Below, piece by piece: positions 1 through 64,000 of a stretch of DNA of 64,000 nucleotides. This DNA comes from an uncultured Bacteroidota bacterium. GTDB taxonomy: Bacteria > Bacteroidota > Ignavibacteria > Palsa-1295. The translations under genes were made by a program, and so were the position numbers. A model generated the notes under the pieces. It saw only the letters and a program-made list of their open reading frames with translations, was not told the origin of the DNA and made no database searches. The stretch lies in contig OY969726.1 of the NCBI GenBank assembly GCA_963702215.1, positions 3,288,609 to 3,352,608 on the forward strand. The letters run 5' to 3'. Numbering within the stretch: position 1 is the stretch's first letter; every line of letters begins with the position of its first letter.

Positions 1-428
1 ATGGCAAGATCATTCGGCAGTTCCCAAATTCCCTCATGGTTCTCCGAAATACCAAGCTCGCGTTCGGAGCAAAGCATTCCTTCGCTCGACTCGCCGCGAA
101 TTTTGGCTTTCTTTATTATGAATCCCTCGCCCAAATCAGCGCCGATTCTTGCAACCGCCACGCGCAAGCCTTCGCGCACATTCGGCGCGCCGCAGACGAT
201 GCGCAACGGCTCGCCATCGCCGATGGTAACTTTCGTGAGGTGCAGTTTATCCGCGTTCGGGTGCGGCAAAACTTCGAGCACTTCGCCGACGACGATGTTG
301 TCCCACCGTGCGCCCACGTGCTCGATCCCCTCGATTTCGAGGCCGAGCATCGTCAGCCGGTGCGCAAGATCATCTGGCGCAAATGGAACGGAGATATACT
401 CCGACAGCCAATTAAGAGAAATTCGCAT
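1..428 (-). CDS. pheT: phenylalanine--tRNA ligase beta subunit, N-terminal part; the gene runs off the window start
   Basis: Reverse-strand translation from the ATG at 428..426 gives MRISLNWLSEYISVPFAPDDLAHRLTMLGLEIEGIEHVGARWDNIVVGEVLEVLPHPNADKLHLTKVTIGDGEPL, which matches the PheT N-terminus (MKFSELWL...ITMAGLEVDGVE...VVGEVVE..HPNADKLRVTKV). No stop codon falls inside the window, so it is absent from the ORF track. The listed + strand ORFs at 1..480 and 36..434 are antisense artefacts. Confidence 0.75.
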   Translation of the reverse strand, partial: MRISLNWLSEYISVPFAPDDLAHRLTMLGLEIEGIEHVGARWDNIVVGEVLEVLPHPNADKLHLTKVTIGDGEPLRIVCGAPNVREGLRVAVARIGADLGEGFIIKKAKIRGESSEGMLCSERELGISENHEGIWELPNDLA

Positions 429-600
429 TGGTGAATACTACGCACAAGAGGCGCTCGTAGTGCCCGGAAAGTGTGTTTAGACCGGGATTTGGAGAGATTT
501 TCCAGATTCGTGAGACGGATAGCTCGTTTGGCAAATGCGGAACGTTTGCGCTCCTCGAAAACTTTGGTGATTATCGAACCAATTCCAACTTCAGACGACC

Positions 601-1992
601 ATGATTGAGACCGAATGTACTCTCGATATCCAGGCAATCCGCAAACAGTTTCCGGCCATCACGAAAGGCCGGATCGTAACGAATAACGCGGCCAGCACGC
701 AGGCGCCGAAGAAGCTTGCCGATCTTTACCAGGACCTATTGCCAGATTATGAGAACGTGCACCGTGGGCAATCGAACGCCTCGCGCGCAATGACACGATT
801 GTTCGAGGATGCGTATCAAACGATCGCCCGGTTTATCGGTGCCCCGTCCTGGCGAACCATCTCGCTCTACCGAAATACTACGGAAGCGCATAATGCTCTT
901 ATGTATTCGCTGCTGACCGAATTCCGCGATGGCGATAACATCGTGCTAACAATGATGGAGCATAATTCGAATTACGTTCCGTGGTATGGGATGTGCCGGG
1001 AGATTCTTCCAAAATTTGGTGTGAATGTGGAATATCGAATCGTAAAATTCGATCCCGAAACTGGTGAATTGGACATGGAGCACTTGGCTTCACTCGTCGA
1101 TAGCCGCACGAAGCTTATCGCGGCGAGCGGCGCCTCCAATTTTTTTGGCACAAAGAATCCCATCGGAAAAATCCGCGAGATCGCGAACGCGAGCGGGTAT
1201 GCGCAGCCAACTGGCGAGCAGAGATCCTATCTCTTAGTCGATGGCGCACAATTGGTGCCGAGCACCTATGTCGATGTCGATGCAATGGACGTAGATTTCC
1301 TTTCTTTTTCGTTTCATAAGGTGCTTGCGCCGTTCGGGGTGGGGGTGCTCTATGGCAAACTGCACCTTCTGGAAGCGATGCGGCCGTTCCTGTATGGCGG
1401 CGACATGGTGGCGGGCCTCCCAGGTTCGGTAAAGCCCGATCGCGTGAATTACAACGATTTGCCTTGGAAGTTCAGCGCTGGAACCCCGAACATCTTAGGT
1501 GCGATCGTTAGCGCGCAGGCACTTCGGGTTTTGCTCGATTTGGCGCTCAATCCCGGCGAGGATGTGTACTTTATGTCGGAGAAAGAGATCGATCGAAGAG
1601 ACGTGAGAAACGCAATGGATCAGGTCACATCGCATACTCGGTCATTGACGAAACGCGCATTGGAATTAATATCTGAAATTCCTGGCGTTCATATCTACGG
1701 CCCGCGGAATGCAAAGCAGCGGACTTCGCTCGTGGCGTTCAACATCGATGGCCGCAGCCCATACGATCTGGCCGATGCACTGAACGAGTTCGGCGTGGAG
1801 TCGCGAGCGGGCTGCCATTGCGCCGGATTAGCCCACAACGATCTTCAGATTCCCGCAAGCTGCCGCTTGAGCTTTTATATATACAATACCATCCAGGAAG
1901 TGGAGACCGCGGTCGATATTCTCGCCAAAATAGTGCGCGAAGGGATTTATGCAAAATCTCCATCGCCGATAGGCGCACTCGCCACGAGCTAA
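601..1992 (+). CDS. cysteine desulfurase, SufS/CsdA-like class V aminotransferase
   Basis: 463 aa. Contains FSFHKVLAPFGVGVLYGK (PLP-lysine region) and ESRAGCHCAG (SufS-type active-site Cys loop). No sufBCD genes are adjacent. Confidence 0.7.
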   Translation: MIETECTLDIQAIRKQFPAITKGRIVTNNAASTQAPKKLADLYQDLLPDYENVHRGQSNASRAMTRLFEDAYQTIARFIGAPSWRTISLYRNTTEAHNALMYSLLTEFRDGDNIVLTMMEHNSNYVPWYGMCREILPKFGVNVEYRIVKFDPETGELDMEHLASLVDSRTKLIAASGASNFFGTKNPIGKIREIANASGYAQPTGEQRSYLLVDGAQLVPSTYVDVDAMDVDFLSFSFHKVLAPFGVGVLYGKLHLLEAMRPFLYGGDMVAGLPGSVKPDRVNYNDLPWKFSAGTPNILGAIVSAQALRVLLDLALNPGEDVYFMSEKEIDRRDVRNAMDQVTSHTRSLTKRALELISEIPGVHIYGPRNAKQRTSLVAFNIDGRSPYDLADALNEFGVESRAGCHCAGLAHNDLQIPASCRLSFYIYNTIQEVETAVDILAKIVREGIYAKSPSPIGALATS

Positions 1993-2011
1993 GCCTTGTT
2001 GGTTCGGGTTC

Positions 2012-3382
2012 CTATTTCTCGCTGTAGGATTTCAGAAGATAGGTGTCCGAACTCGTGGTATTGCCCTGGAGTATTCCTGAGTTTACGATCTCGTCCTGCC
2101 GCTCGGGATAGTACTTGAGCTGTTTTGAATACCAAACCGTCGTCGTTTGTGCGGAGGATGCAACCGGAACTAAGCCACCGAAGGCGGTCGCGGTAAGCGT
2201 TACCGTAATAGAGCCCTGCTCGCATGGGAACGAATGCCCGGCAGCCGTGATCGTCGCTGGCCCTAAATCCTTCGCTGTCGAGGTAAGACTCACGGCGACG
2301 GGCACGGTCGTCCCGCCATACGGCATCGTAATAGTCGAATCGAACAAGGAATTGGATTGCGGCGTCTTGCTCCCGATGGGAATGGTAAACCAACTCAATG
2401 TAATCCCGATCGGAATCGGGATCGAACTCAGGTCCGCGTAGATGGAAATATCGCCATTGGATTCGAGATGAAAATAGGAAATACTTCCATTGCCGCCTTG
2501 TACTTCAACTACGTTCGCCTTCCCACCAAACGAGAGTGTGTTGGTCACAACGGTGTAGGTGGAATCCGAATGCGGGCCGGTTACGCCAGTTGTATCGACG
2601 GCGGAATAATCGTAAGTAAACGTGCTGCCGGAGCTGGGTGTGTTCGAGGCCGAGACTCCCGTTGCGGTTAGCGTGCTCACGGCGTAATGCTGCGTGCCGC
2701 CGGCGGCGTAGTGAATCGAATCTATCGCTGATTGTGGGCCGGGCGCATTGGGGTTGAATTGGAGATGAATCAGGATATAGCCGCCGCCCTGGATGGTCAC
2801 GGGAAGGCGGAAATTCGTATCTTGCGCTTGAACGGAATTCACCGCACTCGAAAGAATCGTTACTGGCTGGTTCCCGGTGTTGACGAGGGCCACCGTGGTA
2901 TCGCGCCACACCCCGACTGCCACGGAACCAAAATCAACTTCTGCCGGCACGAAGAGGCTTCCTGAAGTTCCACCGGTCGTTCCGCCGCCGGTATCCGTCG
3001 CATCCAGCGTCAGTAGGGCCGTGTAGTTCTTCCCCGATTCGATGTAACGAAGCGTATCGGTTCCATTGGTCGTTTGCGATGAAGGTGTGAATCTTATCGC
3101 GATCGTGTGGGAACCATCCGGAGCCAGCGAGACCACATGAGTAAAGTTCGTATCCGTGACCGAGGGCGAAGCGCCACTCGCGGTAATGGTTACACTATCG
3201 ATCGCCTCATCGAATAACTCGACGGTGGTATCTTTGGGTTGGCCGCTTGGATCGGAACCAAAATTAATCGCATGAGGAATGATAACCAGCCCGCCGGAAC
3301 CGGCACCAGAGATGGGAGAACTCGGCGAGGAACAGCCCGCGAAGAAGGCGGCGACGAAGAGAGCCAGTAATGTGCGAGTCAT
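2012..3382 (-). CDS. lipoprotein with repeated Ig-like (choice-of-anchor-D-like) domains
   Basis: N-terminus MTRTLLALFVAAFFAGCSS is a lipobox. The protein is Gly/Thr/Ser-rich with repeated VDFGSVAVG...NTGN..VTI motifs. Confidence 0.45.
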   Translation of the reverse strand: MTRTLLALFVAAFFAGCSSPSSPISGAGSGGLVIIPHAINFGSDPSGQPKDTTVELFDEAIDSVTITASGASPSVTDTNFTHVVSLAPDGSHTIAIRFTPSSQTTNGTDTLRYIESGKNYTALLTLDATDTGGGTTGGTSGSLFVPAEVDFGSVAVGVWRDTTVALVNTGNQPVTILSSAVNSVQAQDTNFRLPVTIQGGGYILIHLQFNPNAPGPQSAIDSIHYAAGGTQHYAVSTLTATGVSASNTPSSGSTFTYDYSAVDTTGVTGPHSDSTYTVVTNTLSFGGKANVVEVQGGNGSISYFHLESNGDISIYADLSSIPIPIGITLSWFTIPIGSKTPQSNSLFDSTITMPYGGTTVPVAVSLTSTAKDLGPATITAAGHSFPCEQGSITVTLTATAFGGLVPVASSAQTTTVWYSKQLKYYPERQDEIVNSGILQGNTTSSDTYLLKSYSEK

Positions 3383-3457
3383 AAATTATTAGAATCGAAA
3401 ATTCTCAATTAACCGATGAATACGATGAGCAACTTTCGTCGCCGATTAGTTTCCGCC

Positions 3458-4509
<1,052 letters not shown>

Positions 4510-4544
4510 CGGGAATAGAACGCCAGCGAACGATAAATCGCGCC

Positions 4545-5948
4545 TTAGTCATTCGGAGGTTCCAGCGCCCCAGGACTTTCGAAGGCCGGTCCATATCGCT
4601 TCACAAAATTTTGGATGATCCCGGTAAATATAGGATCGACTCCCAACCCGGCCCCGCTGTGGATTGCGGCAGCGTTGAGGACCGCGTTGCCATTCGAGAG
4701 ATACATTAAACTCATTTCTCCGCCGCCGGAGCCATCCCACCGTGGGTCGTCCTGATTGTAGATAATTCCAATCGATTCGGTTTCGCAGTTCATTCCGGAG
4801 GCAATGATTTCTACGTTCTTTGTGCTCCGCCGTGTAGTTTTATCTGTTTCCGCGCCGCAGATCGGCTTTCCATCGATTCCGGCAAGACCAAAAAGATCGC
4901 CCTCACGAGCGCCAAGCCCTTGCAGGATCCAGTGGTCATGCTTTGCCGTGAGCCGGTAGGGTGCATAGGTATGCATCCCGGAGCCATTATACCGCCCTCC
5001 CAGATATCGTTCCTGCGGACGGAAGTGGTGTTTCCACATCCCTCCGTAAAAACGAGTGTGCTCAAAGAAGGTTAGGTCCTTCCGGCATTCCATGCGGGTG
5101 TGATTGCCGTTCCATTTAACGATCCAGTAAAGCTGGTTCGCCCCGAGCGAAATCAGCGAAGCGCCACGCACGATTCTCGATCGTATCGCCCAGTGCATCA
5201 GCTTCGAAATGTACTCGCAATGGTAGGCCAGCACGAGCAGCTTGCACCGATCGAGATGCCCGGCTTCTTCGAGCAGATAATCCGGAATAACTGAAACACT
5301 CGGATAGTTTGACGAAAACCAGTGAAAAATATTCGCTTCTACATGAATTGAGTGGTTGGTCTCAAACGCGGTATTAGGGCGCTCGGTCGAGACAAAATAG
5401 ACGGTTTTGTCTTGGAACTTATTCTGATACAACGATTTCCCTCCCCAGGTATTGTAGGCCGTCCACGTCGAGACTGGCGCAAGAATCACGATCGAAGCAG
5501 GTTCCCTCGTACCGATAATAAAATAAATTTCGAAGGTTTTGCCACTCGATTTATCAGTCAGGAGTGCCTGATAGTAGCCGACACTAAAATCGTCATCGAT
5601 GGACATCGTGAGGGTTGGCTTCCACGCACAGCCTTGTTCGGACGCGGTGGAAGAAATCGCTTGCGGGGCACGAGAAACCGAGACGGCGCGAACCTCCCGA
5701 TATTCGAAAGGACCGGCCATCTTCCGCACCGAGAGCGTATTTTCTGCGGAATCCGAGCGCAAAAAAAATGTGATGGTTTCACCCGCGTAATAAAATTGCT
5801 TGTCGGTGTAACCTTCGGGATTGTGGGGTTCCATGTCCGGCGTCGCCTCATTGCGGACGAAGGAAATGAAGCGGTAACGATAGTACCGCAAAAGGACAGC
5901 CATGACGGCCCCAAGGGCCAGAACTATCGCTACGAGAGAAAGAAGCAT
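4545..5948 (-). CDS. membrane-anchored hypothetical protein; tentatively resembles the N,N-dimethylformamidase beta-subunit-like / glutamine amidotransferase-like fold
   Basis: The ORF runs to 6017. The likely start is MLLSLVAIVLALGAVMAVLL (a TM helix) at 5948. Motif ILAPVSTWTAYNTWGG. The assignment is from memory of the family and is uncertain. Confidence 0.35.
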   Translation of the reverse strand: MLLSLVAIVLALGAVMAVLLRYYRYRFISFVRNEATPDMEPHNPEGYTDKQFYYAGETITFFLRSDSAENTLSVRKMAGPFEYREVRAVSVSRAPQAISSTASEQGCAWKPTLTMSIDDDFSVGYYQALLTDKSSGKTFEIYFIIGTREPASIVILAPVSTWTAYNTWGGKSLYQNKFQDKTVYFVSTERPNTAFETNHSIHVEANIFHWFSSNYPSVSVIPDYLLEEAGHLDRCKLLVLAYHCEYISKLMHWAIRSRIVRGASLISLGANQLYWIVKWNGNHTRMECRKDLTFFEHTRFYGGMWKHHFRPQERYLGGRYNGSGMHTYAPYRLTAKHDHWILQGLGAREGDLFGLAGIDGKPICGAETDKTTRRSTKNVEIIASGMNCETESIGIIYNQDDPRWDGSGGGEMSLMYLSNGNAVLNAAAIHSGAGLGVDPIFTGIIQNFVKRYGPAFESPGALEPPND

Positions 5949-6091
5949 CGAAGAAATGCGAAGCGGGAAATTGCGAATTCTAAAAATTATGCCGCGAGTG
6001 ATGTAACAATCCCACACCCTCTTGTGTCCCTGTTTTAGAACGCCGGCTTGGACCGCGACGAACTGTCGAACTTCTCGTTTTTTTTATTATT

Positions 6092-8863
6092 ATGAATATA
6101 GCAAGAATTCGCGGGCGAGAAATCGTCAAGCGCACTGTGGTTTTTCATTCCATTCTTTCCCGGCTTCGCGCCGGGACGCTCTTCGCTGTCGCGTTCCTCC
6201 TGGTTATCGGGGGCTATGCTGTTCTCGAAACGAGTGCGCATTCCGCCGGGATCACGGGATATACCCAAAAATCGACGAACGTCGGGTGTTACTGCCATTG
6301 CTCCTCGGCCAGCGGTGGCACCACGGTATCGATCACAACCAATGCGACGACGTTCTATACGGGCCAAACCTATCAGTTTACCGCGACGGTTTCGAACAGT
6401 GGCGAATCGGCTGCCGGAATCGACATCGCAACGGAATTTGGAACGTTGAGCGCCATCTCGGGACAGGGGCTCTGGCTATCGAGTGGGGAACTCACTCATT
6501 CAGCTCCCAAATCGCTCGCGGCGAGTTGGAACTTCAACTGGACCGCCCCTTCTTCACCGACCTACGACACCATTTTTGCGACCGGTAATGCCGTTAATGG
6601 CGATGGCGCTAATGATGGCGGAAATTGCACGGACAATTGGAACTTTGCCCCAAAGTATATTATCCATGTGGTCCCGGCACAAACGATGCGGCTTGCTTTC
6701 GGTCGAGGTTCGATCTTGCTGGGTTCTGTTCGCGTCGGCCACCGGGTTGCGGATTCGCTGCTGGTTCGCTCCACCGGCACGGGGGCGCTCACGATCAATT
6801 CGAGCGCGATGAAATCCGGGGCGCAATTTTCGAGGTACCCCAGCACGACTAATCGCACACTCGATGCCGGCACGATCGAAGTCGATAGCGCCATTTTTGC
6901 TCCCACGGCGCGGGGTACTTTCAACGACTCACTGATTTTTAGCACGAATTCCGATACCTTGCCCGAACAACGAACCGGTGTTTCTGTATCGGGTCAGGGA
7001 ATTCAAGCTATTTTTGCGGCGACAAATGGCACCAGCCTCTCCTTCGGAAACCTTCGTGTGGGCCGCACGGCTACCGATACGTTCCACTACTCGAATTCAG
7101 GCGACGATACGCTCTTTCTTCAAGCTCCAAGGATTTCGGGCAATGGGTTTTCCATCGTATCCGGCGGAACTGCCGATACTTTGCCGCCCAATCAAACAAG
7201 AAGCGTTGCCGTGCAGCTTGCGCCTGACGCGAAACAATCTTACAGCGGAACTTTATCTTTTACTGCTTCCGATGAGGTTACCACGCCAGCGGTGAGTTTG
7301 AGCGGAAATGGAACGCTCCCGCAAATCCAAGTTTTGTCTCGCCAAAACCTTGGGCAAATTCGTACAGGGCTGACCCTCGCCGGAACCGCTACATTCCAAA
7401 ACACCGGCAACGATACGCTGCATATTTCGAATGCGACCCTGACCCAGCTTTCGACAGAATTCTCATTGGGAGCCTACGATCAAGCCGTGGCCCCCGGTGC
7501 CATCGGAACGATTCACATTTCCTATACCGCAGACAGCGAGACCACGGACACTGCAACCCTGCATTTCATAACGGACGATCCCTCGGATTCCACGGTTGCA
7601 GTCACACTAACCGCGGCCGGGACTGCGCCGCACATGGCCATAACAGAGAACAGCGATACCCTCGATCTCGGCGAGGTCAAAGTGAATTCGAGCGTTACGC
7701 ACGACATTGCCGTTACCGATAATGGCATGGCTATCCTGACCCTCACCAACGTTGCAGCCGGCCCAGCGCCATTCGGTATTGCAGCGAATCCCGTTATTGT
7801 CGGCGCTGAGGGAACCGCCTATGTAACCGTAAGCTTTGCGCCCTTGACTGTGGGCACATTTTCTGGAATGCTCGTCATTCAAAGTGACGATCCCCAAAAT
7901 CCATCGGACACGGTTTATCTTTCCGGGCAGGGAATCAATAGTTCACTCACAATCTCTCCGGCCAGCGTTGCCTTCGGATCGATTTCGGTTTCCACCACGG
8001 CAGTGGATACGATCGAGTTGAGCAACACCGGTTCGGCCAGCCTGAATATCAATGGTTACGAGCTTTCTCCTGCCTCCGGCAGTTTTACGGTGGTCGATTC
8101 CTCGGCGCATCGGGTATCGGCGGGCGATTCGGTCAGCGTGATCGTGAGTTTCCATCCCGATACGTCAGGAAGCTATTCGGGAACCCTGACGCTGCTCACC
8201 GACGATGGCGGCGCGCCGGAGCGCACCATCGATCTTTCCGGGTATGGAGTTAAAGGCGCGCTTAGCCTCTCCGCTTCTTCCCTCGATTTCGGCAGCGTAC
8301 TCGTTGGCCGTGATTCGGCGATGAGGCTGATGCTTCGAAACAGCGGCCAGGCAAGCGTCACACTTAGTTCGATTAACTTCACCGGTCCCGGCGCCAGTGC
8401 CTTCAACGATGGTGCGTTTTCTACACCGTCGTCATTAACAGCCGGAGATTCAATCGCTTTGACGTTAACCTTCACGCCCTCCGCGTCCCAACTATATGAG
8501 GGAATGGTTCAGTTTATGCTTGGAGATGGGACAGATGTCGCCATTCCCATCAAAGGAGCTGGCGCGAGTGCGGAAGTTTCGTCGCCCAATTTTGGAAGCG
8601 AGGCGCTCTCATTCTCCATCACACCAAATCCCGCAGCAAATTTCGTTACCATCCATTCGACCGCCGAAAATGCCTCTGAAACACACCTGGATGTATTCGA
8701 TGCGAGCGGTCACGAAGTTCTTCACAAATCGCTCGGGATGCTGCCGGCGGGGGAGCACGATGTGGCCCTGCCGTTAACAACGCTCGTGAACGGCAGTTAC
8801 TTTGTCCGTATGAGGAATGGGAATGGCGATTGGGCGCAGCGAAGTTTGATTCTGGAGAAATAG
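6092..8863 (+). CDS. large secreted multi-Ig-like-repeat (choice-of-anchor-D-like) protein with a T9SS C-terminal sorting domain
   Basis: 923 aa. N-terminal TM/signal FAVAFLLVIGGYAVL. About 8 repeats of the L.FG.V.VG.....L...N.G...L.I.S pattern. C-terminus ...SFSITPNPAANFVTIHSTAENASETHLDVFDASGHEVLHKSLGMLPAGEHDVALPLTTLVNGSYFVRMRNGNGDWAQRSLILEK is a typical type-A T9SS C-terminal domain. Confidence 0.6.
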   Translation: MNIARIRGREIVKRTVVFHSILSRLRAGTLFAVAFLLVIGGYAVLETSAHSAGITGYTQKSTNVGCYCHCSSASGGTTVSITTNATTFYTGQTYQFTATVSNSGESAAGIDIATEFGTLSAISGQGLWLSSGELTHSAPKSLAASWNFNWTAPSSPTYDTIFATGNAVNGDGANDGGNCTDNWNFAPKYIIHVVPAQTMRLAFGRGSILLGSVRVGHRVADSLLVRSTGTGALTINSSAMKSGAQFSRYPSTTNRTLDAGTIEVDSAIFAPTARGTFNDSLIFSTNSDTLPEQRTGVSVSGQGIQAIFAATNGTSLSFGNLRVGRTATDTFHYSNSGDDTLFLQAPRISGNGFSIVSGGTADTLPPNQTRSVAVQLAPDAKQSYSGTLSFTASDEVTTPAVSLSGNGTLPQIQVLSRQNLGQIRTGLTLAGTATFQNTGNDTLHISNATLTQLSTEFSLGAYDQAVAPGAIGTIHISYTADSETTDTATLHFITDDPSDSTVAVTLTAAGTAPHMAITENSDTLDLGEVKVNSSVTHDIAVTDNGMAILTLTNVAAGPAPFGIAANPVIVGAEGTAYVTVSFAPLTVGTFSGMLVIQSDDPQNPSDTVYLSGQGINSSLTISPASVAFGSISVSTTAVDTIELSNTGSASLNINGYELSPASGSFTVVDSSAHRVSAGDSVSVIVSFHPDTSGSYSGTLTLLTDDGGAPERTIDLSGYGVKGALSLSASSLDFGSVLVGRDSAMRLMLRNSGQASVTLSSINFTGPGASAFNDGAFSTPSSLTAGDSIALTLTFTPSASQLYEGMVQFMLGDGTDVAIPIKGAGASAEVSSPNFGSEALSFSITPNPAANFVTIHSTAENASETHLDVFDASGHEVLHKSLGMLPAGEHDVALPLTTLVNGSYFVRMRNGNGDWAQRSLILEK

Positions 8864-8880
8864 CGATGAGGACAAATGGA

Positions 8881-8913
8881 CAAAAAAAGGGCACCCAACC
8901 GTGCCCTTTTTTT
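8881..8913. terminator. bidirectional rho-independent terminator between two convergent genes
   Basis: The sequence is AAAAAAA-GGGCAC-CCAACC-GTGCCC-TTTTTTT: a 6-bp GC stem flanked by an A-run and a T-run. It lies between the stop at 8863 (+) and the stop at 8932 (-). Confidence 0.7.
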
Positions 8914-8931
8914 GTCGCATGAAATTCGAGG

Positions 8932-9585
8932 TTACTGTGCCGAGCTCCGCTTCACGCCCTGATGCTCGTGGACCGCGGGTCTCGGAGCCTCTTTCTGCAC
9001 CGGCTTCATCGGCTTCGCTTCCTTCTTCTCGGTCTTTCTTTCCATCTTGGCCTGAGCTGTATCGGCTGCGTTTCCGGCAGCGGTTACCGCATATTGCTGC
9101 ACTTGCTGCGCGAGGCTGGTATGCGTGTCCTGAAAACTTTTCCATTTGTCATTCAGGTCGTTGAAGTTCGTGCCTAACTGATCGTCCGCGTTCTTGAATG
9201 CATCGGCGCCCTGGTCCGGAGTAGCATTCATATACGCCTTCGTGCTATCGATGAGTACGTTGATCGAATCGCCATTCGCCTCGTGTTTCGCAACATCGGC
9301 CTTGAGCGCGCCGATTTTCGCGGTATCCGCACCCGGCTTGACCGAGGCCATCGTGAGCGTAGCCAACCATTGGTCGTGATCCGACTTCATTGAGGTCATG
9401 CTCGTGTTAATTTGATTGATGAGCGTTTCGGCCGAAGCCTTCTTCGCGGCGTAATCCGTTTCGAGTTCCGTGTTCCGTTTGCTGCACGCCGCGAGGTTCA
9501 GGCTGAGGGCTGCGGCGGCCGCCAGGATCGAGAGATTCCGTTTGGAGAGTGTCATAGTGATTCGGGTTGATATGAGAAATTTCAC
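8932..9585 (-). CDS. hypothetical lipoprotein
   Basis: 217 aa with a lipobox (...AAAALSLNLAACSKR). It is Ala/Lys/Asp-rich and has a low-complexity charged C-terminus. Confidence 0.45.
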   Translation of the reverse strand: MKFLISTRITMTLSKRNLSILAAAAALSLNLAACSKRNTELETDYAAKKASAETLINQINTSMTSMKSDHDQWLATLTMASVKPGADTAKIGALKADVAKHEANGDSINVLIDSTKAYMNATPDQGADAFKNADDQLGTNFNDLNDKWKSFQDTHTSLAQQVQQYAVTAAGNAADTAQAKMERKTEKKEAKPMKPVQKEAPRPAVHEHQGVKRSSAQ

Positions 9586-9720
9586 AAGCTGGATGGCCGC
9601 ACGCGGTTCCTAAAATGCGGAGCAACCGGCCGCTTGTGGCGAATGGAAAAATTATTAATCGTACCGTAACATTGGGACACGTCACAAAAGTGCTCGCATT
9701 TCGGAACGAATATGCACGAG

Positions 9721-10404
9721 TTACTTCAGCGAGTCGATGATCTGACCCGTGCTTTGTTTGACGTGCGACTGCACTCGATCCCAGCGCGTCTCGAAAACAA
9801 TCGCGTAGGCAAAATAGGCCGCGAAGGCGAGCATGACGATCCCCGTTCCCAAATTGATTTTCCGTAGCGTCGATTCCGCGAAGCCGCGATGATGCCGCGA
9901 AATCCACCGGATGAGAAGACTGAACCATCCGAACGTTCCCGCGCCCGCGCCCAGGGCAAAAAAGACGTTCGTTACCACGCCCGTTCCCAACACACCCCAG
10001 CTTCGCCACAAGCCGGAGACGATGATCCACTCCGGCACGGCCATTACGTTCGTCGCATAAAGCAGGACCCCGATCAGGAACGATTCGGCGAAGCTTTGTC
10101 CATCCGGCTTTTTCTCTTGGTGGTGAAATGGGATGTGCTCTTCGGCGTCTTCAGGCGGCTTGCTTGGTAACTTAGTACGTAGCTGGCGAATTCCAAGCAA
10201 GAGAAGCGCGATAAATCCGGCCAGTTCGAAAAGCAGATTGATAACCGGCGAGGCAACGAGGAACTCGTTGATTTGCGCCGCGCCGCCGCAATAAATAATG
10301 TCCATCAACGCCGCGCCAGCGCCCACCGTTAGCCCGATCTTGTAGCCATATTTCAGCGTGCGCGAAATCGCCGACGTATTGACCGGGCCGATCGGCATGG
10401 ACAT
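9721..10404 (-). CDS. LysE/RhtB-type exporter family membrane protein (putative)
   Basis: About 6 TM segments. The PIGPV motif resembles the LysE SPGP motif. The frame is open upstream of the listed ATG through LITALIIGGITGWL (a likely first TM helix), so the true start is probably a non-ATG codon near 10440. Confidence 0.4.
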   Translation of the reverse strand: MSMPIGPVNTSAISRTLKYGYKIGLTVGAGAALMDIIYCGGAAQINEFLVASPVINLLFELAGFIALLLLGIRQLRTKLPSKPPEDAEEHIPFHHQEKKPDGQSFAESFLIGVLLYATNVMAVPEWIIVSGLWRSWGVLGTGVVTNVFFALGAGAGTFGWFSLLIRWISRHHRGFAESTLRKINLGTGIVMLAFAAYFAYAIVFETRWDRVQSHVKQSTGQIIDSLK

Positions 10405-10702
10405 AAGCCAGCCCGTGATGCCTCCGATGATGAGTGCGGTAATCAGGAATACGCGTTAACATAGTCAAGCGGTCCCAAAGTCCCCGACGGTTTTGAAAGA
10501 GCCTTAAACGCGCGCGGAAACACTAATTATTATTTTTTTTGAGTTTTCATTTAATGAAACGCATTCATAAATCTCAGGAAGTTCCGCAATTCCAGAAAAT
10601 TCGTGAGAAATTTTATTTTATTTCCCGCCACGCCTCCGGCTCCAAAAGCTGGCTCGGCTTCACGCCGAGGGCTTTCGCGATTTTAACCAAACAATTCCTG
10701 AA

Positions 10703-11305
10703 GTGACTATTTTTCACTTTTCTCACTTTTTGTTGAGCCAAAATCCTGACAATGACCTTTTCTTGGTAGAGCAAGCTTCTTTTTCGTTGACGCAGGTGAT
10801 ACCGGAGACCGAGTTTCTTCGCTTTTATGAGGTTCATCGCGCGCGCTTAGAGCGGGCGATATTGAGCTACGCCCGCCGCGACCGGGAACTTGCGAAGGAC
10901 GCGCTTCAGCATGGACTCGCCGCCGCGCTCGAAAAGTTCCGAGACCGGGAACTCGATGAAGCGACGCAGGGAGAATTCCTGCGGTACACCATTACGTGTG
11001 CCGAACACTACATCCAGCACGAGTGGAAACAGAGCGGGCGAGAACCGATTATCAAAGACGATGACGATGCGCCTATCGACTACGATCCGGACGGGAACCT
11101 GATGCACGAACGATTGGAGCAATCCATTCGGGAACTGCCGGAGAGCAAGCGAAGGGCTATTCAAATCCGGTTTTTTTCGGATGAGAACCTGACGCTGGAA
11201 CAAGGCGCGGCACTTTTCGGAAAATCCGTGGCGACGTTCAAGCGGGAGCTGACGAAAGCGATGACGACACTGCGCCAAAAAATGGATACCGAGGTAATGG
11301 CATAA
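10703..11305 (+). CDS. RNA polymerase sigma-70 factor, ECF subfamily
   Basis: 200 aa. Region 2 (FLRFYEVHRARLERAILSYARRDRELAKDALQ) and region 4 HTH (LTLEQGAALFGKSVATFKRELTKAMTTLRQKM). Confidence 0.7.
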   Translation: MTIFHFSHFLLSQNPDNDLFLVEQASFSLTQVIPETEFLRFYEVHRARLERAILSYARRDRELAKDALQHGLAAALEKFRDRELDEATQGEFLRYTITCAEHYIQHEWKQSGREPIIKDDDDAPIDYDPDGNLMHERLEQSIRELPESKRRAIQIRFFSDENLTLEQGAALFGKSVATFKRELTKAMTTLRQKMDTEVMA

Positions 11306-12187
11306 ATGCAAACGATGACAGATATTGATTTCAACGGACACGGAGACGCGGAGTACCTCGACGAACTTTTCGCCGACTATAACACCGCTCTCGGAACGAA
11401 ACTGCTGCTGGATACGGAGGCGCTAAAGGTAATTTATGCAAACGCCGCACCTCTCCGGCCGATCCCCAAATCGGTTACCTGGAAAGGCTGGCGCAGAGCC
11501 GTTGGGCCTCTCTTACTCTTCGTTTGGGCTGCTGTGCTGATGTCGGCTGTTTGGCTGGACGCGCGATTCGAGGTTGCGGGCGAACAGGATTCCGTCCCAG
11601 CGACATTGCACACTGAGGCTTTACCGCAAGTTCAAAGATATTCCTTCGCGCCAATCGAATCCGGGCGTATAAGTTCGCCAAAGCCAATCAACAGCTCTGA
11701 TGCAGGAATGGAAAGCTCAATGCGTGGATCCTTGCCCGCGGCCTCGCAGCTCTTTCGAGCCTCCGCGCTAGTCTATGCCGACAATGCCGATCTCGACTCA
11801 GCCGTGATACACGATCCCAGCCTCGGGCCGGAATGGAGATTGGCCGACTGGAACGACATCGTAAATGTCAGCAAAGACCATCCGATCCAAGAACTTATCC
11901 ATTCGTTGAAGTGGGACTTGGACACGGGCACACATTTCCCGGTCGCGCGGAATCAATTCTGGCTCCAGTACAACGGAAGAAGCACGACACGCAGTGTCGA
12001 GCAGCATTATGGCATCGCTTCTAATGAAGAGAATTCACACAGGCATTATTTCGTCGCGCGATTTGACCACAGAGTGCCTGATAATTTCAGAGTTGTCGCA
12101 GGAATTGAGGATAATGAAATCGTTCTCGGATCATGGTATGACTGGAAGTTCCCGGTGCTCGCAGTAAGGAGAGAATCAGCTCGCTAG
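11306..12187 (+). CDS. putative anti-sigma factor: cytoplasmic N-domain, single TM helix and a periplasmic C-terminal domain
   Basis: Its start abuts the sigma stop (TAA-ATG). One TM helix (GPLLLFVWAAVLMSAVWL). The C-terminal domain (DLDSAV..RLADWNDI...HYFVARFDHRVP...IVLGSWYDWKF) is paralogous to the next gene. Confidence 0.45.
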   Translation: MQTMTDIDFNGHGDAEYLDELFADYNTALGTKLLLDTEALKVIYANAAPLRPIPKSVTWKGWRRAVGPLLLFVWAAVLMSAVWLDARFEVAGEQDSVPATLHTEALPQVQRYSFAPIESGRISSPKPINSSDAGMESSMRGSLPAASQLFRASALVYADNADLDSAVIHDPSLGPEWRLADWNDIVNVSKDHPIQELIHSLKWDLDTGTHFPVARNQFWLQYNGRSTTRSVEQHYGIASNEENSHRHYFVARFDHRVPDNFRVVAGIEDNEIVLGSWYDWKFPVLAVRRESAR

Positions 12188-12213
12188 TTTTCACTTGATG
12201 ATAATTACCTGAA

Positions 12214-12700
12214 ATGAAATCCACTATATTGACAATTTTGGTTCTTAGCGCGCTTCTCGTCGGTGGCTGCAGTGATTCAACCCAACCCTCTTCGGGCGGC
12301 AGCCTCCAATTCGCGACTACGAAAGAAATGTACTCGGAAACGGATAATCTCGACTCGGCAGTCAAGGCGGATCTCGGATCGAGTTACCGCGTGGCTGATT
12401 GGAACCGACGTGGAGGAATATTGCTATCACAACCCTGTGGACAGCCTCATTGCCCACCTCGGCTGGGACGTAATGGGCGCCGCAGGAAGTGATACCACTA
12501 AAGAAAATTTTTTCGTGACCTGGGATAGCCAAGGCTTTACGCCCGATGATCCATCCCGCCATTACTTCGCCACTCGTTTCGATCATACCGTGCCGAGCAG
12601 CTGGGCTGTCCTTGACCAAGTCGATAGCAACCGGATCGTGCTGGGGTCGTGGAATGGGGTGCGGTTCCGGGTGCTCGGGTTGAAAAACGTTTCTCAGTAA
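12214..12700 (+). CDS. lipoprotein carrying the same domain as the anti-sigma C-terminus, split by a frameshift
   Basis: ORF 12214..12492 (lipobox LSALLVGGCSDS; ...NLDSAVKADLGSSYRVADWN) and ORF 12263..12700 (...DVEEYCYHNPVDSLIAHLGWD...HYFATRFDHTVP...IVLGSWNGVRF) together align to the anti-sigma C-terminal domain. The frame switch lies near 12404..12410. Confidence 0.5.
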
Positions 12701-12720
12701 CAAAAAATCAAAACAATACA

Positions 12721-14073
12721 ATGAAATCAACGCTTCTTACACTCGCACTTTTCCTTGCCTTTGTTGTGTGCGCAAAGGCGCAGATACCGACCGATGCTAT
12801 TATCTACTTACGGCTTAACGGCAGCGCTAATGACGCGAGTGGGAATGGCTATAACGGAGTCATTTATGGTACACCCGCTCCGACGGAGGACAGGTTCGGT
12901 GTTCCGGATGGTGCCTATTACTTTAATGCCGGAATGGGTAGTACTGTTTATGGGACCACACCCGGAACGGACTTCATTGATATTCCGGGCACAGAGGGCC
13001 TTAACTTCACTACTGGCGGACTTTCGCTTTGTGGCTGGGTTGAATACTCAGGGTATCTCGATGATCAAGCGATAGTAACCAAGCATGACCCTTGCGGTAT
13101 TCAACAAGGCTATGGCATCGGAATTTGGCATAATCAAGCAGTTTTTATCTATCCCGGAGCCGGCTGCGGGACGGGCGATGATCGAATTCGTTCCGGTCAG
13201 ACGTATGCAGATGGACAATGGCATTTCGTTGTTGGAACTTATGACGGGACCACTTCCAAACTATACGTGGATGGCGTCATGATGAATTCAATTAACAATT
13301 CATATACATGTTACAACAATGGAACGATACGCGTTGCCCGAGCTCACGATTGTGCATTTTTCCCGGGTAAGATCGATGACGTAAGAATCTTCAGTCGGCC
13401 ACTTACGCAATCAGAAATCACATCTCTTTTCCAAGAGGGTAATTGTCTCCCGCCTACGATTTCTGTTTCGCTTTCGCCAAACACACTCTGGCCTCCGAAT
13501 AACAAGATGCAGACAATCACGGCGGATGTTACAACTGCGGGTAATTGCACTCCGCTCAGCGTTCAGTTTCTTTCCGTCACTGCGAATGAGTCGATCGACC
13601 CGAGCGATATCCAAGCGACTAATGGTGAAGATAACAGGACGTTTGAAGTGCGAACCTCACGAAATGGCTATGGGAATGGTCGAGTCTATACGGCAACCTA
13701 TATCGTAACCGATGCGTCGGGTAATTCCGATACCTCAATAGCTACGGTCACCGTCCCGCACGATCGGGGGCTCAGAAGACATCTCGATGGGAACGATCCT
13801 TCGAATAATGTGACGTTCACGGTTTCCGTCCATCCAAATCCTGTGAAAGATCTCGTGCGAATCTGCGTTCCGTACCTGGCCGAAGGAGTGCCGGCAATGG
13901 TTCAGGTAGTCAATGATGCAGGTGAGGCAGTGGCGCAGCTTTATAATGCGACACCTGAAGGCGATCTCGGTCTATGCCTAAGCCTCGATTGCTCGAAGCT
14001 TGCTGCGGGAACCTATTTTGCTTTGTTCAAGGACGGGAACCAGGAACAGTCGGTAAAATTCGCCAAACAGTGA
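12721..14073 (+). CDS. secreted LamG/concanavalin-A-like lectin-domain protein with a T9SS C-terminal sorting domain
   Basis: The ORF is listed from 12649. The likely start is MKSTLLTLALFLAFVVCAKAQ (signal peptide). LamG motifs DGQWHFVVGTYDGTTSKLYVDGV and DDVRIFSRPLTQSEI. C-terminal T9SS domain ...VHPNPVKDLVRICVP...GTYFALFKDGNQEQSVKFAKQ. Confidence 0.55.
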   Translation: MKSTLLTLALFLAFVVCAKAQIPTDAIIYLRLNGSANDASGNGYNGVIYGTPAPTEDRFGVPDGAYYFNAGMGSTVYGTTPGTDFIDIPGTEGLNFTTGGLSLCGWVEYSGYLDDQAIVTKHDPCGIQQGYGIGIWHNQAVFIYPGAGCGTGDDRIRSGQTYADGQWHFVVGTYDGTTSKLYVDGVMMNSINNSYTCYNNGTIRVARAHDCAFFPGKIDDVRIFSRPLTQSEITSLFQEGNCLPPTISVSLSPNTLWPPNNKMQTITADVTTAGNCTPLSVQFLSVTANESIDPSDIQATNGEDNRTFEVRTSRNGYGNGRVYTATYIVTDASGNSDTSIATVTVPHDRGLRRHLDGNDPSNNVTFTVSVHPNPVKDLVRICVPYLAEGVPAMVQVVNDAGEAVAQLYNATPEGDLGLCLSLDCSKLAAGTYFALFKDGNQEQSVKFAKQ

Positions 14074-14104
14074 ATGGCATTTTAATTCCAAACTTTTTGA
14101 TAGA

Positions 14105-14962
14105 ATGAAACAAACCACAACCACCCTTCTTCTTCTCCTCGCGCTCGCCACGAGCGCCAGCGCCCGCATCCGATACGTCGATCCGGCTGGCATACTCGGC
14201 AAGCAATCCATTCAAGCCGTTATCAATGACTGCGTTGATGGAGATACGGTGAGAATTCTCGAAGGAAGCTATCCTGAGAATATCGTGATTCCCTTAAATA
14301 TAGTGGTTCAAGGGGCAGGGGCGGAAAACACCTTCCTCCATTCGAGTACTGGTTACACATGTACAATAACATCGGGAAAGATCATGTGGCTGACCATCTC
14401 TGGCTCAGTTTCAGCAGTCTCAATGCAAGCAGCCACTGTTACAAATTGTATAATTGAGGGCTGTGGCGGCGATGGAATTGACATTGCTGGTAATGGCGCA
14501 AGCGTGGTGAACTGTATAATTCTCGGTAATGGCGTGAGCGGGATCGCGGGTGGAATCGCGGGAGATCCCTCGGGCACTTCGGTCTTTTCAGTTACCAACT
14601 GCATCCTAATTGATAATAAACAGAATTCAATTCACGGTGATTATAGCCAATCTGGCTCCGAACGGTACTGTATTGAGTTCAACAACGCGAGCGGAGCATG
14701 GGGTATGAAGCAAGTCAGTTGTTTGTCATCCGATCCAGTGCTTGCAAGCAATGGGACATGGCATCTTTCCTCTGGATCTCCTTGCATTGATGCTGGTGAT
14801 CCAACGTTGCTCGATCTCGATGGGACTCGCTCGGACATTGGTTATTACGGTGGCCCGGATGCACCACTCATGCCATACATAGCGCCACCTCAGTTCCCAG
14901 CCGGCAGCCTTCAGGCAGATGGCACTATTCAATTCAATCTGACAGGAAAGGTGGGGTATTGA
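14105..14962 (+). CDS. secreted right-handed parallel beta-helix repeat protein
   Basis: Signal peptide MKQTTTTLLLLLALATSASA. Repeated NCII.G.G...I motifs typical of pectin-lyase-fold repeats. Confidence 0.45.
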   Translation: MKQTTTTLLLLLALATSASARIRYVDPAGILGKQSIQAVINDCVDGDTVRILEGSYPENIVIPLNIVVQGAGAENTFLHSSTGYTCTITSGKIMWLTISGSVSAVSMQAATVTNCIIEGCGGDGIDIAGNGASVVNCIILGNGVSGIAGGIAGDPSGTSVFSVTNCILIDNKQNSIHGDYSQSGSERYCIEFNNASGAWGMKQVSCLSSDPVLASNGTWHLSSGSPCIDAGDPTLLDLDGTRSDIGYYGGPDAPLMPYIAPPQFPAGSLQADGTIQFNLTGKVGY

Positions 14963-14963
14963 G

Positions 14964-15785
14964 GTGGGTAAAGCAATCATATTCTTCATTCTGCTTGCAT
15001 GCTGTGTCAATGTCGCGCGAGCACAGCTTCAAACGATTTCGCAAGCGGAATACTTTATCGGAACCGATCCGGGCGAGGGAAACGGACATCCGTTGACGAT
15101 TCCAAAAGGCAATGCGGTTGTTGATACCGCTGCTTGGCACCAAGCAGGGCTGCCACAGCTTAGGTATGGCGAAGTGATTTATGTTCGTATTAAGAGTTCG
15201 GGTTTCCCAAAGCATAGTGATGGCAGTACCGTGCAGGGCGCGTGGAGCTTTCCTACCCCAGTCATATTTCCGACAACTGCTGTGCTACTTAACGCGCAAG
15301 CGAAAATTGTAAGACCGACACTACAATACCCGCTCCTCGAAAATTGGAACATTTTTCCTCTGAGTGGATCGTATGATTCTTCCGTGCAACAATTGCGCGT
15401 AAAAATTCCGGCAGACAGCTTGCTACCAGGCGACACGCTGGAAGTGCGCCTGCAAGGCAAGGACGAACTCTGGGGTGATTGGTCGCACATCCCCATCACG
15501 CAGGATCTGTTCGCGGGCGTTACGGATAACTCAGCATCATCGAACGCGAGCCTCGATATTTATCCGAATCCCGCTCAGAACGAATTCACGATAAGACTTA
15601 CGAATTACCCGAGCGGCCTGGTTCACTACGAAATCTCGGACGCGCTCGGAAGAACGGTGGAGCATGGCGACATGGCTTCCAGCACTCTTCCTCTTTCCAC
15701 GCGCGATCTTCCCGCTGGCGTGTTCACCTTCCGCGTGGTGGCGAATGGCTCCGCCGCCTCGCGGCAGTTCGTGGTGGCGAAGTAG
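14964..15785 (+). CDS. secreted protein with a T9SS C-terminal sorting domain
   Basis: Signal peptide. C-terminus LDIYPNPAQNEFTIRLTNYPSGLVHYEISDALGRTVEH...GVFTFRVVANGSAASRQFVVAK. The gene starts 2 nt after the previous gene. Confidence 0.5.
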   Translation: MGKAIIFFILLACCVNVARAQLQTISQAEYFIGTDPGEGNGHPLTIPKGNAVVDTAAWHQAGLPQLRYGEVIYVRIKSSGFPKHSDGSTVQGAWSFPTPVIFPTTAVLLNAQAKIVRPTLQYPLLENWNIFPLSGSYDSSVQQLRVKIPADSLLPGDTLEVRLQGKDELWGDWSHIPITQDLFAGVTDNSASSNASLDIYPNPAQNEFTIRLTNYPSGLVHYEISDALGRTVEHGDMASSTLPLSTRDLPAGVFTFRVVANGSAASRQFVVAK

Positions 15786-15806
15786 CTGGCGATTTGGCAG
15801 GCCGCC

Positions 15807-17462
15807 CTATGTTTCCATCATTTCCGCCACAATCGCGATCGGTGGGGAGCCGAAGGAAAGCAGTGTGTTATGGAAATCGTAGAGGGAAAAGTCGTCGCCG
15901 GATTGGCGAATGAGGCGGTCGCGGAGTTCCTTAATCTGGAATTTGCCGAGCGTGTAAAACAAATAGCCGGGATCGAATACGCCGCGCTCGGCTTCGCGCC
16001 GCGCGGCTACCGGATGCAATAGCGCTTTCTCTTCGAAGAGCTGCTGGGCTTCGGAAAGCGTCATTGTGCCAGAGTGTAATTCGATCGACGAAAGATACCG
16101 CGCCACACGAATAAGGGCCTCCTGAATATACGCCAGCCGGATACGCGCATCGCCGTTGCCCCATCCGGCTTCGAGCATCATTTCCTCGGTATAATGCGCC
16201 CAGCCTTCGATGAAGGCATAGGACCAAAATGTCTTTCCCACCTTACTCTTCAGCTTTTGAAGATGAAGGAATTGCACATAGTGCCCGGGATATGCTTCGT
16301 GGATGGAGACGATTTCGAGCACGGAGCGATTGAGTCCGTGCAAAAATTCCTTGCGTTTGGCTTCATCCCAATCGGGTTCCGGCAGCGTTATGTAATAAAA
16401 CGCCTCTGTGGCAACCTTTTCGAAGGCGCCAGGGCTGTTCATCGCAGCGAATGCCCAGCGCATGTGCGGCGGCGTTTCCTGCACGATGCACCGCACCTCG
16501 GATGGAACCGCGATAATATCTTCCCGAATGATAAAGTCACGAATGCGTTCGAGCATACGCTCCGTTTCCGAAAGGATCTTGGGTTCGCTAAAATGCTCGC
16601 TTTCGATATACGTATGGAAAACTTCCCGCGGGCTTAAATGGGAATCGATTTCCTCGCACACTTGGAATAATTCCAGCGTCAGCCGATCGAGCTCTGCACG
16701 TCCTTTATCCAGAAGGGTTTCGAGGGAATCGGTGATGAGTTCGCTCGTTCGAATAAAACGTTCGAGGCGGTCTGCCCCAAGCCGGAATGAATTATACATC
16801 GCATTCGGCAGTACCACTGTCTGCACCGCTTCGATGAAGCTTGAAACCGCAAGTTTCGCTCCCTGCATCGCACTGTTTAATTCCTCGAGAAGCCCGGAAT
16901 CCTCAATGGAAGGAAAAAACCGGTTGGCAATCGTATCCAGGAATTCGAGACGGCCCTGGAATACTTCGATGGCGGTTTCGACGATAGTTCGGTCGAGACG
17001 GGCGCTTAGGTTTTGGCGTGCTACGGCGAGAACGCGCGGGTACGTACGCAGCCGCGCCAGGACGGAGCGCATCCGCTGGCTAAGGGGCGCAAAATCGCGG
17101 TCGGTGAGGTGTGTAAGTTCCAGATGATCGTTATAGACCATCGGGTTCCATTCGAAATCCCTTAGCTCCGTAAGCCTGAAAATCTCGTCGCGCAACTTCC
17201 ACTCGATGGCGCGGCACTCGAACCGGCCGAGATCGTCGGCAGGGGAGCGCCCGTTTCCTCGAAAATCGGTCTCGTAGGTTTCGAGCGCACACCGAAGCTC
17301 ATGGAGATATTGCTCGCGGCGAGTCGAGCTAAAATCCTCGACATCGGCGTCATATTCGTGCAGGCCGAGCGATGAGGCCGCCGTGGGATAATAATCGAGA
17401 TACAGCGTGAGCACAAAATCTCGAAATTGTGCGAAGGTAAAAAATTTTCGTGGTTTGAGCAT
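15807..17462 (-). CDS. DUF885 family protein (putative metallopeptidase-like)
   Basis: 551 aa with the HEAYPGHYVQ motif characteristic of DUF885. Confidence 0.65.
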   Translation of the reverse strand: MLKPRKFFTFAQFRDFVLTLYLDYYPTAASSLGLHEYDADVEDFSSTRREQYLHELRCALETYETDFRGNGRSPADDLGRFECRAIEWKLRDEIFRLTELRDFEWNPMVYNDHLELTHLTDRDFAPLSQRMRSVLARLRTYPRVLAVARQNLSARLDRTIVETAIEVFQGRLEFLDTIANRFFPSIEDSGLLEELNSAMQGAKLAVSSFIEAVQTVVLPNAMYNSFRLGADRLERFIRTSELITDSLETLLDKGRAELDRLTLELFQVCEEIDSHLSPREVFHTYIESEHFSEPKILSETERMLERIRDFIIREDIIAVPSEVRCIVQETPPHMRWAFAAMNSPGAFEKVATEAFYYITLPEPDWDEAKRKEFLHGLNRSVLEIVSIHEAYPGHYVQFLHLQKLKSKVGKTFWSYAFIEGWAHYTEEMMLEAGWGNGDARIRLAYIQEALIRVARYLSSIELHSGTMTLSEAQQLFEEKALLHPVAARREAERGVFDPGYLFYTLGKFQIKELRDRLIRQSGDDFSLYDFHNTLLSFGSPPIAIVAEMMET

Positions 17463-17481
17463 GAATCAAAGTGAAACAAAA

Positions 17482-18465
17482 CTATCGCAAGTCAATTTCC
17501 GAAGAATCGCCGGCGTTGATGTGGCGAAACGCGCCGCGAAGCTGAACCTTATTTCCCAAAATACTTCCTTCGAGGAGAACGCCTTCGATCACCGCGTCAT
17601 CTCCGATAATGGTATCTCGAATCACCGCATTGCGAACGGTTGCACCCGCGCCTATCGTCGCATAAGGCCCGAGCACCGCATCTTCGACGCTCGCACTTTC
17701 CGCGATAAAGACGGGTTCGTGGATGACCGCACTCGCGATTGATCGGCTCTGAGATTTGCGGTCCAGCAGGGCGCGGTTTGTGCTAAGCAGCGTTTCTGGT
17801 TTCCCGCAATCGTACCAACCATCGAGCTTGAAAACTGCAAACTTCTCACCGCGCTCGATCATCATTTGAAGCGCATCGGTTAGTTGATATTCGTTTTTCG
17901 TTCGCTGGTCTTTCGCAATAAGCTCGTCCAGGCACGACCTTAAAAGCATCGGATTTTGGAAATAATATGGCCCGGCTATCATGAGATGGCTCTTCGGATG
18001 TTCCGGTTTTTCGACGAGCTTGGTCGCAAACCCATCCTTGGCTTCAACCACGCCAAAACGCCGCGGATCTTCTACTTCATAGACACCGATCGCGCTCGAG
18101 GTAGCAGCGAATACCCTTTTCAGATCCGCTTCAAAAATGGTATCGCCGAGCGCAATAAGGAATGGTGAGCCATCGGTGGGAATATTCTTCCTCGCCGTCC
18201 AAATCGCATGGCCCAGGCCGAGTGGCTCTTTTTGCTCGACGAAATTAAGCGGAAACGAGGCATACCGCTCGCGTAAGTATGATTCCACTGCCTCGCCGAG
18301 ATAGCCGACAACGATCGTTGCGCTCGAGACACCGTCTTCGATGAGCCGATCGAGGATATGGGAAAGGATGGGCTTGCCGGCTACGTTGAGGAGCACTTTT
18401 GGCAGGCTATACGTATGGGGCCGAAGCCGCGTGCCAAAACCGGCTACGGGAATAATCGCATGCAT
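17482..18465 (-). CDS. sugar-phosphate nucleotidyltransferase with a C-terminal left-handed beta-helix (G1P thymidylyl/uridylyl/guanylyl-transferase family)
   Basis: N-terminus MHAIIPVAGFGTRLRPHTYSLPKVLLNVAGKPIL matches the NTP-transferase signature. The C-terminus has hexapeptide-like repeats. Confidence 0.75.
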   Translation of the reverse strand: MHAIIPVAGFGTRLRPHTYSLPKVLLNVAGKPILSHILDRLIEDGVSSATIVVGYLGEAVESYLRERYASFPLNFVEQKEPLGLGHAIWTARKNIPTDGSPFLIALGDTIFEADLKRVFAATSSAIGVYEVEDPRRFGVVEAKDGFATKLVEKPEHPKSHLMIAGPYYFQNPMLLRSCLDELIAKDQRTKNEYQLTDALQMMIERGEKFAVFKLDGWYDCGKPETLLSTNRALLDRKSQSRSIASAVIHEPVFIAESASVEDAVLGPYATIGAGATVRNAVIRDTIIGDDAVIEGVLLEGSILGNKVQLRGAFRHINAGDSSEIDLR

Positions 18466-18534
18466 ATCTTACAAAGATACGAAAATTTCCGGATTGCCGG
18501 GCGCGAGTCCGGCACATTTGGTGTTCCACGAAGT

Positions 18535-19587
18535 ATGATGCATTTACGCTCGAAGTTATTTGGGCTTCTTTTCTTCATCGTTATTCTGGGTGCGGCATTT
18601 ACCGGCTGCTCCTCGACGAATAATTCTGTTGCTTCCCAAACCATCGACGATCTTGCATGGCTTCCTGATCAATCCGGCATGCTGGCCATGATTGATCAGC
18701 TTACGATCTCTGCAATTGATGGCTCGACCTACGAGGCGATCAACCTCTTTTCGGTTGGTTCGGATGGCTCGGTGGGGAATTCGATCAATGCGGTGGCAGC
18801 AGCTCCCAATGGGTCGGGTTACACCCCGCTTATTTTTGTTTCGACGGATGGTCACACGGCGATCGAGCAATTTAGCACGGATATTTATCGAGTGGATCTC
18901 ACGAGCGGCAACACGACCGACATCATTCAATATGCGAACCTCCTCGGGGTTTCGCCGGACATGAAGTATGTGGTAACGACGACCGCTTCGGAGCAGCAAA
19001 CCGCTAAAATTATTTCCTTGTATGATATTTCAACGCCAACGGTCACGTTGTTGCTTCCACGGCAAACGGTCGTCGGCGTAGTGAGCACCAAGGCGATTTG
19101 GACGGACGACGGGCATTTCGCATTGGCGATTTCCGATTCCGTCGGCGCGGACAATGCTCCCTATTTTCATGTCGCGATATACGATACCGCGGGAACCATA
19201 ACACAAATCATTCCCAATGCCTCGATCGGCCTCAGCACCGGTGCCTACGCGGCAAAATCCGGTGATTTGTTTTTCGTAAACCACGCGCTTGGAATCGACA
19301 AAATCAATTTAATGTCCGGAACCCGTACGAGCGTCATCACGAACGATTCGGTGGAGAGCTTAGATGTGTCGAGCGATGGAACATTGCTCGTCTATTCTTC
19401 GCAGGAATCCTCGCAGCAGTTCCAGGGCTATTCCGTCAATGTGGCAAATGGTCATTCACAGAGCATCGCTGCGGGCATGGTTGCGCCGCATATCTCCCCG
19501 AATGCCGATAAAGTGGCCTTCATCCATGAAGTTTCAGGCAGCGACAATTCGGACATTCAGGTAGTTGGCGTCTCGCTGCCGAATTAG
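18535..19587 (+). CDS. hypothetical lipoprotein, possibly a beta-propeller
   Basis: The ORF is listed from 18358 but overlaps the divergent gene. The internal start MMHLRSKLFGLLFFIVILGAAFTGCSS is a lipobox. The protein is rich in S/T/G/D beta-strand-like repeats. Confidence 0.4.
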   Translation: MMHLRSKLFGLLFFIVILGAAFTGCSSTNNSVASQTIDDLAWLPDQSGMLAMIDQLTISAIDGSTYEAINLFSVGSDGSVGNSINAVAAAPNGSGYTPLIFVSTDGHTAIEQFSTDIYRVDLTSGNTTDIIQYANLLGVSPDMKYVVTTTASEQQTAKIISLYDISTPTVTLLLPRQTVVGVVSTKAIWTDDGHFALAISDSVGADNAPYFHVAIYDTAGTITQIIPNASIGLSTGAYAAKSGDLFFVNHALGIDKINLMSGTRTSVITNDSVESLDVSSDGTLLVYSSQESSQQFQGYSVNVANGHSQSIAAGMVAPHISPNADKVAFIHEVSGSDNSDIQVVGVSLPN

Positions 19588-19831
19588 GCTTGTCATCCAC
19601 GCCAGATACGGGATCTTGGGTTCCTGCAATGCAGTTCCAAACCCCAATGGGTAACCGGGCTTGGTGCGTTCGAAGAATGTCATCGCCGGAGTCCGGTTAG
19701 GTCTTACGGCCGAGCCAATGCGCCGAAATGAACATTCGGTTTTGCCGATGCGTTAATACCGACGGTCAATTTTTGTCGCCGGCCGGATTACTCTTACCAT
19801 CCCCGGGCATCTATAGAATATGGAATAATGT

Positions 19832-22226
19832 ATGGCAATACTTCGAGGAGACCATCACGCGTTTGGCTGGCCGGGCATTCCTCCGCGATGGACAGCCGGT
19901 AGCAAGGATGGAGTTGGAACCGCTTACGCGGACGCCAGCAAGGTGTGGTTCACACTATGGCGTGGCATCCTGACCGAAATCTACTGGCCGAGCGTGGATT
20001 TGCCGCAAACGCGCGATCTGCAATTTCTCATCACAGACGGGAAAACGTTTTTCCACGAGGAGAAGCGCGATTTGGATTCGAAGATGTCGCGAGTGGCTCC
20101 GCACGCGCTCGTTTATCAGAACGCGAAATCACGACCCGGAAGGCCGCTACACGATTGAAAAGGAATTCGTTGCCGATCCGCGGTTTCCGTGTATTCTCCA
20201 GCACACGAAAGTTCGTGAGTCTGAAACGCTTGCCGGCCAATTGAAATTATTCTTGCTCTTCGCACCGCATCTCAAATGCGGCGGCGCGGGCAACGATGCG
20301 ATGATTATGCAACATGCCGGGCGGAACCTGCTCGTCGCTCATAAGGACGCGGCTTGGTGTGCAATTGGCGGAACGATTCCCTTTTCGAAACTTTCGTGCG
20401 GCTTCGTCGGCGCAAGCGACGGATGGTCCGATATTTCCGAGCACCTGGGAATGGCGTGGGAATTCGATCAGGCCTTGAACGGGAATGTGGCACTCACCGG
20501 CGAACTCGATCTTGAGAAGAGCAAGGACTTTACGATCGGAATAGCTTTCGGGCATTCGCTGCAAAGTGCGATCGCTACGCTATATCAATCGCTCGGGTTC
20601 CCTTTCGAGTCCTCCCTTGGGTTGGCGCTGGAAGATTGGAAAGCGACGGAGTCGCTGTTCTTACCTCTTGGTTCTTATGCTTCCGACCACGGCAAACTCT
20701 ACACGAGCAGTACCAGCCTACTCATCGCCCATGAGGATAAGACGTTTTCCGGCGCCTTCATTGCCTCCCTTTCAATACCTTGGGGAGAGAGGAAAGGCGA
20801 CGAGGATTTGGGCGGTTATCATCTGGTATGGATGCGCGATCTTGTGAATTCCGCAATGGGCTTGCTCGCGGCAGGCGAGCGGGATACCGCGCTGCGCGCT
20901 CTAATTTATATCGCTGCCACGCAACAGGAGGATGGTGGGTTTCCGCAAAATTTCTGGGTCAATGGTGAAAGGTATTGGAGCAGCATCCAAATGGATGAGG
21001 TCGCCTTTCCGATCCTTTTGGCCCGCCATCTCGCGCTGGAAAAAGGCTTGCGCGATTTCGATCCGTATGAGATGGTTATTCGCGCGGCCTCATATCTGAT
21101 GCTCCACGGACCCGCGACGGAACAGGAGCGATGGGAAGAAGCGAGCGGATACTCTCCATCCACGCTTGCCGTGGTGATTGCGGCGCTCATTGCCGCCGCT
21201 TCCTTTGCCGAAGAGCACCATGACAAAGTAAGTGCGAATTACCTCCGCGATTACGCCGATTTTCTGGAATCCCATCTCGAACACTGGACGGTAACGAATT
21301 GCGGAACTCTTGTGGGCGGCATTTCGCGGCATTACATCAGAATCCTTCCGGCCGATCTCCATGATCCCGAAGCCGATGAGAATCCGGACACGGCCGTTCT
21401 CACGCTCAAAAATCAGGAACCCGGTGCTCGCACCGAGTATCCGGCCAAAGAAATTGTCGATACGGGTTTCCTGGAACTCGTGCGGAATGGAATTCGGTCG
21501 GCGAACGATCCGCTCATCGTCGATTCCGTAAAAGTAATCGATCGCATTTTGCGCCGAGAGACTCCGCGCGGTCCCGCGTTCTACCGTTACAATCACGATG
21601 GTTATGGCCAGCGCCCGGATGGAACGGGTTACGATGAATGGGGTTGCGGTAGGCTCTGGCCGTTGCTTTGCGGTGAGCGTGGGCATTATGAACTCGCCGC
21701 CGGCCGGGATCCGGTCGTTTATCGCGAAGCGATGGAACGATTTGCAACGGCTACCGGACTGCTGAGCGAACAGGTCTGGGATCGAAAGGCATCTCCAGCC
21801 GCATGGCTCAAGCTTGGTTTCCCGACCGGATCCGCGATGCCACTATGTTGGGCGCATGCGGAGTACATTCGATTGCTCCGCTCAATTCACGATGGAAAAA
21901 TTTTCGGTTTTCTGCCAGAAGTTGCAGAACGATACATCGAAAATCGCGGGCCAGGCAAGCGCATCGAATTGTGGAAGCCGAACCGGCACGCCAAGTCGAT
22001 GGCACACAACGAAACCCTGCGGATTCAGGCGGCCGAACCGTTTGTTCTTCATTTTTGCCTCGATGGCGGAACTTGGAACGAAATGAGATCGGCACAAACC
22101 GGCTTTGCAGTGGAGTTTGCGGATATTCATCCCCATGCCAACTCGAAAAAAATCACCCTTACTTTCTTCTGGAACGATCGGAACGAGTGGGAAGGAAAAA
22201 ATTACGAAGTAACCGTAACGAAATGA
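19832..22226 (+). CDS. GH15 glucoamylase/glucodextranase (glucan 1,4-alpha-glucosidase), split by a frameshift
   Basis: ORF 19832..20158 is the N-terminal beta-sandwich domain (GIPPRWTAGSKDGVGTAY...VWFTLWRGILTEIYWP...DLQFLITDG). In a +1 frame it continues as DPEGRYTIEKEFVADPRFPCILQHTKV...LFLLFAPHL and joins ORF 20241..22226, the catalytic (alpha/alpha)6 domain (GRLWPLLCGERGHYELAAG). The frame switch lies near 20128..20136. Confidence 0.8.
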
Positions 22227-23128
22227 ACATAGCAATGATCGGCTTAGGCCGCATGGGCGCAAACATGGCTCAGCGCCTGAAAAACGGCGGGCACATCGTC
22301 ATCGGATATGACCCGAACGCAGAAGCCAGAGCGAGGGTAGAAGCCGAAGGTCTTTCGACTTTCGCTTCCCTCGCGTCCCTTGCGTCCGCCCTTCCGCAAC
22401 CAAGGATTGTCTGGATCATGGTTCCGGCCGGGAACCCAGTGGATGAAACGATCGAGGCGCTTTCTCCGCTGCTCGCGAAGGGCGACGTTCTCATCGACGG
22501 CGGCAACTCCTATTACAAAGACACACTCCGCCGTGCCGAAATGCTTCGGAGCATTGGAATTTCGTATGTCGATTGCGGTACGAGCGGAGGAATCTGGGGC
22601 CTGGAAGAAGGCTACGGGATGATGATAGGGGGAGACGATGACGTCGTGAAAACCATCGCGCCACTCTTCGAGGCGCTGGCTCCAGAAAAGGATAAAGGGT
22701 GGGGGCGCGTCGGCCCGTGTGGCGCCGGGCATTTCGTAAAAATGGTTCACAATGGTATCGAGTATGGACTGATGCAGGCATACGCCGAAGGTTTTTCAAT
22801 ATTGAAGCACAAGCCAGATTTCGAGATCGATACTCACCAGGTTGCGGAAATATGGCGCTTCGGAACGGTGATTCGTTCGTGGCTGCTCGATCTTGCCGCC
22901 GATGCGCTGGCAAAGAATCCGAATCTCGATGGCATCGCACCGGTCGTTGCCGATTCGGGCGAGGGCCGGTGGACAGCCTTCGAGGCGATCGAAAATAACG
23001 TTCCAGCGCCGGTTATCACGCTTTCGCTCCTCGAACGCATTCGTTCCCGCGAAGTGGAATCGTTCGGCGATAAATTGCTCTCTGCACTTCGGAATGAATT
23101 TGGTGGACACCCGATCACGAAAGAGTAA
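22223..23128 (+). CDS. gnd: 6-phosphogluconate dehydrogenase (decarboxylating), short-chain (~300 aa) form
   Basis: MNIAMIGLGRMGANMAQRL (NAD(P)-binding Rossmann motif), GGNSYYKDT, CGTSGGIWGLEEGY. Its ATG overlaps the glucoamylase stop (ATGA). Confidence 0.8.
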   Translation: MNIAMIGLGRMGANMAQRLKNGGHIVIGYDPNAEARARVEAEGLSTFASLASLASALPQPRIVWIMVPAGNPVDETIEALSPLLAKGDVLIDGGNSYYKDTLRRAEMLRSIGISYVDCGTSGGIWGLEEGYGMMIGGDDDVVKTIAPLFEALAPEKDKGWGRVGPCGAGHFVKMVHNGIEYGLMQAYAEGFSILKHKPDFEIDTHQVAEIWRFGTVIRSWLLDLAADALAKNPNLDGIAPVVADSGEGRWTAFEAIENNVPAPVITLSLLERIRSREVESFGDKLLSALRNEFGGHPITKE

Positions 23129-24562
23129 TGCTAACCCATACCAAACCCGAATCCTGCATCCTCGCACTCTTTGGCGCGACGGGCGATCTCGCCCACCGTA
23201 AAATCCTCCCTGCACTCTTTGCCATGGCTGATGCCAAGGAGCTGCCGGAGGATACCGTCATCCTCGGAATTGGCAGGAACAAAGCCAAGAAGGATGATGC
23301 ATTTCGGCGAGGAGGTCCGCCGTTCAATCGAGCAATCCGGCGGGAAGGATTCAGAGAGAATCCAGTCTTGGTGTTCCACACAAATGTATTATTCGGGCAT
23401 CGATGCCGGAACAAAAGGGGATTATAACCGGCTCCGGGACCGCATCATCGCGCTCGAAAAGAAACACAAGTTGAATGGGAACCGAATTTTTTATCTGGCT
23501 ATCCCACCGCAATTTTTCGAGCCGACGGTTAGGTCTATCAGTGATGCCGGGATGAACGATTCCAAGGGATGGACGAGGCTCGTCATTGAAAAGCCGTTTG
23601 GCCGGGACCTTAAAAGCGCGCTCGAGCTCAATACGGTGATCACGAAATATTTCAGTGAAGAGCAGATCTATCGGATGGACCATTATCTCGGCAAAGAGAC
23701 CGTGCAGAATTTGCTCACTTTTCGCTTCGGAAATTCGATCTTCGAATCGTTGTGGAATCGGGAGAAGATCGAAAAAGTGGAGATCACAGTTGCCGAGCAA
23801 CTTGGTGTCGAAGAGCGAGCGGATTATTATGACCAAAGTGGCGCACTGCGTGACATGATTCAGAACCATCTTACGCAGCTAATGGCGCTCACGGCGATGG
23901 AAATTCCCGAAGCATTCGATGCGATCGACTTGCGCTACGAAAAAGTGAAAGTCCTGCGCGCGATTCGCGCGATTGATAACGAAGACGTGGTAATGGGGCA
24001 ATATGCCGAAGGCGAAATCGGCGGACACGGCGTCTATAGTTATCGGAAGGAAGATGGGGTAAAGCGTGGCTCGAAAACGCCTACGTTCGCGGCGCTCAAG
24101 TTGCACATCAATAACTGGCGCTGGAGCGGCGTGCCGTTTTACCTCCGCACTGGCAAGCGGCTAAAAGAAACGAAATCGGAGATTGTAATTACGTTCCGCT
24201 GCCCGCCGATTTCGCTCTTCAAGTCATCGGAGGGAGTGGGAACCAGAGCGAACGTGCTGGTCATTGCGATCCAGCCGAATGAAGGATTCAAAGTTCTTTT
24301 TCAAGTAAAGCGGCCTGGGCTTGCGATGGCCGTAAACTCGGAATGGATGCACTTTTCTTACTCCGAAGCATTCGGGCCAATTCCCGAAGCGTACCATACG
24401 CTCCTGCTCGATGTCATGCGCGGCGACCAAACGCTCTTCGTTTCCGCCGATGAAACGCTCGAATCATGGAAGCTTTACACGCCGGTGCTTCACCATCATC
24501 ATGATCTTCATTTCTATCCCGCGGGCTCGTGGGGACCGGAGCAAGCGGAGAAACTCGTGTAG
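23128..24562 (+). CDS. zwf: glucose-6-phosphate 1-dehydrogenase, split by a frameshift
   Basis: ORF 23128..23427 gives the N-terminus (LFGATGDLAHRKILPALF...DTVILGIGRNK). ORF 23171..24562 gives the rest (DHYLGKETVQNLLTFRFGNSIFESLWNR, RDMIQNHLTQ). The frame switches near 23290..23310 (KKDDAF | GEEVRRSIEQ). Confidence 0.85.
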
Positions 24563-24689
24563 CCGCGACCTTTAGGTCATGGCGAGTAGGTCATGGCGAG
24601 TTCATTGGCATTATTCGCCGTGACCTGAAATTCACGGCTACAAATGTGGAACCGCGGGCTTTCCAATGGAGTTTGGGAGCGGCACTTAG

Positions 24690-24771
24690 GCGGGAGTGGC
24701 GAAATTGGCAGACGCACTACTTTGAGGTGGTAGCGCCGCGAGGCGTGGGGGTTCAAGTCCCCCCTCCCGCA
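24690..24771 (+). tRNA. tRNA-Leu (anticodon GAG), type II with a variable-arm hairpin
   Basis: Acceptor stem GCGGGAG/CTCCCGC. D-arm GCG-AAATTGGCAGA-CGC. Anticodon stem CTACT/GGTAG with loop TTGAGGT. Variable arm CGCC-GCGA-GGCG. T-arm GGGGG-TTCAAGT-CCCCC. Discriminator A. No encoded CCA. Confidence 0.8.
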
Positions 24772-24828
24772 CACGTTGAGTAACGAGGAAGGAGTTGGGA
24801 ACAGCTCCTCACTCTCCCTATTTTCCGC

Positions 24829-26313
24829 TTAATACCCCGCCGACACCAGTTCCCTCCGTAACTCTTTAAGATACGTCGGATGCACGTCGCCGTAGTAAAG
24901 CGCGCTCGGTTCGAGCACGAGCGTTCCGAAACTCGAGGGATTGCCGGCTTCGTAGTGGCTCGTCGCCTGCACGGTTAATTCATTGGGCCGCGCGGGATCA
25001 TCGACATCATAGACGAGCGCGGTAAAACCGAGCGTCGCGGCATTGGTAATACTCGCGGTCGGTGCAGACGTTGCTTCATCGCTCGTAGTACTCACCGGTA
25101 CCGGCGTTTCGTAGTAATGTTCCGGGTTCGTCTCAAAGCCGAGGAAACTGAAAGGAATTCGAAGCGTGAGCCGATAGCCATCGGTGGCATTATTTAGCGT
25201 ATCGTACTCCATGACCGCGCGAACTCGAGCGAGACCCTGCTTCTCGAGCGGCGAGAGCGTGCTGGACGGGGTGCTGTAAGTAATTTGTGTTACCGGACCG
25301 GCATGAGAGGGAAGCACGAAGGTAATGCTGGACACGAGTGAATCCATATGCGTTCGGAAAACCGGAAACCCACCTTCTTCGGAAACAATACGGCGGTCGC
25401 GGTTGAGGCGGTCGCCGGTATATTTTGTATCAAACCAGAAGGTGACGCGGTCGTTTGCATCGTCATTCGAGTTGCCGCCGATTACATAGTCATCCCGCAC
25501 GCGAAGGGCAATATAAATATAGTCATCGGTATAAGCAGTCCGCATGGAACGAATGGAAAGATCGCTCGCATCGCGTCGAAGGCCGAGGCCCCCAATGATG
25601 AAATCGGTTGACGAATCGGAAAGGAGATCGCCGTAGCCTGGATAAAGTTCCCGCGTGCGCTCATACGACGGCAGGGTATAATAGGATTGCGAAAGCATCG
25701 GGCCGCCGGTTTCACCAGTAAAATAATTCTCGCGCGTGAGCAGCGATCGATAATTGCGATAGACATCGTGCCCCAGCGGATGCGGCTTCCCGTTTTTTGC
25801 CGCAAGCCCTATTTCCTGTGTCTCATAGCGGCTTACGAGGGTCACATCGCCATAGATAATTGAATAACCCTCCTGGACCCAATGGTTATCGCCGGTTTTT
25901 TGCGTGATAGTGATGATGGAACTATCGACATCGAGCCCCACTTCGATGGGCGATTCCACATAAGGAATTTCGCGCTCGAATTCATCGGCGAGCCGTTTGT
26001 TATCGACATTCTCGAATAGATAGACACGGACCTTATTCGAGGCAGATCCCGCATCATATACCGAAATAGCCAGATCGGGAAGCGAATCGTGTGTGAAATC
26101 CCCGATGGCGAGACCCCACACATGCGCGTTCGCATAATCGGGAATGAGGTCGCGAAGCTGCTCCGCGAGCGCCGGATTGTGTAGCTCCGTACCAATGCGC
26201 GGCAGGATGCTATCGACTATCATCCCTTGCGCGAATGACTGCGCGGGGCGCGCGATCACCTCGCAAAAAAAGAGTGGAAGCGCGAATGCCAGAACGAATC
26301 GGTGTGTTCTCAT
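24829..26313 (-). CDS. hypothetical secreted protein
   Basis: The ORF is listed to 26433. The likely start is MRTHRFVLAFALPLFFCEVIARPAQSFAQG (signal peptide). No recognisable catalytic motif. Confidence 0.4.
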   Translation of the reverse strand: MRTHRFVLAFALPLFFCEVIARPAQSFAQGMIVDSILPRIGTELHNPALAEQLRDLIPDYANAHVWGLAIGDFTHDSLPDLAISVYDAGSASNKVRVYLFENVDNKRLADEFEREIPYVESPIEVGLDVDSSIITITQKTGDNHWVQEGYSIIYGDVTLVSRYETQEIGLAAKNGKPHPLGHDVYRNYRSLLTRENYFTGETGGPMLSQSYYTLPSYERTRELYPGYGDLLSDSSTDFIIGGLGLRRDASDLSIRSMRTAYTDDYIYIALRVRDDYVIGGNSNDDANDRVTFWFDTKYTGDRLNRDRRIVSEEGGFPVFRTHMDSLVSSITFVLPSHAGPVTQITYSTPSSTLSPLEKQGLARVRAVMEYDTLNNATDGYRLTLRIPFSFLGFETNPEHYYETPVPVSTTSDEATSAPTASITNAATLGFTALVYDVDDPARPNELTVQATSHYEAGNPSSFGTLVLEPSALYYGDVHPTYLKELRRELVSAGY

Positions 26314-26455
26314 CGGCACAAAAATACGGTGCTTGGAATTTATAACTACAGTTTGTTTTACGTGCAAACTAAAAAGCACTACCTTGTCATTCCCGCTAAA
26401 ACGGGTATGACGATCAACGGTTTTCATTCGCAATTCGTAATTCCTAATTTAACAA

Positions 26456-29072
26456 TTGGCCTATCCTTTCTCCGAAATCGAACTGAAGTGGCAGGAATAC
26501 TGGAAGCGCCACGAGACATATCGGGTAGAACGCGACCCATCGAAGCCGAAGTATTTCGTCATGGATATGTTCCCATATCCTTCCGGGGAAGGCTTGCACA
26601 TCGGGCATCCGCTCAGCTATACGGCGACGGATGTCGTTATGCGCTTGAAGCGGATGCAGGGCTTCGCCGTGATGCACGCGACTGGCTGGGATGCATTCGG
26701 CCTTCCCGCCGAGCAATACGCTGTAAAGTACAAGCTGCACCCGCGCATCACGACGGAACGAAATATCGCCACCTATCGCCGACAGCTCGACTCACTCGGA
26801 TATGGCTACGATTGGTCCCGCGAAATCAACACGACCGATCCCAATTATTTCAAGTGGACACAATGGATTTTCCTGAATTTTTTTAATTCTTATTACAATA
26901 CTGAAAAAGATAGTGCTCGCCCGATAGAGGAGCTTATCAGCCTTATCGAAATAATCGGGACGCGAATTCTGCCATGCGCGTTGCCGCGGGACATCAAACA
27001 CTACAGTGCGGAAGAATGGCACTCCGCCACCAATAAACAGCGCGCCGATTTTCTCGCGAATTGCCGGCTTGCCTACGTTGCCGATGCGCCGGTTAACTGG
27101 TGCCCCGAGTTGGGAACCGTACTTGCGAACGAAGAAATTGCGGAACAAGAAGAAAAAGGCTTTACGGTCGTAAGACGCAACATGCGCCAATGGGTGCTGC
27201 GTATCACGGCGTATGCCGAGCGCTTGCTGCGCGATCTCAATACGGTGAATTGGCCGGAAAGCACCATCCATAGCCAGCGCAACTGGATCGGCCGAAGCGA
27301 GGGGGCTGAAATCGACTTCGAAGATCGCGGGCACAAAAGAAAAATTCCGCGTTTATACTACACGTCCCGATACACTCTTCGGCGCCACATACATGGTTCT
27401 TGCACCGGAGCATCCGCTGGTTGGCAAAATTACCACGCCTTCGCAGTCAGCATCGGTCGAAAAATACCTGGATGAGGTGCGCCGCAAAAGCGATTTGGAA
27501 CGAACCGACCTCGCACGCGAGAAAACCGGCGTATTCACCGGCGCCTACGCGATCAATCCCTCGAATGGAAAGCACATTCAGATATGGATCGCGGACTATG
27601 TGCTGATGTCTTACGGCACCGGCGCGATTATGTCCGTTCCGGGCCACGACGAACGCGATTTCGAATTTGCGGAAGCCTTTGCACTTCCCATCGTGCGCGT
27701 GGTGCAAGCGCCGGGTGTGGATGCAAACGAGCCGCTCCTCGTGCCATTCACGGACGATGGCATTGCGGTTCATTCCGGATTTCTCTCGGAGCTGCCCACG
27801 GCAGAAGCGAAAGAGAAAATGATCGAGTGGCTCGAAGCCAATGGCAAAGGGAACCGAGCGGTGAAATATAAGCTTCGGGATTGGCTGTTTTCGCGCCAGC
27901 GGTATTGGGGGGAACCGTTCCCAATTATTTATGTGAACGAGGGAGATGGCGAATATCCAAAAGCCTTGCCGGAAACCATGCTTCCGGTGATTTTACCAGA
28001 AGTGGAAAGTTACCAACCCTCCGGCACCGGCGAATCCCCGCTGGCCACCATCTCTGCATGGGTCAATACGACCGACCCGGAAACCGGCCATCCCGCCCGC
28101 CGCGAAACGAACACGATGCCGCAATGGGCCGGCTCCTCGTGGTATTTCCTCCGCTATCTCGATCCCCGCAACGATCGCGAACTGGTTTCTCCGGAAGCGG
28201 AACGATACTGGATGCCGGTCGATCTCTACATCGGAGGCGCGGAACATGCCGTGACGCATTGGCTCTACTCGCGCTTCTGGCATAAGTTCCTTTATGATTA
28301 TGGCATCGTTCACACACCGGAACCATTTAAACGCATATTCCACCAGGGAATGCTGCTGGGCGAAAACGGCAGCAAAATGTCGAAATCGCTCGGGAATGTC
28401 ATCAATCCCGATGAGCTGGTCTCGCAATACGGGGCGGATACCGTGCGTTCCTATGTGCTTTTTCTCGGGCCGCTCGAAGGAACGAAACCGTGGGATTCCA
28501 AGGGCATTATGGGCGTTCACCGGTTCCTGAATAAAATATGGAAAATTATTGTACGAGAGGATAACACGACCGATCTGAATACTCTATCCGATAAGGTTCC
28601 TTCGCAATCGTTCGAAAGATTACTCCATCAAACGATAAAAAAAGTTGGCGAGGATATTGAAGCATTGCGTTTCAATACCGCGATTTCCGCTTCGATGATT
28701 CTTCTCAATGCGATCGAAGATGAGCAGGGCGGGGTGCCACGCCTGGCATTCGAAGTGCTGCTGAAACTCATCGCGCCATTCGCGCCTCATATTGCCGAAG
28801 AGCTGTGGCAACGAATCGGGCACGATGGAACCATCTTTGATTCCCAGTGGCCGTTGTACGACGAAGCGAAAACCATTGAACATGTCGTCACGCTTATCCT
28901 TCAGGTTAATGGAAAGCTGCGCGACAAGCTCGAAGTGCCGCGCGGGCTTTCCGCCGGCGACCTCGAACAATTCGCGCGCGAAAGCCCGAATGTGATGAAG
29001 CATATTGATGGCAAGCAGATTCGAAAAATCATCGTCGTGCCGGATAAATTAGTTAACGTAGTCGCCACATGA
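26456..29072 (+). CDS. leuS: leucine--tRNA ligase, split by a frameshift in a poly-A run
   Basis: ORF 26456..27475 gives the N-terminus with HIGH ([13 protein letters not shown]). In a +1 frame it continues as [24 protein letters not shown] into ORF 27393..29072 (KMSKS region: [10 protein letters not shown]). The frame switches at about 27334..27350 inside CACAAAAGAAAAATT. Confidence 0.9.
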
Positions 29073-30088
29073 AACTCTGCATCCTCCTAGGCGGCCCGAG
29101 CGCCGAGCGTGAAGTCTCGCTTCTCACCGGCGAAGCGATGGCACACGCGTTGGCAAGCCGCGGGCATGATATTACGCTCGTCGATCCGGCAACGGCGCGG
29201 ACGATGCGTTTGGAAGAATTCCAAGCTAATCCGCCGAGCGCCGAGCCGCCTACGGCGCGGGAGCTCGGAGCATATTCCGGCGGCAGCGTCGTGCTCGAAA
29301 GCCTTATGCTGCCTGCGGTGCGGGAAGCGGAGGTCGTGGTGCTCGGCCTGCACGGAGTTCCCGGCGAGGATGGGCTAATCCAATCGGTGCTGGAACTTCA
29401 GGGCAAGCGCTACACGGGATCGGATGCACGTTCGAGTGCGCTCTGCATCGATAAGCAATACACAAAAATTATTTTGGAACATGCTGGCGTCCCCTGCCCT
29501 CGCGGACGAATTCTTTCACTTACCGATCATCCGCTCGAGCGCCATGCGGCGTGGGATTGGTCGGTGACCGAGCTTGGATTCCCGCTCGTTATCAAGCCGA
29601 ACGATCAGGGATCGACCGTCGGCCTTACGATTCTTCGCGAAGAATCGCAGGATGCGTTCAACCGTGCCGTCGATCTCGCACTGGAATATTCCTCGAAGGC
29701 GCTGATCGAAGAATTTATTGAGGGACGTGAACTAACCGTCTCCATTTTGGGCCGCGAGGCGCTACCCATTCTTGAAATTGAAACGAAGGGCGGCTTCTAC
29801 GATTACCTGCACAAATACACTCCGGGAATGTCATTCCATACCTGCCCGGCGAAACTCCCTTCGGAACTTTCGAGCGCCATTCAGGCAAGTGCTCTCGCGG
29901 CGTTTGAAGCCTGTAGTTGCCGTGGTTACGGGCGCCTCGATTTCCGCCTGCATCCGAGTGGAAATTATTATTGCCTCGAAATCAATACGCTGCCCGGGAT
30001 GACATCCACCAGCCTCATCCCCGATGCCGCCCGCGCCGCCGGGATTTCCTTCGAGGAATTGTGCGAGCGAATTGTTCAGGAGGCATAA
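29069..30088 (+). CDS. ddl: D-alanine--D-alanine ligase
   Basis: [21 protein letters not shown]..., ATP-grasp motifs, and a C-terminal GYGRLDFRL...LEINTLPGMT. Its ATG overlaps the leuS TGA. Confidence 0.85.
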   Translation: MKLCILLGGPSAEREVSLLTGEAMAHALASRGHDITLVDPATARTMRLEEFQANPPSAEPPTARELGAYSGGSVVLESLMLPAVREAEVVVLGLHGVPGEDGLIQSVLELQGKRYTGSDARSSALCIDKQYTKIILEHAGVPCPRGRILSLTDHPLERHAAWDWSVTELGFPLVIKPNDQGSTVGLTILREESQDAFNRAVDLALEYSSKALIEEFIEGRELTVSILGREALPILEIETKGGFYDYLHKYTPGMSFHTCPAKLPSELSSAIQASALAAFEACSCRGYGRLDFRLHPSGNYYCLEINTLPGMTSTSLIPDAARAAGISFEELCERIVQEA

Positions 30089-30160
30089 GCTATTTGTGCC
30101 GTTGGGGATAAATTCCTCTCGCCGCACTGTTTGAAGTCCCAAATTATCTAATCTTACGAC

Positions 30161-31927
30161 ATGCCGAAGATCACCATCGACGGAAAAGAACTCGAAGCGC
30201 AGGCGGGGCAAACCATCATTCAGGCCGCTCTCGACAACGGAATGGACATCCCACATTTTTGCTGGCACCCGGCGCTTATCATAGCTGGGAACTGCCGGAT
30301 GTGCCTCGTGGAAGTGGAGAAAATGGGGAAGCTGCAGATCGCGTGCGCGACCCCCGTGAGCGAGGGCATGGTCGTGAAGACGCTTTCGGACGCAGCCACC
30401 CGAGGCCGCGAAGATGTGATGGAATTTCTCCTCATCAATCATCCGCTCGATTGCCCGATTTGCGACGAGGCTGGCCAGTGCAAACTTCAAGACTATACCT
30501 TCGAGCATTCGCGCGGCGTATCGCGCTTCGTGGAAGAAAAGACGCATAAAGATAAGCGCGTTCCCCTCGGACCACAAATCTTGTTCGATGCCGAGCGCTG
30601 TATTTCCTGCTCGCGGTGCATTCGTTTCGCGCAGGAAGTTGCCGAGCAGCCGGTGCTCACCTTCGTTCATCGCGGCGATCACGTTACAATAGTTTCTAAT
30701 CCCGAAATGGGTTTCGATAACAATATGTCGATGAACGTGATCGATATTTGTCCGGTGGGCGCGCTGACGAGCCACGATTTTCGGTTCAAAGCGCGGGTGT
30801 GGGATATGTCGTTCACCGAGTCGATTTGCCCGGGCTGTTCGATGGGCTGCAATATCCGAGTGGGTGTGCGTAATAATGTGATCGAGCGGCTGGAACCTCG
30901 AAATAATCCGAATGTCAATACGTACTGGATGTGCGATCATGGCCGGCTCAACGCATACCCTCCGGTCAATAACGATCGCATCAGCGGTGCGCGCATGAAG
31001 GATGTGAACGGACTTCAGCAGCCCACCGATTATGATTCCGCCACACGCCGGACGGCGGATGAACTCTCGAGATACAACGAGAACGAAGTTCTCATTCTTG
31101 GCTCGGCCTATGGAACCGTCGAAGATAATTATGCGATGGCGAAGCTGGCGCGCGAGAAATTCGGCAAGGAAAAGATTCCCTTCGTTCCGCATTTCGTGGG
31201 GGAGAATGAGCGGCTGCTCCTGAAAGCAGATCGCCCGCCAAACGCGTTCGGCGCAACCCTCGTGGGTGCCGTGGCCGACGAGCACTATCAGCATATTCGA
31301 GGCGAGAAGCAAGCCGAGCAAACCGTGCTGGAACTGCTTCGCTCGCGCAAAATTAAAGCGGTTTTTGCATTGGCGGACGATTTCCTCGCCGATCCTCATC
31401 TCCTCGAAGCCTTCGAGAATGTAGAGTTTTTCGCGTGCGAGGCCACGAACGACTGCGTTACTTCACGACGCGCCGATGTCGTGTTTCCCGCATCGCAATG
31501 GGCCGAGCGCGATGGTGTTGTCGTAAATTACAATGGCTGGGCGCAGCAGCTTCGGCCTGCCGTGACGACAGAGTATTACATGCGCGGCATCGACCAGCTC
31601 CACATGTCGCGCCTCGACCGATTCGGCTCGCCGTTCGACGCCTGGGCGCGCGGCAACAAGCGCGACGCCCGCGAAGGATGGCGCTTCGTGCAGCTCGTTG
31701 CGAATGGACTGGGTTTAGATTGGAAGTATCTTTATACCGAGGACATTTTCGACGAGATCGCCGAACTCGTTCCAGAATTCAAAGGCATGTCCTACGATGC
31801 AATTGGCAATCTCGGCCTGCCCATTCAGGATGGCCGGCAAAAAGCCGAGCGAAAGGTTCCGATTTATGAAGAAGTGTATCAGGCCTCGACGGAACGAATT
31901 GAAAGCGTAGGAAGCGTAATCTTGTGA
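30161..31927 (+). CDS. nuoG: NADH-quinone oxidoreductase subunit G (75 kDa subunit homologue)
   Basis: N-terminal 2Fe-2S ferredoxin region (IIAGNCRMCLVEV) and INHPLDCPICDEAGQCKLQDYTFEH, followed by a molybdopterin-oxidoreductase-like domain. The long antisense ORF 29831..31399 is rejected. Confidence 0.8.
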   Translation: MPKITIDGKELEAQAGQTIIQAALDNGMDIPHFCWHPALIIAGNCRMCLVEVEKMGKLQIACATPVSEGMVVKTLSDAATRGREDVMEFLLINHPLDCPICDEAGQCKLQDYTFEHSRGVSRFVEEKTHKDKRVPLGPQILFDAERCISCSRCIRFAQEVAEQPVLTFVHRGDHVTIVSNPEMGFDNNMSMNVIDICPVGALTSHDFRFKARVWDMSFTESICPGCSMGCNIRVGVRNNVIERLEPRNNPNVNTYWMCDHGRLNAYPPVNNDRISGARMKDVNGLQQPTDYDSATRRTADELSRYNENEVLILGSAYGTVEDNYAMAKLAREKFGKEKIPFVPHFVGENERLLLKADRPPNAFGATLVGAVADEHYQHIRGEKQAEQTVLELLRSRKIKAVFALADDFLADPHLLEAFENVEFFACEATNDCVTSRRADVVFPASQWAERDGVVVNYNGWAQQLRPAVTTEYYMRGIDQLHMSRLDRFGSPFDAWARGNKRDAREGWRFVQLVANGLGLDWKYLYTEDIFDEIAELVPEFKGMSYDAIGNLGLPIQDGRQKAERKVPIYEEVYQASTERIESVGSVIL

Positions 31928-31946
31928 GTATCTAATCTTTATTTCA

Positions 31947-32967
31947 ATGGTTATCGAAGCTCTCATCAAAATCGTAATCGTTCTCTTCGTCGTGCTCACG
32001 GCGGTATCGTACACGGTGCTGCTCGAACGCTGGGTTAGCGCGTGGGTGCAGGACCGCATCGGGCCGAATCGCGTCGGGCCGCTTGGCCTCTTCCAGCCGC
32101 TGGCGGATGTGCTTAAACTCCTCCTCAAGGAGGACATCGAGCCCCGGCAGGCACAAAAATGGTTCCATTGGGTTGCGCCCGTGATTTCGATTACGATCGC
32201 GTTCAGCGTTCTCGCAGTCGTGCCGTTTGGCCACGTGCTGATGCTTGGCACGCGAGTGATCCCGCTTACAATCGCATCGAGCATCAATATCGGCGTGTTG
32301 TTTATCGTCGCCCTTTCTTCGCTTGGCGTGTATGGCATTACGCTGGCGGGCTGGTCGAGCGGTTCCAAATATTCGCTTTTAGGCGGCTTGCGTTCCAGCG
32401 CACAAATGATTAGCTACGAGCTCGTGCTTGGACTGGGCCTTATTAGCGTGGTCATGCTTACGGGCTCCCTTGACCTCAATACCATTATCGACTCGCAGGC
32501 TGCGGGGCTTTGGAACATTATTCGCGCGCCCTCTGGGATTTCTGCTGTTTTTCACTGCCTCATTCGCGGAGACCAATCGGTTGCCGTTCGATCTTCCGGA
32601 AGCCGAGCCGGAACTGGTTGGCGGGTATCATACGGAATACAGTTCGATGAAATTCGCACTGTTTTTCCTGGCCGAATATGCGAACATCATCACCGCAAGT
32701 GCGATAACCACCGTGCTCTTCCTGGGAGGCTGGCATGTTCCCTTCATTGACCATCTTGGAATTTCGAGCTTGTGGATGACGATTATCGGCATCCTTGCTT
32801 TTGCGCTTAAGACGATTGGCCTTCTCTTCATCTTTATTTGGGTTCGCTGGTCGCTCCCACGATTCCGCTACGATCAGCTGATGGACTTGGGCTGGAAAGT
32901 CTTGCTGCCGCTGGGTATCCTGAACATCGTTTGGACCGCGTTCGAAAAAATGTATTTAATGAGCTAA
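31947..32967 (+). CDS. nuoH: NADH-quinone oxidoreductase subunit H, split by a frameshift
   Basis: ORF 31947..32750 gives the N-terminus ([39 protein letters not shown]). ORF 32428..32967 gives the C-terminus ([50 protein letters not shown]). The frame switches near 32505..32530. Confidence 0.85.
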
Positions 32968-32978
32968 CCGTCGCCGAT

Positions 32979-33590
32979 ATGCCAACTACTTCAAAATACA
33001 ACAACCCTGCGCGCAAGCGCAAGCTCACGTTTTGGGAGCAGCTTTATCTTCCCGAAATTTTTCGGGGGCTGTTCACGACGTTCAAGCATCTCTTCCGCCC
33101 GAAGTTTACACGGCAATACCCGGAAGAGCGGTGGGATCCGCCTGCGTCATTTCGCGGACGGCCCGTGCTCGTGATGGAGGATAACGGCGTCGAGCGCTGC
33201 GTGGCGTGCGGGCTATGCTCGCGGGTCTGCCCGCCGCTTGCCATCGAAGTGCGTGCGAGCGAAACGGAACTATTAAAGGAGCGATATCCGGTAGTCTTCG
33301 AAATCAACATGCTCCGTTGTATTTTCTGTGGTTATTGCGAGGAAGTTTGCCCCGAAGAAGCGATCATTATGAGCAAGGATTACGAGCTTTCCTTTCGCGA
33401 TCCCGCCGATGGCATTTTCGGGAAGGATAAACTGCTGGTTCCCAAAGGCGCAGCTTCAGGATCGGCTCGATTACCTCGCCAAGATGAGGAACTAATATCA
33501 TTCATGCGTGGGAGACGAACGAGTAACAAGTGCATCGCCGCGCGTGAGCTGCGATTGCGAAAGCGGGGAGTTGTGCAGCCGTTACTTTAG
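32979..33590 (+). CDS. nuoI: NADH-quinone oxidoreductase subunit I (two 4Fe-4S ferredoxin motifs)
   Basis: The internal start [30 protein letters not shown] follows the nuoH stop. Motifs [12 protein letters not shown] and [12 protein letters not shown]. There is an unusually long ~45 aa basic C-terminal tail. Confidence 0.8.
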
Positions 33591-35427
33591 AGCAGCGTTT
33601 TATCTCGTTTTTCTAAGCCTGTGTTTCTTTGGGGTTCCAGCGGCGAGGGCCTCCGGGGAAATCAATTTTGTACGCGCTCCATCGGAAATTCCTGCTGGCG
33701 ATGATATTACAATCGCCGTCTCCGCTTCCGCGCGTGAGGCAAATGTGGATCGCGCCATTGCCATAGAATTTCCATCGACATGGAAATTCAAGCGCGCATG
33801 GCGCGTTGAAGCGGGAAGTGACCACCCAGATAAACTCGTTCCATTTGGGGAAGTCCGATCGCTGCTCTCGGCGGAATCCGGCGAGGCGGTGATTGCACTC
33901 GCGGATTACACGCCGGATTTCGATCCCCGCGCTGCCGGAATTGGATATTTTGTCGTATTTTCAACGGCGGCATTACATCCGACCGATGCGCCGGCGATTG
34001 TCAAAGCGGCACTCGTTGAGCGGATTTCGCTCAATGCAATTCCGAAAGTTGATCCCAAGACGAAACGCCTGATCGAGGAAAATCACGATTGGAAAATGGT
34101 GTTCCCGCCACAACCAGACTTTTCCTTTGTTGCGATTGTGGGCAAAAGACTCCTCGCTTCCATCCGTGTGGAACCAACGCCGCGGGTGCAGCGGGCACTG
34201 ACGGTACAAGGCGGGCGTGGTGCATTCGCACCGATGGCAGGTCGCCCGGAACTGATTCATGCATTTTTCCTCCATCCTTTCAGCCTTCAATTCTGGTATC
34301 GGACCACTACCGCCTCCGAGACGCTTCTGAGCTTTCATTCCGCCGATTATGCAACGCTGCACCTTTCCGTGGGTCTTCTTGGGGAACTCCGCGTGATGGA
34401 TGGAACGAAAATAATCGCTGCGAGCCGTGCGATTACGAATGATGGCGCCTGGCATTATGCTGTTGTATCGGATGATTCGGTGGGCACCCTCCGACTTTTT
34501 GTGGACGATGAGGTTTCCGCGTTAGCGCACCACAGCGCGGCCCTCTTTCGAAATGTCAACGGCGTCAGCCTTGGTGATTCTTCCACCACGCAAAAAATGT
34601 TTTCCATCGACGAACTGCATTTCGTACGCGGCGCATATCGGGAACCAATCGAGTTTGAATCGCGGATGCTACTGGAGACTTCGGACAGCGCCCATCCCGC
34701 ATTCGCTCTCTTTCATTTCGACGAATACGGCTCGCGCACAAATTCTGCCGTGCCGGAAAGTGCCCCGATCTATTTTCCGCTCGATAGTTTCGTTTCGATT
34801 CGCGAAACGACCTCGCCCGTCGAGTTGGAACCGGTTACGCTGACGGCCGAGCTTCCATCGCCCTCCACGGTGCATCTGGAATGGTCGCGAACAAGCGAGC
34901 TTGGTGTAAAGGAATATCGGCTCGAGCTTCGGGTTGGCGCGTATGGCTCATTCGAGGCGTTCTCGACAGTACCAGCACGGCGCGGGGCGAAAACGCCACA
35001 ACGCGGCGAGCCGATCCTCGCATGGGTTAAGTATAGCACCATGGAGGAATTGCCTAAGATGAACGGCGATATCGACCTTTACTTTCGCGTTGTTGCCATC
35101 GGCTTCAACAAGCGGGATTCGCCTGAATACAGCCTGCCGGCAAAGATCGAGTATGCCTCCGACCGCGATGTGTTCGTGGAACAAAATGCTCCCGAACCGT
35201 TCCACGATACGACGACCATCGGATTTACACTCACGAGGCCGGAACTCGTGCGGCTATCCGTCTTCGATATGATCGGCCGCGAGATTGCCGCGCTGGCTAA
35301 CGAGAAGCTCGACCCGGGCCGGCATGCTTTTCTACTGAATGCGGCAGGGTGGCCGGATGGAATTTATTTTTATAAGGTCAAAACGTCGCGGGCTACGATC
35401 ACGCGGAAAATGACAGTGATTCAATGA
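33508..35427 (+). CDS. secreted LamG-like/fibronectin-like protein with a T9SS C-terminal sorting domain
   Basis: C-terminus ...[75 protein letters not shown]. LamG-like region ([14 protein letters not shown]). The listed ATG overlaps nuoI. A more plausible start is the TTG at about 33571, giving the signal peptide (M)[26 protein letters not shown]. Confidence 0.5.
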
Positions 35428-35504
35428 AACGGGGAATGTGCCCGCATCGACGGTATGAGGAGTGGACGGATTTCGTCCATAGAGTGTTTAAATAACAGAA
35501 AGCT

Positions 35505-36476
35505 TTGGGAATGAATCAGCGTAATCCATCCAATCAGCACCCGGATTCGCTCCGCATCGTGTTTTTTGGGACGCCAGAATTTGCGGCATACATACTGCGC
35601 GATCTCACGCGGCATGGGGAGAATATTGTTACAGTGGTGACGACTCCGGATAAGCCGCAGGGCCGGGGAAGGAAAATGCGGGCGAGTGCTGTCAAAGAAG
35701 CGGCCATAGAACTCGGCATCCCGGTAATTTCGCCCGACAAGCATCGCGACCCGCAATTTCTGCAGGAATTGCGCGCGCTGGATGCGGACGTGTTCGTCGT
35801 CGTCGCCTATAAAATCCTTCCCAAAGAAGTTTTTGAAATTCCGCGTCTCGGTGCCTTCAATATTCACGCCTCGCTACTTCCAAAATATCGCGGGGCGGCA
35901 CCGATCAACTGGGCGATTATTAACGGAGAACACGAATCCGGGATTACCACTTTTCTGCTCGATGAGAAAGTGGATACCGGAAAAATGTTGATCGCTAAAT
36001 CCATCCCGATCGGCCAGGATGAAACCGCCGGCGAATTGCACGACCGTCTAATGCTGCTTGGAGCCGAAGCAGCCCTGGAAACGCTGCGCGCGCTTGCGAG
36101 CGGCACGCTCCAGCCCATCTCTCAACCGAATGAAGGAGTAACCCCGGCTCCAAAATTGTTTCCAAAAGATTGCGAAATCGACTTTAGCAGGCCGGCTCGG
36201 GAAGTCCATAATTTCACTCGCGGACTTTCGCCGCAACCTGGCGCGACCGCCGTGGTGAATGGAACGCGACTCAAAATACTCCGAACTCGGCTCGTCATGG
36301 ACGAGCGAATCAAGATTTCCGCCGGCACGTGGGACGTTTCTTCGGATGGAACGCGACTCTGTGCAGGCACGCTGGATGGTGCCATCGAAATCCTGGAACT
36401 CCAGCGTGAAGGGAAGCGAGCCATGACCTCCGAAGAGTTCCTGCGCGGGAATGCTGACCTCTTTCGCACTTCATAA
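35505..36476 (+). CDS. fmt: methionyl-tRNA formyltransferase
   Basis: LRIVFFGTPEFAAYILRDL..., formyltransferase core, and C-terminal domain. Confidence 0.85.
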   Translation: MGMNQRNPSNQHPDSLRIVFFGTPEFAAYILRDLTRHGENIVTVVTTPDKPQGRGRKMRASAVKEAAIELGIPVISPDKHRDPQFLQELRALDADVFVVVAYKILPKEVFEIPRLGAFNIHASLLPKYRGAAPINWAIINGEHESGITTFLLDEKVDTGKMLIAKSIPIGQDETAGELHDRLMLLGAEAALETLRALASGTLQPISQPNEGVTPAPKLFPKDCEIDFSRPAREVHNFTRGLSPQPGATAVVNGTRLKILRTRLVMDERIKISAGTWDVSSDGTRLCAGTLDGAIEILELQREGKRAMTSEEFLRGNADLFRTS

Positions 36477-36500
36477 TTCATATTTCATACTTTCCCCGAA

Positions 36501-37301
36501 ATGCTTCCACTCAAAGATTACCCTTTCGCCGCGCGGCCATTGATCGTGGCGCATCGCGGCGACACCTCCTTGGGCGCGCCCGGCAACAGCCTCGATGCCA
36601 TTGCTTCCGCGCTCGTTTCCGGCGCGGACATGATCGAACTCAATATCCAGCTTACCGAAGATCACGAATTTGTCTGTTATCACGATGAGGCTCATCCCGG
36701 GCTTGGTGTACCCCTTTATCGATCTATTTTTCCTGAGCTTAAAGCGAAGGGCGTTGCTTCCCTCACCGAGGTGCTGACCCTTGGGAAGAACCGGGTCTAT
36801 TTCAATCTCGAGGTGAAAGACTATTCCGACCGGGATCCAAAGCTTTACATGCACGCGCTCGTGCAGTTGCTGACGGAACTGAAGTGGGATCAATTCGTGC
36901 TTCTTTCCTCCTTTCGACCCGATTATCTTCGCGAGGCAGGCTGGACGATTCCGACTTGCATCATTCATCCGGACGAAGCGACGCGGGAACTGCTTGCATT
37001 CCGTTCGTACGGCGAACCGGTCGTCTTCGATCGCCCGATCGCGAGTTATCTTCCATCCGAGCTGATGGAGATCGCCCGTTCGACCGGCTATGCCTGCCAG
37101 CTTTCGGAACTTACACCGGATGCGCTCGCGGAGATCGAGAGGAAGAATATCTTCCTCGGGATTTATCCAATCGCGACGGAACTCGAATTCGATCAAGCCG
37201 TGGCGCGTGGCGCGCGCGCGCTCGTTTGCGAGCGGCCTCGAGAATTCGCGGAGCTTCGAAACGCTCGCTTTCCTTCATCGCAAACGATGCCGCGCGGATA
37301 A
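36501..37301 (+). CDS. glycerophosphodiester phosphodiesterase family protein
   Basis: [50 protein letters not shown] matches the GP-PDE signature. Confidence 0.7.
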
Positions 37302-37306
37302 CGGCG

Positions 37307-39313
37307 ATGGCTGGCACATTCACGAATCGCCTCGAGGGCGAGAAATCGCCGTACTTGCAGCAGCATGCGCACAATCCGGTAGCTTGGTTCCCGTGGGGCG
37401 AAGAAGCATTCGAAAAAGCTCGCTCGGAGGAGAAGCCGATTTTTCTCTCGATTGGGTATAGCACGTGCCACTGGTGCCATGTCATGGAACGGGAGAGCTT
37501 CGAGGATGAAGCGATAGCGGAGTTCCTCAACGCGCATTTTGTATCTATCAAAGTGGATCGAGAAGAGCGGCCGGATGTCGATCAAGTGTATATGTCGATC
37601 GTTCAGGCGATGACGGGTTCCGGCGGCTGGCCGATGTCACTCTTCCTTACACCTGAGCTACGGCCCTTCTTTGCCGGCACCTATTTCCCGCCGGTTTCCA
37701 TGCATGGCCGACCCAGTTTTTCGCAGCTCCTTGAACGGATTCACGAGCTGTGGTTACGCGAGCGCAGCGCCCTCGTGGAGTCGAGCGTGCAAATCACACA
37801 GGCTTTGAATCAACAAACGGCAAGTCGCGCCGGAGGCACTGATATGCGCAGTGCTATCGAAACCACGTATCGCTATTTCGAGCAGGCGTTTGACCGCACC
37901 GAAGGAGGATTCGGTGGCGCGCCGAAATTTCCGAGGCCCTCCCAATTCGATTTTCTCTTTAACGATTTTGCAGAATTCGGCAATACGCGCGCGCGTGAGA
38001 TGGCCCTCCATACGCTTCGCAAAATGGCGCACGGTGGAATCCACGATCACCTGGGTGGAGGGTTCCACCGCTACTCGGTGGATCGCTATTGGCGGATTTC
38101 GCATTTCGAAAAGATGCTCTACGACCAGGCGCAACTGCTTCATTCTTATCTCGATGCCTGGCAAATAACACACGATGATTTTTTTGCCGATGTCGCCCGA
38201 GCTATTTGCGAGTATGTCCTCCGGGACATGACGCATGATGGCGGCGCGTTCTTCAGCGCCGAAGATGCCGATTCGGAAGGCGAGGAGGGAAAGTTCTATG
38301 TGTGGGACCTCGCCGAAATTGAGGAACTTCTGGGTGAAGATGCCGCAGCCTTCGCAAAGTACTACGGGGTTACAAAAGAAGGCAATTTCGAAGATGGCAA
38401 AAATGTCCTCTACATCTCCGACCCGTCCCTCGCTTCCCCAAAGTCCTTGCCGTCCCTTAAATCCAAACTTCTGAAGATTCGCGAAAAACGTGTTCGCCCA
38501 CTGAGGGATGAAAAAGTTCTCACATCCTGGAACGGCCTCATGCTCGGCGCAATGGCGCGCGCAGGAAATATTCTGGAAGCGCCGCGCTACATCGAAGCTG
38601 CGCGCCGTGCCGGGGAATTCGTCTGGCACGCGCTTCGCCCAAATGGAGCGCTGCTCCATCGCTGGAGCGATCGCGATGAACATTCACACGCCGAGGCGCG
38701 ATTTGCCGCTGGCCTCGACGATTTCGCATTCCTCATTAAAGGCTATCTCGAACTTTACGAGGCAACGTTCGACACCTTCTGGATTCAGCGCGCCATGGAA
38801 CTGCAATTAGAACAAGATGAAGCGCTCTATGACTCGAGCAACGGCGCCTATTTTGATGCAAGTGCAGCGCCCGATCTCATCCTTCGCATGAAGAACGAGT
38901 ACGATGGCGCGGAGCCAAGCGGGAACTCGATCTCGGCGCAAAATTTATCTAAACTTGCAGTACTGACAGAGAATCCGGCCTACCGGGATCGCGCCGCACA
39001 AGTGCTGGAGTATTTTCTGGCCAGGATTGGTACGCATCCGTTCGCTATGCCGGAAATGCTCGCTGCGGCGTTCTGGTCGCTTCGAAGTCCCATGCAAATT
39101 GTTTTCGCCGGTGAAAATATTGCTCCGCTCAAAAAAGTGGTGAACGCAAAATATCTTCCAACGAGTGTACCCGGGCTCGCCTCGGATTCCGTTGGGGAGT
39201 TCGCGAAGTCATTGGCTTCCAAGAACGGCAAAGCGACAGCTTATGTCTGCCATGATTTCACCTGCGAATTGCCGATTAGTGAATCGGCAGAATTGGAAAA
39301 ATTACTCGCTTAA
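37307..39313 (+). CDS. thioredoxin-domain (DUF255/YyaL-like) protein with a C-terminal (alpha/alpha)6 N-acylglucosamine-epimerase-like domain
   Basis: The internal start [38 protein letters not shown]...[16 protein letters not shown] follows the stop of the preceding gene. The listed ORF start at 36884 is in another frame relative to that gene. Confidence 0.75.
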
Positions 39314-40948
39314 TCGATAAAGCTTCAGCGTATCCATTCCCTGCCGGAGCAATTCGCCCATGCTTGCGTCATAAGTTCGGCCATCGTCATAGAAAAATCC
39401 GATCGCTGTGTCGCGGATGGTTCCGATCGAATCCAGCACTTGCGGCAAAAGCGCTCGTCCCGGTTCGAAAGGTGCGCCAACCGGACTGGAACGGAGGATT
39501 ACGTAGTCGATCTTGTTCGACCGAAGTTTTTGAACGAGCGCATCCGCTTCGTGGGGCGGCTGGAACATATCGAGCGTAAGGTCTTTGCGCGAGGTATCCG
39601 TAAGCGCGCGATCCAACCCCGCAACATCGAGCAGGACGCGACTTTTTCGCGGCGCGGAAATGCTTGCTTCGTTTAGGAACTTTGTGATGGCCCCCCTTTG
39701 ATCGCGCGCGATGGCCTGGCCGAGCGGCCCGTTCGGAATCGCGCTTCGCCCACCAAGCGCGATGGCAATAGCGAAGAGGACGAGCGTCGCGTATCTGGTG
39801 GGCCATTTAGCTTGCAATCTGGAGAATGCAAGCGCCCCCGCGATTGCCATCATTGGAATAATGTGAAAGAGATAATAAGGCCGGGCGCCCTCGGTAAGTA
39901 ACCATGTGAGGGTGCAGAATGCAGCAGCGGCGAACCAAAATCTGCGTTTGGTTGGGCCCGGCTGGACCAATCGACCAATTTTTCTCTGCCTGGAGAGAAG
40001 ATAAATGATTCCCAGAAGAATGGTGCCGCAAACGATAACTAGAATTCCCGGCGCATCGCGCCCGAAAAGATGGAACCGTTCGACGAGATTCGAAACCTGC
40101 ACGTTCCGCGAAAACGGGCGAAGAAGGGGAATCTGATTTAGCACAAAGCTATAACTACCCTCGCTTCCGCCGCTGCCGAAGAGTGAAAATTCGTGAGCGC
40201 TCGCCCCATACGCAATCGAAAGAATTACTGCGCCAATGACGGAGCCTGTGAGCCAGTACCCTCCGTGCGAGGGTTGCTTCCAAACTCTCTTCTCAAATAG
40301 GAACGCTAACGATGCGGCAAGGCCGAGCAGCAGCATGTGCCGCGAGAAGCAAATCATTATTGCGCCGACAAGGCCGATGATTCCCATGCGCCAATGGGAA
40401 GGATTGTTTTCCCGCGAAAGAAAATAGCAAAACCAAATGAGTGTAAGGCCCGTGAGCAAATCGTATCGCGCGGAGTGCATGGCCCATAGGAATCCCCGAC
40501 AAGCGACAACCAACAGCACTGTAAGCGCCGACAAAAGTGGAGGAACTTTCAGCTTCCGCGAAATAAAGTAAATGCTTGCGAGGAGGATGAACGCAAGAAT
40601 AGCTGTAACCCCCCGCCCCACACTAACAAAATCATGAGCAGGGAAGAGCAACGTTCCGGGTAGGCCATAGATCATGGCATCGACCCACATGCTTCCGGCC
40701 AGTACGCCGTCGGTGCGTCTAGGCCCGCCAAAGGATTCTGGATAGGACATCGCGCCGTACTCGATCTGGTTCCCAAACTCTCGCATGAGCCACGTCTCGT
40801 CGCCGCCCCAGCGAACCGAATCGAAGACGGGAACAGTATAAAGGGAACGGAGCTGTAAGGCGAAAATGACGAGCGCCGCCGCAAGTACAAGCAACGCGCC
40901 GATTGACTCGAGGCGGATCGGGAGAGAACGCATCTCCAAAATTAACAT
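39302..40948 (-). CDS. multi-pass membrane protein, possibly a GT39/GT83-like (ArnT/PMT-type) glycosyltransferase
   Basis: The ORF is listed to 41461 but its first ~170 codons are antisense to the divergent acyltransferase gene. The likely start is [26 protein letters not shown]. About 10 TM helices, then a periplasmic C-terminal domain. Confidence 0.35.
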
Positions 40949-41020
40949 GCTTTCGGTACGGAAAGTTGGATATCGCAGCCGGAACCGAAAGCTTCGCGAA
41001 TGCACTTTTGGAGGCGAACG

Positions 41021-42208
41021 ATGCCCACCGCGCCTCCGCAACAATCCGCTTACGACCGTTTCCGCCGAACGAAGTACTTTTCTTCGCTCGATGGCTTGCG
41101 CGCGATCAGCATTCTCGCGGTTATGTGGTATCATGCGCCAGAACTCCGCCCGATCTGGCGAACCGGCTTTCTCGGAGTCCATCTGTTTTTCGTCATCAGC
41201 GGATTTCTGATCACGACAATTCTGCTCCGCGAAAAATCTGATTATGGTCGCATTTCGCTGAAGAATTTCTACATACGCCGCACGCTTCGCATTTTCCCGG
41301 CCTATTATCTCACGCTTGGGCTGTTCCTGGCAGCGTGCCTTGCTACTGTGGAACTTCGCGGCGCGCCGTTCGCTATTTATCTGCACAATCTGCCCTCGTT
41401 CCTCACCTATACCTCGAACTGGTTTGTGTTTCCGGGAGGGTGGTCGCCGGCGAATCCTCACGGGCGGGTGGTTTTTGTAGCGGCATGGTCACTTGCGACG
41501 GAAGAGCAGTTCTATCTTTTCTGGCCGTGGATCGTAGCCTTTACCCGCCGTTGGTTTACTCCCGTCATCGTAATGATTTTGCTCATTGCGGCAAATGAGC
41601 TTATCAAGCTTCGCGATGGCTACTCCTTTTTTCTGACGGGGTTTCCGCTCCCGATCATCATCATCAACAGTGTCGCGACAGCGATTTGCTTAGGCTGCCT
41701 CGCCGCGTATGCCTTGCACCATAAAAAAAGTTTTCGTTTTGCGTGGCGCATCTTTGGGCAGCGTTGGAGTGCTCCGATTTTTATGGCGCTCATGGTCTTG
41801 GTTTGCACCGTTCCGAACGAGGCGTTGCTCTATGTTGGCCGGATGTTCTATATTTGTATCGCCATGACTTTCGCGGTGATCGCGTGTTCGATTCGCGGCG
41901 ATCACGCGCTGGTTCCCGCACTCTCGAATCGAGTCATCCGCTATATTGGGAGCATCAGCTATGGGATGTATCTCTTCCATCCGTTCGGCATCAATCTGAC
42001 GGACAAGTTCTTCGCGTTCTCAAAAAGCTGGCCGGCTCTGCAATTCCTGTTCATCGTCGGAATCACGATGGCAATTGCCTCACTCAGCTATTGGACGTAC
42101 GAGCGATTTTTCTTGAATCTAAAGGCTAAATTTACCGCGGGCCGCGCCGCGCCGAGTGCGAAGCTGGAACCTTTGCCCGCTATTGTGCCCGCCGCTATCG
42201 AAGAATGA
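41021..42208 (+). CDS. acyltransferase family 3 (membrane O-acyltransferase)
   Basis: LDGLRAISILAVMWYHA...GVHLFFVISGFLITTILL matches the acyltransferase_3 signature. Confidence 0.75.
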   Translation: MPTAPPQQSAYDRFRRTKYFSSLDGLRAISILAVMWYHAPELRPIWRTGFLGVHLFFVISGFLITTILLREKSDYGRISLKNFYIRRTLRIFPAYYLTLGLFLAACLATVELRGAPFAIYLHNLPSFLTYTSNWFVFPGGWSPANPHGRVVFVAAWSLATEEQFYLFWPWIVAFTRRWFTPVIVMILLIAANELIKLRDGYSFFLTGFPLPIIIINSVATAICLGCLAAYALHHKKSFRFAWRIFGQRWSAPIFMALMVLVCTVPNEALLYVGRMFYICIAMTFAVIACSIRGDHALVPALSNRVIRYIGSISYGMYLFHPFGINLTDKFFAFSKSWPALQFLFIVGITMAIASLSYWTYERFFLNLKAKFTAGRAAPSAKLEPLPAIVPAAIEE

Positions 42209-44108
42209 CGAGATTGCGATCCACTACGACAACGCCGCTTTGGATCACGACGTGATACACGCCTGCCGGGAGCAGATGAATATCGAGCGAAATGGAATTC
42301 GCGCCGCTCGGCTGGATAGATTCATCGTGGCTCAGGACTTCATTCCCTTTTAGATCGAAGAGGCGAATACGCGCGGTGCGCGCTGCGCTCGAAGAGATGT
42401 TCATGGTGATGGCGTTCCCGCTCGCGGGGTCCGGATCAATCGCGCCGACACTGAATTCATCCGCATCGATGGCCCGCACCGACTCTTGTCCCGCAGCCGG
42501 TGCCGTTAGCGGGCCGGCAACATAGGCGAAAATATCGCCATCGTGGTAGCTGGGCTGGCGGTTTTCCGTCCAACTCGCGACGAAGTAGCTGCCGTAAGCA
42601 TCACTTGTAGCATAATCGCCAACGAAATCCCCGCCCTCCGCCGTGACGGTCAGAGGATTGAATAAATCAGAGCCCATTGTATTCAGTGTGGCGGGCGAAT
42701 TGTAGTTACACCAAACAGCGCGTGACTTCACGTTCAGTACCGTATCCTCCTCCGAGCTGCTCATCGAAATATACGCGGAATGCGTAACCGGGTCGATCGC
42801 CACCCACGGCATGTAGTGATCGTTGTTGATGCTTGACCTTGTGCCGATTTGTGCCGGAGCGCTCCAATCCTTGCCCAAATCGGTGGAACTAATCTCGTAC
42901 AACGCCGCGTCGGCGTTGAATTCGTCGTAGGTTCCATAGACGGCACGGATGGTGTTGCCAGAATCCACATCGAAGCAAGGATACGGCGAGGCGCGGAATC
43001 CATTCGGCCCTTTCAATCCGTTACGGCCCTGGTCGATCGGCGGAAAATCGGTGAAGGCATGCATCGGATAATCCTGAAACGTGGCGCCACCATCGGTAGA
43101 AATGCTCATTCCTTCGCTCTTGTCCGTAACCGTGGAATCGGTAATCGTTCCATAGTAGTGCATCGATGCGATGAACGCCGTTCCATGCTGGCCGACTCGC
43201 AGCAGTGCAAAATCGCCATAATAGGTGGAAAAAGGCATGGGCGAGGACCACGTCACGCCATGATCGTCGCTGTGGGCAACATAATGGATGGCAGAGTCCG
43301 CCAGAGTATTTCCTGTGTTATCATACTCGGTCCATGCGATATAGAGCCGGCCGTGATAGGGACTCGAGGGATCGTTGTCCACCGCGATGGTTTCCTTGTC
43401 TTCGAAGGCATTATTATTTTGATTCCCAACGACAGGGTTCCCAAGCGTCCAGTGTATGCCATCGGTGCTGTGCGCAACCATCAGATCGGAATATCCACCC
43501 AGTTCCGGATACATCAGGAACGAATAGTAGAACATGCCGGCATCATTGCAGACGATCATCGGGTCGCCCCATTCCTCCGCACCGGGATCGTTGGTTGCCA
43601 GCGGCAAGCGGTACGTTTTCCAGGTAAAGCCGCCATCCGACGTGAGGTAGGCGGGCATGCCCAGCGTATTCATGCCTGTTGCTTGACCATTCGATTTCAT
43701 TTCGAGATCGTTGGCGCCAGCGACGATCAGATTCGGGTTCCTGCGGTTAATCGCGATGCTCGGTTCGTCCTCATCCTCGATGGAGCGGCTAATATCAGTG
43801 TGAATATTGGTGTCGATCGATTGAACGGTAGCATCGTTCTTACCATGATTGGCATTGCCGGAACCGTAGCCCAACCCGAGCGCGAGCGCCGCCTTGCAAT
43901 TGATCCATCGCGAAAATCCATCGCAGGCATGGTAAAGCGTCAGTCCATGTGGGTAAGCCGCAAGCTCCTTTTGCACCTGCGCCTGGAACGCGGAATCCGC
44001 GCCACTTGGCGCGATGCCAGCCGCCGTGCGGCTTTGCGCGCGAGTTCCGGGCGAATAAAGCGTGACTGCCGCAAGAAAAACGGCAACCGAGAAGCGAAGA
44101 CTTTTCAT
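42195..44108 (-). CDS. secreted BNR/Asp-box repeat (sialidase/sortilin-like) protein with a T9SS C-terminal sorting domain
   Basis: Signal peptide MKSLRFSVAVFLAAVTLYSPGTRAQ. Asp-box motifs STDGIHWT, SDDHGVTWS, STDGGATF, STDLGKDWS. C-terminal T9SS domain ...RIRLFDLKGNEVLSHD...AGVYHVVIQSGVVVVDRNLVILR. Confidence 0.6.
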   Translation of the reverse strand: MKSLRFSVAVFLAAVTLYSPGTRAQSRTAAGIAPSGADSAFQAQVQKELAAYPHGLTLYHACDGFSRWINCKAALALGLGYGSGNANHGKNDATVQSIDTNIHTDISRSIEDEDEPSIAINRRNPNLIVAGANDLEMKSNGQATGMNTLGMPAYLTSDGGFTWKTYRLPLATNDPGAEEWGDPMIVCNDAGMFYYSFLMYPELGGYSDLMVAHSTDGIHWTLGNPVVGNQNNNAFEDKETIAVDNDPSSPYHGRLYIAWTEYDNTGNTLADSAIHYVAHSDDHGVTWSSPMPFSTYYGDFALLRVGQHGTAFIASMHYYGTITDSTVTDKSEGMSISTDGGATFQDYPMHAFTDFPPIDQGRNGLKGPNGFRASPYPCFDVDSGNTIRAVYGTYDEFNADAALYEISSTDLGKDWSAPAQIGTRSSINNDHYMPWVAIDPVTHSAYISMSSSEEDTVLNVKSRAVWCNYNSPATLNTMGSDLFNPLTVTAEGGDFVGDYATSDAYGSYFVASWTENRQPSYHDGDIFAYVAGPLTAPAAGQESVRAIDADEFSVGAIDPDPASGNAITMNISSSAARTARIRLFDLKGNEVLSHDESIQPSGANSISLDIHLLPAGVYHVVIQSGVVVVDRNLVILR

Positions 44109-44394
44109 GTTCGTTTGAAAAAAGTGAAACCCTCTAAATAGAAGACCCGCGAAACGGCAAAAGGTAACAGCCTTTTCGAAGAATTATTCCCTGAAAATGA
44201 AGCAGCGTTCATGCCGCCCAGTGCCGGAGGCACGCAGTAGCCCCGAAGGGGGGAAGTACCCGCAGCCCAGAGCCTGCCCTCGACCCGATCGCGGGTGGAA
44301 CGAAGTGGAACCCTGGGTACGCAAAGCCATCATAACCCGTTAGCCCTGCAAGGGCGATGTACGCCGATTCAGTCCCGTTAGGGACGGCATATTC

Positions 44395-44567
44395 GTAGCC
44401 CAGTGCGTAAGCGCTGGGATTGGGATTGAAAAAAGATTCCATAGCTCCGTAGGAGCGATATATTCCCCGCGTGATAATATGCCGCTCCTACGGAGCTTGG
44501 GATTCTTTGGCTTTTCGCAACCCAGCGCTTACGCACTGGGCTACGAATATTGCACTCCTACGGAGCT
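44395..44567. repeat. large nested inverted repeat (~65-nt arms) immediately after the last small ORF of the island
   Basis: Arm 1 at 44395..44457 consists of block A (GTAGCCCAGTGCGTAAGCGCTGGG), a spacer, then block B (AGCTCCGTAGGAGCG). Arm 2 at 44483..44544 is its reverse complement, with blocks A and B perfect and the middle divergent. A third B-like copy lies at 44553..44567. Confidence 0.6.
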
Positions 44568-44693
44568 GGGATTCGTTCCCCCCACAATCCTGATTTCCTC
44601 CGCGCTTAAACCGTAAAGCTGATAGACGAGTGTATCGATCTCCGCACGCGCGCCCGCGATCTGTCGGGTGAGGAGGGTGCGATCAGACATGCA
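44541..44693 (-). other. 50-aa ORF that consists only of the conserved C-terminal tail of a Type II/IIG N6-adenine methyltransferase (remnant)
   Basis: MSDRTLLTRQIAGARAEIDTLVYQLYGLSAEEIRIVGGTNPSSVGVQYS. It is about 80% identical at the nucleotide level to the 3' end of the R-M gene at 45751..45860. Its ATG overlaps the stop of the 203-aa ORF (ATGTCTGA). Confidence 0.4.
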
Positions 44694-45294
44694 TGAGTTC
44701 TCGGAACTTTGCCTCGACCTCGTGCCTGGTCGCTGCAATCTGACTCTCCAATAAAAGCAGCGCCTGTTGCGAAGTCTTAACAATGTCCAGCTGGCTATTC
44801 GCTCCAACACCAACGCCATACAAAGCATTTTGGAGCGGCGCAAAGGCGGCATCAATTTCGGAACGAAGTTTGTCGATTTGCTCGCAGAGCGAATCATTCA
44901 GCCAAATTTTGTTCGATTCATATGAAGCAACGAAATCTTTCAGGGCGTGCAAGAAATCATCCGCCTTAGGCCATTTGCTTTCGTGAGCCTCACCGGGAAC
45001 ACGTATAAGGTCCCTTCCTTTGCCAAACACCTGCGACAACTTAGAATATAGTTCCTTAAATACAACACCCTGTTCCTCTCGTAATCGAGCCAACCGGATC
45101 TCGTCCCACTTGTTGTTTCGGGCTATTTCACCTTTCAATTTTTCCAGTTCTCGATTTGAAGCACTGGCTAATTCGTTTTTGTATTTTTCCAAACCTTTCT
45201 CGGCTACCACTTCAGCCCGCTTCTTCACATAAGCGGGTATTCCGATCACTATCACAGCGAGAAGCGCTATGTCGATAATGTTTGATATGCTCAT
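44683..45294 (-). CDS. hypothetical membrane-anchored coiled-coil protein (cassette gene in the R-M island)
   Basis: 203 aa. N-terminal TM helix IIDIALLAVIVIGIPAYV, then Lys/Glu-rich coiled-coil. Its ATG overlaps the stop of an upstream R-M tail fragment (ATGA). Confidence 0.45.
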   Translation of the reverse strand: MSISNIIDIALLAVIVIGIPAYVKKRAEVVAEKGLEKYKNELASASNRELEKLKGEIARNNKWDEIRLARLREEQGVVFKELYSKLSQVFGKGRDLIRVPGEAHESKWPKADDFLHALKDFVASYESNKIWLNDSLCEQIDKLRSEIDAAFAPLQNALYGVGVGANSQLDIVKTSQQALLLLESQIAATRHEVEAKFRELMHV

Positions 45295-45400
45295 GCTTTT
45301 CCCTCCACTATCCTAATTTCCTCCTCGCTCAAACCGTAAAGCTGGTAGACGAGATTATCGATCTCCGCGTCCACGCCCGCGATGTGGCGGGTGAGGATAA
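45291..45400 (-). repeat. second copy (~92% identical) of the R-M gene 3' tail, an in-frame remnant encoding ...LTRHIAGVDAEIDNLVYQLYGLSEEEIRIVEGKA*
   Basis: Aligns to 45751..45860, the true 3' end of the R-M gene. It is preceded on the - strand by a terminator hairpin. Confidence 0.6.
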
Positions 45401-45429
45401 TAAAAAGGGCATACAATGATGTATGCCCT
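45396..45429 (-). terminator. rho-independent terminator for the - strand
   Basis: Read on the - strand: AGGGCATACA-TCAT-TGTATGCCCT followed by TTTTTATTAT. This is a 10-bp stem plus a T-run, downstream of the small SD-led ORF. Confidence 0.6.
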
Positions 45430-45437
45430 AAGTGGTA

Positions 45438-45599
45438 TCAAGTTTTCTTGACCCATGTCGCTCCGTGCGCGTTAGCATCGCCATTCACATTACACGGAGG
45501 GAACGTTTCCCCTGACTTAATGTAGATGGTATGAGTAGTGTGTTTCGAACAGTAATAAGTACCGCTAGATTCACATTTACCTCCCGTAGATCCGGTCAT
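45438..45599 (-). CDS. small (53 aa) Cys-containing protein with a canonical Shine-Dalgarno sequence
   Basis: AAAGGAGGTGATTAA-ATG; MTGSTGGKCESSGTYYCSKHTTHTIYIKSGETFPPCNVNGDANAHGATWVKKT, stop TGA. Not in the ORF track because it is under 60 aa. It sits in an AT-rich stretch immediately downstream of the R-M gene. Confidence 0.5.
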   Translation of the reverse strand: MTGSTGGKCESSGTYYCSKHTTHTIYIKSGETFPPCNVNGDANAHGATWVKKT

Positions 45600-45750
45600 T
45601 TAATCACCTCCTTTCATTAGCAATTATTATCACTCATGTTCAGTGAGTGCTAATATATTAACTATGTTTGGAGCCAAGTGAATCCTCGAAAACACGGTTG
45701 TTTATCCACATAAATGATAACGACTTCCCGTTTTTCCACATTCTAAAAAA

Positions 45751-48700
45751 TCAACCCTCCATTATCCTAATTTCCTCCTCGCTCAAACCGTAAAGCTGGT
45801 AAACGAGTTTATCGATCTCCGCATCCACGCCCGCGATCTGGCGAGTGAGGAGGGTGCGATTCTGGCCATCGCTCATCTTTTTAAGTTGGTTATGCAGATC
45901 GATTTCCCTTTCAACGTATTTTTCCATCAGCTTTATCTGCTTCGTTGAAACATCTTTTGGTACGGGAATCTTTCGCAAATCGCCGACCGATAATCGCGGA
46001 AAGGCATTCGCTACCATCTTGTTCGAAATGTACGGGTAAATTCTTGAGATTAATGTGGAATCTAAAATTCCCACAAGATATTTCATTGAGTAGTCGGATT
46101 CGGGAAGTGGATTGATGTTGAGGATGGTCTTGTAATTACAATATGTATCCTCCGTGTACGTTGCTTGCAGTGCGTGGGGTTGCTTTCCCGATATTTCGCG
46201 AATCAGAATTCTTGGCCCTTGTAGCCAGTCCATCGTTCGGTAATCGTGAAGCCAGGGGCCGTACTTAATCCACTGGCCTCTCACCCTCTCAAGCTCATAG
46301 CGAGAAACGTCACTACCCGCAAGCTCTGGAAGATATTCGGAAGACAGCTTTTTATCGGCATGAAAAACTCTGTTCTCGATTTGTTGTTTTGTGTGCTTAG
46401 AACTATTGTATGCCTGGCATCCGAGCGAAGCACGCGCGACCGTTCCCAGCGGAATCGATTGCTTTAGGATTTGATCCGCGAGTTTTCCCATAGGATCCAT
46501 CCTTCTCGTCTCAATGATGTGTCCTTCGTTTTTAAACCAATCAATCTGCTTTGCGTGGTATTCTTGCCCGCTCGTAGGATCGGAATCGGCGTCGATAACA
46601 CGCACTTCGTGCGAATCGCTGGCTACTATTTTCGAAAGAAAGACCAGCGCCGTGTTTACGGTTGCGGACTCGAAAACGAATCCTTTGAATGTTACGAGTT
46701 CGTCTATCTGAGTCTTTTCAAGAATATACTTCCTTAAGGACTTGGTAAAGACCTGAGTAAGCCAAGGATTTGGAACGATAAATCCAAGCTTTCCTTCTGG
46801 CTTGAGCAGTTCTATTCCTCGTTCGATAAAAAGCTGAAATAGGTCTGCCTTGTATTCTGCTGTTCCGAAGTGTAATAAATATTTGGCGGTTCTAGCATCG
46901 AACAGGTCTTTACCTATAACCACATACGGCGGGTTCCCAATGACGACATCGAAGCCGCCGTTTCGCATAATATCGGGGAAGGCTTGCTTCCAGTCCATCG
47001 GATTTATTTTGGCGGTGTCCGGGGAATAACCACCCCCTGCCCCCTCCTTGAAAAGGAGGGGGTTGTTGTAGTAATCGGTTCCGATGAGGGAGTTGCCGCA
47101 GAGGATGTTCCGGTCGAGATCGGGGAGCAGTCGCTCGGCGGTGTCGTAGGCAATGCGCTGGGTTCCTCCGTCGCTCCCGCCGCTCTCTCCGCCTTCGAGG
47201 ACTTTGAGCATCAAATTCAGCTTCGCCACTTCCACCGCGTTCCTGTCAATATCGACGCCGTGAATGTGGTCGAGCAAGATGCGCTTCCGCTCGCGCGGGG
47301 AAAGGCGATAATCTTTTTTCGTGGGGTCGGAAGTGGGAATGCGGTCGAGAACTTTCTTTTTTGTCCAGGATTCCGGCTCATTGGCGAGATAGAATTTGAG
47401 ATACCAATCGAGTAAATACTGATACGCTCCGAGCAGGAAGGAACCGGAGCCGCAGGCGGGATCTAAAATTGTGGGTGTGGGACATGCTTTAGCTTGTCCC
47501 TTCTTATCTTTGGACCAAGCTAAAGCATGGTCCACACCCAGCATTTTTCCGACGGTATTCTTCACAATATAATCGACAATATAGCTCGGCGTGTAATAGA
47601 CGCCGCCGGCTTTTTTTACTTCGGGCTTTTCTTCGACGCGGGCGTTGCCGCCTTTCGTCAGCGTGATGACTTGTCCCAGGAACTGCTCATACACGTGGCC
47701 CAGAATATCCGAGGGAACGATATCGAATGCATACGGACTTTCGGGATAATAAAGATGCCTGATGATGTCGGTGAGCACTTTATCGTCAATGGCAAGTCGC
47801 GGGGTGAGCGCGTCGAATCCTTCGCGGCTCTTCTCTTTCCTGAAATGGAAGAGACCGGAATTGAAGCGGTCGTCGGCGGCGCGGAAACGGTTGAGGAGAT
47901 TCTGGTAAACAGAACCAACCACCCCCCGTCCCCCGCCTTGAAAAGGCGGGGGAGTTTTTGTTTTTTGGGTTCCGTCTATGAGATAGCGCAGCCTGGCGTC
48001 GAGGGCAAGGTTCCCATATTGCTCGATCTTTCGGTCCCTCGCAGATGCGGAGCATGATAATGCGGTCGAGCGTAATTTGCACGGCGCTGTTTAGCTCGGA
48101 TTCGGACAGCCCTTTGTTGCGGAGCGCGATATTTTCGGCAAGCTTCTTTCGCCAGGCGATCATATCGGCGAGGAACTGTTTATCGAAGGGCGTGGTGCCG
48201 CGCTTGCCTTTTGCCTGCGCGGCGTATTTATCGAAGCGTCCTTTCCAGACGGCTTCGCGGGAAAACGTTTCCACGAGCCAGTCCCATTTCTCTTCGTACT
48301 GTTCGAAGTTGAAAAATTCGATGCGGTCTTTATAGGGCGCGTCGGTGGGTTTGGGAACGGAAGTAGTTTGATAAACGGCGAATTCCTCGAAATCGGAAAG
48401 CAGTGAGATGGAAAGTCCGGCGCTCCAGGCGTAGCGTTTCAATTGATAGGCCGGCGCGACGTCCGTTGCGAGGTGAACTTTGGGCGCTTTGCATTCGAGA
48501 AAGAATTTCTTCTCGCTGCCCACGCGGAAGGTATAATCGGGAGCCTTCATTGCGCCTTCAATGCGAAGCGAATCCTCGTGGATGACCTCTTTGTAGGCTT
48601 CGGCGAGTCCGGCACGATTCGTCATATCCCATCCGAGTTCCCACCAGAAGGGATTGATAAATTCCTCCCGAAGCTGCGCTTCTTTGTATTGGGCGCTCTT

Positions 48701-48766
48701 ATAGGATTCGCGGTGATCGCGAAACCGCTCGACGAGATCCTGAATTGTGCGAGGAAACATGTACAA
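45751..48766 (-). CDS. Type IIG restriction-modification enzyme (MmeI/Eco57I-like): N-terminal endonuclease, gamma-class N6-adenine methyltransferase and C-terminal target-recognition region, split by a frameshift
   Basis: ORF 47786..48766 gives the N-terminal nuclease domain (FINPFWWELGWD...LDRIIMLRICE). In a -1 frame it continues as DRKIEQYGNLALDARLRYLIDG...VVGSVYQNLLNRFRAADDRFNSGLFHF into ORF 45751..47922 (motif I DPACGSGSFLLGAYQ, motif IV DVVIGNPPYV, conserved tail LVYQLYGLSEEEIRIMEG). There is an extra G in the GGG run near 48036. Confidence 0.8.
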
Positions 48767-49104
48767 AAATACGAAAACATTGAACCTGGATCACGCGAAT
48801 GATCGCTCATCCGCTGCGGATTGGATGGATTTTCGGGATTACTATCGGAAAAAACGAAGAGTTCCAGTCCAAGGGGAACTATTAGATACGTATCTTATGT
48901 TTGATATTATGGAAGGGTTGTATTCGTTAAATGATTCGTATCTTTCATGAAGAAAGGATTGTGATTCTTTGAGAAATAAATATTGGTTCATGAACACGCA
49001 TCCAACACACACTATAAAACATTTTGGGCTTCTTTCTAGCAGAATGAAAAAATCAAACGTGCTCATTATGGATTTTTCCGATTTTTCTTCACTGCCTTCC
49101 CAGT

Positions 49105-50499
49105 TTATGCCCCGTATTTCTCCGGCCACAGCGCCTTCAATCGTTGCAGAATCGTCTTTTCGCGGCCTTGCTCGGTGGGGTGGTAGAAGACTTTATCCTG
49201 GAGCGATTCTGGTAGATACGTTTCGCCTTTGGCGAAATGTCCGGGCTCGGAGTGGGCATAGCGGTAACCTTCGTGGTAACCTAATTCCTTCATGAGCTTT
49301 GTTGGCGCATTGCGGAGATGAAGTGGCACCGGCTGGTCGGGATTTTGGCGGGCTTCTTCCATTGCCGCGCCGATGGCAACGGTCGTCGCATTGGATTTGG
49401 CCGCGGATGCGAGATATGCAACCACCTGCCCGAAAATAAGCTGCGCCTCGGGGTAACCGACGGCACGGACGGCATCCCAGCAGGCCGTGGCGAGCAGGAG
49501 CGCATTGGGATCGGCATTGCCGATGTCCTCGCTGGCGAAGATAATCATGCGGCGGGCGATGAATTCCAAATCCTCGCCGGATTCGATCATGCGGGCGCAC
49601 CAATAGAGCGCGGCGTTGGGATCCGATCCGCGCATGGATTTGATGAAGGCACTGATGATATTATAATGCTCCTCGCCGGCTTTATCGTAACGGGAAGCTT
49701 TTCGCCCGAAGGCGGCTTCGATGGTTTCAACGGTAAGGCCGAGCGAGGACGCTCGACCTACGCGTAGGTCGGTCGTCCTCGCCCGACTCTCCGGTTCTGC
49801 AAGCTGCACGGCGAGTTCCAGGGCGTTCAGCATCTTGCGAGCATCGCCGCCGGAAAGGGCCATGAGGGCGCGGCGAACATCTTCGGAGAGCGTAATGTCG
49901 AGCGATTTTAGTTCTTCGTCTTCTTTTAAGGCGCGGTCGAGCAGCGTTTCCAAATCTTCGCGTGAGAGACGTTCGAGCACGAAAACGCGGGCGCGGGAAA
50001 GCAGCGGCGAGATAACTTCGAAGGAGGGATTTTCCGTCGTCGCGCCGATAAGAGTTACCACACCGTGCTCGACCGCGCCCAAAAGCGCATCTTGCTGCGA
50101 TTTCGAGAAGCGGTGGACTTCGTCAATAAAAAGCACGCTCCGGTCTTCGGCGGTCGTGTTCGCTTCGCGCGCTTGTTCGATAGCCTCGCGCAAATCCTTG
50201 ACTCCGGCGCTGATGGCCGAAAGCGAAAAAAATGGCGCGCGGACCGAGCGAGCGAGAATATTCGCAATCGTCGTCTTGCCGGAACCCGGCGGACCCCAAA
50301 AGATCATCGAGTGCAGCTTGCCGCGCTCGATCATCATGCGGAGCGGCTTTCCTGGACCGACGAGCGCGCGTTGCCCCACAACTTCGTCTAAGGTTCGCGG
50401 GCGCATTCGTTCCGCGAGGGGAAGGAAGGAATGTGGATGGGTAAGCGCTAATGGGTCGGTTTCCGAGCATTCGAGCTTTGGTTGCTTTTGTCGTGGCAT
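49105..50499 (-). CDS. rarA: replication-associated recombination protein A (AAA+ ATPase MgsA/RarA)
   Basis: Walker A GPPGSGKTT, Walker B VLFIDEVHRF, and a MgsA C-terminal domain. Confidence 0.85.
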   Translation of the reverse strand: MPRQKQPKLECSETDPLALTHPHSFLPLAERMRPRTLDEVVGQRALVGPGKPLRMMIERGKLHSMIFWGPPGSGKTTIANILARSVRAPFFSLSAISAGVKDLREAIEQAREANTTAEDRSVLFIDEVHRFSKSQQDALLGAVEHGVVTLIGATTENPSFEVISPLLSRARVFVLERLSREDLETLLDRALKEDEELKSLDITLSEDVRRALMALSGGDARKMLNALELAVQLAEPESRARTTDLRVGRASSLGLTVETIEAAFGRKASRYDKAGEEHYNIISAFIKSMRGSDPNAALYWCARMIESGEDLEFIARRMIIFASEDIGNADPNALLLATACWDAVRAVGYPEAQLIFGQVVAYLASAAKSNATTVAIGAAMEEARQNPDQPVPLHLRNAPTKLMKELGYHEGYRYAHSEPGHFAKGETYLPESLQDKVFYHPTEQGREKTILQRLKALWPEKYGA

Positions 50500-50517
50500 G
50501 ATGTGCCTCCGTATGAC

Positions 50518-51228
50518 TCAACCAATTCTTTCGAGTGCTAATTCATATACGCGCTCCACCTGCCCTTCGATGGTCAGGTTCGTCGTATCGACTTGGGTAG
50601 CATCCGACGCTTTTCGAAGTGGGGAAATGGTGCGCTCGCGGTCGCGGTTGTCGCGTTCTTCGAGTTGCTGTCGCAATTCTTCAAGCGGAATATGAGTTCC
50701 CATCCGTTCAAATTCAAGCTGGCGCCGTTCGGCGCGCACTTGGGCATCGGCCACGAGAAAAATCTTAAGTTCCGCATCTGGAAACACGACCGTTCCTATA
50801 TCGCGTCCTTCCAGGACGACACCACCATCCCTGCCGATTGTCCGCTGTTTTTCGACGAGCTTCGCCCGCACCGCTGGATCGACGGAAAGCTCGCTCGCCA
50901 GCAGTGCAATATCGGGTTCCAGAATTTCTCGCGAGACATCCGCGCCATCCAGCATGATTTTGCCGTCGGAACCAAAGCCAATCTCCGCTTCCGAAAGTAA
51001 TTCGTGGATTCGTTCCGAATCGTGGCCGTGATGATCGCGCCGCCGGACCAGCAGCGCGAATGCGCGGTACATCGCGCCCGTATTCAGATGAAGATACCCC
51101 AGCCGCGCGGCAACTTGTTTTGCCGTCGTGCTTTTGCCGGAGGCCGTCGGGCCATCGATCGCAATGATGATGCCATTGTTCCGCATTCCAAATAACGAGT
51201 AACGAGGCGGAAGTACCGAGTCGTTCAA
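50518..51228 (-). CDS. cmk: cytidylate kinase
   Basis: IIIAIDGPTASGKSTTAKQVAARLGYLHLNTGAMYRA. Confidence 0.85.
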   Translation of the reverse strand: MNDSVLPPRYSLFGMRNNGIIIAIDGPTASGKSTTAKQVAARLGYLHLNTGAMYRAFALLVRRRDHHGHDSERIHELLSEAEIGFGSDGKIMLDGADVSREILEPDIALLASELSVDPAVRAKLVEKQRTIGRDGGVVLEGRDIGTVVFPDAELKIFLVADAQVRAERRQLEFERMGTHIPLEELRQQLEERDNRDRERTISPLRKASDATQVDTTNLTIEGQVERVYELALERIG

Positions 51229-51272
51229 TCGACGACCTGCTCGTTACTCTCCACCCGCCGTTCGGTATCGAG

Positions 51273-51926
51273 TTAACTCCGAAACTCGGTATTAACGATC
51301 GTGATTTGGCCAGGATATTGGAGGCTGAAACCCATGGCGGACATCGTTGGCTGCGCGAGCAACTGGACCTGCGAAGCGCCGCCTTGCCCGGAAAGCGCCA
51401 GCGCCAATTGCACTAATTGAGCGTAGCCTTGGTTCCCAAAAAATTGCTTGAGGTCAAGGGAAACTTGCAGCGGAATGACCGTGGTTGCACCGCCGGAAGG
51501 CACGCCAACGGGAGCGCCGATCCCGCCGCTGATTGTTTGTTGCCCATTTAAGAGCAGCTTCCATGGAAATTGGGTAACTTGCAGTGAGTTCACGAAGCTC
51601 GAGGCGCCAGGCGAGTTCGGATTCCGGGCATCGACATTCAGCGTAAATGTGAGTGGAAAATGCCCGGACGCAAATGCCGCGGCGAGGTTAATGCCATCCA
51701 TCACACTGAAATCCGAAATGCTGTGCTTGTTCGCGATATTGATTCCCGCGAGCTGGACGGATTGTACGTTATTCAGCTTGAATTGAATCCGCGAAAGTCC
51801 GGAAAGGGCGTTGAGCGTTGCGCACGAATTCAGACTTGCGGAAAAAACTCCGGCCCCGATTGCGAGTGCCGCTACCGCGCCGATGATACGAACCCCAAAT
51901 ATTTTCGATATGCTGAAATGTTTCAT
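51273..51926 (-). CDS. hypothetical lipoprotein or secreted protein
   Basis: The likely start is MKHFSISKIFGVRIIGAVAALAIGAGVFSASLNSC (signal/lipobox). Gly/Ala/Ser/Gln-rich. Confidence 0.35.
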   Translation of the reverse strand: MKHFSISKIFGVRIIGAVAALAIGAGVFSASLNSCATLNALSGLSRIQFKLNNVQSVQLAGINIANKHSISDFSVMDGINLAAAFASGHFPLTFTLNVDARNPNSPGASSFVNSLQVTQFPWKLLLNGQQTISGGIGAPVGVPSGGATTVIPLQVSLDLKQFFGNQGYAQLVQLALALSGQGGASQVQLLAQPTMSAMGFSLQYPGQITIVNTEFRS

Positions 51927-52094
51927 AAGTTCCCGTGGAAGTGAGTGCATGATTACTCATACACGATGAGATTATTTCAAATTTGAAAGCCTAATTCAAA
52001 ATCGCTGACCGGTCACGCGCGGAACGAAGGAATGCTGCATGAGAAGAGATTCCATGCAAGAGACGCGCCGAAGGGCGCGTCTCCAAGAATACTG

Positions 52095-52168
52095 CGGAGC
52101 GGACGGGACTCGAACCCGCGACCTCCTACGTGACAGGCAGGCGTTCTAACCAGCTGAACTACCGCTCC
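52095..52168 (-). tRNA. tRNA-Asp (anticodon GTC)
   Basis: The reverse complement reads GGAGCGGTAGTTCAGCTGGTTAGAACGCCTGCCTGTCACGTAGGAGGTCGCGGGTTCGAGTCCCGTCCGCTCCG. This is near-identical to bacterial tRNA-Asp, with anticodon loop CTGTCAC. Confidence 0.85.
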
Positions 52169-52237
52169 AGTACCAGATTGTGTCGATGGAAGCTCCTGCT
52201 TCCATCGGGGAAACAGTGGCGTCCCCTACACGCACTG

Positions 52238-52310
<73 letters not shown>

Positions 52311-52637
52311 GGCCAATGACAAGCATGAAGTATGAACTGCGAAAAAGGGCCCACCGCATTGCAATAAAACTCCCGATGCAATGCGATTCCCATTTCACAC
52401 TTCATGCTTCATAATTGCCCAATAGTGGCCGCACAAACGAGTAGAGCGCATTGCGCGGTTCCCCCCTATCAAAATTAACAGCTTGTGAACATATTAACGC
52501 CTGAACGCTGCGAACGACGAGATACAAACACTATCGGCGTCAATCCGTATTTTTCGGATTGACGCTCGCCTCAAAAAAAACATTCCAAAAAAATGCCAAA
52601 CACGCGACGCAGCCCCAACTTGGCAAGCCGAGTTCCC

Positions 52638-53081
52638 TCAGAGCTGGCTTCGCAGCCGCTCGCTTGCGCTCGAACCGAAATCCCCGGAGCCAAAGTCCGA
52701 TTCATCCTCGTAGGCTCGCGGAACGTATCCGCTTTCCTCGAATTCATCGCCAGAGAAGAAATCCTTGATCGGCTCGGTTGCGCGACTCAGCAAATCCCGA
52801 ACGAAATCCGTTTGCAGCAGGCCATAGCAGATCGCCCCGATCGCGATGCCCCCCACCGCCCACGGAACCCAGCCCGGCAGTCTGCTGGATGGCTTGGTGG
52901 TTTTGCCCATGCGACCGCTCCTCAAATCGAATTCCGATCCGTCCAGCATCGATCGCGATCCTTCGAAGCTTTTCGTGTGCGTCCCGTTGTGTGATATCGT
53001 CCGTGCAATTGGCATAATGACTTCAATAAAAATTTTAAAAGCTGATTGCAAGGCTAATGCCATTTGCTCCGGCGCGGTCAT
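52638..53081 (-). CDS. small hypothetical membrane protein with an acidic C-terminal tail
   Basis: Single TM helix GWVPWAVGGIAIGAICYGLL. The C-terminus is rich in Asp/Glu/Ser/Gly. Confidence 0.3.
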   Translation of the reverse strand: MTAPEQMALALQSAFKIFIEVIMPIARTISHNGTHTKSFEGSRSMLDGSEFDLRSGRMGKTTKPSSRLPGWVPWAVGGIAIGAICYGLLQTDFVRDLLSRATEPIKDFFSGDEFEESGYVPRAYEDESDFGSGDFGSSASERLRSQL

Positions 53082-53533
53082 TACGAGCCGCTCTTCGAGA
53101 AAACTGGCAAATGCCTGCGCCCGCGTTTGCGCTCATAAAATATGTCTTTTCCGAGCCAATTTCGCCACTCCGACTTTGTGGCTTTCTTTTTTTTGAATTT
53201 TCAGTTAATGAACTTTTGGACAGTTCCACTATTTTCGAATTTTTTCTTTCATAATTCATAATTGGCCCAAAAGGTGCCCATAAATGACGGTGCTAATATA
53301 ATATATTCAAATCGCAATGTCAAGAGGCCGGGCGATTATTTCTGAAATATTTTGATGCGGCGTTCCACAGCCCGCTGCGCCGGGCGGCATATTTGTAACC
53401 CTAGGTTCACCCGCACCCAGTCAAGCTGAGGGCGAGCTCAGGCTATAACTATTTCATCTCGGTGGGACTTGAGGTAATTTCCAGGATGGATTTTGCTGCA
53501 CAGCATGTTCTGCCGCCAAAATTATAGCATATC

Positions 53534-54736
53534 ATGTACGGAAAAGTCAAAGAGGAATTAACGAAGGAACTTCAGGCCATTCGGGACGCCGGTCTTTATA
53601 AGAACGAGCGGGAGATTACCACGCCGCAGGGTGTCGAAATCAAAGTCAAAGGTTCCGACAAAACCATTCTCAATTTTTGCGCGAATAATTATCTCGGGCT
53701 GTCGTCGCACCCGAAAGTGATCGAGGCGGCGCGGCGCGCGCTCGATACGCACGGCTACGGGATGTCCAGCGTGCGGTTTATTTGCGGCACGCAGGATTTG
53801 CACAAAGAGCTGGAACGCGAAATTTCGCGATTTTTGGGAACCGACGATACCATTCTTTACGTAGCCTGCTTCGATGCGAACGGCGGCGTGTTCGAGCCCC
53901 TTTTCGGTGAAGAGGATGCGATCATTTCGGACGAGTTGAATCACGCCTCCATCATCGATGGCGTCCGGCTCGCGAAAGCGAAGCGATTCCGTTACAAACA
54001 TGCCGATATGCGCGATCTCGAAGCGCAGTTACTGGATGCGCAATCCGCGCGGCGGCGCGTCGTCGTTACCGATGGCGTGTTTTCGATGGATGGCGATATT
54101 GCGAAGCTCTCGGAAATTTGCGATCTTGCCGATAGGTACGATTCGCTCGTGATGGTGGATGATTCCCATGCGACTGGCTTCGTCGGCAAAACGGGCCGAG
54201 GTTCCATCGAGCATGAAAATGTGATGGGCCGTGTCGATATGATTACTTCCACCTTAGGCAAAGCGCTGGGCGGCGCGGCGGGAGGGTTTACTTCGGGAAG
54301 GAAAGAGATTATCGAGATGCTCCGTCAGCGTTCGCGGCCGTATCTTTTTTCGAATACGCTTCCGCCGCCCATTGCCGGCGCCGCGCTCGAAGTTATTCAC
54401 ATGCTCGAATCCACGACGGAACTGCGCGACAAGCTCGAATCCAACACCCAATACTTCCGGGAACGAATGACCGAAGCCGGATTTGACATCAAGCCGGGAA
54501 TTCATCCCATCGTGCCGATCATGCTCTACGATGCGCCGCTCGCGCAGAAATTCGCCGCGCGTTTGCAGGACGAGGGAATTTATGTCACGGGATTTTTCTA
54601 CCCTGTCGTCGCCAAAGGGCAAGCACGTATTCGCGTCCAGATTTCCGCCGCGCACGAGCGGCATCATCTCGATCAGGCTATCGAGGCATTCACCAAAGTT
54701 GGCGAGGAGCTGGGCGTGCTGAAAGTAATGGCGTGA
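53534..54736 (+). CDS. kbl: glycine C-acetyltransferase (2-amino-3-ketobutyrate CoA ligase)
   Basis: Nearly collinear with E. coli Kbl: [56 protein letters not shown] (PLP-lysine). Confidence 0.9.
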
Positions 54737-54788
54737 ACTGTAGCCGCGGCTTTCAGGTCACGGCGAGCGATTCAAATTGCCGGAATGA

Positions 54789-55217
54789 ATGGCAGGCAAA
54801 ATTTCGTTAAGTACCGATCTTGTCAAAGACGCCTCGATCATGAGGAGCACTCCACTTCATACAAAGGTTCTCGCGCTCGTTGGGATTACGGCTCTGGTGC
54901 TGCAACTCAGCGCCGTGCCGTTCGAGGCGTTCCTCTTTCATCTTAATCAGGACTACATTGCCCGCCATTTATGCGAGCATAAGACCCCGAATTGCAACGG
55001 GCATTGTTTTCTCATGAAGCAAATGGCGAAATCGAGCAATGCGTCAAAAGATAAAAATACTGAACGCACCGGTGGCCAGCTCGACGGACATTTTTTAGTT
55101 TCGGCGTTAAATAGTCTAACGCTCTTCCCAGCTCCGGCGACTTATCTTGCGCTTTCCTCCGAGCCCGCAGTAGCGGGTTGGCGTTCGACACTCTTGCAGC
55201 CTCCTCGAATTGGATAG
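54789..55217 (+). CDS. hypothetical small protein with an N-terminal TM/signal segment and a Cys/His cluster
   Basis: The likely start is MRSTPLHTKVLALVGITALVLQLSAVPF. Cys/His cluster HLCEHKTPNCNGHCF. Confidence 0.3.
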   Translation: MAGKISLSTDLVKDASIMRSTPLHTKVLALVGITALVLQLSAVPFEAFLFHLNQDYIARHLCEHKTPNCNGHCFLMKQMAKSSNASKDKNTERTGGQLDGHFLVSALNSLTLFPAPATYLALSSEPAVAGWRSTLLQPPRIG

Positions 55218-55310
55218 TCTCGTTCCACTCTCTTCCATCCTTCGTTAGGAACTATAACCTCGAATAGGACAATGGACCGGCATCGAGAAGCCGGAGTTTG
55301 TGCTATTCGT

Positions 55311-55343
55311 GGATGAGCGATCATCCAGGATGAGCGATCATCC
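55311..55343. promoter_or_regulatory. two tandem copies of a 16-bp palindrome (GGATGAGCGATCATCC), a candidate operator, 20-55 nt upstream of the beta-barrel gene
   Basis: GGATGA-GCGA-TCATCC, an A, then GGATGA-GCGA-TCATCC. The half-sites GGATGA and TCATCC are exact reverse complements. Confidence 0.5.
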
Positions 55344-55365
55344 AGCTATCCAATTTTGACCGTTG

Positions 55366-56370
55366 ATGAAAACCTTTAGTATTGCATTTTTTTCGATTCT
55401 CCTTTTCAGTATCTTAACCAACGCCATTCGAGCACAGGCTCCGCCAGGAATTTATTCTAATTGCGATTTCTGCATGTGTTCGATGGGCATCGCGCCGCTC
55501 ACGATGAATGGTTCCTCGGTTCGATTCGATTCACGATACACCGTTCTGGGTAAGCAGTACCTGAATGGCGACGGAATTCCGTTCCCAACGGACAAAGCGT
55601 ACGTCTCGAACGAGTCGTTTTTCTCGAACATGCTGACGCTCCGAGGAAATCTTTCGGACCAGCTTTCGGCCACCGTCATGGTTCCCTTCAAACATACCTC
55701 CGAGACGACAGTCGATCCGGTTGCGGGAACTACATCCACCATCCACAATTCGGGGATTGGCGACATGATGCTCATTTTCCAGGACCGCCTCATTTCGGAT
55801 CACGAGTGGGCCGACATGCGCATCGCCGCGGTGACCGCCGGCGTAAAATTCGCCAATGGCTCGACCTCGCTACTTGACGATGGCGAGCCCGCCGACCCGG
55901 ATGTGCAATTGGGAACCGGAACGACCGATTTCTACGCGGGTCTCTCGGGTTTGCTTGGGTTTTCGAACTGGAATATTCAGGCCGATGCACTCGGGTTGAT
56001 CCACGGTTTCGGAACCGGCGCGAGTGGACACACGTATGGCTCGAACCTGAATTACGATGTGAAAGCGGAATACCGGCTCTATATCGATCCCAGCTTCCAG
56101 CCCTCGTTGCTCAGCCCGACCGTTTTTGGCAGCTTCGCGATGCGTGGCGAATGGCGAACTTACGAGATGCAGGATGGCCAGCCGCTCGATAATGATTCGC
56201 TCGGTTGGTCCGGCGGGAACGTTATCTATGCAGCGCCGGGATTCCAGCTCTATCTTGCGCCCCGCATTTCACTGGACGCGGCCGTGTGGATACCAGTCCT
56301 GCATGCCTTGCCGGGAAACCAATTGGGTGAGACGGTTAAAGCATTGGCCGGGATTAGTATCGGGATGTAG
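55366..56370 (+). CDS. putative outer-membrane beta-barrel protein
   Basis: Signal peptide MKTFSIAFFSILLFSILTNAIRAQA. Alternating amphipathic strands and an aromatic-rich C-terminus. Overall resembles the OmpP1/FadL-like or MetA-pathway transporter fold. Confidence 0.4.
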   Translation: MKTFSIAFFSILLFSILTNAIRAQAPPGIYSNCDFCMCSMGIAPLTMNGSSVRFDSRYTVLGKQYLNGDGIPFPTDKAYVSNESFFSNMLTLRGNLSDQLSATVMVPFKHTSETTVDPVAGTTSTIHNSGIGDMMLIFQDRLISDHEWADMRIAAVTAGVKFANGSTSLLDDGEPADPDVQLGTGTTDFYAGLSGLLGFSNWNIQADALGLIHGFGTGASGHTYGSNLNYDVKAEYRLYIDPSFQPSLLSPTVFGSFAMRGEWRTYEMQDGQPLDNDSLGWSGGNVIYAAPGFQLYLAPRISLDAAVWIPVLHALPGNQLGETVKALAGISIGM

Positions 56371-56435
56371 AGTAACGAATGATGATGTTCGAATGAGGGA
56401 TGCTGAAGTAGGTGCTCGTATTCCTCATTCAACAC

Positions 56436-58904
56436 TCATCCTTTCCAATTAACGCGACGGACTTCGTTCCCGTCACTCACGAGGAGCACGGCGCCATCGC
56501 GATCCGTTCGCAAGACGCTCGCGCCGCCCGCCATCCATCGCCGCACAATTGCCGGAGCCGGATGGCCGAAGTGGTTATACTCGCCCACCGAAATAACCGC
56601 ATACTGGGGGCTGGCCCCCGCGATAAATGCTCGCGAAGAACTCGTCAAACTACCGTGATGTGCCACTTTCACCACGTTCGTGCGGAGAAAGCTGCCGTAA
56701 TTCGCAAGCATCGCTTCCTCATCGCTCCGTTCGAGATCGCCCAAAAAGAGAAAGCTTGTATGGCGATAAACAAGTTTGAATGCCAGCATTCCGTTATGGA
56801 TGTTTTCTCCGTAGTCGGTAAGTTCCGACGTTCGAACGTGTGGATCGGGGCTGGTGACATACAACACCAAATCGGAATCGAGCTGTAATGTATCGCCGCG
56901 CGCAAGCACACGCGTGAGAACGCGGAAACTATTAGCTTCGGTATCCAATTGGCGGGCGAGGAAACCGGGAACACGCTCGCCGCTCGAATAAAGCGCTCCC
57001 ACGCTACAATGTTCGAGCACGGCCGGCGCGCCGCCATAGTGATCCACATGCATGTGGCTGATAAAGCCGGCATCGATCCTCATAATATCCTCAGCGCGGA
57101 GAAATGGCAGCGCTGCCTGCTCAATGGCTGCGCCAGAGTAATTCGCCTTTCCAAAGTCGATGAAATAGTTTTTTCCCGCGGGCGTGTGAAGCAGAATGCA
57201 ATCGCCCTGGCCGACATCGAAAAACATGACTTGAAGCTTCCCCTCGTTTCGCGCCAATACGGAATTCGAGAAGGGCACTCCGATTTCGAAGAGCGCGAAA
57301 AACGCTGCAAGCGAAAGCAGGATTCGTCCCGCAAATTGCGGCCTCGCTGTTGCACGAACGCAATATAGAATGGCGGCGGCAAGCAATGTGAGAAAAATCC
57401 AATTGGGAGGTGCTGCCGCGTGTGCCGCATGAGGGAGATGCGCTGAAAAATGTGTCAGCAGAAGGAGCGCATGTGTCAGATACGTCGCGGCCTCGCCATA
57501 AAGTTGGCCAAGCCATTGCGAGATGGCTGTGACCGGAATGAGCAGAAACCCAAGCGCGGTGATGATCGCGGAAAGGGGAACCAGCGGCACGTTCGCGGCG
57601 AGGCCAATGAACGAGATGCGATAAAAATGCGTCGCGATTACCGGATAGGATGCCAGCGAGGCGCCGATGGAAAGCGCGGTTGCAGTTCCCACTTCTCGCG
57701 CGAAGCGGGAGTGAAGCAGGCGCCCGTCGCTTCCCGCAGCAGGGAGCATATTCGGCGTTTCATTGCGGAAAAACCAGAGTATTTTCGGAGCAATCACAAT
57801 CATTCCCAAGACGCCGGCATAGGAAAGCTGGAACCCGACATCGAACAGATCGAAGGGACGCAATACCAGGTTGATCGCAGCCGCGCTCATCACAATGTTC
57901 AGCGGATCGGGTTTGCGTTCAAGGAGGCGAGCGGTAAGATAGAACTCGATCATGAGGAGCGCTCGAACGACGCTCGGCTGGAAGCCAACGATGGCGGCAT
58001 AGAGCAAGACCGTTCCCATCGTAATTGCCGTGCGGGTCCGGAACCCATAAATTCCGAAGAGACGGAGAAGCTGTGCAACGACGAGCGCGACGATCGCAAC
58101 ATTAAATCCGCTCACGGCCAAAATATGGGCCACGCCGGACGTTGTGAAATCGCCAAGCGTTTCTTTATCCATATCGCTCCGATCGCCGAGGACGACGGCT
58201 TCCACAAACCCTCGCGCATCGGGATCGGCAATTGCTGAATCGAGCAAGGTAAGAATCGCACTATGTGCGGCAGCCACCGTATTCGATATGCCGCTCAGGA
58301 TTCCGGGAGGCGGTCTGCTCAGAATGTAATAATCGAATCGCGATTCAATATGACCCTGCGCTTCCGCGTCGAGTTGGCGCTGAATCCTCCGATCACTGGC
58401 AAACTCGAATGGGTTGGTTGCACTCTGGAATGGTTCCAGTGAGCAATAGACGCGTAGCCGGGCTCCGGCATCCGGCCGGCGAACATGCCCGTGCGCGCTT
58501 TTGGAAAGATAAAGAATGATTCTACCGGCGATGGGTACCGCATGATCGCGTGAGATGGCAAGGCTGTCCGTTTCGAAAAGCCACTGGTATTCCCGTTTGG
58601 TTTCATCGGTCGAGAGGAGTGTGCCGGTAACGACAACGCTGGCAGGCTTCAGCGACGCGATGTTCGTGAGCGTCGTATCGCGATAGCTTGTCCATTCAAG
58701 CGAAGCGAGCAAAGCGCCGATGAGTGCAAGGGCCGCGGCGAGCGATAAAAGCCGCACGAGCAAATTTTGCCTGAGAACGAGTAAGAGAAGTATCCCGGCA
58801 AGCGCGAATGGACCGATCGCCGGGATTAGCGTTGGGAATTGCGCTGCCAGCGAAATACCGAGCGCAAGCGAAGCGGCTGCAAAAAAAGCGGGACGATGTA
58901 TCAC
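56436..58904 (-). CDS. comEC: DNA internalisation/competence protein ComEC/Rec2 (membrane domain plus C-terminal metallo-beta-lactamase domain)
   Basis: 822 aa, polytopic. C-terminus ...DAGFISHMHVDHYGGAPAVL...KVAHHGSLTSSSRAFIAGASPQYAVISVGEYNHFGHP. Confidence 0.8.
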   Translation of the reverse strand: MIHRPAFFAAASLALGISLAAQFPTLIPAIGPFALAGILLLLVLRQNLLVRLLSLAAALALIGALLASLEWTSYRDTTLTNIASLKPASVVVTGTLLSTDETKREYQWLFETDSLAISRDHAVPIAGRIILYLSKSAHGHVRRPDAGARLRVYCSLEPFQSATNPFEFASDRRIQRQLDAEAQGHIESRFDYYILSRPPPGILSGISNTVAAAHSAILTLLDSAIADPDARGFVEAVVLGDRSDMDKETLGDFTTSGVAHILAVSGFNVAIVALVVAQLLRLFGIYGFRTRTAITMGTVLLYAAIVGFQPSVVRALLMIEFYLTARLLERKPDPLNIVMSAAAINLVLRPFDLFDVGFQLSYAGVLGMIVIAPKILWFFRNETPNMLPAAGSDGRLLHSRFAREVGTATALSIGASLASYPVIATHFYRISFIGLAANVPLVPLSAIITALGFLLIPVTAISQWLGQLYGEAATYLTHALLLLTHFSAHLPHAAHAAAPPNWIFLTLLAAAILYCVRATARPQFAGRILLSLAAFFALFEIGVPFSNSVLARNEGKLQVMFFDVGQGDCILLHTPAGKNYFIDFGKANYSGAAIEQAALPFLRAEDIMRIDAGFISHMHVDHYGGAPAVLEHCSVGALYSSGERVPGFLARQLDTEANSFRVLTRVLARGDTLQLDSDLVLYVTSPDPHVRTSELTDYGENIHNGMLAFKLVYRHTSFLFLGDLERSDEEAMLANYGSFLRTNVVKVAHHGSLTSSSRAFIAGASPQYAVISVGEYNHFGHPAPAIVRRWMAGGASVLRTDRDGAVLLVSDGNEVRRVNWKG

Positions 58905-58946
58905 TGACGCACCTGAACCGGAATGACGCGGGTCGTAATCCTGGTT

Positions 58947-61900
58947 CTACTTCTGGATAATAAACTTCCTCGCGCTTCGGTAATTACCGGCGGTCATGCG
59001 GAGGAGGTAGGCGCCATTCGGCAAGCTTGACGCGGCGAGCGACGCGGTGTAATAGCCCGGCAGCTTCGTATCGCTTACGAGTGTGGCAACGATTGTTCCT
59101 TCGGCATCGGCAACGTCGATCGTGACTGGAACGTTCTCATCGGTGCTGGATGATCGGTCATCCACCAGCCCGATGTCATACGAGACGGTCACATTTCGAT
59201 TGGCGGGATTGGGGGTTGGGTTCCCGAGCATCATATCGGTCGGGAAGGCCGGTTGTTCTTCGAAGATACTGCGTATCGCAAGCGGGATCGACCTGCGCGT
59301 ATCCGCTATCGTAAATATGATCGGCACACGCGGATTGGACGAGCGAATTATCGAATATAATGTCAAACCGAATCGGGAACCCCTTTTTGAACGTCTGCGG
59401 GTCCGCGCCGGCGAGATTCGGTTGGAACTTTAGATAGAGGAGCGGCTCGCCGAATGGCGCGGGTGTTGCCGTTGGCCCCCCGCCCGTGATCGGGGTAACG
59501 GGGCCGGATATACCTTCACCGCCTTGCTCGCAGAGGATCGTGTCGCGGCCCGGCGGCGAGGATGCAAAAATCGCCGGATACGTCGAGGTTGGCGTCAGGG
59601 TCTGGTTCGTGATGACATCGACGAGCCTCAGGTTCAGCGAATCGTAATACACATGAAGCTGGTAGCCGCTCGGGGAAAACGGCGTTAAATCCGTTTTGGC
59701 ATAGATGGGTACCAGGAACGAATTATCGAGCGCGTACGCATGGACGTTCAGCTGAGCGGCGAGTTCGAGCGTAAGCTTATCGCCCGTCCCGGAAAGTTGC
59801 ACGGTATCCGGCGGTGTGTTTTTGGGAAGACTGAAGGAAAGAATCGCCATCGCATGCTTCACGCCTCGGCCGGTGGGAAGGAAACTTACCTGGATGGTTC
59901 CCGTCTGTCGCGCGGGGATCACGAGCGGCGTTTGCGTGGCCACGGCGAAGTCGGTTGCATCGGCTCCGGCGATGACGGCATTCGTTACCGTGACCGGCAA
60001 ATCGTTCGGATTCACGATGGGTACATTGAAGAAGGAATCGTCACAGACCATCGTCGTGCCCCATCCAACGGTATCGACCGCGGTCGAGAGCGGGGAAATG
60101 GTTTCGACTCGGCCCACGAGGTAAACTTTGTGCGAGCTCGAAAGAGATGAGATGGTGATCGAGTCGAGATAGGGTCCATTCCCCTGCCCGAACGGCAGGA
60201 ACCGGAGTCCCACACGGGCGGAACCGGAGGGCGGTTCCCCTATCGTGAACGGAAGGGTGGCGGTCGCGCCTCAATAGATGACTCCCGTCTGTGTAAAGAC
60301 GGGCGTGCTCGGTCCGGTAATGGAGTTGACCGTCATTGTAGCGGTTCCCGCATTGCCGACATATACCTCGGAATCGACCGAAGCGTCGCTCTTCGTGAAG
60401 GTTCCGAAGTCGATGGTATCGACGGTAACGGTCTTATTCGTATCGCTGAAGACACCCATATCGTCGGACACGCCTCGGCCATAGACATCCACCACGTAGG
60501 CGCGAAGATGGTCGGTGCTCGCGGTAATCTGGGTGTGCATCCGCCGATTCACTTCATGGGGCCAGAATTCGATCGTCATCGCCCCGGTCTCTCCCGGTTT
60601 GATCGTGTAAGCGGCGGTCGGCGAACATACGGGGTCAATCACATGGAATCGATCCGTATCCTGGATGCGGCGAGGAAATCCATAGATATTTACGGTATCC
60701 TCCGATATATTCTGAAGATAGACGGTCGTATCGAATGTGCCGCTCGGATACCCGTAATTATTGGTCGGCTGCGTCTCCGCGGTGGTAAGCTCCCGGTCTC
60801 CAAAATCAATGACCAGCCCGACGGTCTTTAGCGGCGTGATCGTTTTGAGCGATGTGCCGCCGGTATAGGCGTAGCTATCGACGGGCCCCAGCGCATAGAC
60901 GGTTATCCCAAAGGGCTTAGCGCCATAAATATTGTGGGTTCCCTGCGCGAGCAGTTGGTGCTGCGCATAAACGAAGCGCGAATTGGGGATTGGCTTGAAT
61001 TCGCTCGCATTCATAGGCTGGCCATCCAGCACCATCGTATTGATCGAACTGGCATCCGCGACGATATTCACAAAATTACCCGTGAACGCATCGGCATTGA
61101 CGACGCTGACGAATGTGTACGCCGTATCGTATTGCTCGACGGGATACACCAGCGCGAGCGCGGGGTCGCCATAGGCCAGGGGTTCGCCCGGCCGAGGCTG
61201 CAGGACACCATAGCTCGTGTGCATGTACTGCCCAACCTGAATTGGGTTCGAAGCCTGAATCGAGGTGACGCCCGAAAGCTGTGTAATCTCGTAAAAATCT
61301 CCGGCATTGAATGTCTGGCCCACATCCACGCCATTAACAGAGATGCGTGTGCCGTCCTCGGCGCAGATCGCCCGAACCAGGTCCGGCCTTGCGGAAGTGG
61401 CGAAGGGGACGACAAGCGCCGAATCGCCCCATGCGCTTACGGGCGGCAATTGCTCGACCAATAAGTCGCGACTCACTTCTCCATCCTTGTTCGCCGCGCC
61501 ATTCGGAATTTCCGTCCGCTTATGACCGCTTAATACCGCAATGGGATAATCGGATTCGATCAGGCTGCCGGTAAGATCGTTCGCACCATGCGTAGGGTCC
61601 CCCTGGACGAGATAGACATCGCCCGCGTTCATGCGTACTTGAACCGCGGAGTTGGCGGGTGTTCCGATCGAGGACGTTGCCTTGAGCGTGACGGTTACGT
61701 TCGTCGAATCGTGCGTGGCGACGATCACGAATTCGCCGGGTGTATCGCCGTCGCCGCGAGGATAGGCTTCAGGTTCGGAACGTTTGATAATTGATGGTCC
61801 GGTATTCGGTTCCAAGCACGTTGACGGGCAGCGCCATGAATGCATCGCTCGAATATTGTTTGTGATTCATGCCAAACACCGCGATTGCGCTATCGCTCGT

Positions 61901-62362
61901 GATATGAACCGCCATGCCATGCACAACTTGCTGATCGGCCGATTCCGGCAAGAGCACGCTAGGCCCATTAAAATTGGAGGGTAGGACGATGGTCGTAATT
62001 TGCCCGGGCGTGGTGTTGAAGGTTTGATAAAAGTTCAACGCGGGAATATCGACTTCGCCGCGAGCGGCAACGCGACTTGTCAGGTAGAGTGCATCCATAT
62101 TGTAGGATTCGTCACCGCTGCCTTCGTTCGGGAAAAACGCGACGTAAAACTCAGTGCCGAGGTTATTGCGGTTTGTGACTTGCGCGACGCTCCGCCGGGG
62201 ATGAACGATCATCCCGGCCACACAAAGTGAGGCGAAGAGCAATAGAATTGCGAACCTGCGATTCACGAGAAGCCGTGGGAAAATAAGAATGAGAAACCGA
62301 TGCGCCTCGGAGAATGATGACCCGTTCACCGCGCACCCTGGATAGAACCCCGGAAAACTCAA
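58947..62362 (-). pseudogene. large T9SS cargo protein (IgGFc-binding-like N-terminal domain, then repeats, then a T9SS C-terminal domain), disrupted by two frameshifts and one in-frame TGA
   Basis: Four consecutive - strand ORFs cover it: 61769..62362 (signal, then GTEFYVAFFPNEG...LGTEYRTINY), 60271..61845 (...PGEFVIVATHDSTNVTVTL...), 59176..60213 (in the same frame as the previous ORF, separated only by the TGA at 60271..60273) and 58947..59366 (T9SS C-terminal domain GNPTPNPANRNVTVSYDIGL...AYLLRMTAGNYRSARKFIIQK). Confidence 0.6.
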
Positions 62363-62417
62363 TAAGTTACAAGAAAAATGGAGAAAATATTTTTACCGGT
62401 CTCTGAAGAAAACCGCC

Positions 62418-64000
62418 CTACTTCTCCACTTCCACGCTCAACACCTTTACCGCCGGGATTCCGCCGATTGCCGGCGTAGCAACTACGCGGAGGAACGCAG
62501 CGCCCGAGCGGGGAAGCAGCTTCGGATTCAACTCGACCGTACCCGCTCCCACGCCAACACTCGTTTCCGATTCGCCCGTTTTTTCTCCGGTTTCGTTAAA
62601 CACTTCGGTCCGGATGAGACTTGGCTCAGCGGCCGTATATCCGAAGGAAACTCCGCCCGAATGATCCACTGGATTCGGCCACGCGCCAATTAACGTAAAG
62701 AATGGCGAGTCATGCCGCATGAAGGCGCGGATCGTCGGGTCGCCACAGTCATCGCCGTATGGAATCGAAAGCGTGAAGCTCTGCAAATTATAGGCACATG
62801 GATGGTGCGCCCAGGTGAATGTCGGTGTCACGGTAACGACGGTATCGGTCGTTAAATAGGCGCGCATCAGAATCGAAAGCAGGAGATCGTTCCTAATCTT
62901 GGCGGAATCCGAAACCGCAGAGCCGGTTACTACGATCGTGAAGGTGCGCGTGGCCTGATCCCAATGCGTGGTCATCGTGAATGTGGAATCGCCGCGCACA
63001 GCGAGCGCATTCGCCGTGTCGATGCCAACCGGTTCGAAGAGATCGTTCGAAAATTTAAGCGAGAGCGTCCAGCTATTTAATTCTGAAACGCCCGCGCGCG
63101 GGCCCTGAACCGTGAGGGGCAGTTTGAGGTCGTTCACATCGTTGGCGCTCGCCGGATAGGTGGGCAAATGCGCAAGCAGCGTAAATGTACGCTGCTTTCG
63201 CATGAGGATGGCCGTAACCGTATCGACGATCGCCGGCTCACCATCCTCATGCCGCTGGAAGAGTCCCATCTTTAGTATCTGCGGGCCATTCAGGCTATCG
63301 GGCGGAAAGGAAAAAACGATCGGAAGCTTATAGCTGCCATAAGGCGGAAGCGAAATTTGTGGAACGATATCCTTCGGAAGGCTGAACCCTGCGGTATCCG
63401 AAAGGAAGGCAATGCTATCGATATGCATCTCGACCGGAAACGGGTTATGGACGACAACAGTATCGGTCACCGCGTCACAGGTAGTGATGGTATCGAAGTT
63501 CAGCGTGTCCGGCCCAATGGCGCCAGAGCGGACCTTTGCCTTGAGGATAATTGCCGGCTGGTAATTCCGATATTGGGGATAGAGCCCGTAGCGGGTGTCA
63601 TTGGCGACGAAGAGGGTATCCATAAAATCGCCCTCTTCGGCGATATGGAACTGAATGGTTCCGGGAAGCGTCAAGCCGGTATCGAGCTTCTCGTTCAATG
63701 AATTTCCCGCTTGGTTTAACAAGACGGTGAAATGCTGAGCGGTATCGTAGGCAAGGTAATCCAGCAGACCTGGCATCGTTCCCATGTTGGAGACGGCGAA
63801 GGTTGTATCCGCGGCAGAATCGAGCATCGAAGTGGGAAGGATGTTTATCGTTCCGAAGTCGATCGTATCCGGGCTTACGAGGACGAGCGGTTCCACCCCG
63901 CGGCCCACGAACGTATCGTAGATCGTTCCCGCATCGAGGGTGTGAATCCGGAGGATAAGCTGCTTCATCCCAAGCGACTTAGGAATAAACTGCACCGTAA
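62418..64000 (-). CDS. T9SS C-terminal-domain secreted protein, 5' end probably beyond the window
   Basis: C-terminal T9SS domain ...AWPNPVDHSGGVSFGYTAAEPSLIRTEVFNETGEKTGE...AAFLRVVATPAIGGIPAVKVLSVEVEK. The frame is still open at the window edge. Confidence 0.5.
   Translation of the reverse strand, partial: TVQFIPKSLGMKQLILRIHTLDAGTIYDTFVGRGVEPLVLVSPDTIDFGTINILPTSMLDSAADTTFAVSNMGTMPGLLDYLAYDTAQHFTVLLNQAGNSLNEKLDTGLTLPGTIQFHIAEEGDFMDTLFVANDTRYGLYPQYRNYQPAIILKAKVRSGAIGPDTLNFDTITTCDAVTDTVVVHNPFPVEMHIDSIAFLSDTAGFSLPKDIVPQISLPPYGSYKLPIVFSFPPDSLNGPQILKMGLFQRHEDGEPAIVDTVTAILMRKQRTFTLLAHLPTYPASANDVNDLKLPLTVQGPRAGVSELNSWTLSLKFSNDLFEPVGIDTANALAVRGDSTFTMTTHWDQATRTFTIVVTGSAVSDSAKIRNDLLLSILMRAYLTTDTVVTVTPTFTWAHHPCAYNLQSFTLSIPYGDDCGDPTIRAFMRHDSPFFTLIGAWPNPVDHSGGVSFGYTAAEPSLIRTEVFNETGEKTGESETSVGVGAGTVELNPKLLPRSGAAFLRVVATPAIGGIPAVKVLSVEVEK

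Follow-up and report, generated by a model that had tools for sequence, protein, structure and literature searches.

An uncalled 53-codon gene with an extended Shine-Dalgarno sequence, encoding a putative zinc-ribbon-type protein, next to a Type IIG restriction-modification gene of a Bacteroidota-lineage bacterium

The DNA analysed here is a stretch of 64,000 nucleotides from an uncultured Bacteroidota bacterium (GCA_963702215.1 OY969726.1:3288609-3352608), referred to below as the window. A small gene with its own expression signals lies in it, directly downstream of a Type IIG restriction-modification (R-M) gene whose 3' end is present in three copies. The features of this locus are as follows.

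45751..48766, minus strand: Type IIG R-M gene with HSDR_N-like nuclease, Eco57I/N6_Mtase and TaqI_C regions (Pfam; PADLOC REase_MTase_IIG)
45755..45860, minus strand: tail C, the genuine 3' end of the R-M gene (...RTLLTRQIAGVDAEIDKLVYQLYGLSEEEIRIMEG*), from repeat comparison
45407..45754, minus strand: the whole cassette (leader, promoter, Shine-Dalgarno sequence, ORF and terminator), read as inserted, 348 nt, 40.5% GC, bounded by the repeat copies
45626..45653, minus strand: sigma-70-like promoter candidate, TTAGCA-16 nt-GATAAT, predicted by consensus scan with 9/12 matches
45603..45614, minus strand: extended Shine-Dalgarno (SD) sequence AAAGGAGGTGAT, from the sequence and a duplex dG of -16.2 kcal/mol
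45438..45599, minus strand: 53-codon gene for a YjzC-like Cys/His zinc-ribbon-type small protein (ORF and translation, homologues, AF2 model)
45397..45429, minus strand: intrinsic terminator, a 10-bp stem AGGGCATACA/TGTATGCCCT with a 4-nt loop, followed by TTTTTATTAT (scan and RNA fold)
45301..45406, minus strand: tail B, a relic R-M 3' end, 93.8% identical to tail C over 97 nt, frame preserved
44683..45294, minus strand: ORF203, an ORFan that has a hydrophobic segment at its N-terminus, between tails B and A
44578..44683, minus strand: tail A, the other relic, sharing 86.8% identity with tail C over 106 nt, frame preserved

The small ORF begins with an ATG at 45599-45597 and ends with a TGA at 45440-45438 on the minus strand, giving 53 codons. 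Its translation, MTGSTGGKCESSGTYYCSKHTTHTIYIKSGETFPPCNVNGDANAHGATWVKKT, is identical to the peptide of the original prediction, which had described this ORF exactly as we find it, though it gave no strand. An in-frame TAA abuts the ATG, so that no other start is possible and none lies upstream. The exact peptide is absent from a collection of 15 billion proteins in which the flanking proteins of the same 3.58-Mb NCBI/ENA contig are present. The gene was thus not called, and its earlier description as unannotated is probably right.

A word-index homologue search with the single peptide gave no match. Exhaustive comparison by phmmer (HMMER) against 1.84 billion representatives found 60 representative relatives at E<=1e-3, the best stand-alone ones (50-57 aa) being 53-59% identical to the small protein, and a profile search gave 114 matches, nearly all of them named 'hypothetical'. 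Positions T5, G6, C9, G13, Y15, C17, H20, G30, F33, P34, C36, H45 and W49 are near-invariant. AlphaFold2 with the family alignment returned an all-beta model with a mean pLDDT of 95.9, in which the 53 aa form one compact domain. Homologues of the peptide do exist, and the relatives, the conserved residues and the confident predicted fold bear out the proposal that this is a genuine protein-coding gene, overlooked by the gene call. Judged by homology, it is a new, uncalled member of an existing uncharacterised family.

The signals around the ORF suggest that it forms a transcription unit of its own. Within the spacer of the candidate promoter lies a palindrome, CACTCA-N7-TGAGTG (45649-45631), flanked by ATTAGCA/TGCTAAT, and the corresponding hairpin is seen in the RNA fold. 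A rho-independent terminator with a T-run (45429-45406) begins 8 nt past the stop codon. Promoter-like site, SD sequence, ORF and terminator together make a self-contained unit of about 250 nt. GC content is 33.5% in the leader and 40.5% in the cassette, compared with 53.8% in the window, and GC3 of the small gene is 0.44 against about 0.65. AT content within the islet is indeed highest where the original prediction placed the ORF, between the R-M gene and a terminator. The leader gave no match to a riboswitch or other known RNA.

The upstream R-M gene matches PADLOC REase_MTase_IIG with an E-value of 6.8e-97 over model positions 268-679 of 1011. Near 48030 its reading frame shifts by one base at a GGG run, where LRICEG gives way to DRKIEQYG, which splits the gene on the minus strand into a nuclease-side ORF of 326 aa (ORF326, 47786-48766) and a methylase/TRD ORF of 723 aa (ORF723, 45751-47922). 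The gene could be a pseudogene, or the shift could stem from phase variation of the tract or from an error in sequencing. The R-M frame also holds two copies (47923-47952 and 47033-47062) of a GC-rich palindrome of 30 nt, CCCCC(G/T)CCTTTTCAAGG(C/A)GGGGG with a GGGGG tail, of which there is none elsewhere in the window. Each copy adds exactly 10 codons (TPPPFQGGGRG and PLLFKEGAGGG), and they resemble in-frame insertions of small palindromic elements.

Three direct copies of the final ~100 nt of the R-M gene are present, all in frame (...LTRQIAG..AEID.LVYQLYGLS.EEIRI..G), with the small-gene cassette as cargo between tails C and B and ORF203 as cargo between tails B and A. The low GC of the cassette (40% versus 54%) and its location between two of the three copies mark an insertion or a replacement. 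This layout of tail, cargo, tail, cargo and tail resembles a cassette array, yet it is built on a coding 3' end. Folding of the tails as single-stranded DNA was no better than that of shuffled sequences on either strand (z from +0.25 to -0.64), and an interpretation of the tails as integron attC-like sites was rejected. The other R-M-linked loci show no such duplication of the tails, and an exact-pattern scan of metagenome contigs for R-M tail DNA gave 0 matches, with neither an empty site nor a donor found.

The other cargo, ORF203, has an ATG that overlaps the stop codon of tail B (ATGA). Its only match among 5.8 billion protein clusters is itself; Pfam and PADLOC give no match and PHROG no convincing one. 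Directly adjoining relic tail A on its far side, at 44371-44567, we observed a near-perfect hairpin of ~170 nt (RNA dG -128 kcal/mol, z -14.8) made of two inverted copies, which match Acido-Lenti-1 RNA (RF01687) at 34.7 and 27.7 bits, under the threshold of 37. It may be a MITE-like element or a pair of structured RNAs. On the other side, an AT-rich intergenic stretch of 338 nt (48767-49104, 37% GC) between the start of the R-M gene and rarA/mgsA marks the other edge of this low-GC islet of ~5 kb, and genes for tRNA-Asp and tRNA-Ala (52094-52310) follow 3 kb beyond it.

The original prediction had suggested, from its Cys and His residues, that the small protein could be metal-binding or zinc-ribbon-like. 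The two Cys/His pairs expected of a zinc ribbon are present, since C17-x2-H20 and C36...H45 are both nearly invariant. The CxxH pair plus a Cys and a distal His occurs in 109 small members, and relatives without the distal His have CxxC as a second knuckle instead (P0124, P0152, P0055, L030, L034); in some relatives, CxxC knuckles stand in for the pairs C17-x2-H20 and C36...H45. A further conserved cysteine, C9, lies outside the proposed knuckles. It is lost in some members without loss of the other Cys/His, so the likely ligands are C17, H20, C36 and H45. We infer from this pattern of conservation and substitution, which speaks for the suggested metal site, that the protein most likely binds one Zn2+ via two knuckles, C17-x2-H20 and C36...H45. 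Searches of solved structures by sequence and by fold gave no significant match, and the zinc-ribbon assignment therefore rests on the sequence pattern. Among the closest known systems are zinc-ribbon or rubredoxin-like knuckle domains such as ribosomal protein L33, the N-terminal zinc finger of MCM and the C-terminal domain of rubrerythrin.

The nearest named family is Pfam PF14168, YjzC-like, with which residues 21-51 of the small protein align at model positions 31-55 of 55 with 17.4 bits (E 0.0055); this score is below the gathering score of 25. Among aligned relatives, 15/32 match PF14168 weakly at E<0.1, with a best value of 6.9e-05, and roughly 20/114 of the profile matches carry a precomputed PF14168 label. 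The top match of a Foldseek search of BFVD was also a 'YjzC-like protein' (A0A8S5MH11), although a non-significant one (E 0.87, probability 0.66, TMq 0.55). PF14168 proteins, named after Bacillus subtilis YjzC, are likewise stand-alone proteins of about 50-60 aa and align to the C-terminal half of the small protein. The subfamily studied here differs from them in its conserved Cys/His set of C9, C17, H20, C36 and H45. B. subtilis YjzC is not known to have a set of this type. No functional study of YjzC was found in the literature, and no NCBIfam model covers the subfamily. PADLOC has no match for the small protein or for a homologue, and PHROG has none for the protein of the window. Relatives of 130-233 aa combine N-terminal hydrophobic, probably membrane-spanning segments with one or two copies of the domain at the C-terminus. 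By these comparisons, the small protein belongs to a widespread family that is still uncharacterised and borders on Pfam YjzC-like.

Loci of relatives were collected from a genome scan (27 loci, with a query alignment of 12 closer sequences) and a metagenome scan (51 loci), and all-against-all clustering of neighbours reduced 76 loci to 67 non-redundant groups. The relatives are chromosomal and come overwhelmingly from MAGs of Bacteroidota, Ignavibacteriae, Spirochaetota and Acidobacteriota. Where a host is named, it is mostly one of the Bacteroidota (Cytophagales, Flavobacteriales, Bacteroidales), with Ignavibacteriae, Spirochaetota and some others also represented. The family was found 0 times in 50,697 phage records and 0 times in 72,556 plasmids, with one occurrence in 2.9 M IMG/VR contigs. 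An origin from a phage or plasmid was rejected on these counts and on the lack of a PHROG match. The original prediction had named Firmicutes-like or phage DNA as a possible donor, and this part of it is not supported by the hosts of the relatives and their near-absence from phage sets.

Among 42 non-redundant loci whose upstream flank is 3 kb or longer, about 12 have the small gene downstream of a Type IIG R-M or TIR gene, and about 30 show no recognised defence neighbour. The rate of 12/42 is far above that of a random chromosomal position and is an association, not a proof of function. A Type IIG R-M gene (Eco57I/TaqI_C) is upstream on the same strand in L036, L048, L049 and L052/53, in the same layout as in the window, and another locus (L055) has an R-M tail at its start. 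In 8 loci, the upstream side holds genes for a TIR protein (PADLOC PDC-S66/ThsB-like), a TPR-histidine kinase and a LytTR regulator, and DUF4236, DUF5763, Excalibur, HNH and DUF4407 genes lie downstream of the small gene. An Ignavibacteriae locus (L001) has a YafQ toxin and an N6_N4 methylase nearby.

Cytophagales and Flavobacteriales have a conserved cluster in common (L002, L006, L008, L011, L012, L016; about -4 kb to +4 kb around the small gene), which reads TPR-HisKA_2 kinase, LytTR, TIR (PDC-S66-like), small protein, DUF4236, DUF5763, Excalibur, HNH and DUF4407; a further locus (L010) has the kinase and regulator in common with this cluster and no TIR gene. On a marine contig (L052/L053, 84-5166), a Type IIG R-M gene and then a SPARTA pair stand directly upstream of a pair formed by a 130-aa protein and the small protein. 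The SPARTA genes in L052 encode TIR-APAZ and a short pAgo, with PADLOC E-values of 1e-146 and 1e-198.

This ~130-aa protein is encoded directly upstream of the small gene on the same strand in 13 loci, which form 11 non-redundant groups. It occurs, for example, at 5453-5833 in L004, 5476-5874 in L049 and 5457-5843 in L015, besides 10 other loci, with the motif KLTVHKSGKLGFSKSA...ISKAGDYYYIKAK, and it has no Pfam and no PADLOC match. The two proteins may form a module. In the window there is neither a 130-aa partner nor a second copy of the family, and the usual neighbours of the family are absent. Because the partner is missing, the small gene of the window may be the orphaned half of such a module; many relatives are likewise solo genes without the 130-aa partner.

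The proposal that the small gene is of foreign origin, which the original prediction had called plausible, gains from a GC content below that of the window, from the sigma-70-like promoter, from the duplicated R-M 3' ends on either side and from the lack of the neighbours usual for the family. Judged by these features, the small gene is probably foreign.

The SD sequence of the small gene consists of AAAGGAGGTGA at 45614-45604 plus T45603, which together are perfectly complementary, over 12 nt, to the canonical 16S 3' tail. The original prediction was right about the SD sequence and slightly off about its spacing: the gap between the 11-mer and the ATG is 4 nt (TTAA), not 5, which puts the GGAGG core 7 nt from the ATG. 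This agrees with SD-led initiation, for which a purine-rich complement of the 16S tail is expected 5-10 nt upstream of the start. The duplex with the canonical anti-SD tail is predicted at -16.2 kcal/mol, compared with a median of -1.7 and a best value of -9.8 kcal/mol at the first starts of 44 long ORFs in the window, and 0/4000 random 18-mers from the window match it. A deliberately generous motif test, applied to every start within the first 40 codons, credits at most 5 of ~46 long ORFs with an SD-like motif of any kind. The small gene thus has by far the strongest ribosome-binding site in an SD-poor window, in line with the contrast that the original prediction had drawn with its SD-less neighbours, and within these 64 kb SD motifs are not common.

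The octamer AAGGAGGT alone is not rare in itself, with 2 occurrences in 64 kb against 1.2 expected. The other occurrence was considered as a sign of a second SD-led small gene, for example rpsU, and was rejected because it lies within a phosphodiesterase-like gene, in antisense orientation. Next in strength among the SD-like sites of the window, at -9.8 kcal/mol, is GGAGGG, contributed by tail B, in front of the start of ORF203.

Among relatives, no SD sequence precedes any Bacteroidota copy. SD sequences are present in Spirochaetota relatives (AAGGAG, AAGGAGG) and in SD-rich contigs, and one relative (L030) has the SD sequence AAAGGAGGTG. The relative in an Ignavibacteriae MAG has GGAGG upstream, though just 1/6 of its neighbours has an SD sequence. 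Across the compared loci the presence of an SD sequence is seen to track the habit of the host, and this favours reading the SD sequence in the window as a trait passed on by a donor that uses SD sequences. On this comparison it is most likely a legacy of an SD-using donor lineage.

The host itself belongs to the Bacteroidota lineage, as a T9SS-sorted protein is encoded next to the small-gene region, and its Kbl protein falls into a 90%-identity cluster with a protein from a Candidatus Kapabacteria MAG. Ribosomes of the class Bacteroidia are SD-blind because the anti-SD is sequestered by bS21, bS18 and bS6 (PMC7797042, PMC9976891, PMC13000453), and such sequestration has so far been demonstrated only in Bacteroidia (PMC7797042). 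The window contains no rRNA gene, and the 16S 3' end and the genes for bS21, bS18 and bS6 are not in it. If host ribosomes are SD-blind as in Bacteroidia, the SD sequence of the small gene may not aid its translation (PMC7797042, PMC13000453).

Our preferred reading, which we hold with moderate confidence, is that the locus carries an uncalled gene for an all-beta protein of 53 aa that binds one Zn2+, that its own transcription unit was acquired by horizontal transfer into or with the Type IIG locus, that its SD sequence comes from the donor, and that the product would act as a zinc-ribbon adaptor or regulator in immunity islands. The unit of sigma-70-like promoter, 12-nt SD sequence, ORF and terminator would have arrived horizontally, either into the R-M locus or together with it, and would presumably be expressed in its present host. 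The three direct copies of the R-M tail would then be scars of repeated recombination events at a 3' end that is conserved among Type IIG genes. Two candidate routes are replacement of R-M alleles and Campbell-type single crossovers of tail-bearing DNA, either of which would leave relic tails and trap short cargo. As far as the arrangement of repeats can tell, successive recombination at Type IIG 3' ends is the simplest reading of the tails. The protein itself would bind a partner protein or nucleic acid and have no catalysis of its own. Its genomic company elsewhere suggests that it is most likely a zinc-ribbon adaptor or regulator in islands of immunity or conflict genes.

Compact autonomous units of promoter, ORF and terminator with deviant GC beside immunity genes are also typical of the accessory small genes of defence islands and of phage 'morons'. 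The small gene differs from the latter in not being phage-borne, and from known accessory defence genes in that its product matches no known defence or anti-defence family.

The strongest competitor, which we consider unlikely but worth serious attention, is that the gene is intact and idle. It would have arrived with foreign DNA and lost its ~130-aa partner, and its SD sequence would be a fossil of the donor that SD-blind ribosomes cannot use, resulting in little or no translation. The absence of the usual partner and neighbours, the frameshift that splits the adjacent R-M gene and the graveyard look of the locus, with an ORFan and two relic R-M tails, would all fit this account, as would the SD-poor window and the disregard of Bacteroidia ribosomes for SD sequences (PMC7797042, PMC9976891). 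However, the ORF, conserved residues, promoter-like site, SD sequence and terminator are all intact, and many relatives also stand alone without the 130-aa protein. SD-blindness has moreover been demonstrated for the class Bacteroidia only and not for Kapabacteria or Ignavibacteria, and the Ignavibacteriae relative also has GGAGG in an SD-poor locus.

Another possibility, which we regard as improbable, is that the 12-nt SD sequence selects a sub-population of ribosomes with an exposed anti-SD, for example bS21-free ones, so that the protein would be made only in particular physiological states. A precedent is found in Flavobacterium johnsoniae, where rpsU is the single gene with a strong SD sequence and is preferentially translated by ribosomes lacking bS21 (PMC9976891, PMC13000453). 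Like rpsU (bS21) of Flavobacteriales, the small gene is short and has an extended SD sequence in an otherwise SD-lacking genome of the Bacteroidota lineage (PMC9976891, PMC13000453). Unlike rpsU, it encodes an unrelated protein, sits in an islet that was apparently acquired horizontally, and has an SD sequence that is not conserved across the Bacteroidota members of its family. The position of this SD sequence as an extreme outlier in the window, and the GGAGG of the Ignavibacteriae homologue against 1/6 of its neighbours, would agree with selective translation. Yet sequestration of the anti-SD is demonstrated for Bacteroidia and the host is related to Kapabacteria, the SD-less Bacteroidota homologues argue that the SD sequence is not a trait of the family, and inheritance from a donor is a simpler account of it.

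A broader version of this idea, on which we would put equally little weight, is that the small protein forms the conserved centre of a previously undescribed module associated with immunity, with or without the ~130-aa partner, downstream of Type IIG R-M, TIR or SPARTA genes, and that the 12-nt SD sequence gates its translation to ribosomes with an exposed anti-SD. If true, this would be the second natural case, after rpsU, of SD-based specialised translation in the phylum.

Small size and conserved cysteines could also point to a secreted peptide or a RiPP or bacteriocin precursor, in which the cysteines would be sites of modification or disulfide formation and the LytTR two-component systems of Cytophagales relatives would regulate production, given that a TPR-histidine kinase and a LytTR regulator are upstream in 8 loci. 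We consider this very unlikely. The peptide shows neither a leader nor a cleavage motif, its surroundings lack any conserved gene for a modification enzyme or transporter, and all 53 aa are predicted to fold as a single compact domain with very high confidence. Swapping of His and Cys suits metal ligation, and the domain is also found once or twice at the C-terminus of membrane-anchored proteins. Finally, a chance open frame with a fortuitous SD-like string in an AT-rich non-coding spacer, for which one could cite the single AAGGAGGT expected by chance in 64 kb, the empty word-index search and the missing gene call, has next to no probability and is in effect already refuted by the homologue set, 60 and 114 relatives with conserved Cys/His/Trp, along with the pLDDT of 95.9 and a terminator that sits exactly after the stop.

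The finding adds an overlooked gene to the annotation and delimits, within an uncharacterised small-protein family, a Cys/His sub-branch that has more than 100 members and a confident predicted fold and that current Pfam and NCBIfam models miss. The recurrent siting of this family by Type IIG, TIR and SPARTA genes, together with the conserved ~130-aa partner, makes it a candidate accessory component of bacterial immunity. The triplicated 3' end of the R-M gene suggests that a conserved gene terminus can serve as a recombination anchor at which short cargo accumulates. An extreme SD sequence in an SD-poor genome of the Bacteroidota lineage may also prove useful as a natural reporter of whether anti-SD sequestration reaches Kapabacteria and Ignavibacteria.

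Follow-up and report, generated by a model that had tools for sequence, protein, structure and literature searches.

What is the origin of two similar GC-rich hairpins that lie in the reading frame of a single type IIG R-M gene? We addressed this question in a 64-kb stretch of bacterial DNA, referred to here as the window. Palindromic repeats inserted in frame have been known since the RPEs of Rickettsia, and REPs are found inside repair genes; how such repeats spread has long been open. Here we report that both hairpins belong to a dispersed family, and we put at about 0.85 the probability that they are solo copies of a palindromic DNA element of ~36–40 nt, which may be spread by a DUF559 nuclease acting in trans. 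The case offers a very small and sharply defined element of 36 nt, described by a covariance model (R1), together with independent insertions that recur at identical loops of proteins from several lineages and a statistically strong candidate partner from the uncharacterised DUF559 nuclease family.

Two hairpin elements in a type IIG R-M gene

Both element copies, and an unrelated hairpin of 83 nt, lie in the C-terminal part of the R-M gene (Table 1). This part is separated by one extra base from an N-terminal part that matches, over its entire length, the N-termini of full-length homologues; these are colinear, 960–1100 aa long and 44–56% identical. Once that base is disregarded, 1002 codons read through without interruption, with every catalytic motif retained. 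Pfam searches matched Eco57I (4.6e-40), N6_Mtase (3e-21), TaqI_C (8.7e-14) and MmeI_Mtase (2.4e-9), with a weak HSDR_N match in the N-terminal part (8.7e-4); with a PD-(D/E)XK nuclease at its N-terminus, an N6A methyltransferase of the gamma class and a specificity domain at its C-terminus, the single polypeptide is an Eco57I/MmeI-like type IIG enzyme. The extra base, ~80 nt upstream of copy 2 in the direction of the gene, reflects either a genuine frameshift or an indel in the assembly. The leucyl-tRNA synthetase gene in the same window is also frameshifted, at about 27310–27330, which favours an assembly error at this base; the assembly, a single 3.58-Mb contig, therefore probably holds indel errors. 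Given the frameshift, the intactness of the gene is uncertain.

Table 1 Features of the R-M gene, in window coordinates
Feature	Position	Strand	Description
R-M gene, C-terminal part, 761 codons	45751..48036	-	Helical connector, N6-adenine methyltransferase (ILDPACGSG, NPPY), TaqI_C-like specificity domain
Element copy 1	47024..47064	+	Consensus orientation, C-tail then hairpin: GAATAACCACCCCC-TG-CCCCCTCCTT-GAA-AAGGAGGGGG-TT
Third hairpin, 83 nt	47465..47547		Near-perfect, unrelated to the element; in frame, encodes GVDHALAWSKDKKGQAKACPTPT
Element copy 2	47914..47954	+	ACCAACCACCCCCC-GT-(T)CCCCCGCCTT-GAA-AAGGCGGGGG(A)-G
One extra base	48037..48037	-	GAG-G-GAC between ...RICE and DRKIEQ...; splits the R-M gene
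R-M gene, N-terminal part, 241 codons	48038..48760	-	HSDR_N-type nuclease domain; frame differs from that of the C-terminal part

An earlier note on this DNA had picked out two hairpin sequences in the R-M gene, and both are present in the window. The core of copy 1 (ACCACCCCCTGCCCCCTCCTTGAAAAGGAGGGGG) spans 47029–47062 and that of copy 2 (ACCACCCCCCGTCCCCCGCCTTGAAAAGGCGGGGG) spans 47918–47952; for copy 2 the sequence had been given correctly, with coordinates (~47919–47954) that were off by one base. Each copy measures ~36 nt and consists of an (A)ACCACCCCC tail, a spacer of 2–3 nt and a C5/G5 hairpin of 10–11 bp with a GAA loop. The stem had been described as 8 bp around a TTGAAAA loop; it is in fact longer, with 10 bp for copy 1 and 11 bp for copy 2, closed by a GAA triloop. 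The two hairpins fold at −22 to −27 kcal/mol (−25.8 to −26.9 for copy 1). Other observations of the note stand: the copies are ~85% identical, and their stems differ by a compensatory change, T-A in copy 1 versus G-C in copy 2.

Several measures show that the two copies exceed what chance would produce. The motif ACCACCCCC occurs twice in the 64 kb, each time adjoining one hairpin (0.17 occurrences expected; 0 of 100 shuffles reached two), and a 35-nt degenerate pattern has an expected count of 0. Covariance model R1, built exclusively from solo copies in other genomes, scored 61.3 bits on copy 1 (E = 1e-9) and 58.7 bits on copy 2 (E = 3e-9), and found no third match in the 64 kb with filters off. 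The only two copies in the window share one gene, 890 nt apart and in the same orientation. Rfam searches (E-value mode for 44000–50500, gathering mode for the whole window) placed no family at either copy, returning noise and three tRNAs only. On the plus strand a T-run follows the hairpin of copy 2, giving it a terminator-like form antisense to the gene. However, P0071, the nearest relative at this site, has the same A/T-run without the element, so the run belongs to the target and not to the element. Neither copy qualifies as an intrinsic terminator: copy 2 fits in antisense only, with a pre-existing T-run, the T-tract of copy 1 is weak and both copies lie inside a coding frame.

Read on the minus strand, copy 1 encodes PLLFKEGAGGG (N-PLLFKEGAGGG-Y, residues 567–577 of the reconstructed protein) and copy 2 encodes PPPFQGGGRGVV (T-PPPFQGGGRGVV-G, residues 270–281), the peptides assigned to them in the earlier note. 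Each copy adds ~12 residues, and the codon phase in which the element is read differs between them. Both keep the reading frame, as does the 83-nt hairpin, so that all three inserts in the gene are in frame. One of the element insertions lies in the connector that precedes the methyltransferase domain and the other in the linker ahead of NPPY, and an AlphaFold (AF2) model agrees with the proposed linker placement, predicting low-pLDDT coil for copy 1 (model residues 326–336) and coil of pLDDT<50 between two helices for copy 2 (model residues 29–40). The peptide of the 83-nt hairpin is likewise modelled as low-pLDDT coil. That hairpin is the longest inverted repeat in the window (−45.4 kcal/mol, z = −8.4), and its peptide directly precedes methyltransferase motif I; it forms a 15-residue insertion relative to CamA (7lni) in PDB alignments covering the methyltransferase core only, and its site holds other inserts in P0008, P0019, P0024, P0035 and P0071.

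The segment contributed by copy 2 is a lineage-specific insertion. In alignments of 26 and 43 R-M homologues (44–56% identical), PPPFQGGGRGVV was absent from all other proteins, and because P0071 reads ...KKEKIT followed directly by G-VY... at this point, the insert is exactly 36 nt. No target-site duplication was evident at copy 2 in comparison with P0071. The linker that holds copy 1 is variable among homologues, with P0071 and P0024, from two other lineages, carrying different members of the same hairpin-plus-tail superfamily, and we found no conservation of the element's position across the R-M clade. Over 44 nt, copy 1 matches locus L099 (an Ignavibacteriae MAG) at 100% identity, and over 39 nt, copy 2 matches locus L058 at 97%. 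Each is therefore nearer to copies in other genomes than to its neighbour in the gene, which argues against local duplication. BLAST of the window against the fetched loci matched the element itself and the P0071 gene, and nothing else.

A dispersed family in genes and between them

Further copies had been the other expectation of the earlier note, and the genomes of relatives supply them. A scan of public genomes with the hairpin alone, leaving the ACCNCCCC tail out of the pattern, returned at least 126 matches in at least 117 loci. The untargeted ACCNCCCC tail was present in 65 of the 126 matches listed (52%) and a looser CCNCCC tail in 83 (66%), and the conserved end of the family consensus is (A)ACCACCCCC. 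Among these matches, information content is zero outside positions −13 to +24; T makes up 38–46% at +26 to +30, and many intergenic members are followed by T-runs. The hairpin covaries: both free stem pairs are Watson–Crick in 104 of the 126 listed copies, versus 33.5 expected, through five pair combinations. Stem subfamilies with T-A and G-C account for at least 44 and at least 25 matches, respectively, and copies 1 and 2 of the window belong to different ones. Tail variant was linked to stem variant in 8/8 cases, which may reflect lineage structure. A triplex or G-quadruplex interpretation of the tail was weighed on sequence alone and not adopted.

At least 55 of the 117 listed loci lie in MAGs of Kapaibacterium/Ignavibacteria, the lineage to which the window itself belongs; such taxon counts are lower bounds from a scan limited to one pattern, with matches in a possibly arbitrary order. 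This lineage was inferred from homologues of the window's RarA, which shares 83% identity with a protein of Candidatus Kapabacteria; BLAST at the level of ORFs against the fetched loci yielded no orthologues of taxonomic use. Several copies per MAG occur among the listed matches, and the background density in related MAGs is roughly 0.02–0.04 copies per kb. Related modules were found in many phyla, and a ~200-nt palindromic repeat of Bacteroidota holds two of them. Five matches fell on viral contigs, none with the tail, four of them representing one phage locus and one a terminator; carriage by phages is thus unsupported. A full-text literature search with the nucleotide core of the element and three peptides returned unrelated primer matches only, and literature on REPIN/RAYT, DUF559 and RPEs covers the general phenomenon, with neither this family nor a link between DUF559 and hairpins found in it. 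The family is apparently undescribed so far.

Copies lie in both intergenic and coding DNA, and those listed occur in all frames, in both orientations and in unrelated genes. Of 94 evaluable listed copies, 26 (~28%) are spanned by frames that stay open for at least 60 codons to either side, in unrelated proteins, and 18 of 25 in-frame copies have the G-rich-sense orientation. In this orientation, shared by both window copies, all three frames are open and yield PPPFQGGGxGVV, PLLFKEGAGGG or SPSFSRRGxGVV; in the opposite orientation one frame meets a TGA in the loop, leaving the element stop-free in five of six frames. Relatives carry in-frame elements in housekeeping genes, namely RarA and an aminotransferase-like gene. 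Close RarA orthologues contain a peptide identical to PPPFQGGGRGVV, and among Kapabacteria orthologues (77–90% identical) it appears at a single loop as a single copy, a doublet or tandem partial repeats. Such variation between orthologues is also seen in L020 and L054, which have one and two modules at one loop; here the difference is no clean insertion, as flank and module together (42 nt) are duplicated in tandem. A preference for A/T-runs, seen at copy 2 and in L020 and L054, would predict that the element inserts directly 3' of AAAAR-like runs on the G-rich strand. A comparison of peptide signatures gave no sign of a preference for R-M genes, with 4/120 R-M homologues versus 4/120 RarA homologues positive. 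In enzymes such as RarA and type IIG R-M proteins, the elements indicate where insertions are tolerated, and the recurrent peptides PPPFQGGGRGVV, PLLFKEGAGGG and SPSFSRRGQGVV can mislead homology searches, gene calling and MAG annotation.

The hairpins had been likened to RPEs, an idea at odds with shared residues in homologues or with a lack of further copies, neither of which was found. This RPE-like reading is supported because homologues lack the copy-2 segment, many tailed copies exist elsewhere, copies lie in frame in unrelated ORFs and stem changes are compensatory. The evidence supports a new family of a known kind, that of REP/RPE-like in-frame palindromes.

Two readings that dispense with a mobile family are at odds with the data. 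Proline-rich linkers followed by glycine-rich ones are common and might be self-complementary in ordinary coding sequence, as CCN and GGN codons do pair, and dinucleotide shuffles fold fairly well too (z only −1.5 to −2.9); yet this is scarcely credible as the explanation, given nucleotide identity across frames, unrelated genes and intergenic DNA, conservation of the unpaired tail and loop, compensatory stem changes and homologues without the segment. Only marginally less remote is a local origin, by intragenic duplication or gene conversion between the copies in the absence of a dispersed family. Their shared gene, 890-nt spacing and common orientation fit such an event, but the copies are ~85% identical to each other versus 97–100% to copies in other genomes, belong to different stem subfamilies (T-A and G-C) that are both common elsewhere, differ in codon phase and have at least 126 counterparts in other genomes.

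Readings that accept the insertions and assign them another meaning have somewhat more in their favour. If the R-M gene were a dead pseudogene gathering junk hairpins after the frameshift at 48037, frame and loop placement would be meaningless; the 1-nt frameshift that separates the nuclease part from the methyltransferase part, three different hairpin insertions in one 3-kb gene and the often transient nature of R-M genes would all agree with this. We consider it unlikely, as the 1002-codon frame is otherwise intact, aligns end to end with homologues and conserves its catalytic motifs, all three inserts are in frame, the leucyl-tRNA synthetase gene is frameshifted too, and relatives hold the same elements in frame in RarA and aminotransferase-like genes. 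Retention of the hairpins for a host function, as antisense terminators, mRNA-stability or translation-pausing elements or flexible protein linkers, appears more doubtful still. Copy 2 does present a textbook hairpin and T-run on the plus strand, many intergenic members precede T-runs (T 38–46% at +26 to +30) and REPs are known as RNA elements (PMC3733652); but the A/T-run at copy 2 is shared with the element-less P0071 and is thus target sequence, copy 1 has a weak T-tract, copies occupy all frames, both orientations and unrelated genes, and their position is not conserved across the R-M clade. Nor is a host function a true alternative to insertion, because it is compatible with a selfish origin and occasional exaptation.

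A candidate partner nuclease

Clustering of 2598 ORFs from the 117 listed loci yielded DUF559 (PF04480, E 1e-30 to 6e-35) as the sole small recurrent neighbour, and no recurrent transposase-like family was found among these ORFs. Doublets of the module flank DUF559 in L012, L014, L163, L188 and L194, with a doublet–gene–doublet arrangement in L012 and L014. In 80 metagenome DUF559 loci, fetched independently by protein similarity alone, the density of perfect poly-C-armed hairpins was 3.05 per kb at distances of up to 150 nt from the gene; the control values were 0.28 for far non-ORF sequence, 0.26 beside other small ORFs and 0.12 for far ORF sequence. R1 matches behaved alike in these loci (1.33 near DUF559 versus 0.019 per kb), and overall the modules are enriched 11- to 70-fold within 150 nt of DUF559. 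A tblastn search found no DUF559 gene in the 64-kb window.

This association suggests a REP/RAYT-like partnership between modules and DUF559. More tentatively, and at rather less than even odds, the modules and the DUF559 genes that they bracket may constitute a widespread, unrecognised selfish system like REP/REPIN-RAYT, in which the nuclease, of restriction-endonuclease fold, would recognise and process the C5/G5 hairpin or a doublet cruciform and so drive the copying of solo modules through the genome, including in frame into proteins. The association could equally arise if DUF559 cassettes home into pre-existing hairpins, and PD-(D/E)XK nucleases are not known to transpose DNA unaided. A selfish system of this kind, if real, would give DUF559 a function and RPE-like in-frame elements a mechanism of mobilisation.

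Taking the hairpins as solo copies of a dispersed element, we propose the following course of events. The mobile unit would correspond to the consensus (T)ATAACCACCCCC, 2–3 nt, CCCCC[T/G]CCTT-GAA-AAGG[A/C]GGGGG. It would spread at the DNA level in a hairpin-dependent manner, with a small DUF559 (Vsr-like, PD-(D/E)XK) endonuclease as the candidate agent in trans, by analogy with REP/REPIN and RAYT. The family abounds in Kapabacteria/Ignavibacteria. Its copies would land in intergenic and coding DNA alike, and within genes the survivors would be in-frame, stop-free copies in permissive surface loops. The element is suited to this filter, as 36 nt is a multiple of three and all G-rich-sense frames are open. 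The two copies in the R-M gene would be transcribed and translated as 12-residue Pro/Gly loops.

Comparison with known systems

The element can be compared with several classes of short repeat. MITEs, which are derived from insertion sequences and have TIRs and target-site duplications over 50–500 bp, are longer than its solo unit; doublets of ~110 nt have ends of the form TTTAATAACC...GGTTATTAAA, and no duplication is visible at copy 2 relative to P0071. Coding palindromes such as the mobile GC clusters of yeast mitochondria are likewise short and GC-rich, insert into coding sequence and are tolerated in frame (for example PMC6649704), but the yeast clusters inhabit organellar AT-rich genomes, are of other sequence families and lack a nuclease gene associated with them. 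As in the IS200/IS605 family and the palindrome-associated elements derived from it, sub-terminal hairpins lie on both sides of a small gene, a conserved single-stranded motif sits at the foot of the hairpin, insertion seems to take place beside a short signature (here the A/T-run), and target-site duplication is not obvious. The hairpin sequences are unrelated, however, and neither TnpA (Y1) nor TnpB was seen among the recurrent neighbours of the listed loci.

REPs, with their GTAG or CGTC tags, also occur inside genes (PMC3733652, PMC3116915). Like these imperfect palindromes of 20–40 nt, the element has a conserved unpaired motif at one end and is mostly extragenic with a minority in ORFs, and its stem of 10–11 bp in a 36–40-nt unit, dispersed as at least 126 copies in at least 117 loci, matches REPs in size and dispersal. 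Its tail is ACCACCCCC in place of a GTAG/CGTC tag; CGTC does appear in copy 2 alone, by the chance of its GT spacer, and is absent from the family consensus. Inverted doublets 30–60 nt apart in L012, L025, L044, L074 and L113 resemble REPINs, whereas both window copies are singletons. A single small nuclease-type gene flanked by repeats is reminiscent of REP/RAYT, but here the flanked gene encodes a DUF559 PD-(D/E)XK protein and not an HUH/Y1 transposase. REP families are usually lineage-specific, whereas this element is near-identical across phyla, which is unusual.

RPEs, at roughly 100–150 bp, are much longer than the ~36-nt unit, restricted to Rickettsia and of other sequence, and by description they stand apart from the element found here in a Kapabacteria-lineage genome. 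The two agree in habit: like RPEs, the element is inserted in frame in functional-looking genes, adds short peptides at permissive surface positions and is also found between genes. As far as PMC3733652 relates the findings of Ogata et al. 2000, RPEs are dispersed palindromes lying in frame within genes. To this in-frame habit the present family adds an occurrence in many phyla, a hairpin-plus-tail architecture and, in DUF559, a candidate partner gene.

Two in-frame hairpin elements in a restriction–modification gene

The two hairpins that the earlier note had placed in frame in the minus-strand restriction–modification (R-M) gene are present, and are ~85% identical to each other. Both stems close on a GAA triloop. 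They differ by one pair (T-A in copy 1, G-C in copy 2), which is compensatory, as had been claimed; their length is 10 bp in copy 1 and 11 bp in copy 2 rather than 8 bp. Folding energies range from -22 to -27 kcal/mol. Within the 64 kb, the 9-mer ACCACCCCC is found twice, both times at the copies (expected 0.17), and the expectation for the degenerate full-length 35-mer is 0; the 11-mer loop core by itself does not reach significance (at least two matches in 26 of 100 shuffles). R1, a covariance model derived from 44 solo copies and run with filters off, finds only these two copies in the window. Among the fetched loci, L099 matches copy 1 with 100% identity over 44 nt and L058 matches copy 2 with 97% identity over 39 nt.

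Features of the window, with the AlphaFold2 model of the R-M protein where it applies
Feature	Position	Strand or setting	Encoded peptide or detail	Model residues and structure	pLDDT
Copy 1	47029–47062	plus-strand sequence, minus-strand gene	PLLFKEGAGGG	326–336, coil	<50 over 331–335
Copy 2	47918–47952	plus-strand sequence, minus-strand gene	PPPFQGGGRGVV	29–40, coil between two helices	<50 over 23–39
83-nt near-perfect hairpin	47465–47547	in frame in R-M gene, just before methyltransferase motif I	GVDHALAWSKDKKGQAKACPTPT	167–189, mostly coil, short helix 170–173	mean 50–78
Extra base	48037	R-M gene, between ...RICE and DRKIEQ...	GAG-G-GAC		
68-nt palindrome	49729–49796	in frame in RarA/MgsA gene	central CCTACG/CGTAGG		
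Leucyl-tRNA synthetase frames	27249–27472	two overlapping frames, break ~27310–27330	first reads GAEIDF...		
Acido-Lenti-1 match	44371–44418	minus strand	34.7 bits (gathering threshold 37)		
Acido-Lenti-1 match, inverted	44521–44567	plus strand	27.7 bits		
77-nt hairpin	44432–44508	intergenic, downstream of R-M locus			
Three tRNA genes	52095–52310 and 24690–24771				

Pfam matches to Eco57I, N6_Mtase, MmeI_Mtase and TaqI_C, with a weak HSDR_N match, mark the host gene as that of a type IIG Eco57I/MmeI-like R-M enzyme. An extra base separates its nuclease and methyltransferase frames; without it, the gene encodes 1002 residues that run colinear with homologues 960–1100 residues long (44–56% identical). 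The window's essential leucyl-tRNA synthetase gene is broken by a frameshift as well, which suggests indel errors in the assembly, so that an error of that kind is no less likely an explanation of the split than a real pseudogene. The upstream frame of the split gene crosses copy 2 in another open phase, reading NSPAFSRRGTGGGW.

Comparison with homologues shows copy 2 to be an insertion. The copy 2 peptide is missing from every homologue in an alignment of 26 sequences, the check that the earlier note had proposed. At this site P0071, the closest homologue in that region, reads GGA AAA AAA GAA AAG ATC ACT / GGG GTC and the window reads ...CAA AAA ACA AAA ACT [36 nt] GGT TCT; the insert is thus exactly the 36-nt consensus element, placed beside a pre-existing A-run. 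The copy 1 linker varies in length and regains its typical length once 36 nt are subtracted. In that linker P0071 carries CTCCCTCGCCCTTTTCAAAAGGGAGAGGGTTGGGGTGAGGG and a second homologue, P0024, carries TCCCCCTCTTGGAGGGGGATAATGGGGGAGG; P0024 has more such hairpin-plus-tail modules at two other sites, one of them before motif I. Related modules have thus struck these permissive loops independently in different lineages. The structure that AlphaFold2 predicts for the C-terminal 761 residues (mean pLDDT 74.3) shows both peptides as coil, partly below a pLDDT of 50.

The 83-nt hairpin (-45 kcal/mol, z = -8.4) bears no relation to the 36-nt element, and no second copy of it turned up in the window or among the fetched loci. 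It forms a 15-residue insertion relative to CamA at a site that holds other inserts in R-M homologues.

Given a background density of roughly 0.02–0.04 elements per kb in related metagenome-assembled genomes (MAGs), two copies per 64 kb are expected, but two within one 3-kb gene are not. By a crude count, peptide signatures occur in 4 of 120 R-M homologues and 4 of 120 RarA homologues; R-M homologues thus show no excess, and we do not ascribe the clustering to targeting of R-M genes. Several long permissive linkers in a large enzyme would account for it, possibly with relaxed selection as an added cause. A 77-nt hairpin downstream of the R-M locus is framed by two near-threshold Acido-Lenti-1 RNA motif matches, and the whole looks like a composite palindromic repeat; above the gathering threshold, Rfam finds only the three tRNA genes in the window.

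A dispersed family that enters reading frames

The search for further copies covered one genome per GTDB species with the tail-free pattern CCCCNNCCTTGAAAAGGNNGGGG and returned at least 126 matches in at least 117 loci. Among the matches listed, the tail ACCNCCCC lies within 5 nt 5′ of the hairpin in 65 of 126 copies (a looser tail in 18 more), and both free stem pairs are Watson–Crick in 104 of 126, against 33.5 expected, in the combinations CT/AG, TC/GA, CG/CG, TT/AA and CC/GG. In the family alignment, information content stays high between -13 and +24 and drops to about zero outside this span, which delimits a unit of ~37–40 nt that stands alone. Read on the G-rich strand, the tail GGGGGTGG repeats the G arm GGAGGGGG in mirror image, as a G/T version (family alignment; window 47029–47062). 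Among the matches listed, the tail variant ACCGCCCC is confined to copies with the stem variant CCCCCGCC (8 of 8, in three MAGs), a link that could reflect tail–stem interaction (doublet pairing, triplex or G-quadruplex) or merely shared ancestry.

At least 35 loci come from Candidatus Kapaibacterium MAGs and at least 20 from Ignavibacteria-type MAGs; the remaining listed loci include Bacteroidota, Zixibacteria, CPR phyla, Gastranaerophilales, Nitrospirae and several proteobacteria. Two sequence signs place the window in the Kapaibacterium/Ignavibacteria lineage, where listed copies are most numerous: its RarA shares 83% identity with a Candidatus Kapabacteria protein, and a T9SS sorting domain is encoded by a neighbouring gene. 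Nine loci from Bacteroidota/Bacteroidales MAGs (L032, L040 with two copies 535 nt apart, L048, L062, L064, L077, L081, L102 and L118) carry a ~200-nt conserved palindromic repeat, TTGAGCCTACTCCGAAAAGT...ACTTTTCGGAGTGGACTCAA, that holds two inverted modules (ACCCACCCCC + CCCCTCCC hairpin ... hairpin + GGGGGTGGGT) and is probably a MITE-like composite made of the module.

In-frame insertion is a habit of this family. Among the matches listed, 26 of 94 evaluable copies lie in an open frame that extends 60 codons or more in both directions, compared with 59% of random positions in the same loci; copies are therefore rarer in coding DNA, yet far from excluded from it. The host frames show no kinship among them. 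Read in the G-rich sense, as in 18 of 25 in-frame copies listed, three frames give PPPFQGGGxGVV, NPLLFKEGAGGGY and SPSFSRRGQGVV; the C-rich sense gives TPSLKRRG and PLLEKEG, its remaining frame being stopped by the loop TGA.

The same loops are also hit repeatedly. Two Kapaibacterium orthologues have one and two modules, respectively, in the same loop: in orthologous class-V aminotransferase-like genes (locus L020, 2231–3415; locus L054, 6256–7476), the extra module of L054 came from a tandem duplication of 42 nt that took in the module and 14 nt of flanking sequence (ATTATCAAAAANAA), and the older copy is decaying. Kapabacteria RarA orthologues (77–90% identical elsewhere) carry PPPFQGGGRGVV singly, as a doublet or with tandem partial repeats, always in one loop. 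In the window, that loop is occupied by the 68-nt palindrome, which is GTAG-tagged and REP-like and adds ~11 residues (..DLRVGRASSLG..) relative to Escherichia coli RarA; a hairpin like this palindrome, GTAGGTCGGGCA...TGCCCGAC, stands before motif I in the R-M gene of P0071.

Association with DUF559 genes

Clustering of open reading frames (ORFs) from the 117 listed loci brought out a single small neighbour that recurs, DUF559 (PF04480), a nuclease family with a Vsr-like PD-(D/E)XK fold. In loci L012 (1180–1730) and L014 (3180–4000) two direct copies of the module doublet bracket the DUF559 gene, and in L012 the TGA in the hairpin loop serves as the gene's stop codon. We applied two independent detectors, perfect hairpins with poly-C arms and R1, to 80 metagenome loci (L121–L200) chosen by DUF559 protein similarity alone.

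Module density around DUF559 genes, per kb
Region	Poly-C-armed perfect hairpins	R1 matches (model from solo copies only)
Within 150 nt of gene	3.05	1.33
150–300 nt from gene	0.69	0.556
Beyond 300 nt	0.11–0.15	0.019
Inside gene	0	
Control: far, non-ORF	0.28	
Control: beside other small ORFs	0.26	
Control: far, ORF	0.12	

Modules are enriched 11- to 70-fold within 150 nt of DUF559 genes, and 38 of the 80 loci show one or more poly-C-armed hairpins no farther than 300 nt from the gene; the densities from both detectors show that module and DUF559 are associated. The usual layout is [C-tail + hairpin][hairpin + G-tail] – DUF559 gene – [C-tail + hairpin][hairpin + G-tail], and in one MAG the DUF559-adjacent tail and stem variant is identical to that of its solo copies. 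DUF559 may mobilise or process the modules; alternatively, DUF559 cassettes may home into hairpins already there. The 64-kb window holds no DUF559 gene.

Relation to known palindromic elements

No Rfam family matches the element, text searches of the literature did not find the family, and matches in viral contigs are rare and lack the tail. The kind is known: REPs inside genes, often repair genes, and Rickettsia palindromic elements (RPEs) are documented (PMC3733652). Insertion relative to homologues, a large family and in-frame copies elsewhere support the RPE-like interpretation of the earlier note, whose observation is confirmed. The points of interest are the breadth of the family, its recurrence in the same loops and the DUF559 lead. 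In behaviour the element is an RPE-like or REP-like in-frame palindrome; it differs from REPs in having neither a GTAG/CGTC tag nor a RAYT association, and from RPEs, as these are described, in size, taxon and sequence.

Follow-up and report, generated by a model that had tools for sequence, protein, structure and literature searches.

A probable REPIN translated in frame beside the cofactor-binding motif of an Eco57I-like type IIG restriction-modification enzyme

REPINs, doublets of REP sequences that form hairpins, were defined by Bertels and Rainey in 2011 (PMC3116915). Di Nocera et al. (2013, PMC3733652) described GTAG-type REPs inside the genes of otherwise conserved proteins, mostly dimers that encode 20-30 residues; among their intragenic GTAG/CGTC examples are GTAG-20 of Opitutus terrae and REP dimers in uvrA, the hosts are often DNA-metabolism genes, and a GTGG variant of the head is documented. 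The 64-kb stretch of DNA analysed here (the window) has an inverted repeat within the coding sequence of an Eco57I-like type IIG enzyme. We read this palindrome, with a probability of about 0.88, as a REPIN, that is, two inverted REP units of a RAYT-linked family with an 11-nt spacer between them; each unit has a GTGG head and a 9-bp stem with a TTTA loop. Its probable parts and surroundings are as follows.

45751-48766, minus strand: host gene, Eco57I-like type IIG, with HSDR_N nuclease, Eco57I/N6_Mtase and TaqI_C
47437-47463, minus strand: AdoMet-binding motif I, DPACGSGSF (Pfam), 3 residues downstream of the element
47473-47538, minus strand: the 22 codons encoded by the element, G129-P150 of the 723-aa ORF, GVDHALAWSKDKKGQAKACPTP
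47473-47539: whole putative REPIN, an inverted doublet of two REP units with extended heads GGGTGTGG ... CCACACCC
47477-47500, plus strand: REP unit 1, GTGG head at 47477-47480
47479-47500: hairpin of unit 1, GGGACATGC-TTTA-GCTTGTCCC, 9-bp stem with one T.T mismatch
47483-47496: core of unit 1, CATGCTTTAGCTTG
47501-47511: spacer between the unit hairpins, 11 nt, T-rich, TTCTTATCTTT
47512-47535, minus strand: REP unit 2, GTGG-ACCATGC-TTTA-GCTTGGTCC, head at 47532-47535 and core at 47516-47529

As in the described REPIN/RAYT systems, an inverted REP pair and its spacer make one long hairpin, the head is of the GT[A/G]G type, the family is multi-copy, and a Y1/HUH RAYT gene is flanked by REPs. 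The window copy differs in lying inside coding sequence and being translated, and in having GTGG instead of GTAG at the head of both units; moreover, the hosts here are Ignavibacteriota/Kapaibacteria-like organisms and Acidobacteriota, not the well-studied Proteobacteria, and one 14-nt core is found in several phyla. With the intragenic GTAG/CGTC REPs it shares an in-frame REP dimer of 20-30 residues, the GTGG variant and a DNA-metabolism host, but it belongs to another REP sequence family, its host is a type IIG restriction-modification enzyme, and it replaces a linker instead of merely adding to it. The TnpA (Y1 HUH) transposases of IS200/IS605 have the same fold and the same HUH plus Tyr motifs as the RAYT P0122 discussed below, and there too the enzyme recognises single-stranded hairpin ends and leaves no target duplication; however, the mobile unit here is a geneless, symmetric REP doublet, with its RAYT encoded separately by what is apparently a single-copy gene.

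Rickettsia palindromic elements (RPEs), which PMC3733652 cites, are selfish palindromes that lie in frame in protein-coding genes and encode surface-exposed segments. The window element is likewise a selfish palindromic repeat in frame within a protein gene, but RPE-1 is about 100-150 bp long, Rickettsia-specific and without a demonstrated RAYT partner; at 59-67 nt, and with its RAYT-linked REP family, the element is not one of the 100-150-bp RPEs, and we would expect no relationship in sequence. MITEs such as Correia and Nezha are derivatives of DDE-type insertion sequences, with terminal inverted repeats and target-site duplications. They resemble the element in being small, non-autonomous, inverted at the ends and occasionally inside ORFs, but the ends of the element are self-folding REP hairpins, and it is not bounded by a target-site duplication: the flanks, ...AAAATTGTG before GGTGTGG and CAGCATTTT after CCACACC, contain no direct repeat.

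The two arms and the 19-nt spacer had been located correctly in the sequence-only reading (arm 1, TGGGTGTGGGACATGCTTTAGCTTG, 47472-47496; arm 2, CAAGCTAAAGCATGGTCCACACCCA, 47516-47540), although its count of a 25/26 inverted repeat has to be corrected to 23/25 complementary positions, with two mismatches, when the arms are paired without gaps. In a repeat search the arms lengthen to 32 nt (47465-47496 and 47516-47547) at 88% complementarity, and none of 100 dinucleotide shuffles of the window gave two matches. The folding energy of a 103-nt segment as RNA is -48.3 kcal/mol, as compared with -22.7 +/- 2.9 for shuffled sequences (z = -8.7), and the same segment folded as DNA gives z = -8.8. Chance is therefore no explanation for the palindrome. 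Arm 1 can be written GGGACATGC-TTTA-GCTTGTCCC and arm 2 GGACCATGC-TTTA-GCTTGGTCC; at the two positions where the arms mismatch each other, each arm has the compensating base in its own stem, and thus each forms a perfect small hairpin by itself. Each arm is a short imperfect palindrome of the size of a REP (20-40 nt, 5-13-bp stem), and the inverted doublet folds into one long hairpin, as a REPIN does. From GTGG to CCAC (47477-47535) the element measures 59 nt, and 59-67 nt overall; on the coding strand its spacer reads AAAGATAAGAA, part of SKDKKG. REPs are as a rule extragenic, whereas this copy is within the Eco57I-like gene, the reading frame of which passes through it; this position does not exclude membership, since exceptions are documented (PMC3733652). 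The window holds one doublet of the family. The sequence-only reading had mentioned neither the hairpins of the single arms, nor a REP/REPIN family, nor the frameshift upstream in the host gene.

A pattern made of the core and the head, TGTGGNNCATGCTTTAGCTTG, occurs at no fewer than 119 loci (at least 119) in other genomes, as compared with about 4 expected by chance for its 19 specified bases in 596 Gb on two strands. The two free stem positions covary: among the matches listed, stem pair N5-N22 is paired in 196 of 201 distinct units, as compared with 94 in shuffles, by C-G in 94, G-C in 85 and A-T in 10 of these 201 listed units, and stem pair N6-N21 in 193 of the 201 (149 in shuffles). The loci retrieved among the matches listed include 51 inverted doublets, in which 8-106 nt separate the units, and the partner units, which the search pattern did not constrain, still end in CCAC (= GTGG). 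Kapaibacterium doublets measure 53-61 nt; two in locus L004 are exactly 59 nt, as in the window, and the REPINs of that locus have A/T-rich spacers of 11 nt, the spacer length of the window. Related genomes have many loci each; Kapaibacterium SMAG_U5859, for example, has L004, L013, L059, L076 and L084 among the matches listed. A strict Kapaibacterium-type REPIN pattern had no match in metagenome contigs. Long ORFs running across family members in GC-rich Acidobacteriota loci were mostly discarded, as they looked like spurious antisense frames.

A literature search with the core sequence found no paper, and this is apparently an undescribed REP/RAYT family of little-studied soil phyla (Ignavibacteriota/Kapaibacteria, Acidobacteriota). 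Among the matches listed, the identical 14-nt core with a GTGG head is common to Acidobacteriota, Ignavibacteriota, Chloroflexota and Bacteroidota. RAYT/REPIN systems are generally described as vertically inherited. Sharing of the core across phyla would imply horizontal spread of the RAYT/REPIN system.

At two loci, REPs of this family lie on both sides of the cognate transposase gene. Locus L013, in a metagenome-assembled genome of Candidatus Kapaibacterium, has a 211-aa ORF that scores 87.2 bits (cut-off 80 bits) against NCBIfam NF047646, 'REP-associated tyrosine transposase', and matches Pfam Y1_Tnp; a REP doublet lies just before its ATG, and another REP lies over its stop codon. A second protein, P0122, is 71% identical to this RAYT. 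Its NF047646 score of 69.4 bits is under the 80-bit cut-off, and it matches Pfam Y1_Tnp and has HIH in 'MPNHIHLLF' and YILLNP, the HUH plus Tyr motifs. Judged from matching contig records, not from sequence continuity, P0122 and the product of the window gene, P0001, appear to share one genome. Locus L120, which encodes a protein identical to P0122, has three REP units, and its REPs GTGGCACATGCTTTAGCTTG and GTGGAGCATGCTTTAGCTTG flank the RAYT gene, overlap its start and stop codons and have the extended GGTGTGG head of the window arms. By analogy with the REPs that RAYT HUH nucleases would cut as their substrates, it is reasonable to regard the element as a possible nicking site, one of the roles proposed from the letters.

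The host gene has Pfam matches to Eco57I (138 bits), N6_Mtase (78 bits) and TaqI_C (53 bits), and the upstream ORF has an HSDR_N match of 23.3 bits, under the cut-off of 25.1 bits. In the assembly, an additional G in a GGG run (48036-48038), 500 nt upstream of the element, breaks the gene into two ORFs, 47786-48766 and 45751-47922. Removal of one G gives a product of 1004 residues, which can be aligned from end to end with the homologues, themselves about 970 residues long; in this full-length alignment, made after the frameshift correction, nuclease, gamma-class N6-adenine methyltransferase and TaqI-like specificity domain are in one polypeptide, as in type IIG enzymes. D154, A156 and G158-G160 of motif I are invariant among the homologues. 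On the minus strand the element was earlier translated as GVDHALAW-SKDKKGQ-AKACPTP, and our translation, ...GKML GVDHALAW SKDKKGQ AKACPTP TIL DPACGSGSF, agrees; the segment does lie upstream of DPACGSGSF, but not directly, as three residues, TIL, stand between.

The 22 encoded residues are present in none of 70 aligned homologues (at most 55-59% identical). The sequence-only reading had offered a further in-frame inserted element as one interpretation, and named as counter-evidence the occurrence of these residues in distant homologues whose DNA is not palindromic; the count of 0/70, and DNA that is a REP doublet of a RAYT-flanking family, bear the interpretation out. In place of these residues the homologues have a linker of 12 residues (consensus EGKTPKQVSKLR) between a conserved helix and strand beta-1, and this is the loop most variable in length across the family. 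An AlphaFold2 model (mean pLDDT 83.9) gives helix 113-128 and strand 152-154 with confidence and flanks of 87-94, and pLDDT falls to 54-60 at residues 131-150; the 22 residues are thus predicted from the model to form a surface loop. A simple insertion would have left the ancestral linker in place, but it is gone. A search of 5.8 billion proteins for an empty site or a closer homologue found, apart from the gene itself, no match with more than 55% identity, and a 27-nt flank pattern had no match in metagenome contigs; we infer the insertion event only from distant homologues.

In what we take to be the most probable course of events, the RAYT, an HUH/Y1 enzyme encoded elsewhere in apparently the same genome, would mobilise the REP family. 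By analogy with characterised RAYTs and IS200/IS605 TnpA, the transposase would bind the folded REP hairpin in single-stranded DNA, cut beside the GT[A/G]G head and move the doublet in trans. One copy may then have taken over the linker DNA between the helix that follows (Y/F)YTP and strand beta-1 with motif I, replacing the usual 36 nt for a net change of +33 nt; both the direction and the time of such an event are conjectural. The reading frame would have survived because exactly one frame of the REPIN is free of stops in each orientation and +33 nt is a whole number of codons. We propose that the fold tolerated a surface loop of 22 residues, so that the insertion, possibly neutral, was not purged. 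The preserved frame may also be partly luck, at about 1 in 9 a priori, and the gene may be dead.

An alternative possibility, which we consider unlikely but still the most serious of those weighed, is that the REPIN entered a gene that was already dead and so effectively non-coding; the open frame would then be due to chance and not to selection of a tolerated loop. The extra G that splits the gene into two overlapping ORFs is in its favour, as is the open frame itself, since one open frame of three and a net length divisible by three would coincide in about 1/9 of random insertions. However, apart from this single G all 1004 codons are open, the homologue alignment runs end to end and the invariant catalytic motifs are intact. 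The gene has a second palindromic insertion that is likewise in frame and free of stops, and the REPIN sits exactly in the most length-variable loop. The frameshift falls in a short run of G and may have arisen very recently or be an error of the assembly.

Six homologues with extra residues in the linker were inspected, and in all six the DNA there is self-complementary or repeat-derived; one has a GTAG-GGGCGGGC...GCCCGCCC REP, and others have CCCCCTT...AAGGGGG hairpins. We suggest only tentatively, and would not bet on it, that in Eco57I-like type IIG enzymes two loops, the linker before motif I and another some 50 residues further downstream, form a recurrent landing pad for unrelated REP/REPIN-type palindromes in many phyla. 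If the recurrence exceeds what a permissive loop would give, a target preference or selection would be indicated; under selection, the hairpins might damp the expression of restriction genes that had newly arrived by horizontal transfer.

One could also take the recurrence as a sign that the hairpin serves the host and is no passive passenger, either as an mRNA structure that attenuates or stabilises the expression of a potentially toxic restriction enzyme or as a DNA site of excision or cleavage that turns the gene on and off. This is improbable in our view. The mRNA hairpin of -48 kcal/mol is the most stable 90-nt window of the gene, both REP units are intact with no mismatch to the 14-nt core and with perfect stems, and REPs have been reported to act on transcripts (PMC3733652). 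However, a consensus scan for intrinsic terminators (47200-48200, both strands) did not call the REPIN, the hairpin of which is followed by a 4-nt gap and then only 4-5 T's, and Rfam has no family match for it, only meaningless sub-threshold scores of microRNA-like hairpins. About 98% of the family members at the loci retrieved among the matches listed are extragenic, and a permissive loop that filters random insertions explains the recurrence equally well.

A template switch or fold-back error during replication, by which one arm was copied in the inverted orientation with no mobile element involved, is very improbable and was rejected on the evidence of the family and the RAYT. In its favour, most of the extra residues fall over one arm (VDHALAWSK) in the MAFFT alignment and no target-site duplication is visible, but such duplications are not expected from Y1/HUH transposition, and a local duplication would not recreate arms, GTGG heads, unit hairpins and a 59-nt doublet that match a family at 119 or more loci and flanking a RAYT. 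Least probable of all is an assembly artefact of mis-joined or fold-back reads: the genome is a single contig of 3.58 Mb, probably from long reads, with at least one suspicious homopolymer indel nearby, but fold-back artefacts are long and perfectly symmetric, whereas the element is short and in frame and has the canonical form of its family, with an asymmetric 11-nt spacer and arm-specific compensated stems.

Reading the odd coding palindrome as a REPIN explains it by a real, rare and already documented kind of event, the in-frame REPIN insertion, and adds a clear case in which a selfish hairpin element is translated as a protein loop beside a cofactor-binding motif. For annotation, such segments are to be taken neither as features of the protein family nor as recombination switches. 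The REP core can serve as a marker in surveys of REPINs outside Proteobacteria, and two points merit a proper survey, namely the recurrence of palindromes at the type IIG loop and the REP core that crosses phyla. The RAYTs of Hymenobacter latericus and Roseilinea (43-46% identical) are flanked by different GTAG REPs.

The palindrome in the restriction-modification gene is a REPIN, a doublet of the short palindromic REP unit, and belongs to a REP family associated with a RAYT (REP-associated tyrosine transposase); REPINs and RAYTs are defined in PMC3116915. It is read in frame in a permissive loop before motif I of a type IIG restriction-modification gene. The features concerned are the following.

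47472-47496, first arm, TGGGTGTGGGACATGCTTTAGCTTG
47516-47540, second arm, CAAGCTAAAGCATGGTCCACACCCA, after a spacer of 19 nt
45751-47922, minus strand, ORF carrying the element, Pfam matches to Eco57I (138 bits), N6_Mtase, TaqI_C and MmeI_Mtase
47786-48766, overlapping ORF upstream, weak HSDR_N nuclease match

The sequences and positions of the arms agree with those in the sequence-only reading, which had described a near-perfect 25/26 inverted repeat. The inverted repeat was confirmed, but the figure is corrected to 23/25 complementary positions, because two positions differ between the arms. A repeat finder extended the arms to 32 nt (47465-47496 and 47516-47547, 88%), and two matches were obtained in no dinucleotide shuffle of the window. 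The RNA fold of 103 nt had an energy of -48.3 kcal/mol, compared with -22.7 +/- 2.9 kcal/mol for shuffles (z = -8.7), and the DNA-strand fold of the same region gave z = -8.8. The palindrome is a real feature, far above chance. The G+C content of its region is 0.49-0.50, compared with 0.53-0.55 in the surroundings.

The ORF at 45751-47922, whose coding strand is the minus strand, contains the element. When one G is taken out of the GGG run at 48036-48038, the two overlapping ORFs fuse into a 1004-residue product, and the end-to-end alignment of this corrected product with homologues of about 970 residues identifies the host as a restriction-modification gene of type IIG, similar to Eco57I. About 500 nt upstream of the palindrome, the extra G (GAGGGAC, compared with GAGGAC implied by the homologues, ICEDRKIEQYG) shifts the frame of the assembled gene by +1 and splits it in two; it may reflect a true mutation (pseudogene) or an error in assembling the homopolymer. 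A second in-frame insertion in this gene, KTKTPPPFQGGGRGVVGS, and NLALDA nearby are both missing from 70 homologues. KTKTPPPFQGGGRGVVGS is encoded by a hairpin with an 11-bp stem at 47929-47953 (on the plus strand TCCCCCGCCTTGAAAAGGCGGGGGA then GTTTTTGTTT; the coding strand is minus), which looks like an intrinsic terminator on the gene's antisense strand and is scored as one.

A scan with the pattern TGTGGNNCATGCTTTAGCTTG (19 specified bases) over 596 Gb, each species represented by one genome, found at least 119 loci, compared with about 4 matches expected by chance. By record title, the matches listed include roughly 85 Acidobacteriota loci (Bryobacterales, Solibacteraceae, Terriglobia and Acidiferrales), 18 of Ignavibacteriota/Kapaibacterium, about 9 with the label Bacteroidota (two Hymenobacter isolates among them), 5 of Chloroflexota and 3 others. 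Where flanks were read, each family copy is itself a small hairpin, with a GTGG head followed by XY-CATGC-TTTA-GCTTG-Y'X', in which the XY and Y'X' positions vary jointly (GGGAC...GTCCC, GGCGC...GCGCC, GGGGC...GCCCC). Among 201 distinct units, N5-N22 is complementary in 196, compared with 94 expected from shuffling (C-G 94, G-C 85, A-T 10), and N6-N21 in 193, compared with 149. The arms of the window element are REP sequence: unit 1 is GGGACATGC-TTTA-GCTTGTCCC and unit 2 is GGACCATGC-TTTA-GCTTGGTCC, and the two inter-arm mismatches are exactly such compensated changes within each unit.

In the fetched loci, 51 inverted doublets with heads outward were found, with spacers of 8-106 nt; those of Kapaibacterium/Ignavibacteriota are 53-61 nt long with GGTGTGG...CCACACC heads. 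Two doublets in one Kapaibacterium locus (L004) are 59 nt long, their hairpins separated by an A/T-rich spacer of 11 nt, an exact match to the architecture of the window element at 47477-47535; thus, the whole window palindrome, spacer included, is one family member, that is, a REP doublet or REPIN. Head-to-tail tandem arrays of this REP unit take the place of inverted doublets in Promineifilum and Ardenticatenaceae (Chloroflexota).

L005, 147-263; L045, 6805-6900; L041, 1372-1484 and 7079-7128: tandem REP arrays, 30-32-nt period, Chloroflexota
L025, 6467-6724: tandem REP array, 84-nt period, Chloroflexota

REP families are usually lineage-specific. An identical 14-nt REP core with the GTGG head is common, among the matches listed (L001-L119), to Acidobacteriota, Ignavibacteriota/Kapaibacterium, Chloroflexota, Bacteroidota and a few others.

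When all loci were searched by motif, a single ORF resembling a Y1 transposase was found, in a Candidatus Kapaibacterium locus (L013). With 87.2 bits, this ORF passes the cut-off of 80 for NCBIfam NF047646 'REP-associated tyrosine transposase', and it also has a Pfam Y1_Tnp match; a REP doublet reaches to within 2 nt of its ATG, and a REP lies over its stop codon. A protein search with this RAYT found P0122 (71% identical), which has the motifs HUH (HIH) and YILLNP and for which NF047646 is the sole match (69.4 bits), although under the cut-off of 80. A short public contig (L120) encodes a protein identical to P0122, and its gene is flanked there by three REPs of the element's family, two of which overlap the start codon and the stop codon, respectively; their extended head, GGTGTGG, is that of the window arms. 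The genome of the window very probably encodes the cognate RAYT, since the only long contig recorded for P0122 (3,581,381 bp, NCBI/ENA) agrees in length and sources with that recorded for P0001, the product of the ORF carrying the element. RAYT relatives at 43-46% identity, from Hymenobacter and Roseilinea (L125, L126), have other, GTAG REPs. The RAYT gene takes its start and stop signals in L120, and its stop signal in L013, from the flanking REPs: in L120 (578-597, 1217-1236) the start codon is the ATG within the REP core (aagcATGctcc), and the TAA in the loop of the REP (gcaagcTAAagc) serves as stop codon in both L120 and L013 (3925-3961).

The best non-self homologues of the element's ORF are only 55-59% identical. 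In alignments with 60 and 70 homologues, the stretch separating the conserved NTVGKLL from the conserved ILDPACGSGSF is typically 12 residues (EGKTPKQVSKLR), compared with 23 in the window (GVDHALAWSKDKKGQAKACPTPT), which have essentially no identity to any homologue. The search for the same residues in distant homologues was negative because the window's linker residues match no aligned homologue; together with the REP-doublet architecture and the RAYT-flanking family, their absence bears out the in-frame inserted element that the sequence-only reading had offered beside a recombination or nicking site. A simple addition to the linker was ruled out by the loss of the ancestral 36 nt, the balance being +33 nt. 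Read in either orientation, the 67-nt element offers a single stop-free frame (by symmetry GV(G/D)HALA(C/W)...QAKA(W/C)(S/P)TP), and therefore an ORF would stay open after roughly 1 in 9 random insertions within genes. In an AlphaFold2 model of the 723-residue ORF (55 homologues; mean pLDDT 83.9, pTM 0.82), the 22 element-encoded residues (129-150) follow a confidently modelled helix (113-128) and precede strand beta-1 (152-154), with block pLDDT of 54-60 compared with 87-94 on both sides. Length variation within the family has two internal hot spots, one of which is the linker, where 15 of 71 sequences have at least 8 extra residues. In CamA (7LNI), the closest solved relative, the linker is 10 residues shorter. 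The loop just before motif I of the type IIG enzyme is permissive for the element.

It is possible, because of the frameshift, that the element landed in a dead gene and that the frame was kept by luck. The second in-frame insertion and the 1004 codons, intact apart from the frameshift, argue instead for a gene that was functional when hit. A regulatory role that keeps the hairpin under selection is possible but unlikely; the terminator scan did not call the REPIN, and it gave no Rfam call. Gene sequence with a duplicated arm was rejected, as the whole palindrome, spacer included, matches the family doublets, and an origin of the palindrome by local template-switch duplication or as an artefact of assembly was ruled out by the family and RAYT evidence.

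The fetched loci contain 166 family elements, of which only two lie, like that of the window, in frame inside convincing genes; the others are extragenic, often beginning directly after a stop codon.

L056, 1769-1788: single REP (GKLKHAPQ) inside a UbiE/COQ5 methyltransferase (Pfam 209.6 bits)
L088, about 1040-1108: REP doublet (VGYALACPEKPSETTVGKLKHAPQ) after a coiled-coil region and before a SAM-methyltransferase domain

In PMC3733652, REP families tagged with GTAG were described as having stems of 5-13 bp, with GTGG head variants in Opitutus terrae and with intragenic copies that are mostly dimers and encode 20-30 residues; the paper sets these REPs beside the in-frame Rickettsia palindromic elements. 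The window REPIN fits this description, and the phenomenon is therefore already known. The core sequence had no match in the literature searched; thus, the family may be undescribed. The leads are the recurrence of insertions at the loop before motif I and the REP core common to several phyla.

In every examined homologue with extra residues in the linker (between GKLL and ILDPACG), these are encoded by self-complementary or repeat-like DNA.

L121 (P0024), L123 (P0047), L127 (P0032): homologues with extra linker residues
L122 (P0008): likewise, nested perfect palindrome, about -53 kcal/mol
L124 (P0038): likewise, GTAGGGGCGGGCCTCAGCGCCCGCCC
L128 (P0076): likewise, common CHCEERSDEAIS-type repeat

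Of all 90-nt segments of the gene, that at the linker is the most stable in 3 of 7 homologue genes and in the gene of the window. In L121 and L127, extra residues encoded by self-complementary or repeat-like DNA recur in another loop, about 50 residues downstream, and CCCCC..GGGGG hairpins like that at 47929-47953 encode insertions in P0024.

The neighbouring MgsA/RarA ORF (49105-50499, minus strand) contains a head-to-head GTAG-type REP pair at 49729-49796, GTAGGTCGAGCGTCCTCGCTCGGCC and GTAGGTCGGTCGTCCTCGCCCGAC, read in frame (...ESRARTTDLRVGRASSLG...) in the AAA_assoc_2 region of this replication-associated ATPase; it is another intragenic REP dimer, of a family other than the element's. Furthermore, the intergenic region 44379-44567 contains a nest of GTAG-headed palindromes, whose units (GTAG-CCCAGTGCGTAAGCGCTGGG and AGCTCCGTAGGAGCG) look like further REP families, and therefore the window has at least three different REP-like families.
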